Source: Bdellovibrionota bacterium (lineage in GTDB: Bacteria; Bdellovibrionota_C; UBA2361; OMII01). Taken from it: 18,499 nucleotides of DNA. The stretch spans positions 1 to 18,499 of the forward strand of contig JBIKWQ010000068.1 of NCBI GenBank assembly GCA_044356215.1, read 5' to 3'. The notes beneath the pieces are model-generated. The model searched no databases. It was not told where the DNA came from and worked only from the letters and a program-made list of their open reading frames with translations. Below are positions 1-18,499 of the stretch, piece after piece (the stretch's first letter is position 1; every line of letters begins with the position of its first letter). Both the position numbers and the translations under genes were made by a program.

Positions 1-1
1 T

Positions 2-148
2 CGTAAGACATCACTTAACCGTGAGAATCTCTATCGAAGCTTGTCAAAGAAGGGCAACCCTAAGCTCTCAAGCTTGGCGTCTATTCTGGAAGCTGTCGGC
101 ATACACCTATACTTCGCGCCGACGAAGAAACAAAAAAAAGCAGCCTAA
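2..148 (+). CDS. 3' end of a putative addiction-module antidote (HTH antitoxin-like) protein, truncated by the window start
   Basis: Frame +2 (not in the ORF track) reads RKTSLNRENLYRSLSKKGNPKLSSLASILEAVGIHLYFAPTKKQKKAA*, with TAA at 146-148. LNRENLYRxLSxxGNPxLS is the typical motif of HI1420-like addiction-module antidote proteins. Confidence 0.8.
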   Translation, partial: RKTSLNRENLYRSLSKKGNPKLSSLASILEAVGIHLYFAPTKKQKKAA

Positions 149-165
149 GGGAATGACGTGCTCCC

Positions 166-191
166 GCCAGGCGTCACCTGGCTCTTGTTTT
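166..191 (+). terminator. Possible intrinsic terminator downstream of the antitoxin-like gene
   Basis: GCCAGG-cgtca-CCTGGC hairpin (166-182) followed by TCTTGTTTT. Confidence 0.4.
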
Positions 192-674
192 GCACCTACA
201 ATCACCTGGAATTCCGCTACAAAGCTGATTCTATCATAAGAACACTGAACAGCTATGGTTGGATAACATAGTACTGTCCCGATCCGCCCATCTACGCGTC
301 TCGAGCCCTCTTTTCATGCTACCTCACTCCCTCTCTGTACTCAATTAAACAACAACCTGAACAAATTTAAATTATTACAGCATTATTTCGGACCTGGCCC
401 ATCTAGCTATTTTGGGTAGATGACCAGATCTGCCCATCTAGGACCCCATGCTGAGGTAAAGGCACTTTCTGAGCACGTAACTTAAACTTATCCCGCGACT
501 CTTCGATCTATCTGTTAGTTAAGAAAATACCAAACCATCCAGAGAAGCGATTTGAGAAATGAATGAATTAAGTGAGGGAATAGGATAAGGCTAACGCTAT
601 TTTTTCGATCCTCAGATTTAACTAGCACAGATGCTACTTAGGCCCTAACACAGCCCTTAACTCGCCTGGTACTT

Positions 675-1733
675 CTAAGCCGCGTTACGCGACAACTTAT
701 CTGTATTACTAGACGCTGAGACTCCGGCGCTTGACCTAGTTCTACAAAGCTTCCCAGAAATAGGCTTCTCTGGGCTACTGTTTAAATCAAAGTTTATCCA
801 CGAAAGAAGGAGCTGCGCCCCTAGGATAACTTGAATAGTAGCCAACAACACCGTACCTGTTGGCGCCGCGACCTGTAGCTGACTGTAATGCGACCACTCG
901 GATAAACCAAAAATGGTTCCCGATGCTGTTAGCGTAAGCCCTGCCAACAACTCAATCGACGCGGCATTAAAGTTACGGAGAAAATACGAGTAAAAAACAC
1001 GCTTAAAAAAGCGTCCTAAGTAAAGAAGCGGGAATTCAACAAGCACCCGACGGATCTTTAAATTACTCTCCTCGTCCGCGTAAACGGCGTCCATCGGAAT
1101 ATCCTCAACTACCGCCTGCAGGGTGTTTAATCTAAAGAGCATGTCGCTCTCAAAGAAGTAACGCGATGCTATCTTATCGTGAGGAAGAGCCGCGGCTACT
1201 CGGGAGTCGATCGCCGTGTATCCGTTTGTCGGATCCATGACTCGCCAGTAGCCACTCGATAACTTAGAGATAAAAGACAATCCCGCGTTGCCGATCAATC
1301 TTAAGAGAGGCATTCCACGCAGCGACTCTAGATCAAAGAAGCGGTTGCCTTTAGTGTAATCCGCTTCCTCATCTAAGATAGGTTTGACAAATCTGGCGAT
1401 GAGATCTGGGTCCATCTGACCATCGCCATCTAATTTGACTATAACTCCCGCTCCAAGCTGAATCGCCTTTCTGTATCCTGCTAAGACAGCTCCACCAACT
1501 CCACAGTTGTTCTTTAGGAATTCAACTACTACTCGTGGATCTTTACACTCGCTCTGGACAAGACGGCCACTCCCCTCGGGGCAGGCGTCATCCACAACAA
1601 CTATAAGAGATACCTCGGCTCCGATCCCGTTAATAACCCTAAGGATCTGTTTGGCAACCCGGTAGCACGGAATGACAACGGCGATAGTCGGATTTGGGTG
1701 GGTAGATGTGAGACTCATCACCATATGATGCAA
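675..1733 (-). CDS. Glycosyltransferase family 2 (DPM1-like / polyprenol-phosphate glycosyltransferase) with two C-terminal TM helices
   Basis: Motifs VVIPCY, VVDDACPEGS, NCGVGGA, KLDGDGQMDP, GNRF, DPTNGY and YFFESDML; hydrophobic C-terminal segments. The true start may be one of the nearby downstream ATGs. Confidence 0.92.
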   Translation of the reverse strand: MHHMVMSLTSTHPNPTIAVVIPCYRVAKQILRVINGIGAEVSLIVVVDDACPEGSGRLVQSECKDPRVVVEFLKNNCGVGGAVLAGYRKAIQLGAGVIVKLDGDGQMDPDLIARFVKPILDEEADYTKGNRFFDLESLRGMPLLRLIGNAGLSFISKLSSGYWRVMDPTNGYTAIDSRVAAALPHDKIASRYFFESDMLFRLNTLQAVVEDIPMDAVYADEESNLKIRRVLVEFPLLYLGRFFKRVFYSYFLRNFNAASIELLAGLTLTASGTIFGLSEWSHYSQLQVAAPTGTVLLATIQVILGAQLLLSWINFDLNSSPEKPISGKLCRTRSSAGVSASSNTDKLSRNAA

Positions 1734-1843
1734 TGAAGAGAATTTTTAGTCACCTAGACTCTCAAGCCCCAACCAGACTCATAACCAGCTAATATTACTA
1801 TTATTATTAAAACATCTTAGTTTAATAGACTTAAAGCTTCCTG

Positions 1844-1872
1844 TTTACGAATGAACAAAAAATTCGTAAGGT
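1844..1872 (+). promoter_or_regulatory. Candidate sigma70-type promoter overlapped by an operator-like palindrome
   Basis: TTTACG (1844-1849), 17 nt, TAAGGT (1867-1872), then ATG at 1880 with no SD. Perfect inverted repeat TTACGAAT-N9-ATTCGTAA at 1845-1869. Confidence 0.35.
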
Positions 1873-1879
1873 TAGCGCC

Positions 1880-2314
1880 ATGCGACCAATAATGTTTCTT
1901 CCCTCTGTACTCCTAAGTCTTGTTCTTTTGTATCTACCCAATCCAGTTAGCTCGGAGAGCGCCCCAGATACCCTACCACCAGCGTCTAATATCCAGGGTC
2001 AGATGATCGTTATTACTGATAGCGGCCTGGAGCCTCGTGATATCACTATTAGCCGCGAGGAACGCGTGGCTTTCTTTGTTAACAATTCTAAAGAGTCACT
2101 GATTACTATTGAAGTTGATTTCGGAAAGAATACAACTCACTGCGCCTCAAAAAACTTAGAGATAACAGAAGATGGCAAGGTGCGCTCAACAAAACCTGTC
2201 GCACCTAAAGATTTCGCGACGACATGTTTTCATGAGAGCGGAAGATATCCATTCACAGTTAATGGAATTCAGGGCCAGGCGGATGGCGTGCGAGGAACGA
2301 TAACTGTTCAATAG
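1880..2314 (+). CDS. Secreted cupredoxin-like fold protein lacking the type-1 copper ligands
   Basis: Signal peptide. ITDSGLEPRDITI...VAFFVNNS and FHESGRYPF...GTITVQ match the cupredoxin pattern, but the C-terminal Cys/His/Met ligand loop is absent. Confidence 0.6.
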   Translation: MRPIMFLPSVLLSLVLLYLPNPVSSESAPDTLPPASNIQGQMIVITDSGLEPRDITISREERVAFFVNNSKESLITIEVDFGKNTTHCASKNLEITEDGKVRSTKPVAPKDFATTCFHESGRYPFTVNGIQGQADGVRGTITVQ

Positions 2315-2333
2315 GAGCTAATACTAACGCATT

Positions 2334-3524
2334 ATGAAGAGACACCCTTTTTATTCAGCTCTTCTAAGCGCCTCGCTCGTGTTAATCGCTCAAGGATTAG
2401 TTGCTTGCGGACCAACCGCTCGAGTGAAGCTCCCCCCTAACACAGCGCTGCCGACTCACTTGGCGCTTCTACCATCTGACTTCTCAATCGATATCCCTAA
2501 AGAGCGGATTGAACTAGTTCGCGGTGCTGTGCTTAGCGAGCTTCGCAACAGAAACTTTATCGTAGCGGATGATAAGATCGTTAACTCAACATGCTCGTCA
2601 CCAAAATGCCCAGAGATGTCGCGACTAGCGAAGGATTATCTGATTGATGGTTTCGCCACCCTAAAGATCGAGTCTTTCTCTAAGAACAGCTTCTTAGCAG
2701 GTTATTATAACGAGCTAGCCGGATCGCTCTCTGTATCAGATCGCTCCGGCAAGGAGCTTATCGCCATAGATCACACCGAATCTGAGCGCGGCGGGCTGAT
2801 CTTTAATTCCGGCCAGGTGATACAGGGGATAATCTCGCAGGTGAACAACTCAGGTGACGCCGCCTACAAAGAGCTCTCCTCGCAATTCGCGAAGGCAATA
2901 GTCGAACAGTTGCCAGCACCAGAGGTTAGCGCCTCCAGCACAACACCCGAGAGCCTAGACGTAGTGATAAATTCAGCGGATGCCTCTTGGAGCTCCCCTA
3001 CTAGCTATACCGTGTGCGTAAACGGAACTCCTAAATCCTTAGCCGCTGTTATCGTTGAATCACAGCGCGCGTCGCTGCGCGAGATTAAGCCAGGGCGCTA
3101 CTGCGGAGCGTTCTCCTCACTCGTGGCCCCAGCTTCGGCAAACGGGTCAACTTTTGTCGAGCTTCGCACCGCCTACGGTAACTCGGAGCGGAAAGCGATT
3201 ACCCTACCGACGATTGCTCCTTGTGAGTTAGATAATAGAATCAAGCCCGCGCAATCGGATCTCATGGTAAGCTGCTCTGTTGTGGGCAACGATCTATCGC
3301 GCGCTAACTCAGGGTGCTCAAAAGAACTTCCGCTCTGCAAAGCTGATAAGATAGTTCTCTACTCTGCGGCGACTAATTCATTCTCACGAGCGGCGGAATC
3401 TAGGCGCTCAACGATTAAGCTACCCGATCCAAAAGGATTTTACGAAGTAGTAGCGATCGGCGCCGGTGGAATCCCTTCGGTTCCTGTTCGTTTTCCAGAG
3501 TCAGTAAACAGCTCTACAAAATAG
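2334..3524 (+). CDS. Cys-rich lipoprotein with a DUF799/GNA1162-like N-terminal domain and beta-sandwich C-terminal domains
   Basis: Lipobox LVAC. HLALLP...SELRNRNF...IDGF pattern. Eight Cys besides the lipidated one. Paralogous to the next gene. Confidence 0.65.
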   Translation: MKRHPFYSALLSASLVLIAQGLVACGPTARVKLPPNTALPTHLALLPSDFSIDIPKERIELVRGAVLSELRNRNFIVADDKIVNSTCSSPKCPEMSRLAKDYLIDGFATLKIESFSKNSFLAGYYNELAGSLSVSDRSGKELIAIDHTESERGGLIFNSGQVIQGIISQVNNSGDAAYKELSSQFAKAIVEQLPAPEVSASSTTPESLDVVINSADASWSSPTSYTVCVNGTPKSLAAVIVESQRASLREIKPGRYCGAFSSLVAPASANGSTFVELRTAYGNSERKAITLPTIAPCELDNRIKPAQSDLMVSCSVVGNDLSRANSGCSKELPLCKADKIVLYSAATNSFSRAAESRRSTIKLPDPKGFYEVVAIGAGGIPSVPVRFPESVNSSTK

Positions 3525-3531
3525 ACTTCTT

Positions 3532-4551
3532 ATGATTAAAAGCTACAAAAATATCCTAGCCGCTATAATCACGACGTTAATCTGCGGATGTAGCGGAAGC
3601 TACAAACCACAGCTCTTCTTTAATCCAGGCGAGCCTATCAGAATAGCTGTTTTGCCGTTCGCTCAGGTTGATAGCGCGGGTAAAATAGTAGAAGGGGGCG
3701 ATCCTAATCTTCTAATCGATAATGTTGCGCTAGTATCATCAAAGCTAAAACAGACACCAGTGCAGTTCGCCAGAGATCTAGTTCAATCAGAGTTAGCTCA
3801 AGCGTCACTTGATATCGTACCACCTCCGATCGTAGACGCGCTGCTTCACCACAGCGTTTATGAGATCCCAGGATCGCGGCCACTGGCGCTTGATGTCGCC
3901 CGGATAATGCGCGCCGATCCAAAAGAGATCTGCACGAAGATCCTCTCGTGCGACGCTGTTCTCTACGGAAAAGTCACCCGTTGGGACCGCAGCTATTACG
4001 GAATTCAATCAGTAGCCACCGTAGGTCTTAACTTAAGACTCGTCTCCGCGAAGACCGGGAAATTACTTTTTGAGACAACCGCTGAAGACTCTGATAGCCG
4101 TGGACTTACCAAGGGACCAACCGGGTTTTCAAATTTAGTGCTCGAGCCACTTCAGGGTTTAGATAATGAGATTATCACCGACTTAGCTCGCAACATGGTC
4201 AGTAAAGCTGTGGCACCGTTGTCAGGGCGCGACAGGCCGGAATTTCTCTCAACTCCAGCTCCGATAGTAATCGCCGCGAGCCACAGCGCTCGCGCTGGGG
4301 GCGTTATTCAAAATAACGGTCGGCTGATCGTAGTGGTGTACGGCAGCCCTGGGATGTTAGGCAGCTTTGATATCGGCAGCGAAGCTCAAGGGATCCCTTT
4401 AGTTGAACGGAGCAAGGGTCACTATGTAGGCGAGTTTGTTCCGCTTAACGGCGAGTCATTTAGTAATCAGGTAGTCTCAACATCTCTACGTGATAAAGCT
4501 GGTCGCGTGACAACAACTCAATTAACTAAGCGTCCGGTTTCGTATCGTTAA
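3532..4551 (+). CDS. Lipoprotein, DUF799/GNA1162-like (CsgG/TolB-N-like fold) with a C-terminal beta-sandwich domain
   Basis: Lipobox ICGC. Motifs RIAVLPF, CDAVLYGKVTRWD, VGLNLRLVSAKTGKLLF. Confidence 0.75.
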   Translation: MIKSYKNILAAIITTLICGCSGSYKPQLFFNPGEPIRIAVLPFAQVDSAGKIVEGGDPNLLIDNVALVSSKLKQTPVQFARDLVQSELAQASLDIVPPPIVDALLHHSVYEIPGSRPLALDVARIMRADPKEICTKILSCDAVLYGKVTRWDRSYYGIQSVATVGLNLRLVSAKTGKLLFETTAEDSDSRGLTKGPTGFSNLVLEPLQGLDNEIITDLARNMVSKAVAPLSGRDRPEFLSTPAPIVIAASHSARAGGVIQNNGRLIVVVYGSPGMLGSFDIGSEAQGIPLVERSKGHYVGEFVPLNGESFSNQVVSTSLRDKAGRVTTTQLTKRPVSYR

Positions 4552-4555
4552 ATCT

Positions 4556-5077
4556 ATGCGCTCGCTTTTATTCCGCTTGCTACCTCTACTCTTTGTATTT
4601 AGCCAATTTTGCCACGCTATGCCCAGCAATACCGAGGCGATCGCTAATCATGAATTCCAAACCGCATATGGGAATGAGATTAAGCTAAGCGCTCTCCGCG
4701 GATCCGTTGTGGTTCTTCACTTTATGGCCTCCTGGTGTGGCGAGTGTCTGATAGAGGCACCTTCGATAAATAGGTTGCGACAGATTACCAAAGATGACGG
4801 TATCGAGATCGTCGGGGTCTCGTTGGACGAGTATTTACCAGCAGTAGAAGCTCTGGTTAGTCGCGCTAATATAAAATACCCAGTCATCTTTGATCACGGT
4901 GGGAAACTTAAAAAGTTCTTCTCTATTCGCGGAGTGCCGGTGACTATTGTACTAGATAAATCTGGGCAGGTAGCTCAGTTTACCGATCCGGAAACTGGAA
5001 GAAGGACTGAAAAGGTGCAGGGATCTAGGGATTGGGGCTCTGAGGCGGCGGTTAGGAGCTTGCGCGAGGTGAGGTAG
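4556..5077 (+). CDS. TlpA/ResA-family thiol-disulfide oxidoreductase, exported
   Basis: Signal peptide, LRGSVVVLHFMASWCGEC (CxxC), IVGVSLD, cis-Pro loop GVP, G-x-R-D-W C-terminal motif. Confidence 0.92.
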   Translation: MRSLLFRLLPLLFVFSQFCHAMPSNTEAIANHEFQTAYGNEIKLSALRGSVVVLHFMASWCGECLIEAPSINRLRQITKDDGIEIVGVSLDEYLPAVEALVSRANIKYPVIFDHGGKLKKFFSIRGVPVTIVLDKSGQVAQFTDPETGRRTEKVQGSRDWGSEAAVRSLREVR

Positions 5078-5191
5078 AAAGGAGAAGGCGCCAGAGGCTC
5101 GGGGAATCTCTAAAGAGGCTTTGCATGTAGCATGCCGTGCACGTAAACGTTTTTCGCGCTGATGCACCATTTTCATCCTCCTCAACGGCTC

Positions 5192-5443
5192 AATTTAATG
5201 TTGGGCGGTTTAACTCTTGAGTTCCTAACCTCTGCGATCCTCTGCGTGCCTCCGTGGTTTCCTGCTGCCCGGGGTATTTAGGGTAGAACCACAGAGGAGC
5301 ACAGAGTAACACAGAGAAGGATATGTGCTGTAATTTAATACTGGGCGCGCTAACTCTTTAGGTCCTAGACTCTTAGATCCTCTGCGTACCTTGGAGGTCT
5401 CCTCCTACCCCGAACCTTTAGGGTGCAACCACAGGGCACGAGG
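5192..5443. repeat. Degenerate tandem duplication (period 140 bp) made of alternately oriented ACCACAGAG..CAGAG palindromic units (BIME-like array)
   Basis: AATTTAAT..TGGGCG..TAACTCTT..TCCTA..GATCCTCTGCGT..TTTAGGGT..AACCACAG starts at both 5192 and 5332. Units lie at 5230-5259 (-), 5287-5316 (+), 5370-5399 (-) and 5427-5443 (+, partial). Confidence 0.75.
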
Positions 5444-5460
5444 TCCCACCCTGATTTTCC

Positions 5461-6693
5461 CTACCCCAACTTCCCAGCAAGCCTATCAGCTACTGCCGAC
5501 AGAAACTCCTCTGTAGTCACATAGTGCTCACGCTTTGTGGCTTCCCCATGAATGCACATCGCTAGGTCCTTGGTCATCACACCACTCTCAACAACCTCGA
5601 CACAGACACGCTCAAGGGTCTTGGAGAAATTTACCAGCTCCTGATTCCCATCGAACTGACCGCGATATGTCAAACCAACCGTCCACGCGAAGATAGACGC
5701 GATCGGATTTGTTGATGTCTCCTTCCCCTGCTGATGCAATCGGAAGTGCCTAGTCACTGTGCCGTGTGCGGCTTCAGCCTCGATCGTCTTACCATCCTCG
5801 GTCATTAAAACCGAGGTCATTAAACCAAGCGATCCGAAGCCCTGCGCGACAGAGTCAGACTGAACATCACCGTCATAGTTCTTGCACGCCCAGACGAAAC
5901 CACCACTCGATTTCATCGTGTACGCGACCATATCATCGATTAAGCGGTGCTGATATTCGATCCCAGCCGCCTCAAACTTTGACTTAAACTCACCATCGTA
6001 AACTTCCTGGAAGATATCCTTAAACCTTCCATCGTAAGCCTTAAGGATCGTGTTCTTAGTCGATAGGTAAGTCGACAACTTCTTGGCTAATCCATAGTTA
6101 AGACAGCTACGGGCGAAGCTACGGATCGACTCATCGAGGTTGTACATCCCCATAGCGACGCCGCTACCATCAAAATTAAAAACCTCGTGCTCGATCTTCT
6201 CTCCGCCGCCTGCTGGAGTGAAGGTCATAGTTAATCTTCCCGGACCTGGAACCTTGAAGTCTGTTGCCTTGTACTGATCTCCAAAGGCGTGGCGTCCGAT
6301 AACGATCGACTTATTCCATCCAGGAACCAATCGCGGGATGTTCTTACAGATAATCGGCTCGCGGAACACCGTACCGCCGATGATGTTACGGATCGTCCCG
6401 TTTGGAGACTTCCACATCTTGCGCAGATTAAACTCCTTAACACGCGCCTCATCCGGGGTAATCGTGGCGCACTTTATACCAACGCCGTACTTCTTGATCG
6501 CCTCCGCGGAATCAACTGTAACCTTATCCTCTGTGGCGTCACGGTTCTGAATTGAAAGATCGTAGTATTTAAGATCTACATCTAGAAAGGGAAGAATTAA
6601 CTTCTCGCGGATTATCTGCCAGATAATCCGAGTCATCTCATCACCATCTAACTCCACTACAGGGTTAGCTACCTTAATCTTCTTTGTGGCCAT
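5461..6693 (-). CDS. icd: NADP-dependent isocitrate dehydrogenase (homodimeric, IDH1/IDH2-like type)
   Basis: [82 protein letters not shown]. Confidence 0.98.
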
Positions 6694-6738
6694 AGTTTCT
6701 ATCCTTGGTAAATCGATATCAAACGATACTATTATAAG

Positions 6739-7263
6739 TTAAACATCCGTCCCACTTCCAACAAAATGGCTGGTTTTATCGGCGAAAAGAGCGTTAAATG
6801 TCGTCAAGCTCCCATAGGAGCGGGTTATATACCCCTGAAGCTCAAGCTTATCAGCGGAGTCTAGATTCGGATGGTTGTTAATCTTCTGCTCCAGCACCCT
6901 GAGCTTCTCTCTGACACCGATAATCTTTTTAATAAACGCCTCTATAGGGATCTCTTTAGCTTGAGTATCCTCTCGGCCCGGTATCATCTTTAAAGTACCA
7001 CCGATCCAGCGCTTCCCGACCTCAAGGTTAGTATCGGCCCAGCCGTAATCACCAAGCACCTCCTGAACTGCCAACTTAATCTGCTTTAGTTGCGGGTCCT
7101 CAGAGGTCTCAAGCGCCTTAATCTCCTGATAAGAGAACGGCACATTTCTGACGTCCCCTTTAAAGTGAATGATATAAAACTCCCCCTCGTATCCAACTAT
7201 CCGTCCCGCTCCTAGGTGAGCGTGTTGAATCATCGTTCCGACCGCAAATGATGGTTTTAGCAT
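6739..7263 (-). CDS. Hypothetical protein (small beta-rich N-terminal domain plus conserved-looking helical C-terminal domain)
   Basis: Clean ORF, likely starting at ATG 7263 (MLKPSFAVG...). The C-terminus KIIGVREKLRVLEQKINNHP...LQGYITRSYGSLTTFNALF looks like a conserved family. It lies 45 bp upstream of icd on the same strand. Confidence 0.8.
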   Translation of the reverse strand: MLKPSFAVGTMIQHAHLGAGRIVGYEGEFYIIHFKGDVRNVPFSYQEIKALETSEDPQLKQIKLAVQEVLGDYGWADTNLEVGKRWIGGTLKMIPGREDTQAKEIPIEAFIKKIIGVREKLRVLEQKINNHPNLDSADKLELQGYITRSYGSLTTFNALFADKTSHFVGSGTDV

Positions 7264-7345
7264 AAAGTTTCTCCGTGGGTTATTCTGTAGCACAGCGGGC
7301 TGGGTTGCACCATGTTAGATGGTGGCTGCTGGGATGATTAGTAAA

Positions 7346-7447
7346 TATTTTTGCCAGAAGAGGGTGCAGAGGACACCGAGAATCTCCATAATTTCCCGTA
7401 AAATGGCATATTCCCTGCCTCATCTGCGCCCTCTGTGGTGAAAAATA
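7346..7447. repeat. Inverted pair of degenerate ACCACAGAGGGCGCAGAG-type units (same family as 5230-5443)
   Basis: Left arm TATTTTTGCCAGAAGAGGGTGCAGAGGACACCGAGAAT (7346-7383). Reverse complement of the right arm (7410-7447) is TATTTTTCACCACAGAGGGCGCAGATGAGGCAGGGAAT. Confidence 0.7.
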
Positions 7448-7519
7448 ACCGCGGCTCCCTAAAGAGCTCAAAGGAAAAGCCTTGCCTCGGGCAGGGATCT
7501 ATAGGTACTAATTAACTCT

Positions 7520-8218
7520 ATGACTCAGGCCGTTCTTTTTGATTTTGGAGATACGTTAGTCGACTATCCCTTACGGGATCATCGGGGCCAGATCGAATAT
7601 ATAGTGGAATTCTTCAAGGAGATGGCCGCCGCTAATCTTATAGACCTAGCTCGTTTCAGTAACATTGAGGACCTAGCGAACGCCTTAAACACTGAGAATG
7701 CTGATCATTCAACCTGGCCTTTCGTTGAACGGCTAAGAAGCGATAGTTTTTTTAGCTTAGACCTTAGCTTGCAAGCCGCCAAGGAACTTGAGCGTAGGAT
7801 TTGCGACGGCGTTTTTAAGCGAGCCGAACCACTGCCAGACGCGCTTCCAACACTGATTGAATTAAAGAAGCGTGGCATCAAGACCGGAATAGTATCTAAT
7901 CTTCCCTGGGGGACGTGTTCGAGGATCTGGTCAGCGGAGTTCGCGCGCCACGGCTTCGGCGCCGATCTAATTGACGAGGTAGTTTGCTGCGTGGACGCTG
8001 GCTATCGAAAGCCTCATCCCGCGGCGATAATAGAATGTCTAAACCGACTCGGGTGCTCCCCGGACCGCTCGATATTTGTTGGAGATCGACACTCCGACGC
8101 GCAAGCCGGGAGAGCCGCTGGATGCCGCACAGCCCTAGTGCGAAGACGCGAGGACTCTGCGAGCGATGAATGTGATTTTATGCTTGAGGATCTCCGGGAT
8201 CTCGCGACTTTTCTGTAA
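7520..8218 (+). CDS. HAD-superfamily hydrolase, subfamily IA
   Basis: Motif I AVLFDFGDTL, motif II GIVSN, motif III RKPHP, motif IV FVGDRHSD. Confidence 0.92.
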   Translation: MTQAVLFDFGDTLVDYPLRDHRGQIEYIVEFFKEMAAANLIDLARFSNIEDLANALNTENADHSTWPFVERLRSDSFFSLDLSLQAAKELERRICDGVFKRAEPLPDALPTLIELKKRGIKTGIVSNLPWGTCSRIWSAEFARHGFGADLIDEVVCCVDAGYRKPHPAAIIECLNRLGCSPDRSIFVGDRHSDAQAGRAAGCRTALVRRREDSASDECDFMLEDLRDLATFL

Positions 8219-8423
8219 TAAACACAACTCATCCGCGGCTTTGCTTCGCCTCTCTTCCCCGCTCCACACCCCAAACTAGCCCAGTAAACGATAACGCTAA
8301 CAGCGAGAGTAAAAGCACGCCGAAGATTACTCGTGGCATATCGTAGAGGGATCCCGCTGTAAGGATGTAATGGCCGAGTCCAGCTTGAGAGCTGACGAAG
8401 TCGCCGATGAAAGCTCCCACTAA

Positions 8424-8674
8424 GGAAGGCCGGCAAAACCTAACCGTAGCGAGAAAGTGGAGGTTGAGTTGATATTCGATTTTCGAGATGGAAAAAAACC
8501 GCACCAGACTACGCCAAGGCTACGTCTGGTCCTACATTATCTCGCCGGCCGTAGCTTTAGCGAAGGTCGGAAGTGTATCCCCTGTGATACATTGAGGATT
8601 TTTTCCCATCTCGAAAAGTCGAAGAGCGACTCAAGATCCGCTTTCGCAGTAGGGATGGGTTTTGCCGGCCTTCC
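8424..8674 (+). mobile_element. 251-bp IS5-like MITE, copy 1
   Basis: Perfect 17-bp TIRs GGAAGGCCGGCAAAACC (8424-8440, 8658-8674). 4-bp direct repeat CTAA (8420-8423, 8675-8678). 8 mismatches versus copy 2. No transposase. Confidence 0.93.
8503..8570. repeat. 68-bp REP-like inverted doublet nested in MITE copy 1
   Basis: Hairpin units ACCAGAC-TACGCCAAGGCTAC-GTCTGGT and CCGGCC-GTAGCTTTAGCGAA-GGTCGG share the core CT(T/A)CGC(T/C)AA(A/G)GCTACG in opposite orientations. The module is absent from copy 3. Confidence 0.8.
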
Positions 8675-8791
8675 CTAAAGCTAATCCAATACTAATTTTA
8701 AACCCAGCGGCCACCCAGCGAAGAGCTCCAGGGATAATAATCTTCCTCATTACTCGTAACCTCGGCGCGCCCCTAAACGCGCATATTCTCC

Positions 8792-10279
8792 CTACTCGCT
8801 CTTACTCAACTTAATCGTGTAATCAGAATAATTCCTCGCTCCTGAGCTATATTCTACTATCAAGTAATAGTCGCCATCTTCAGGTATGGTAAATACAGCC
8901 TCCAGCCCCTCTCCGGCTCCGCCTCCACGTTTATCCGATCTGACACGGATCTTAAGGCTGTCCACGACACTAAAAGAACAACTCGGCCCAGTCTCCGACT
9001 GAGGTACTATAGTGAATTGGTATTTTTCACCTTTTTTCGCGACAAGTTTAAATCTGTCCTCTGTGTCTGCCAGTCCACCGAAATTCTTCTGGTAAACCCC
9101 TGGTGCGATCGGAAGCGCCGTATCCTGGGAGTTTCCCGCGTCTGTATCGGTATCTAAATCACCCTTCCTACCGACACTAAACGTGAAAAATAGGTGATCC
9201 TTATGCACATTGTTTCCATATTTACCGACCAGAAAATAGTACCTACCCGTCTGACTGACGAAAAAATCATTCTTCCTCTCATCATTCGCGCTCATAGATT
9301 CTAAAAAAAGTTTCTCGACCGCTGCCTTTTCCGGACCATGTAGTTCTATTGTACCGCTACCAAACCCCTCTTTCTCAAAGGAGCCACTCAAAACTTTATC
9401 TCCCGTGCGTAAAATACCATGGATAAAATCGCCTGCTTTCAGATCAAGATAAAAATAATCTTTGTCCTCACCTATCTGATGATGATCGAGTTTTAATTGA
9501 ATTCCTAAATCGACGAGCTGAACGGCACTTGAATATCCGTTTCCTCCACGCACTTCTTTACCTTCAAAGAGCTCACGTGGTTTATCAACTATCGGCGCGG
9601 GCGTGCTAGTCGCTGTCGGCTCTGGAAGCGCGACAAACGCCTCTTTCGTAGCTTGCTTTAGAGACTCACTCAGTTTTTCGCCGTCTTTAGCGTCGAAGTA
9701 TCTTCCACCGGTAAAGCTAGCGATCGCCTGGAGCTGTTTACGCGCGTTATCATCAACGTTAAATCCTATAGTGTGAACAACGACTTTAAAACCCTCGTCT
9801 TTGAGCTTCTTAAGAACACCAACCGGATCCCCGCCACAGGTCTCTTCGCCGTCGCTTAGCACAACTATCACACGCTCAGACTCGCGCTCTTTAGAGGCTA
9901 GTTTCAGATCTTCGCCCGATTTTTCTAAGCTATAGGCTAGGGGCGTATAGCCCTTTGGCTGAAGAGCGCTAAGCGTTTTTTCCACTACTTCACGATCTAT
10001 TTTAGAAAACGGGTAGATTAGCTCGGTATCTCGGCAGCTCTCAACCTTGTTTGTTTGCTCAATTCGGTGAGCGAAGACTCGCACCGCCACTAGCTCATCC
10101 GCGGGGATGGCAGTCAACGCCTCTCTAAATGCTTTTCGGGCTAGATCTATCTGCGGAACGCCTTCTATCTTCTTTTTCATCGAGCCCGATAGATCGAGGA
10201 GAAACTCGACATCTGTCGCCGCGGACGCTTGAAAAATAGGAAGAATCAAGAGCGCTGTTAGGAGGGTTCTTTTGAGCAT
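8792..10279 (-). CDS. Secreted von Willebrand factor A domain protein with C-terminal PPC-like beta domains
   Basis: Signal peptide (...QASA). MIDAS residues DLSGS, GYTPL, LSDGEETCGGDP. VHTIGF. Pro/Thr linker PEPTATSTPAP. Two D.D.F...G.Y repeats typical of PPC domains. Confidence 0.88.
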   Translation of the reverse strand: MLKRTLLTALLILPIFQASAATDVEFLLDLSGSMKKKIEGVPQIDLARKAFREALTAIPADELVAVRVFAHRIEQTNKVESCRDTELIYPFSKIDREVVEKTLSALQPKGYTPLAYSLEKSGEDLKLASKERESERVIVVLSDGEETCGGDPVGVLKKLKDEGFKVVVHTIGFNVDDNARKQLQAIASFTGGRYFDAKDGEKLSESLKQATKEAFVALPEPTATSTPAPIVDKPRELFEGKEVRGGNGYSSAVQLVDLGIQLKLDHHQIGEDKDYFYLDLKAGDFIHGILRTGDKVLSGSFEKEGFGSGTIELHGPEKAAVEKLFLESMSANDERKNDFFVSQTGRYYFLVGKYGNNVHKDHLFFTFSVGRKGDLDTDTDAGNSQDTALPIAPGVYQKNFGGLADTEDRFKLVAKKGEKYQFTIVPQSETGPSCSFSVVDSLKIRVRSDKRGGGAGEGLEAVFTIPEDGDYYLIVEYSSGARNYSDYTIKLSKSE

Positions 10280-10383
10280 AGTTTCTAAGTAAAATCTTAA
10301 CTGTTTATCTTGGAAGAGATTACTCTGCGAGGGTTGTTTTAGAAAGGGGGCTAACTCGCTTTTGAAATTTGCGCCATACCAGA

Positions 10384-10869
10384 CTATTCCCCCTCAAAAA
10401 CAAACCGCATCCCCGCATCCTCGCACTTAAAGATCTCCATGACAGCTCGAATAAGAACAGAGCTATACTGCTTTGCCTCTCCTTTTGACTCAGCCTCTAT
10501 GCGCACTACTCCACGGGACAACCTGACAACTCTGATTTCGGCTTGTTGCTCTCCGGTTGGAAGCTCAAAGAGATAATGACTAACGCCAATCGAGTTAGTG
10601 CTCATACTAGAACGCATGAGAGGATCCTTAGGAGATTCTGGGGGCACCTCATCCGGCGCCGCGATCCTGACACGGCCAACCTCTGTAAAGCGCTTCAATC
10701 CCGGCGAAACTTCCTCGTGAAACATCTCTTTTGGTCGCACCCAAAGCTGCGCTAGGTCATTATCGTAAAGAGCACGATAGATCTCCATCGGTTCGCAGCT
10801 CTCTGAATGCAGCGCAGTTCCTAAGTGAATATATAAAAGCCCTTTGGTGTGTCGGTAGATGGTCCACAT
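10384..10869 (-). CDS. DUF1653-domain protein with a C-terminal extension
   Basis: YRHTKGLLY...ALHSE...IYRALY...LWVRPKEMF...RF is the DUF1653 signature. Confidence 0.85.
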   Translation of the reverse strand: MWTIYRHTKGLLYIHLGTALHSESCEPMEIYRALYDNDLAQLWVRPKEMFHEEVSPGLKRFTEVGRVRIAAPDEVPPESPKDPLMRSSMSTNSIGVSHYLFELPTGEQQAEIRVVRLSRGVVRIEAESKGEAKQYSSVLIRAVMEIFKCEDAGMRFVFEGE

Positions 10870-10886
10870 AGAAGCTCTGTTAAAAA

Positions 10887-11087
10887 TTAACTACTCAGCA
10901 AATTATGCCGCAATAATGTTCGCCCCTATTAAGGGGCGGATTTGCGGAGCAAAGCGGAGTGGAGATAATAACTACTCACCAGAAAAAGGCACCCCCGACT
11001 AGGGGTGACAAGAAAGAGAAAGCACTAAAATATTCCGTTTAGCGATGTTATGACTGCAACGAGCCAAAAATTCCGGTGAGTAGTTAC
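10887..11087. mobile_element. 201-bp MITE with IS66-like ends and an 8-bp target-site duplication
   Basis: Left end TTAACTACTCAGCAAATT; reverse complement of the right end GTAACTACTCACCGGAATT. Exact flanking direct repeat GTTAAAAA at 10879-10886 and 11088-11095. A third end-like copy TAACTACTCACCAGAA lies at 10969-10984. Confidence 0.8.
10982..11007 (-). terminator. Intrinsic-terminator-like hairpin inside the 201-bp MITE, downstream of the 1087-aa gene
   Basis: Minus strand reads CACCCC-tagtcg-GGGGTG-cc-TTTTT. Confidence 0.5.
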
Positions 11088-11088
11088 G

Positions 11089-14000
11089 TTAAAAATAATC
11101 TTTCAAAGAATCTACTCCGCGAATCCGAGCACCATCCGGAATCATCGAAGATCCGGGCCCCTTCTGTTGAGCACCCAGCCACTCGATGATACTTCCAATA
11201 GCTTCCCTTGCGTTCGGCGCGCTACCCAAGCTGGCCGCTTTAAGGTTGAAATATTGGGAGCCAAGAACGAACTCCAACAGGGTCTGCATCCCTACCGCCA
11301 TGATAGGAGCACCATCTGGTCCCCTTTGGTACATATGGTACTGGGCAAACCGACGGTCGCCCGTAGCGACAACTACTGGACACCCCCCTGGTAAATGTCG
11401 GCACAAATGCGTTATCGCCGTATCTCCCAACTGCGCATTGAAATAACGACTCGCAAAGGACGCGACGTGGTCAACTCCTTTCTTCCACGAATTGTTTAGA
11501 TGAACTTCCGCTTCTTCAAACAGAACCTTATCTTCTGGCCTATAGACGATCGCGATCTGGCTCGCGCTACCATCTGTTATTGGTGTACCACTCGGATCGT
11601 TTGATAATCTTACGTGAGCTACCTCATCAACAAACTTTTGGATATTTAATTTGCTAGAATAGTTGTAGGTCTTTATGTCAGCCGTCTTCACCGCTCCCGA
11701 ATCATCTAACCACCAGGCACTACCACTAACTTCAAAGAGAACACTCGCGGGGATGTACACTCTTTTATTCGCTCTCTGCGCAAATGCTTTTAAAACGCCA
11801 AGATAAGTCACGTCTGGTTGCGTCGCGTCAATCGGAGCCAACAAAACTATAAGAACCGAAGAATCAACGATTAAAACGCTGCTATTCTCGCTTGGTATTA
11901 CACTTAAAGCCGAAGCCGCTCTCTTTGCCTCACGACGCTCCTGAACAAGCTGAATGGTCTTCTGCAGCTCACCTTCGCGTATCCTCTCCTGCTCCTGCTC
12001 ACCTAGAATCCGACTAATCTCATTAAATTTCGATGATGGAATGTATCCGCTATTTCCAGATACTAAATCCTTACCTTCCCTAGTAAACCTCCACCCCGCG
12101 TCATTGGCGACATAAACCATACCAACTCGTGCGGCGAGATTCTTAAGCTCGCTTACTTTATGTAGATACGACTCAAGGGCATACAAAGCTCTTTCAAGCT
12201 TGTACGACTCCCGCTTATCAGGGTTAAGCACCTCGTTGATCTGACCCGGCTCGAACTTGACTTGAATCACCGAGCCCCCAGATTCTCTAATGACAATTCC
12301 CTCAACAAGTGACTCAAGAGCTTTAGAGTTGTCGTCTAACAAGATCTCCTGTCTCTTTTTTTCGATCTGTTGATCTATTATCCGAGCATCATCCTCAAGA
12401 CTAGTAAATTTCTTGGCTTTGACGCTAAAATTTACCCTCTCGTCATTTCGTAAAATGACCAGGCATTCGCCCCTCCTTGAGTCCCAATCGAGTATCAATC
12501 CGGGATGATTCACCTCAAGCTGAGGGAAGTAGGCGGGCTTAATCTGTATCTTACTAGCCGTCGGCTGATCTGCATTTACCTCTATCAGCAATGCTTTCAC
12601 TCGCCTCTTTATATTTAAATCTCCTAAACGGCTAAGAATTCGACTCTTGAATTTATCTTCGTATTTATCATCTCTATTTTTCGTCAAAATCGAGCTCTGT
12701 CTTCTTGTGAGATAGGTCTCAACCTCACCTGAAGAGAGAAGAAGCGTCGCCACGAGGACTCGAGTGTCAGGATCCTCGAGAAAGACCGTCTCTATCTGAG
12801 TCTTTATGTAATCGCTCTCGTTATAAACTTCGCTCACACCTGTGGCTATTCGATCAAGAGCCTCGTCAGTGGGTTGTCGGTATTCGTTCAGGTATTTCGC
12901 CTCTGGAAAGCCATAGCACCGAATAAGCCGAGTTAGGTTCTCCACCGAGAGAACTGCATCTACTAATTTTTTTACCTTTGGATCTCCTAGCTCTGCTGGA
13001 ACATCCCCGCGGTAATCAAGAAGACTAACAACACCAAACAACGACTCTAGAGCTTCTCGCTTTCTACTAAATTCTTGAGTCAAACCTACTTTTGTCAGCT
13101 TCTCTAAAAAATCTTTTGAATCAAGCGCGCGAGGAACCTCCTGGAATTCGCTGTGAAACTTTATGAGCTTTTCTTGCTTCTCTTGATCGGCCCTGATCCC
13201 TGCCTGCTCTTGGGCAATTTCATTTGCCCGATCCAACCTAGCATTTTCCTCAGACACCCTCTCGAGTTTAGCCTTCAGCTTTTCCCTTTCCCTAACCGTC
13301 TGCTTCACGTAACGATCAATTTGCCCGGACGCCCACTCGACAAAGGCGTTCTCTGAATCATTATTAAGCACAACCTCATCTAGATCGATCAGGGAGGAAA
13401 ACGTATCCTGACAGGCGCCCTCCGTGAAGGTTCTGAGTAGAAAAACAGGAAGCCTAACTGAGGTCTTGAGAAATGCGCCCTCTGCTTCGGTGATGGGAAT
13501 AGGGCTTTCGTCTCTACCTAACAGCCATCTTAAAGAAAATCTTCCAGTTAATTCAGATTGGCCTAGTACCCCCCTCAGATGCTCGACTTTTCGCGCATTT
13601 TCGGTTCTGGCAAGCCATCCGTTAGCCTCAGGCCCAACGCTCTCCACCAGTCGCTCAGCGAATTGGTCAAAACTCAACGATGACTGCGATGCAGCCGAGA
13701 AAAATCTCATAAATTTTGTTATTCTACTTCCAGGATTCGGCTCCCCTAGATCTCGCAGACGACTCGCGTAATCCGGGTACAAAGCCGAATATAAAGCAAA
13801 TGCGAACAGCACCGACGACTCCTCTCGCGTAGTTTTGTCCTCTGAATTTTCACAAAAGAACTTGGGGTAATAAAAAGCCGCCCAATGAATTGCTCTGTTA
13901 GCCATGACATCATTCACTAGCGAATTTTCGATATCCCGGCTAGGGAGTATCCCTATATCGCATGCCCCTGAGATATATCCTAGGCTACGAGCCCAGTCGA

Positions 14001-14352
14001 TAAAAGCAGTCTTATCTTCGTTGAAGAAAATTCTGACTATGTTTGTTTGAATCAAAGCTGCCTTTTGGAAGAAGAGACGATGAGCCGTTTTTTGGATCTC
14101 GCTCATGTCGGGATGCGGCATAGGCATCTGCCCTTCAAGATCCCTCGGAATCAGGGCCAAGTTAACCACGTAGCATAGGTTACGGGCCGATTCTTCCAGG
14201 CCTCTTAGTAAGTTTCTTCGAACTGCGTAATCTTTAAAATCCGGCACCTCCTCCTGCTGAGGCGACGTAATCCTAAACGCCTCTATACCAACAGGCTCAC
14301 GGATAACGATATCGCCCGCTGTATAATTTCTTTCATCTTTTATCTTTGTCAT
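11089..14352 (-). CDS. Large (1087 aa) protein with unrecognised helical/coiled-coil N-terminal and central regions and a C-terminal PIN-like nuclease domain
   Basis: Long intact ORF. C-terminal motifs VLIVDSSVL, VYIPASVLFEV, LGDTAI, VVVATGDRRF give the four acidic PIN residues in canonical order. Coiled-coil-like stretches such as REREKLKAKLERVSEENARL. No signal peptide. Confidence 0.75.
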   Translation of the reverse strand: MTKIKDERNYTAGDIVIREPVGIEAFRITSPQQEEVPDFKDYAVRRNLLRGLEESARNLCYVVNLALIPRDLEGQMPMPHPDMSEIQKTAHRLFFQKAALIQTNIVRIFFNEDKTAFIDWARSLGYISGACDIGILPSRDIENSLVNDVMANRAIHWAAFYYPKFFCENSEDKTTREESSVLFAFALYSALYPDYASRLRDLGEPNPGSRITKFMRFFSAASQSSLSFDQFAERLVESVGPEANGWLARTENARKVEHLRGVLGQSELTGRFSLRWLLGRDESPIPITEAEGAFLKTSVRLPVFLLRTFTEGACQDTFSSLIDLDEVVLNNDSENAFVEWASGQIDRYVKQTVREREKLKAKLERVSEENARLDRANEIAQEQAGIRADQEKQEKLIKFHSEFQEVPRALDSKDFLEKLTKVGLTQEFSRKREALESLFGVVSLLDYRGDVPAELGDPKVKKLVDAVLSVENLTRLIRCYGFPEAKYLNEYRQPTDEALDRIATGVSEVYNESDYIKTQIETVFLEDPDTRVLVATLLLSSGEVETYLTRRQSSILTKNRDDKYEDKFKSRILSRLGDLNIKRRVKALLIEVNADQPTASKIQIKPAYFPQLEVNHPGLILDWDSRRGECLVILRNDERVNFSVKAKKFTSLEDDARIIDQQIEKKRQEILLDDNSKALESLVEGIVIRESGGSVIQVKFEPGQINEVLNPDKRESYKLERALYALESYLHKVSELKNLAARVGMVYVANDAGWRFTREGKDLVSGNSGYIPSSKFNEISRILGEQEQERIREGELQKTIQLVQERREAKRAASALSVIPSENSSVLIVDSSVLIVLLAPIDATQPDVTYLGVLKAFAQRANKRVYIPASVLFEVSGSAWWLDDSGAVKTADIKTYNYSSKLNIQKFVDEVAHVRLSNDPSGTPITDGSASQIAIVYRPEDKVLFEEAEVHLNNSWKKGVDHVASFASRYFNAQLGDTAITHLCRHLPGGCPVVVATGDRRFAQYHMYQRGPDGAPIMAVGMQTLLEFVLGSQYFNLKAASLGSAPNAREAIGSIIEWLGAQQKGPGSSMIPDGARIRGVDSLKDYF

Positions 14353-14722
14353 TTTTCCGGCCGTTAGTCATTCGTTTCCGATGAATAATAGTAGGCAGCT
14401 CGAACCACCAATAAGTCCGATTTAATTGGGAAATGTCTCTGCTGATTAGAGAATTATACCTATCTCTGAAGCTCTACTCAAAATCTCGAAGGTAGCAATT
14501 TAATTATAGATAATATCTATAAACATCTAATGGCTACTGATTGAGATACAGGTCATTCAATAGTTCAGAGCTCTTCACTTGCTTAAAATCGTTCGGTATT
14601 CGAAAAAGCTCTGAATATCGATCTTAAAATCAGGTTAGTAATGTTAGCTCATATTAAGTCGCAGCTTGGCGAAGTAGCTCAATTTGACAAGAAAAAGGAC
14701 CCGCAAAAACAACTAGAATACG

Positions 14723-14749
14723 AGTCAAAAATAGTGCATAATTTTGACT
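14723..14749 (+). promoter_or_regulatory. Operator-like palindrome overlapping a putative -10 box directly before the ATPase start codon
   Basis: AGTCAAAA-N11-TTTTGACT. CATAAT at 14737-14742. ATG at 14751 with no SD. Confidence 0.45.
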
Positions 14750-14750
14750 T

Positions 14751-15905
14751 ATGTTCTTAAGAAGTCTTAACCTTATAAAATCTAACAGTTTTTTTCTATT
14801 CGGGGCTCGCGGTGTTGGCAAAACTACCCTGCTTGAAAACTATTTTCCCCCTGATGAAGCGTTGGTCTTAGACCTCCTTGATTCTGAACTTCATGCTCAG
14901 CTAGAAGCGCGGCCGGGGCGATTAAGAGACTTGGTACTTCAGGCTTGTAAGGAGTGGGTTATTATTGATGAGGTGCAGAAGGTTCCTCCATTGTTGGATG
15001 AGGTGCATTCGCTGATTGAGAGTAACAAGCAGAAATTCGCGCTCACCGGATCGAGCGCGAGGAAATTAAAGCGCGGCTCGGCAAACCTCCTAGCCGGGAG
15101 GGCTTTTGTATTCAATCTATTCCCGTTAACCCATATCGAGCTTGGGGATCATTTTCAATTAGAGAGTATCCTAACTTACGGGAGCCTACCGAAGATCTTT
15201 GAATTACAATCCGCTAGAGAGAAGATCCTGTTTCTGAAAGCATACGGCGACACGTATCTCAAAGAGGAGATCTTAATAGAGCAACTGATCAGAAACCTCC
15301 CACCTTTTCGCAAGTTCCTAGAGGCTGCCGCTACGCAAGATACCGAGCCAGTGAGCTACTCATCAATTTCGCGTGATATTCTAGTCGATCCAAAGATTGT
15401 CAAAAACTACTATTCAATCCTTGAAGATACCCTGCTCGGTTTTCTGCTTGAGCCGTATCACACATCACTTAGAAAGCGACAAAAAAACTCACCGAAATTT
15501 TACTGGTTTGATTTGGGCGTTAGAAGAGCACTCACTGGTAATATTGATTATGAGATCACCCCAGCCTCGTTTGAGTTTGGGGCGCTTTTTGAATCTTTTA
15601 TTGTCAATGAAATCCGCAGAATCCTTTCCTATTCTGAGAGGAGCCATTCTCTCTCATTCGTTCGGATCGACGAGAATTTGGAGGTGGATTTAGTAATTGA
15701 GCGTCCTGGGTTGCCGACATATCTCATTGAGATTAAATCTACCGATCGAGTTCATGAAGCTCATGTGAGGTCACTAAAAAAGTTCTCCCCGGAGATAAAG
15801 AGCTCGGTGCCCGTGCTACTTTCGCGAGATCCGATATCAAAAAATATCGACGGTGTAAGCTGCTTTGAGTGGCGCCGCGGATTGCGGGAGATCGGGATTG
15901 TTTAA
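14751..15905 (+). CDS. AAA_14-family ATPase with DUF4143 and a C-terminal PD-(D/E)XK nuclease-like region
   Basis: Walker A GARGVGKTT, Walker B VIIDEVQ, LTGSSA, LLAGRA, YGSLP, PKFYWFDLG, GALFES, EVDLVIE...IEIKS. Confidence 0.93.
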   Translation: MFLRSLNLIKSNSFFLFGARGVGKTTLLENYFPPDEALVLDLLDSELHAQLEARPGRLRDLVLQACKEWVIIDEVQKVPPLLDEVHSLIESNKQKFALTGSSARKLKRGSANLLAGRAFVFNLFPLTHIELGDHFQLESILTYGSLPKIFELQSAREKILFLKAYGDTYLKEEILIEQLIRNLPPFRKFLEAAATQDTEPVSYSSISRDILVDPKIVKNYYSILEDTLLGFLLEPYHTSLRKRQKNSPKFYWFDLGVRRALTGNIDYEITPASFEFGALFESFIVNEIRRILSYSERSHSLSFVRIDENLEVDLVIERPGLPTYLIEIKSTDRVHEAHVRSLKKFSPEIKSSVPVLLSRDPISKNIDGVSCFEWRRGLREIGIV

Positions 15906-15963
15906 GACGAAGTGATTGTGGGCACATGCGCCATTTCCAGTCCCGCAACTGCTATATTGAGGT

Positions 15964-16068
15964 TCACTATATGCGTCTATGGCGTTCTCCAAAAGCCCGC
16001 AGCAAAATCTCGGTTTTGGAGAACACTATCGATTCGCGGATGCGAATCAACACAACAACTTATAGTGA
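15964..16068. other. Multi-stem intergenic structure of unknown function
   Basis: Outer stem TCACTATA/TATAGTGA encloses GTTCTCCAAAA..TTTTGGAGAAC (15984-16024, 11 bp perfect) and GATTCGC-ggat-GCGAATC (16031-16048). Confidence 0.5.
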
Positions 16069-16089
16069 TGTACGAGGTCGAGTAGCTAG

Positions 16090-16340
16090 GGAAGGCCGGC
16101 AAAACCCCTCCCTACTGCGAAAGCGGATCTTGAGCTGCTCTTCGAGCTTTCGAGATGGGAAAAAATCCTCAATGTATCACAGTGGATACACTTCCGACCT
16201 TCGCTAAAGCTACGGCCGGCGAGATAATGTAGGACCAGACGTAGCCTTGGCGTAGTCTGGTGCGGTTTTTTCCCATCTCGAAAATCGAATATCAACTCAA
16301 CCTCCACTTTCTCGCTACGGGTAGGTTTTGCCGGCCTTCC
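16090..16340 (-). mobile_element. 251-bp IS5-like MITE, copy 2 (inverted relative to copy 1)
   Basis: Same 17-bp TIRs (16090-16106, 16324-16340). Direct repeat CTAG at 16086-16089 and 16341-16344. Confidence 0.93.
16194..16261. repeat. 68-bp REP-like inverted doublet nested in MITE copy 2
   Basis: Exact reverse complement of 8503-8570. Copy 3 has the empty junction GATACACTT|GCGGTTTTTT. Confidence 0.8.
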
Positions 16341-16462
16341 CTAGGGGAAGTTACCTTCCCCCTTTCTTTGGACACCCATCAGATAGAAAAATCTGGGTTC
16401 AGCACCTCGTCACATACCGCTTAAGCAACTTTCCCCTCCCCTTTTTCGAACACTCCCTGTGT

Positions 16463-16696
16463 ATGCTACGCCGCTACACTTGGGAGAGTCAGAAGAAGAA
16501 GCTCCAACACTATAAACGACGCCAGCCAGAGACTTCTGTACTGTACCAGATCGTGTACCACGGGCACGAAGACTTACAGCACGTCTGGGAGCCCCGATTC
16601 CAGCACCAGTATGGGTGTTCAATACAAGACGACATCGACACCTACACAACCAAAGACGGGGCCGCACATGAGTTCGATACTCTAGAGTTTCTCGCT
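16463..16696 (+). pseudogene. Internally deleted IS91-like (Y2/rolling-circle) transposase remnant
   Basis: YKRRQPETSVLYQIV...W..RFQHQYG resembles the N-terminus preceding the IS91-type zinc-binding domain. It joins directly to TYTTKDG..HEFDTLEFLA, which resembles the C-terminal (F/L)DPLEFLA motif. The zinc finger and HUH core are missing. Confidence 0.7.
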
Positions 16697-16937
16697 GATC
16701 CGATTAATCTCTGCCGAAACATCATAACCATCATCGCCACATCTTCGAACGGCTACCAGAGCTTAGCTACTTATAAAAAAGGAATTGATCTTCCTAGCCC
16801 TAAAATTCCACGCGCCGTAAAATCTGCATTCATGATAGAGGTAGGCCCTAAGCGCAGAATCGAGATAATACTGCAAATTGCCGAGAGATTGGCAGGACTT
16901 TGCCTCTGATGAACTCGACTGTCATCTTTTGGGGTGC

Positions 16938-17597
16938 CTATCTACACAGTATCCAATCATCAAGCCCACCACCTTCTTTCGCTACAAAGGGATCCTTGGT
17001 GCTCACTAGCTGCGACATCAACGTATATGCCACTAATAACTCTTCATCACACCTTTGCTTAGAACAGCCCGCTTCAATGATTGTGTTAAGCAAACTCTGG
17101 GCAAAATCCGGGATAACAATCAGCATTCTAACAAAGGCGGGCTTAGTACCAATAGTTAAACAAAACTCGATACATTCTGAACTGGTAAGTTCTTGTTCTA
17201 TGATTCGAGAATCCTCAAAGGACCTGCCTCCAATCTCAATAAGCTGCTTGAACTCATTCGGTTTCAGCGGTCGAGGATCGCCCTCTCCTGTCTGAGTTAT
17301 TGGGCAAAAAAGGTGCTGCGTTTTTGGCGCGAAGTTATTAAGATATTGAGGATCTATATATTGTTTCTGCGGGGCATGCTCTGCGATTACCAAATCAGGC
17401 CGTAGCGATGCGCTCAAGATTTCGTTGACCAGACTGAGATCTCTAACAATAGGAAAGCTTTTTGTGAAGCGTTCATTAAGCTCCAAAATTTCAGCTCGTC
17501 GTTGCTCAATCTTTTTAACGGAGTCCGCAAGTACTAGCTCGATTGCTTTGCCTTCGGAAACACCTAGACGGGATTGACTTTGCTGTGTCTGCGGCAT
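16938..17597 (-). CDS. Hypothetical protein (ORFan-like, ~219 aa)
   Basis: ORF with protein-like composition. AAGGA lies 7 nt before ATG 17597 (MPQTQQ...). No recognisable motif. Confidence 0.65.
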   Translation of the reverse strand: MPQTQQSQSRLGVSEGKAIELVLADSVKKIEQRRAEILELNERFTKSFPIVRDLSLVNEILSASLRPDLVIAEHAPQKQYIDPQYLNNFAPKTQHLFCPITQTGEGDPRPLKPNEFKQLIEIGGRSFEDSRIIEQELTSSECIEFCLTIGTKPAFVRMLIVIPDFAQSLLNTIIEAGCSKQRCDEELLVAYTLMSQLVSTKDPFVAKEGGGLDDWILCR

Positions 17598-18086
17598 CTG
17601 CAATTCCTTTTCGGATAACTATTTAAAGCGCGGCGGACCCTCGCACCTGCACTCTCTTTATTGTCCGGCATCTAATGCAAGGCGAATAAACTCGGTCTTT
17701 GCCGAGCCCATTTGCCAACTGTTGCTTCTACGCGGCATTTCTCCCCCGTAGTGCGAGATCTTTTCGAAGTATATTCCGGAATCGAAATTTATTCGACCTC
17801 TCATTGGAACAGATCTAAGAAAATTAATCCACTTTCACAAAGTATAATATTCTCAATAAAGGAGTGGAAAACCAATCACTTTTTTGTAAGTAGTTGAAGT
17901 CGGGGGGCGGACGGATGGTGGTGCAGGTGGAGCAACCAAGACTGAACAGATAAGCCCGAAATGGGGAGTCTGTACCAAGGATAGCAGTAAAATCAATTAA
18001 TTTTCGAATCATATCAAAAACTGGGCGTTTATGGGCGATTTTGATAGTCGGTGCGTGCTTTTGCTTTTAACCAGCTGCACCATTTA

Positions 18087-18364
18087 CTCTCCTATTCCGA
18101 GAGGAGTCATTCTCTCTCATTCGTTCGGATAGATGAGAATTTGGAGGTGGATTTAGTAATCGGGCGTCCAGGGTTGCCGACATATCTCATTGAGACTAAA
18201 TCTACCGATCGAGTTCATGAAGCTCATGTGAGGTCAGTTAAAAAGTTCTCCCCGGAGATAAAGGGCTCGGTGTCTGTGCTACTTTCGCGAGATCCGATAT
18301 CAAAAAATATCGATGGTGTAAGCTGCTTTGAGTGGCGTCGCGGATTGCGGGAGATCGGGATTGT
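18087..18364 (+). pseudogene. Diverged duplicate of the 3' end (15624-15901) of the AAA_14/DUF4143 gene
   Basis: 278-bp ungapped alignment at offset 2463 with 16 mismatches, 11 of them at third codon positions. No 5' part of the gene upstream. Confidence 0.92.
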
Positions 18365-18371
18365 GAGTTAG

Positions 18372-18499
18372 GGAAGGCCGGCAAAACCCCTCCCTGCTGC
18401 GAAAGCGGATCTTGAGTCGCTCTTCGAGTTTTCGAGATGGGAAAAAATCCTCAATGTATCACAGGGGATACACTTGCGGTTTTTTCCCATCTCGAAAAT
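18372..18499 (-). mobile_element. IS5-like MITE, copy 3 (short variant lacking the 68-bp module; cut by the window end)
   Basis: TTAG (18368-18371) then GGAAGGCCGGCAAAACC. Colinear with copy 2 except that 16194-16261 is missing at junction 18475/18476. Confidence 0.9.

Follow-up and report, generated by a model that had tools for sequence, protein, structure and literature searches.

How palindromic repeats of 30-70 nt reach new sites is a long-standing question, which has been answered partly and for RAYT-linked REPs only. SsnA of Neisseria meningitidis (cd10448) is described in the main text of PMC11893778 as binding its hairpin solely as single-stranded DNA and making its cut a few nucleotides upstream, and there Chenal et al. 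(2025) themselves compare the NTS-ssnA-NTS arrangement with IS200/REP systems. REP heterodimers and homodimers inside other palindromes were reported from A. variabilis, H. neapolitanus and T. roseum (Di Nocera et al. 2013, PMC3733652); according to the text of this REP survey, bulged repeats may have escaped it.

Here we analyse a stretch of 18,499 nt from a Bdellovibrionota bacterium (the window), in which a 68-bp module made of two inverted hairpin units interrupts a hairpin, H, of a MITE. We think it probable, though by no means certain, that the module is a pair of widespread hairpins lodged in the MITE hairpin, and that it represents an orphaned recognition site for a tRNA-end GIY-YIG nuclease. 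The stems of the unit covary, clean filled and empty sites pair up at unrelated targets, the unit is linked to one nuclease clade, its head is built on CCA, and in this genome the doublet has spread with the MITE only. What is new is that the doublet is heterodimeric and dispersed, that its junction is defined and that filled and empty sites are available in large number.

The pair of unit and nuclease works like Ssn/SRM and like REPIN/RAYT and is a member of neither. As in the Ssn/SRM system of the PMC11893778 main text, a small single-domain GIY-YIG gene (here 79 aa, PF01541 above the cut-off) is flanked by an oriented cognate hairpin repeat, here at 22 of 38 loci, which is also dispersed. 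However, the SRM consensus given in that text is matched by none of 461 units, nor by the module. The 79-80-aa nuclease falls outside the SRM-flanked clade (100/100), with E 1e-7 at best and ~33% identity, SRM-flanked proteins serving as stand-ins for the Ssn clade in place of SsnA itself. In contrast to SRM, a 3x3 internal loop is part of the hairpin, which ends in a 3' tail of the CRAG type, and its home is the CCA end of tRNA or tmRNA, whereas the word 'tRNA' occurs 0 times in the main text of PMC11893778. Moreover, filled and empty insertion sites are present here, and none was noticed in that text.

The module resembles the REPINs presented in the text of Bertels and Rainey (2011, PMC3116915) in being an inverted doublet of short palindromes with constrained spacing that can fold as one hairpin, in its excision footprints and in the dedicated small enzyme gene beside the repeats. 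On the other hand, the partner here is a hydrolytic GIY-YIG nuclease and theirs a tyrosine transposase, single units are also cleanly inserted, and the doublets of the source genome are confined to one host hairpin, while those of other taxa have many hosts, often repeats. No cognate RAYT is flanked by the unit (one of four Y1 loci has one, 550 bp away). Unlike REPs, the hairpin carries no GTAG or CGTC tag at its foot; the tails are of the CAAG/CAGG type, and GTAG is limited to the stem interior of one strand. The GTAG/CGTC REP dimers in the text of PMC3733652 provide a precedent for an element inside an element, with the difference that, in the present case, REPs of the CGTC and GTAG types serve as hosts into which the doublet is inserted.

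The module, its host and the insertion site

The features of the window that concern the module are the following.

8424..8674, minus strand: MITE copy 1, filled, 251 bp, TTAG on both sides
16090..16340, plus strand: MITE copy 2, filled, 251 bp, bounded by 17-bp terminal inverted repeats with CTAG next to each
18372..18499, plus strand: MITE copy 3, empty and truncated where the contig ends; empty junction 18474/18475
16160..16271, plus strand: host hairpin H, ~52 bp when empty; loop 16179-16184, 3' arm interrupted by the module
8504..8571, no strand assigned (copy 1 is on the minus strand): 68-bp doublet module of MITE copy 1, letter-identical to that of copy 2
16193..16260, no strand assigned: 68-bp doublet module of MITE copy 2; alternative 16194-16261 by a 1-nt ambiguity, register taken from relatives
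16194..16223, plus strand: unit 1, 30 nt; 5-nt stem, CTTCG, CTAAAG inner hairpin, CTACG, 5-nt stem, CGAG tail
16231..16260, minus strand: unit 2, 30 nt; 5-nt stem, CTACG, CCAAGG inner hairpin, CTACG, 5-nt stem, decayed tail
16670..16671, plus strand: unoccupied target of a single unit; its homologue in congener G021 holds a clean 31-nt unit insertion

In general, the two complementary halves of a 5-nt stem enclose an inner hairpin that has CTWCG before and after it, and a CAAG/CAGG-type tail completes the unit. Unit 1 of the module is followed by a 7-nt spacer and by unit 2 in inverted orientation, with the tails pointing inward and the heads outward; the base preceding the head of unit 2 is A on the minus strand. 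The module can fold as one hairpin or as two (folding z -1.0 and -1.8 for the module alone), and the empty H folds strongly (z -8.6). An Rfam search of the window gave no meaningful match.

A first-pass annotation of the window, made from the letters alone, had described an identical module in copies 1 and 2, its clean absence from copy 3 and two related, inverted hairpin units with a shared core, and all three observations were borne out. Copy 3 is continuous at 18474/18475, with a 1-nt T ambiguity, and exact matches to the core number 96 in the genome (68 within the MITE, 28 outside), whereas each of two mononucleotide shuffles gave 0, which excludes chance; a reversed control pattern, used in the search of the genus, had 0 matches in the source genome. 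The module itself stands where it had been placed, at 16194-16261, but its register moves to 16193-16260, since in the relatives G015 and G048 it starts with a different base (C or A), which sets the junction before the T. The insertion site had been assigned to the loop of the MITE; it lies instead in the 3' arm of the nested hairpin H, 8 nt 3' of the loop. The further proposal that the doublet inserted without clear target duplication and spread with the MITE, giving filled and empty sites, holds; the genome has 33 filled and 44 empty junctions. Beyond one ambiguous base there is no target duplication: several pairs have a 1-nt ambiguity and the copies of G015 and G048 have none at all, and therefore none is called. 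A 1-nt target duplication, considered as a candidate, was not adopted on account of the same two relatives. The module is flanked by an imperfect 4-nt direct repeat (TCCG/TGCG), which is perfect in the copies of a second MITE family (B) in G011 and G022.

IS5-group MITEs have short terminal inverted repeats starting with GG, a 4-nt target duplication of the YTAR type, no coding capacity and dozens of copies. The host element is like them in its short GG-starting inverted repeats, its YTAR-type flanks, its non-coding nature and its dozens of copies; it differs in being layered, as a 131-bp core plus H plus two kinds of passenger repeat. H is a separate layer, absent from the 131-bp minimal MITE of congeners and present in family B. 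The genome holds 53 complete copies, 29 of them empty (182-184 bp) and 24 filled. According to a count by eye, the 4-mers on the two sides are identical in 35 of the 53 and unlike in 18, and the unlike flanks fit ageing, recombination or mis-joined repeats. An autonomous IS5 partner with the same ends was not found in the draft assembly with one Pfam family (PF01609), whose single match in the genome has other ends; no ORF lies behind the one stray MITE end examined. The terminal repeat of the MITE recurs on numerous very short derivatives and on types with a different interior (C15, C17, C23, C27, C48, C127 and others). At C18, C48, C109, C58 and C89, and also at the congener loci L051 and L191-L195, the loop of H carries an insertion of a second repeat family (CTTCGGCGAGCTCAGTCGAG), either single or doubled; related repeats flank another GIY-YIG group (L041, L248).

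Filled and empty copies

In 23 of the 34 congeners, exact empty sites add up to 528, compared to ~20 filled ones, and the doublet is therefore the derived state. Doublets are seen at the same site in seven congeners (G003, where it is decayed, G011, G015, G019, G022, G046 and G048). They are mostly 57-71% identical to the doublet of the source genome, with 83-90% in family B of G011; the insertion is old. A 115-nt block of H plus doublet is common to the source genome and family B of G011, at up to 92% identity. This block crossed between MITE families, and because it is shared, the doublet in family B of G011 need not have moved alone.

Single units insert too, and the doublet is not the sole mobile form. 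In MITE family B we found a clean 30-nt single-unit insertion with 7 filled and 24 empty rows, from loci that partly overlap. The empty site at 16670/16671 of the window lies inside an IS91-type transposase remnant, and a further clean filled and empty pair of a single unit was seen in a duplicate of the tRNA-Asp 3' end.

The source genome (3.24 Mb) is a short-read draft of 131 contigs, many of which break at the MITE, and junctions were counted genome-wide from local haplotypes, giving 44 empty and 33 filled. Of the empty junctions, 42 read TGCGG; the two that read TCCGG are C126, an empty copy with a slippage-type junction, and one diverged copy. In assembled contigs from public lake-water runs the empty joint is present in three of four runs (X1, X3 and X4, with none listed for X2), as a skip of 68 in X1; in X3 and X4 the skip is 70 and TC stands in between, which is a known allele. 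These contigs support the joint at the level of the family, no record spanning copy 3, which ends at the contig end, with both flanks. Copy 3 is an ordinary member of the commoner, empty class, and the two explanations offered against an insertion have fallen away. A misassembly of copy 3 or a single derived deletion is rejected by the 44 empty junctions together with the empty joints of the public contigs, and a motif confined to the MITE with one short copy is at odds with the 28 cores outside it and with the same 44 junctions. The search beyond the MITE, recommended at the outset, succeeded for the core and not for the doublet, as none of the 37 doublets of the source genome lies outside H.

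In a tree of module-stripped backbones, the filled or empty state is unclustered (21 changes, compared to ~17.7 in shuffles), with at least six changes forced by well-supported branches, and a single clade of filled copies is rejected (p-AU 2e-59, in a test that assumes no recombination). An alignment and tree of copies had been proposed for polarising the event; it found the two states intermixed, and the polarity came from the empty sites of the congeners. Two filled copies have identical empty twins, five haplotypes within 15 nt of the junction were found in both states, and a divergent subfamily (99/99) includes both states, with diagnostic bases within read length on both sides. Moreover, the spacer type and subtype of the module are inherited together with the left flank allele (11/0 vs. 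3/16, p=7e-6). The shared haplotypes and this tie speak more for recurrent loss in filled parents, or for conversion, than for recurrent new insertion, and many present empty copies are probably secondary losses or conversions, not pre-insertion sites.

Could the doublet be no more than a passenger of the MITE? The link to the nuclease, described below, would then be real, the doublet would have arrived once, and its later history would consist of MITE transposition, slippage and gene conversion via H, the nuclease playing no part after the arrival. We give this account not quite an even chance. The confinement of all doublets to H, the inheritance of the module subtype with the left allele and the block in common with family B of G011 all speak for it, as do the imperfect 4-nt flanking repeat with one slippage-type scar and the low identity of the congener doublets, G011 family B excepted. 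On the other hand, slippage should yield both junction types, whereas 42 of the 44 are of one clean type (later amplification can skew this), and the state changes forced by well-supported branches also count against a passive history. The passenger account is compatible with the explanation that we prefer in that the two agree on origin; they differ only on present-day activity.

It is improbable, although to be taken seriously, that the intermixing is partly an artefact of assembly, in which the arms of near-identical repeats were mixed and only two old lineages exist, one filled and one empty. The number of contigs and their breaks at the MITE, the complete lack of clustering of the state and the unlike 4-mers of 18 complete copies are in line with such mixing. 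However, it does not account for near-junction haplotypes found in both states, nor for a divergent subfamily whose diagnostic bases are read together with the junction on both sides, and the rejection of one filled clade, under its assumption of no recombination, also stands against it.

The unit in other bacteria

The hairpin unit was found across many bacteria, where singles and similar doublets are cleanly inserted in other repeats. The doublet had been called mobile, and these clean insertions elsewhere uphold that view; jumping of the doublet on its own in the source genome does not follow, given the old insertion and the confinement to H. Tail-to-tail doublets are present in at least 122 metagenome stretches and four viral ones, with at least 123 distinct doublets in at least 126 loci. 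Among the matches listed, the gap is 21-28 nt in 98 of 123 distinct doublets (18-40 nt allowed; 25-26 nt in the source genome), and CCAAGG/CTAAAG heterodimers make up 97 of 121 doublets and 18 of 21 clusters, where ~46% would be expected from single-unit frequencies. A tRNA accompanies 14 and a GIY-YIG gene five of the 126 doublet loci among the matches listed, and at five motif-picked doublet loci tRNA, doublet and nuclease occur together. The inner stem of viral units is Watson-Crick paired, CCAAGG or CTAAAG, in 104 of 113 distinct copies, and the outer stems pair 3.2 of 4 compared to 2.5 when shuffled, as covariation predicts.

For 18 of 116 doublets the fetched data include the exact empty junction, a figure that is neither a rate nor unbiased, the pool being enriched for one host by our own probe. 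The hosts of the 18 are this MITE in five cases (not independent), a CGTC-type REP in 12 and a GTAG-type REP in one. Hairpins host 62% of short doublets compared to 21% for mismatched flanks, and 9 of 21 clusters compared to 15%, with one cluster contributing 54 of the 92 doublets and amplified hosts over-sampled. One head is preceded by A in 62 of the 92 doublets, a preference that weakens after clustering to 10 of 21 vs. 3-9 at control offsets. A 15-nt probe for a second CGTC-type host gave four viral matches, all unrelated. Literature searches with the unit motif and GIY-YIG terms returned no paper on the unit family from the text within their reach, which took in neither figures nor most subscription papers.

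Several further placements of units were observed in the source genome. At C4:7826, C33:19789 and C123:30710 a GC hairpin 3' of C-type-lectin-like gene ends holds one or two units in its loop, a layout which we take to resemble a diversity-generating retroelement. The hairpin with the unit on C123 adjoins a four-helix-bundle gene, and unit-free versions are present on C33 and C64; no clean filled and empty pair was found for the unit at these hairpin-loop loci. Gene-less units with longer inner hairpins are clustered at tRNA-Ser/Arg, -Ala/Pro, -Lys, -Leu and -Val (C20, C26, C12, C52 and C84). Three genomes (C60:16047-16120, L232 of G007 and L234 of G013) share an inverted tRNA-Asp 3'-end duplicate in which a unit occupies the same position, with a different stem variant in each.

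A GIY-YIG nuclease at tRNA ends

The genome has two PF01541 matches, one in a 622-aa frame and one in a stand-alone 79-aa gene (G000:C75:3773-4012). The latter lies ~20 bp upstream of an array of units, the other end of which probably follows tmRNA on another contig, as indicated by a 60-nt repeat overlap of the contig end. Among 38 relatives of this nuclease, chosen by protein alone, a generalised unit lies within 300 bp of the gene at 22 loci (30 units in 21.7 kb); beyond 700 bp there is one unit in 53.3 kb, and 50 shuffles gave 0. A tRNA or tmRNA gene is present at 28 of the 38 loci, and in 22 of these 28 the first three bases of the unit are the CCA of the tRNA. Several loci have a tails-inward pair between tRNA and gene.

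A protein tree of 54 rows (82 columns, many forks unresolved) contains three groups, each with its own repeat. The nuclease clade comprises 44 rows (100/100), with units at 26 (three of them motif-picked) and SRM at none; the SRM-flanked Ssn-like proteins form a separate clade with SRM at 7/7 and units at 0; and the third group is a small grade with a second repeat type. The GIY-YIG fold is assigned from Pfam, residues and secondary structure: the catalytic-type residues Y5, Y17, R27, H31 and E63 are invariant in 36 rows, and the model is compact (pLDDT 97). A search of NCBIfam with the nuclease gave no match, and a PDB sequence search only weak ones to SLX1 and UPF0213 (E 0.02-0.03). The strict unit is absent from 16 of the 38 loci, including a whole 5-row subclade in the source genus. 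A nuclease near dispersed units was found at 0 of the 80 viral loci examined (of 126 found), and the nuclease query matched in 11 of 34 congeners and in none of the doublet-carrying G011, G019, G022 and G046 (drafts 76-97% complete). Taken together, we hold it very likely that the unit family and the 79-80-aa GIY-YIG clade are partners, and the proposal to look for a nuclease gene flanked by the units has thus led to a candidate. The unit-less subclade of the genus (L246, L247, L254-L256) has other GC-rich hairpins upstream.

The unit could also be a host signal at the level of RNA, for tRNA 3' processing or as a stabilising trailer, that is copied passively. The pairing of the unit stem with the encoded CCA at 22 of the 28 loci and the G-T pairs tolerated by some stems would suit such a role. 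However, a strict CCA-fused head is present at only two of the 45 tRNA/tmRNA genes of the source genome, most copies lie within other repeats and in either orientation, and Rfam has no match in the window, which leaves this explanation very unlikely. A classical REPIN moved by a RAYT or another HUH transposase, IS91-type remnants nearby included, is largely refuted and hardly probable: the doublet does fold as one hairpin or two and lacks a target duplication, the genome has four Y1 transposase matches and several units stand in IS91-like remnants of congeners, but the latter are insertions into the remnants, a unit lies within 1.5 kb of only one Y1 gene (at a tRNA duplicate, 550 bp off, the two being separated by a different GTAG repeat), and the linkage to the GIY-YIG gene, which in its stand-alone form adjoins units, is far tighter, so that the RAYT/HUH partner first suspected has to be given up. 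An array of GTAG-tagged repeats at C60:16200-16520 immediately precedes a Y1 (RAYT-like) gene.

A possible mechanism and its implications

Under the explanation that we prefer, an orphan nuclease site, the nuclease would, by analogy with SsnA, bind the folded single strand and nick at the head of each unit, which may be read as a tRNA end preceded by A. GIY-YIG enzymes hydrolyse DNA and do not join it; insertion would therefore need host repair or template copying, either of which might complete it in exposed single-stranded hairpins. As the heads point outward, the two predicted nick sites would be the two junctions, and repeated clean loss from MITE copies could follow. Replication slippage at the hairpin base or conversion between copies would give similar products. 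By the same analogy, the nuclease may mobilise the unit and the doublet; that it causes the present-day loss of the module in the MITE is doubtful.

If the mobility were driven in this way, a 79-residue nuclease that does not join DNA would bring about both insertion and repeated precise excision, dozens of togglings having occurred at one MITE site. The doublet heads would mimic the CCA end of tRNA, and the repeats would form a REPIN-like class without a transposase that parasitises REPs, MITE hairpins and tRNA fragments. We put this forward as a speculative reading that we rate as unlikely. The unit family with its candidate enzyme would also place, next to Ssn, a second specificity class among tiny ssDNA nucleases; should the nuclease play no part, what is left is a nested repeat of the ordinary sort, albeit unusually widespread. 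For the question of how such repeats move, the unit family offers exact junctions at several independent targets and 77 filled and empty copies of one site in one genome. Because a candidate enzyme can be named, a single small protein and a handful of oligonucleotides are enough for putting that question to the test.

Other features of the window

Positions 16409-16700 are an internally deleted remnant of an IS91-type element (Y2 transposase) that matches G000:C24:5975-6991, which carries PF04986; sequencing depth in the public runs is raised over it. The 278 bp at 18087-18364, which directly precede MITE copy 3, are a 94% identical duplicate of 15624-15901, the 3' end of an AAA+/DUF4143 ATPase gene (14751-15905). 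An ORF of 1087 aa at 11089-14352 on the minus strand has no Pfam match, and a pair of 103-nt direct repeats is located at 5192-5434.
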